DNA of 1,619 bases from Naegleria gruberi (lineage: Eukaryota), in the NCBI GenBank assembly GCA_000004985.1, contig GG739369.1; one strand, given 5' to 3'. Positions 1 through 1,619 of this stretch are shown piece by piece. Below the pieces are notes generated by a model, which saw only the letters and a list, made by a program, of their open reading frames with translations, was not told the DNA's origin and did not search any database. The position numbers were made by a program, and so were the translations under genes. Numbering within the stretch: position 1 is the stretch's first letter; each line of letters opens with the position of its first letter.

Positions 1-120
1 GTGGAAGGAGTTAAAACAATGACTCGTTGCTCGCTACCTGCAGAAGGTGAGCTAAGGTCTTTCGTTTTCTTGTTGTTCTTTGGTGTAGTTGGTGTTGGGG
101 CCATTGTGATAATTTTTTGA
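1..120 (+). CDS. Possible 3' end of a protein-coding gene entering from upstream (frame 1 is open from position 1 to TGA at 118-120). The C-terminal residues ...GELRSFVFLLFFGVVGVGAIVIIF* form a ~20-aa hydrophobic tail ending at the stop, as in tail-anchored membrane proteins.
   Basis: Frame 1 is stop-free for 39 codons; the other two + frames stop at 19-21 and 10-12. The region is GC-richer than the AT-rich sequence that follows. Third codon positions are T-rich (GTT, GGT, TTC, TTG, CGT, ACT, CCT, TCT), as in AT-rich yeast coding DNA. The hydrophobic stretch runs to the stop codon and is followed by an AT-rich UTR-like sequence. Caveat: the fragment is only 39 codons, and the minus strand (104 down to 1) is also open. 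Confidence 0.4.
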   Translation: MEGVKTMTRCSLPAEGELRSFVFLLFFGVVGVGAIVIIF

Positions 121-239
121 GCATGGAAAAATACTCAACTTATATTTTATTAAGTTTACAATGAAAACAAGTCCATTCTTCACTTCGCTCAGAATTAGAC
201 ATCATTTGACTACTTTCAGCTTTTATTGTTAAAAACATA

Positions 240-245
240 AATAAA
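240..245 (+). promoter_or_regulatory. Candidate polyadenylation positioning element AATAAA, ~120 nt downstream of the stop at 118-120, preceded by a TATATTTTA efficiency-element-like stretch at 161-169.
   Basis: An AATAAA hexamer lies at 240-245 in an AT-rich 3' flank. Yeast-type 3'-end signals are degenerate and AT-rich, so this is only suggestive. Confidence 0.2.
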
Positions 246-740
246 TTTCCGGTGTTTATTACAACTAGGTAAAACTGAAACGGTACTACTAAGTTTAAGG
301 CAGATATTTGTCCACTTTTCCCTGACTATTTTACAACAGTGATTTTATGATGATTAAGGGAGATTAGAAACATTACCTTTCCCACTTCACCATTACGGCC
401 ACTAATTCGGCAACATATTAACATCAAAAAATTGATGTATGTACTCTTACCTCTTGCCTTGATGACCATCTTCTCCGTCCTTACCACTCAAATCAACTGT
501 TATGCTGTTTTTCAGCATTTTTTTTCGAATGTTCTGCACTTTGAAATTTACATAACCCAAATCAAGCATATTTAGCACCAACAAGAGCTGGCACAATGGT
601 TTCTTTGTGGATGATAATAAAATAAGTCAAAATTCTAAAAGTTCCTAAATTGAACATGAATGTTTTCTTTTAAATTGGTCTTATTAAGGGTAGTAACTTC
701 CCATTTTGAGCAAAGTATGAACTTTAACTATTACATCCTG

Positions 741-833
741 CACAACGTTGATCACTATGAACATGCTTGACTCAATTATTTTCACAATGGCTTAGCTGTG
801 ATCAACGTTGTGAGTCAAGCATGTTCATAGTGA
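741..833. repeat. Composite interleaved inverted repeat. Arm A 741-755 (cacaacgttgatcac) is the exact reverse complement of 798-812 (gtgatcaacgttgtg). Arm B 752-774 (tcactatgaacatgcttgactca) is the exact reverse complement of 811-833 (tgagtcaagcatgttcatagtga).
   Basis: I read this directly from the sequence: 15/15 and 23/23 perfect complementarity. The order is A-B-spacer-A'-B' rather than A-B-spacer-B'-A', so the two pairings cross (pseudoknot topology, or two mutually exclusive hairpins). A 23-bp perfect inverted match within 100 bp is vastly beyond chance for this composition. Confidence 0.85.
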
Positions 834-909
834 AGAACAAACCAAAATCTTGATTAAAATATATTCCTTACAATCCTAACTGTTGCTTAAAGATTTATGA
901 CTCAGAACT

Positions 910-920
910 TAAATAAATGA
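910..920 (+). promoter_or_regulatory. A/T-rich TATA-like element (ttaaataaatg) immediately upstream of the 5S start; possible upstream Pol III promoter element.
   Basis: Some fungi (fission yeast, Neurospora) use an upstream TATA element in addition to the internal control region for 5S and tRNA transcription. Here the AT-rich block is at about -13 to -3, closer than the canonical -30, so the assignment is weak. Confidence 0.2.
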
Positions 921-922
921 AT

Positions 923-1040
923 GGCTACGGCCATATCACGATGAATGTATCTCATCACGTCCGATTTGAGAAGTTAAGCATCGTCGAGCCACATCAGTAC
1001 TGAGGTTGGAGACAACTTGGGAACCTGTGGTGCTGTAGTC
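923..1040 (+). rRNA. 5S ribosomal RNA gene (eukaryotic nuclear type, ~118 nt), transcribed by RNA polymerase III.
   Basis: GGCTACGGCCATATCACG...CGTCCGAT...AAGTTAAGC...GAGCC...AGTACTGAGGTTGGAGACAACTTGGGAACCTGTGGTGCTGTAGTC aligns along its length with eukaryotic 5S rRNAs (compare GCCTACGGCCATACC...CCCGTCCGATC...GAAGCTAAGC...AGTACT...GGGAGACC...TGGGAA...GGTGCTGTAGGC). Helix I closes: 5' GGCUAC pairs with 3' GUAGUC, with one G-U wobble. Helix II (15-21 CACGAUG with 57-64 CAUCGUCG, one bulge) and helix V (67-71 with 104-108) keep pairing through compensatory changes relative to vertebrate 5S. That argues for a functional gene rather than a decayed pseudocopy. Confidence 0.9.
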
Positions 1041-1045
1041 TTTTT
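1041..1045 (+). terminator. RNA polymerase III terminator (T5 run) abutting the 3' end of the 5S gene.
   Basis: TTTTT lies directly after ...GCTGTAGTC. A run of 4 or more T on the coding strand is the canonical Pol III termination signal. Confidence 0.7.
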
Positions 1046-1059
1046 ACCTTAATAACTTT

Positions 1060-1077
1060 TATAAACTTGGTATAACA
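1060..1077 (+). promoter_or_regulatory. Candidate TATA elements (TATAAA at 1060-1065; TATAAC at 1071-1076) about 185-200 bp upstream of the ATG at 1260.
   Basis: Consensus TATAAA lies in the spacer between the 5S gene and the downstream ORF. There is no transcript data, and TATA-like strings are common in AT-rich DNA. Confidence 0.2.
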
Positions 1078-1259
1078 AACCTACATTGAACACAAGATTC
1101 GTATACTCTTGCCTTCACTGGTTGACTGAAGAGGGATTGTCGCCTGTTCCTTGCAGGCTTCCGTCTATTAACGGATCCTATTTCTTAAAATACTAAATAA
1201 ATAATACTCCTTATCAATTCAGTTTTACTACCTTAACCTCTTCCATTAGCCAAAAAAAA

Positions 1260-1619
1260 ATGACAACAAAGGTATCCAATATTTTGCATTCTCTTTTGAG
1301 TGACTACTTAGCAGATGTAAAACCTGTCCAACAAGTAAATTACTTTCCGGCTTGTTTATTAGAGACTGTTGCCAACGACTGTGCAAATATCACAAAATTC
1401 AACTTTACAATGGGCAAGGAGCAGTTAGAACAAAGTCTTCTTCCTCTGTTTATATTCAAATCAAAAACATCCTACAATGAAACTTTTTATGATTTATCAG
1501 AACATGTTTTGATGGAAGAAAATTACTGGCTGAAGGAAAAAACAACCTTTTCTAAGGAGCCTCAAATATCGCTCAAACATACCACAAAGTGTAACCAAAC
1601 CTTGAATTACAAGAGGAAA
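1260..1619 (+). CDS. 5' portion of a protein-coding gene, unknown product. The encoded start is MTTKVSNILHSLLSDYLADVKPVQQVNYFPACLLETVANDCANITKFNFTMGKEQLEQSLLPLFIFKSKTSYNETFYDLSEHVLMEENYWLKEKTTFSKEPQISLKHTTKCNQTLNYKRK... The frame is still open at the end of the window.
   Basis: ATG at 1260-1262 sits in the context caaaaaaaaaATGac; an A-rich -1 to -9 region is typical of yeast-like initiation sites. It is the first in-frame ATG after the in-frame TAA at 1194-1196. The next 120 codons have no stop, although the sequence is ~65% A+T and random frames here stop every ~15-20 codons. Both other + frames are closed (TGA at 1261-1263). Amino-acid composition is mixed, not low-complexity. Confidence 0.65.
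   Translation, partial: MTTKVSNILHSLLSDYLADVKPVQQVNYFPACLLETVANDCANITKFNFTMGKEQLEQSLLPLFIFKSKTSYNETFYDLSEHVLMEENYWLKEKTTFSKEPQISLKHTTKCNQTLNYKRK

Follow-up and report, generated by a model that had tools for sequence, protein, structure and literature searches.

A crossing inverted repeat at positions 741–833 of the 1,619-nt stretch of DNA analysed here (the window) is best read as the footprint of a single short-range inter-strand template switch, made during replication or repair synthesis and of the four-point type 3-1-4-2. We give this reading a probability of roughly 0.7. The segment is most simply an instance of an already known mutation type and not a new functional element. Moreover, the mutation is most likely recent, presumably neutral and without a role in expression of the 5S rRNA gene that lies downstream. 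The main value of the case is as a worked example, in which an apparently 'impossible' crossing repeat that invites exotic readings reduces to one known mutational step. The single-switch reading predicts a specific 61-nt ancestral allele. If it is true, the case would stand out for its length and cleanness among events of the rarest template-switch type observed, and would come from outside animals and fungi.

Geometry of the crossing repeat

The structure consists of two pairs of arms, and all coordinates refer to the plus strand unless stated otherwise. Arm A (P, 741–755; CACAACGTTGATCAC) is the perfect reverse complement of A′ (P′, 798–812) over 15 bp. Arm B (S′, 752–774; TCACTATGAACATGCTTGACTCA) is the perfect reverse complement of B′ (S, 811–833) over 23 bp, and a spacer (Q′, 775–797) lies between B and A′. 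The arms thus run in the order A-B-spacer-A′-B′ and the two pairs cross. Neighbouring arms share their terminal bases, namely TCAC (752–755; 4 nt), common to A and B, and TG (811–812; 2 nt), common to A′ and B′. A sequence-only reading of the window had described these same arms and their interleaved arrangement, and had placed the repeat ~90 bp upstream of a 5S gene. All of this is confirmed, the 5S gene starting 89 nt downstream of the end of B′. A repeat search could extend B:B′ to 747–774/811–838 (28 nt, 93%); however, this extension is weak, as only 3/5 of the extra positions match (AGAAC at 834–838 against GTTGA at 747–751).

The window is AT-rich, with a G+C content of ~29–39%. Across 200 dinucleotide-preserving shuffles (loop ≤120 nt), the longest perfect inverted repeat measured 7–12 nt. 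The observed 23 and 15 nt lie far above this maximum of 12 nt and therefore the repeats are not the product of chance. No further copies of A, B or the spacer were found in the 1619-nt window at ≤4 mismatches. The two repeats contain 0 differences at 38 compared sites, and the per-copy divergence since the event is below ~0.039 (95% bound). With no differences in either, neither repeat looks the older and both appear equally young. Moreover, the longest perfect short-range inverted repeats in 82 kb of fetched loci, ~75 kb of which came from related protists, were 12–15 nt and mostly low-complexity A/T runs; perfect repeats of at least 16 nt that are not of low complexity were absent from these loci. 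Therefore, the repeat in the window appears to be a one-off and not a habit of the genome.

The second half of the structure had also been described as a near circular permutation of the reverse complement of the first 34 nt. As a description this is exact, 798–833 being a substring of the tandem dimer of rc(743–774). As an account of origin it fails, because in the best model only 752–812 is new and A (741–755) and B′ (811–833) are original flanks; the second copy is then not a permuted copy of the first segment.

A proposed single template switch and the implied ancestor

In the four-point model, a mutated copy is made up of the sequence L→1, the complement of 2→3 and then the sequence from 4 onwards (Löytynoja & Goldman 2017, Genome Res, PMC5453318). 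Overlap of 2→3 with either L→1 or 4→ creates an inverted repeat, and in type 3-1-4-2 the 2→3 fragment overlaps both, giving two inverted repeats (PMC5453318). The output of this type is P | S′ Q′ P′ | S, in which P:P′ and S′:S are necessarily interleaved and abut at the switch junctions. In the window both junctions abut exactly. When a second 15-nt inverted copy was placed at random within ±100 nt, such double abutment, with source end and copy end falling within 0–4 nt of the boundaries of the first repeat, arose by chance in only ~5e-4 of 2 million trials. By our own arithmetic, the chance of a 4-nt junction overlap is ~1/256.

The implied ancestor was built as window 1–755 + rc(775–797) + 811–1619. 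On grounds of parsimony we infer both this ancestor and the inversion of the spacer. It holds a 61-nt allele P-Q-S, with P = CACAACGTTGATCAC, Q = AGCTAAGCCATTGTGAAAATAAT and S = TGAGTCAAGCATGTTCATAGTGA, flanked by ...ACATCCTG on one side and AGAACAAACC... on the other. Applying R[..p1]+rc(R[p3..p2])+R[p4..] to this ancestor gives back the full 1619-nt window without a single mismatch, with the caveat that the 3-1-4-2 model would formally accommodate every crossing pair of repeats that abut. There are 15 equivalent placements (5 x 3) of the switch points, owing to the microhomologies TCAC/GTGA (4 nt) and TG/CA (2 nt) at the junctions, and every one of them is ordered 3<1<4<2. At the sequence level, then, the decomposition, the switch order, the presence of two inverted repeats and the tract length all agree with type 3-1-4-2. 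The neighbourhood in the ancestor contains no inverted repeat >7 nt, the folding energy of the equivalent ancestral stretch, 74 nt where the window has 106 nt, is only −11 kcal/mol and the net gain in length over the ancestor is 32 nt.

Under this model, the nascent strand would have copied through the end of P (fragment F1) and left its template within 751–755, across which switch point 1 can be placed anywhere owing to the TCAC microhomology. It would then have used the 4-nt microhomology TCAC/GTGA to re-anneal with the opposite strand, at the distal end of S, and copied backward through S, Q and P to give S′ Q′ P′. The putative newly made tract (F2, 752–812) is the reverse complement of the predicted ancestral P-Q-S and measures 55–61 nt, depending on how the microhomology is assigned. 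After dissociating a second time, the strand would have used the 2-nt TG to resume on its first template, where S begins (fragment F3). The predicted product, P-S′-Q′-P′-S, corresponds to A-B-spacer-A′-B′, that is, two perfect crossing repeats around an inverted spacer, with 775–797 being the inverted form of the ancestral spacer AGCTAAGCCATTGTGAAAATAAT. Because switch point 2 is located downstream of point 1, the nascent strand cannot have served as template and the switch would have been inter-strand. We infer that it took place in vivo, in the course of replication. The ancestor also contains a quasi-palindrome with matches at 7 of 9 positions, in which GTTGATCAC is compared with GTTCTTCAC, the reverse complement of GTGAAGAAC; it comprises TCAC/GTGA and the 3/5-matching extension (834–838 against 747–751). 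This quasi-palindrome may have nucleated the first switch.

Neither an orthologous locus nor the ancestral sequence was found among the loci and collections searched, and the predicted ancestral P|Q junction gave 0 matches in viral contigs. Exact scans of metagenome, viral and prokaryote contigs with the 23-nt B arm, which occurs in the predicted ancestral sequence as well, likewise returned 0 matches. The sequence-only reading had attributed the perfect arms either to a very recent origin, by template switch or inversion-duplication, or to selection. The evidence favours the first of these, and one switch-and-return explains everything; the functional candidates found no support.

Type 3-1-4-2 is rare in primates, at 1% of events (PMC5453318), and in great apes the copied tract has a median length of 12 nt and reaches at most 128 nt (PMC7954356). 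The 55–61 nt copied here fall inside the great-ape range and are long compared with the median. The form of the output is identical to that of the primate type, with interleaved repeats, an inverted spacer, a required inter-strand copy and a gain in length. However, the present case comes from a protist and not a primate, was identified without an outgroup and with an inferred ancestor, and combines a tract of 55–61 nt, against the primate median of 12, with arms (15 and 23 bp) that are unusually long and clean. Several other processes are comparable. In quasi-palindrome correction (the Ripley model of bacteria and yeast), a short imperfect inverted repeat likewise lets the nascent strand jump to a complementary template, which makes perfect inverted repeats and can invert a spacer. 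That process perfects an existing near-palindrome, whereas here the ancestor offered only the 7-of-9 quasi-palindrome and a homology of 2 nt, and the product gained 32 nt of new sequence. Template-switch-born miRNA hairpins and RNA stems (Mönttinen et al., PMC8794818; 10.1101/2023.04.19.537475) are alike in that a single event yields a perfect stem (23 bp in this case) with the size of a miRNA precursor; the present stem differs in lying in intergenic sequence next to a Pol III gene and in being known from DNA alone. MMBIR/FoSTeS and ODIRA-type inverted triplications also arise from serial switches at 2–5-nt microhomologies and give inverted copies, but on a scale of kilobases to megabases and with X-X′-X structures, whereas the event here is confined to 93 nt and leaves a single Q. 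Lastly, MITE and foldback transposons share the short element, the long terminal inverted repeats and the capacity to form a hairpin. They differ from the window, where no target-site duplication was seen, in having no other copies in the collections searched and in the crossing second repeat, which such elements do not predict.

Alternative origins

The same structure could have arisen in at least two separate events, for example an inverted duplication that produced B:B′ and a later hairpin-nucleated switch that produced A:A′, or a tandem duplication followed by inversion of the spacer. In favour of such a history, the single-repeat switch types 1-4-3-2 and 3-2-1-4 are ~30 times commoner in primates than 3-1-4-2 (31% vs 1%; PMC5453318), and an existing hairpin may stall forks and invite a second switch. 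However, the abutment of the junctions would then be a coincidence of the order found for random placements, both repeats are perfect with neither appearing older, and the tandem-duplication routes need three steps when worked through. A multi-step origin is possible but unparsimonious, and taking both variants together we consider it unlikely. An event in vitro would leave the same footprint as one in the cell, whether a polymerase switched template during amplification (for instance a phi29 MDA chimera from a single-cell genome) or library preparation or PCR, or the locus was misassembled. The absence of the source genome from a collection of ~15 billion proteins would fit a recent or unusual assembly, and single-cell genomes of uncultivated Naegleria exist (PMC12482156). 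Against this, nothing ties the window to an amplified library, and individual chimeric molecules are normally outvoted in consensus assemblies. MDA chimeras typically have inverted junctions with short microhomology, but the points they join usually lie at a greater distance, without a neat return to the original template within ~60 nt. We therefore regard an artefact as improbable.

A third origin is the insertion upstream of the 5S gene of a miniature foldback or MITE-like transposon with terminal inverted repeats of 23–28 bp (B/B′). An element of 82–92 bp with long perfect terminal repeats (B/B′, 23 bp) and an AT-rich loop has the appropriate form, and cmscan returned weak hairpin-like matches to plant MIR precursor families (E 0.1–0.7). 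These matches score only 19–23 bits, far under the gathering scores of 90–144. Moreover, no target-site duplication of 2–10 bp flanks any inverted-repeat boundary; a search for direct flanks of this size across boundaries 738–759/826–844 recovered only self-complementary TA/AT inside the stem. A second copy was found neither in the window nor in the collections searched, and BLASTN of window 700–880 against plasmids and phages gave no match. A transposon would also leave both A:A′ and the abutment of A and B unexplained. The earlier suggestion of a mobile-element remnant or terminus pair thus finds no footing in the form of a target-site duplication or another copy, and we hold this origin to be very unlikely.

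Several further routes were considered and rejected. Tandem duplication of a 32-nt unit plus inversion between A/A′ or B/B′ takes three steps by each route, and at least three steps are needed both for rolling-circle copying of a 32-nt circle and for two successive 3-2-1-4 switches with a 32-nt slip. Hairpin-end (P-nucleotide) footprints of transposon excision are far too short. An ODIRA-type triplication does not fit because the spacer is present only once.

Folding, possible function and the neighbourhood of the 5S gene

The chief physical consequence of the proposed switch would be a new and very stable 23-bp B:B′ hairpin, and the case illustrates how a perfect hairpin of this length may arise in intergenic DNA in one step. 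Both the MFE and the centroid structure, as RNA of either strand and as DNA, are this plain hairpin with a 36-nt loop. The energies are −46.1 (z = −8.4) and −46.3 (z = −7.5) kcal/mol for the two RNA strands and −27.6 kcal/mol for DNA. Neither strand pairs A with A′ in its MFE or its centroid structure. When forced, the A:A′ state reaches −29.8 against −46.1 kcal/mol as RNA (a gap of 16.3) and −18.8 against −27.6 kcal/mol as DNA (a gap of 8.8). The sequence-only reading had noted that the two stems cannot form as nested helices. Folding of both strands, which it had proposed, returned the very stable B:B′ hairpin and not the A:A′ helix. A two-state switch in RNA or DNA is rejected because the folds are not comparable in energy, A:A′ being disfavoured by the 16.3 (RNA) and 8.8 (DNA) kcal/mol given above. 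An H-type pseudoknot needs connecting loops that are long enough to span the helix grooves. Here the arms overlap by 4 nt (A/B) and 2 nt (A′/B′), leaving zero linker nucleotides beside helices of 15 and 23 bp. Taken with the established geometry, this overlap makes it sterically impossible for both helices to form together, and the pseudoknot proposed earlier is discarded.

The repeat might nonetheless be a selected element. At the RNA level it could act as a structured ncRNA or as a hairpin precursor of small RNAs, and at the DNA level as a platform that binds a dimeric factor or as a boundary associated with Pol III. The stability of the hairpin (−46.1 kcal/mol, z = −8.4) is in keeping with this, as is the near-palindromic heptamer TGACTCA/TGAGTCA that the arms carry and that recurs at 898, just upstream of the 5S gene. 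Template switches are also known to seed new hairpin genes (10.1101/2023.04.19.537475) and, according to an abstract, promoter repeats (PMC13100816). However, no Rfam family reaches threshold, and the matches to the miRNA precursors MIR9408/MIR2630 (23.4, 22.9 and 18.9 bits) remain below the gathering thresholds of 90 and 144. In addition, the helices are mutually exclusive with A:A′ disfavoured by 16.3 kcal/mol, the perfect arms give no covariation signal, and nothing similar lies upstream of a related 5S gene (described below). We judge selection for such an element to be highly improbable. AP-1/Gcn4-like heptamers (TGACTCA/TGAGTCA) are found at 768–774 (in B), 811–817 (in B′) and 898–904 (18–24 nt upstream of the 5S gene). 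Two of these three copies represent one site duplicated by the switch and their excess is therefore not significant; the heptamers in the arms and at 898 are a curiosity and not evidence. There is a slimmer chance still that a hairpin made by the switch has since been put to use, as a small-RNA precursor or as a duplicated site for a TGACTCA-type factor, or that fork stalling underlies its proximity to the 5S gene. Heterolobosean amoebae have Dicer/Argonaute machinery, and a co-opted hairpin could be a de novo small-RNA precursor. Similarly, a duplicated TGACTCA-type site, if co-opted, could affect the neighbouring Pol III gene. Yeast tRNA genes are replication-fork pause sites, and it is conceivable that fork stalling at Pol III genes drove template switching 89 nt from the 5S gene.

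The 5S rRNA gene itself (923–1041, +; Rfam RF00001, 96.4 bits, E 2.7e-21, full length) is followed by a T5 run. It is context only, outside the template-switch event, and nothing new is learned here about its regulation. A 5S-motif scan returned one useful relative, the metagenome contig L001, and one irrelevant match (L002), and found nothing in prokaryote genomes. The 5S gene of L001 (539–657, −) matches window 904–1044 at 93% identity. A gene for an ABHD11-like hydrolase (823–1908, +) is oriented divergently to it and starts 165 nt away. The encoded protein is closest to those of Willaertia magna (52%) and Naegleria lovaniensis (58%); the source of L001 is a related protist, probably a heterolobosean, and the window itself can tentatively be assigned to a heterolobosean-like amoeba. 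Similarity between L001 and the window reaches no further than 19 nt upstream of the 5S gene, and L001 contains no inverted repeat of at least 12 nt. Therefore, by comparison with this one related locus, the crossing repeat is not a conserved 5S-upstream element, and the Pol III platform or boundary element suggested by the sequence-only reading is absent from the position where a counterpart would be expected. The 19 nt upstream of the gene are partly shared (window 904–922, AGAAcTTAAATAAATGAAT; L001 658–676, AGAATTAACATAAGTAGAT), which suggests a short conserved upstream promoter element. The motif AAATAAAT also occurs at 239 and 1195 of the window. Four ABHD11 loci (L005–L008, from W. magna, N. 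lovaniensis and two Naegleria-like contigs) contain no 5S gene and have no similarity to the window. With orthologous hydrolase loci lacking a 5S gene, 5S genes appear to be dispersed, mobile or non-syntenic in this group. The literature on 5S genes and transposons of Naegleria yielded nothing relevant.

Downstream of the 5S gene, an A9 run precedes an open frame (1260–1619, +) of 120 codons that stays open to the end of the window. A word-based protein search found no homologue of it, whereas a full HMMER scan of 1.84 billion cluster representatives gave three matches at 29–38% identity and no relative above 38%. The two best relatives come from one ENA metagenome and show 36–38% identity, with 24 invariant columns. 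Neither the frame nor these two relatives contain a Pfam domain, no homologue was detected in annotated Naegleria or Willaertia proteomes, and the contigs of the two relatives (L003 and L004) lack both a 5S gene and synteny. The frame is a real but orphan-like gene, with these two proteins as its only credible relatives.

A stretch at 438–514 (+), GTATGT...TTTTTCAG, resembles a short spliceosomal intron by eye, with no flanking exon supported. Within the spacer of the repeat, the motif CACAATGG(C/T)TT...TGTG at 783–800 recurs directly at 592–609 (78% identity) and 778–791 recurs inverted at 100–113 (14 nt, 93%); at such lengths both matches are probably due to chance. At the left end of the window (1–120, +), frame +1 runs open from base 1 until the stop at 118–120 and closes with the hydrophobic tail ...RSFVFLLFFGVVGVGAIVIIF. 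This resembles the 3′ end of a gene that runs into the window from the left and specifies a tail-anchored or GPI-signal protein.
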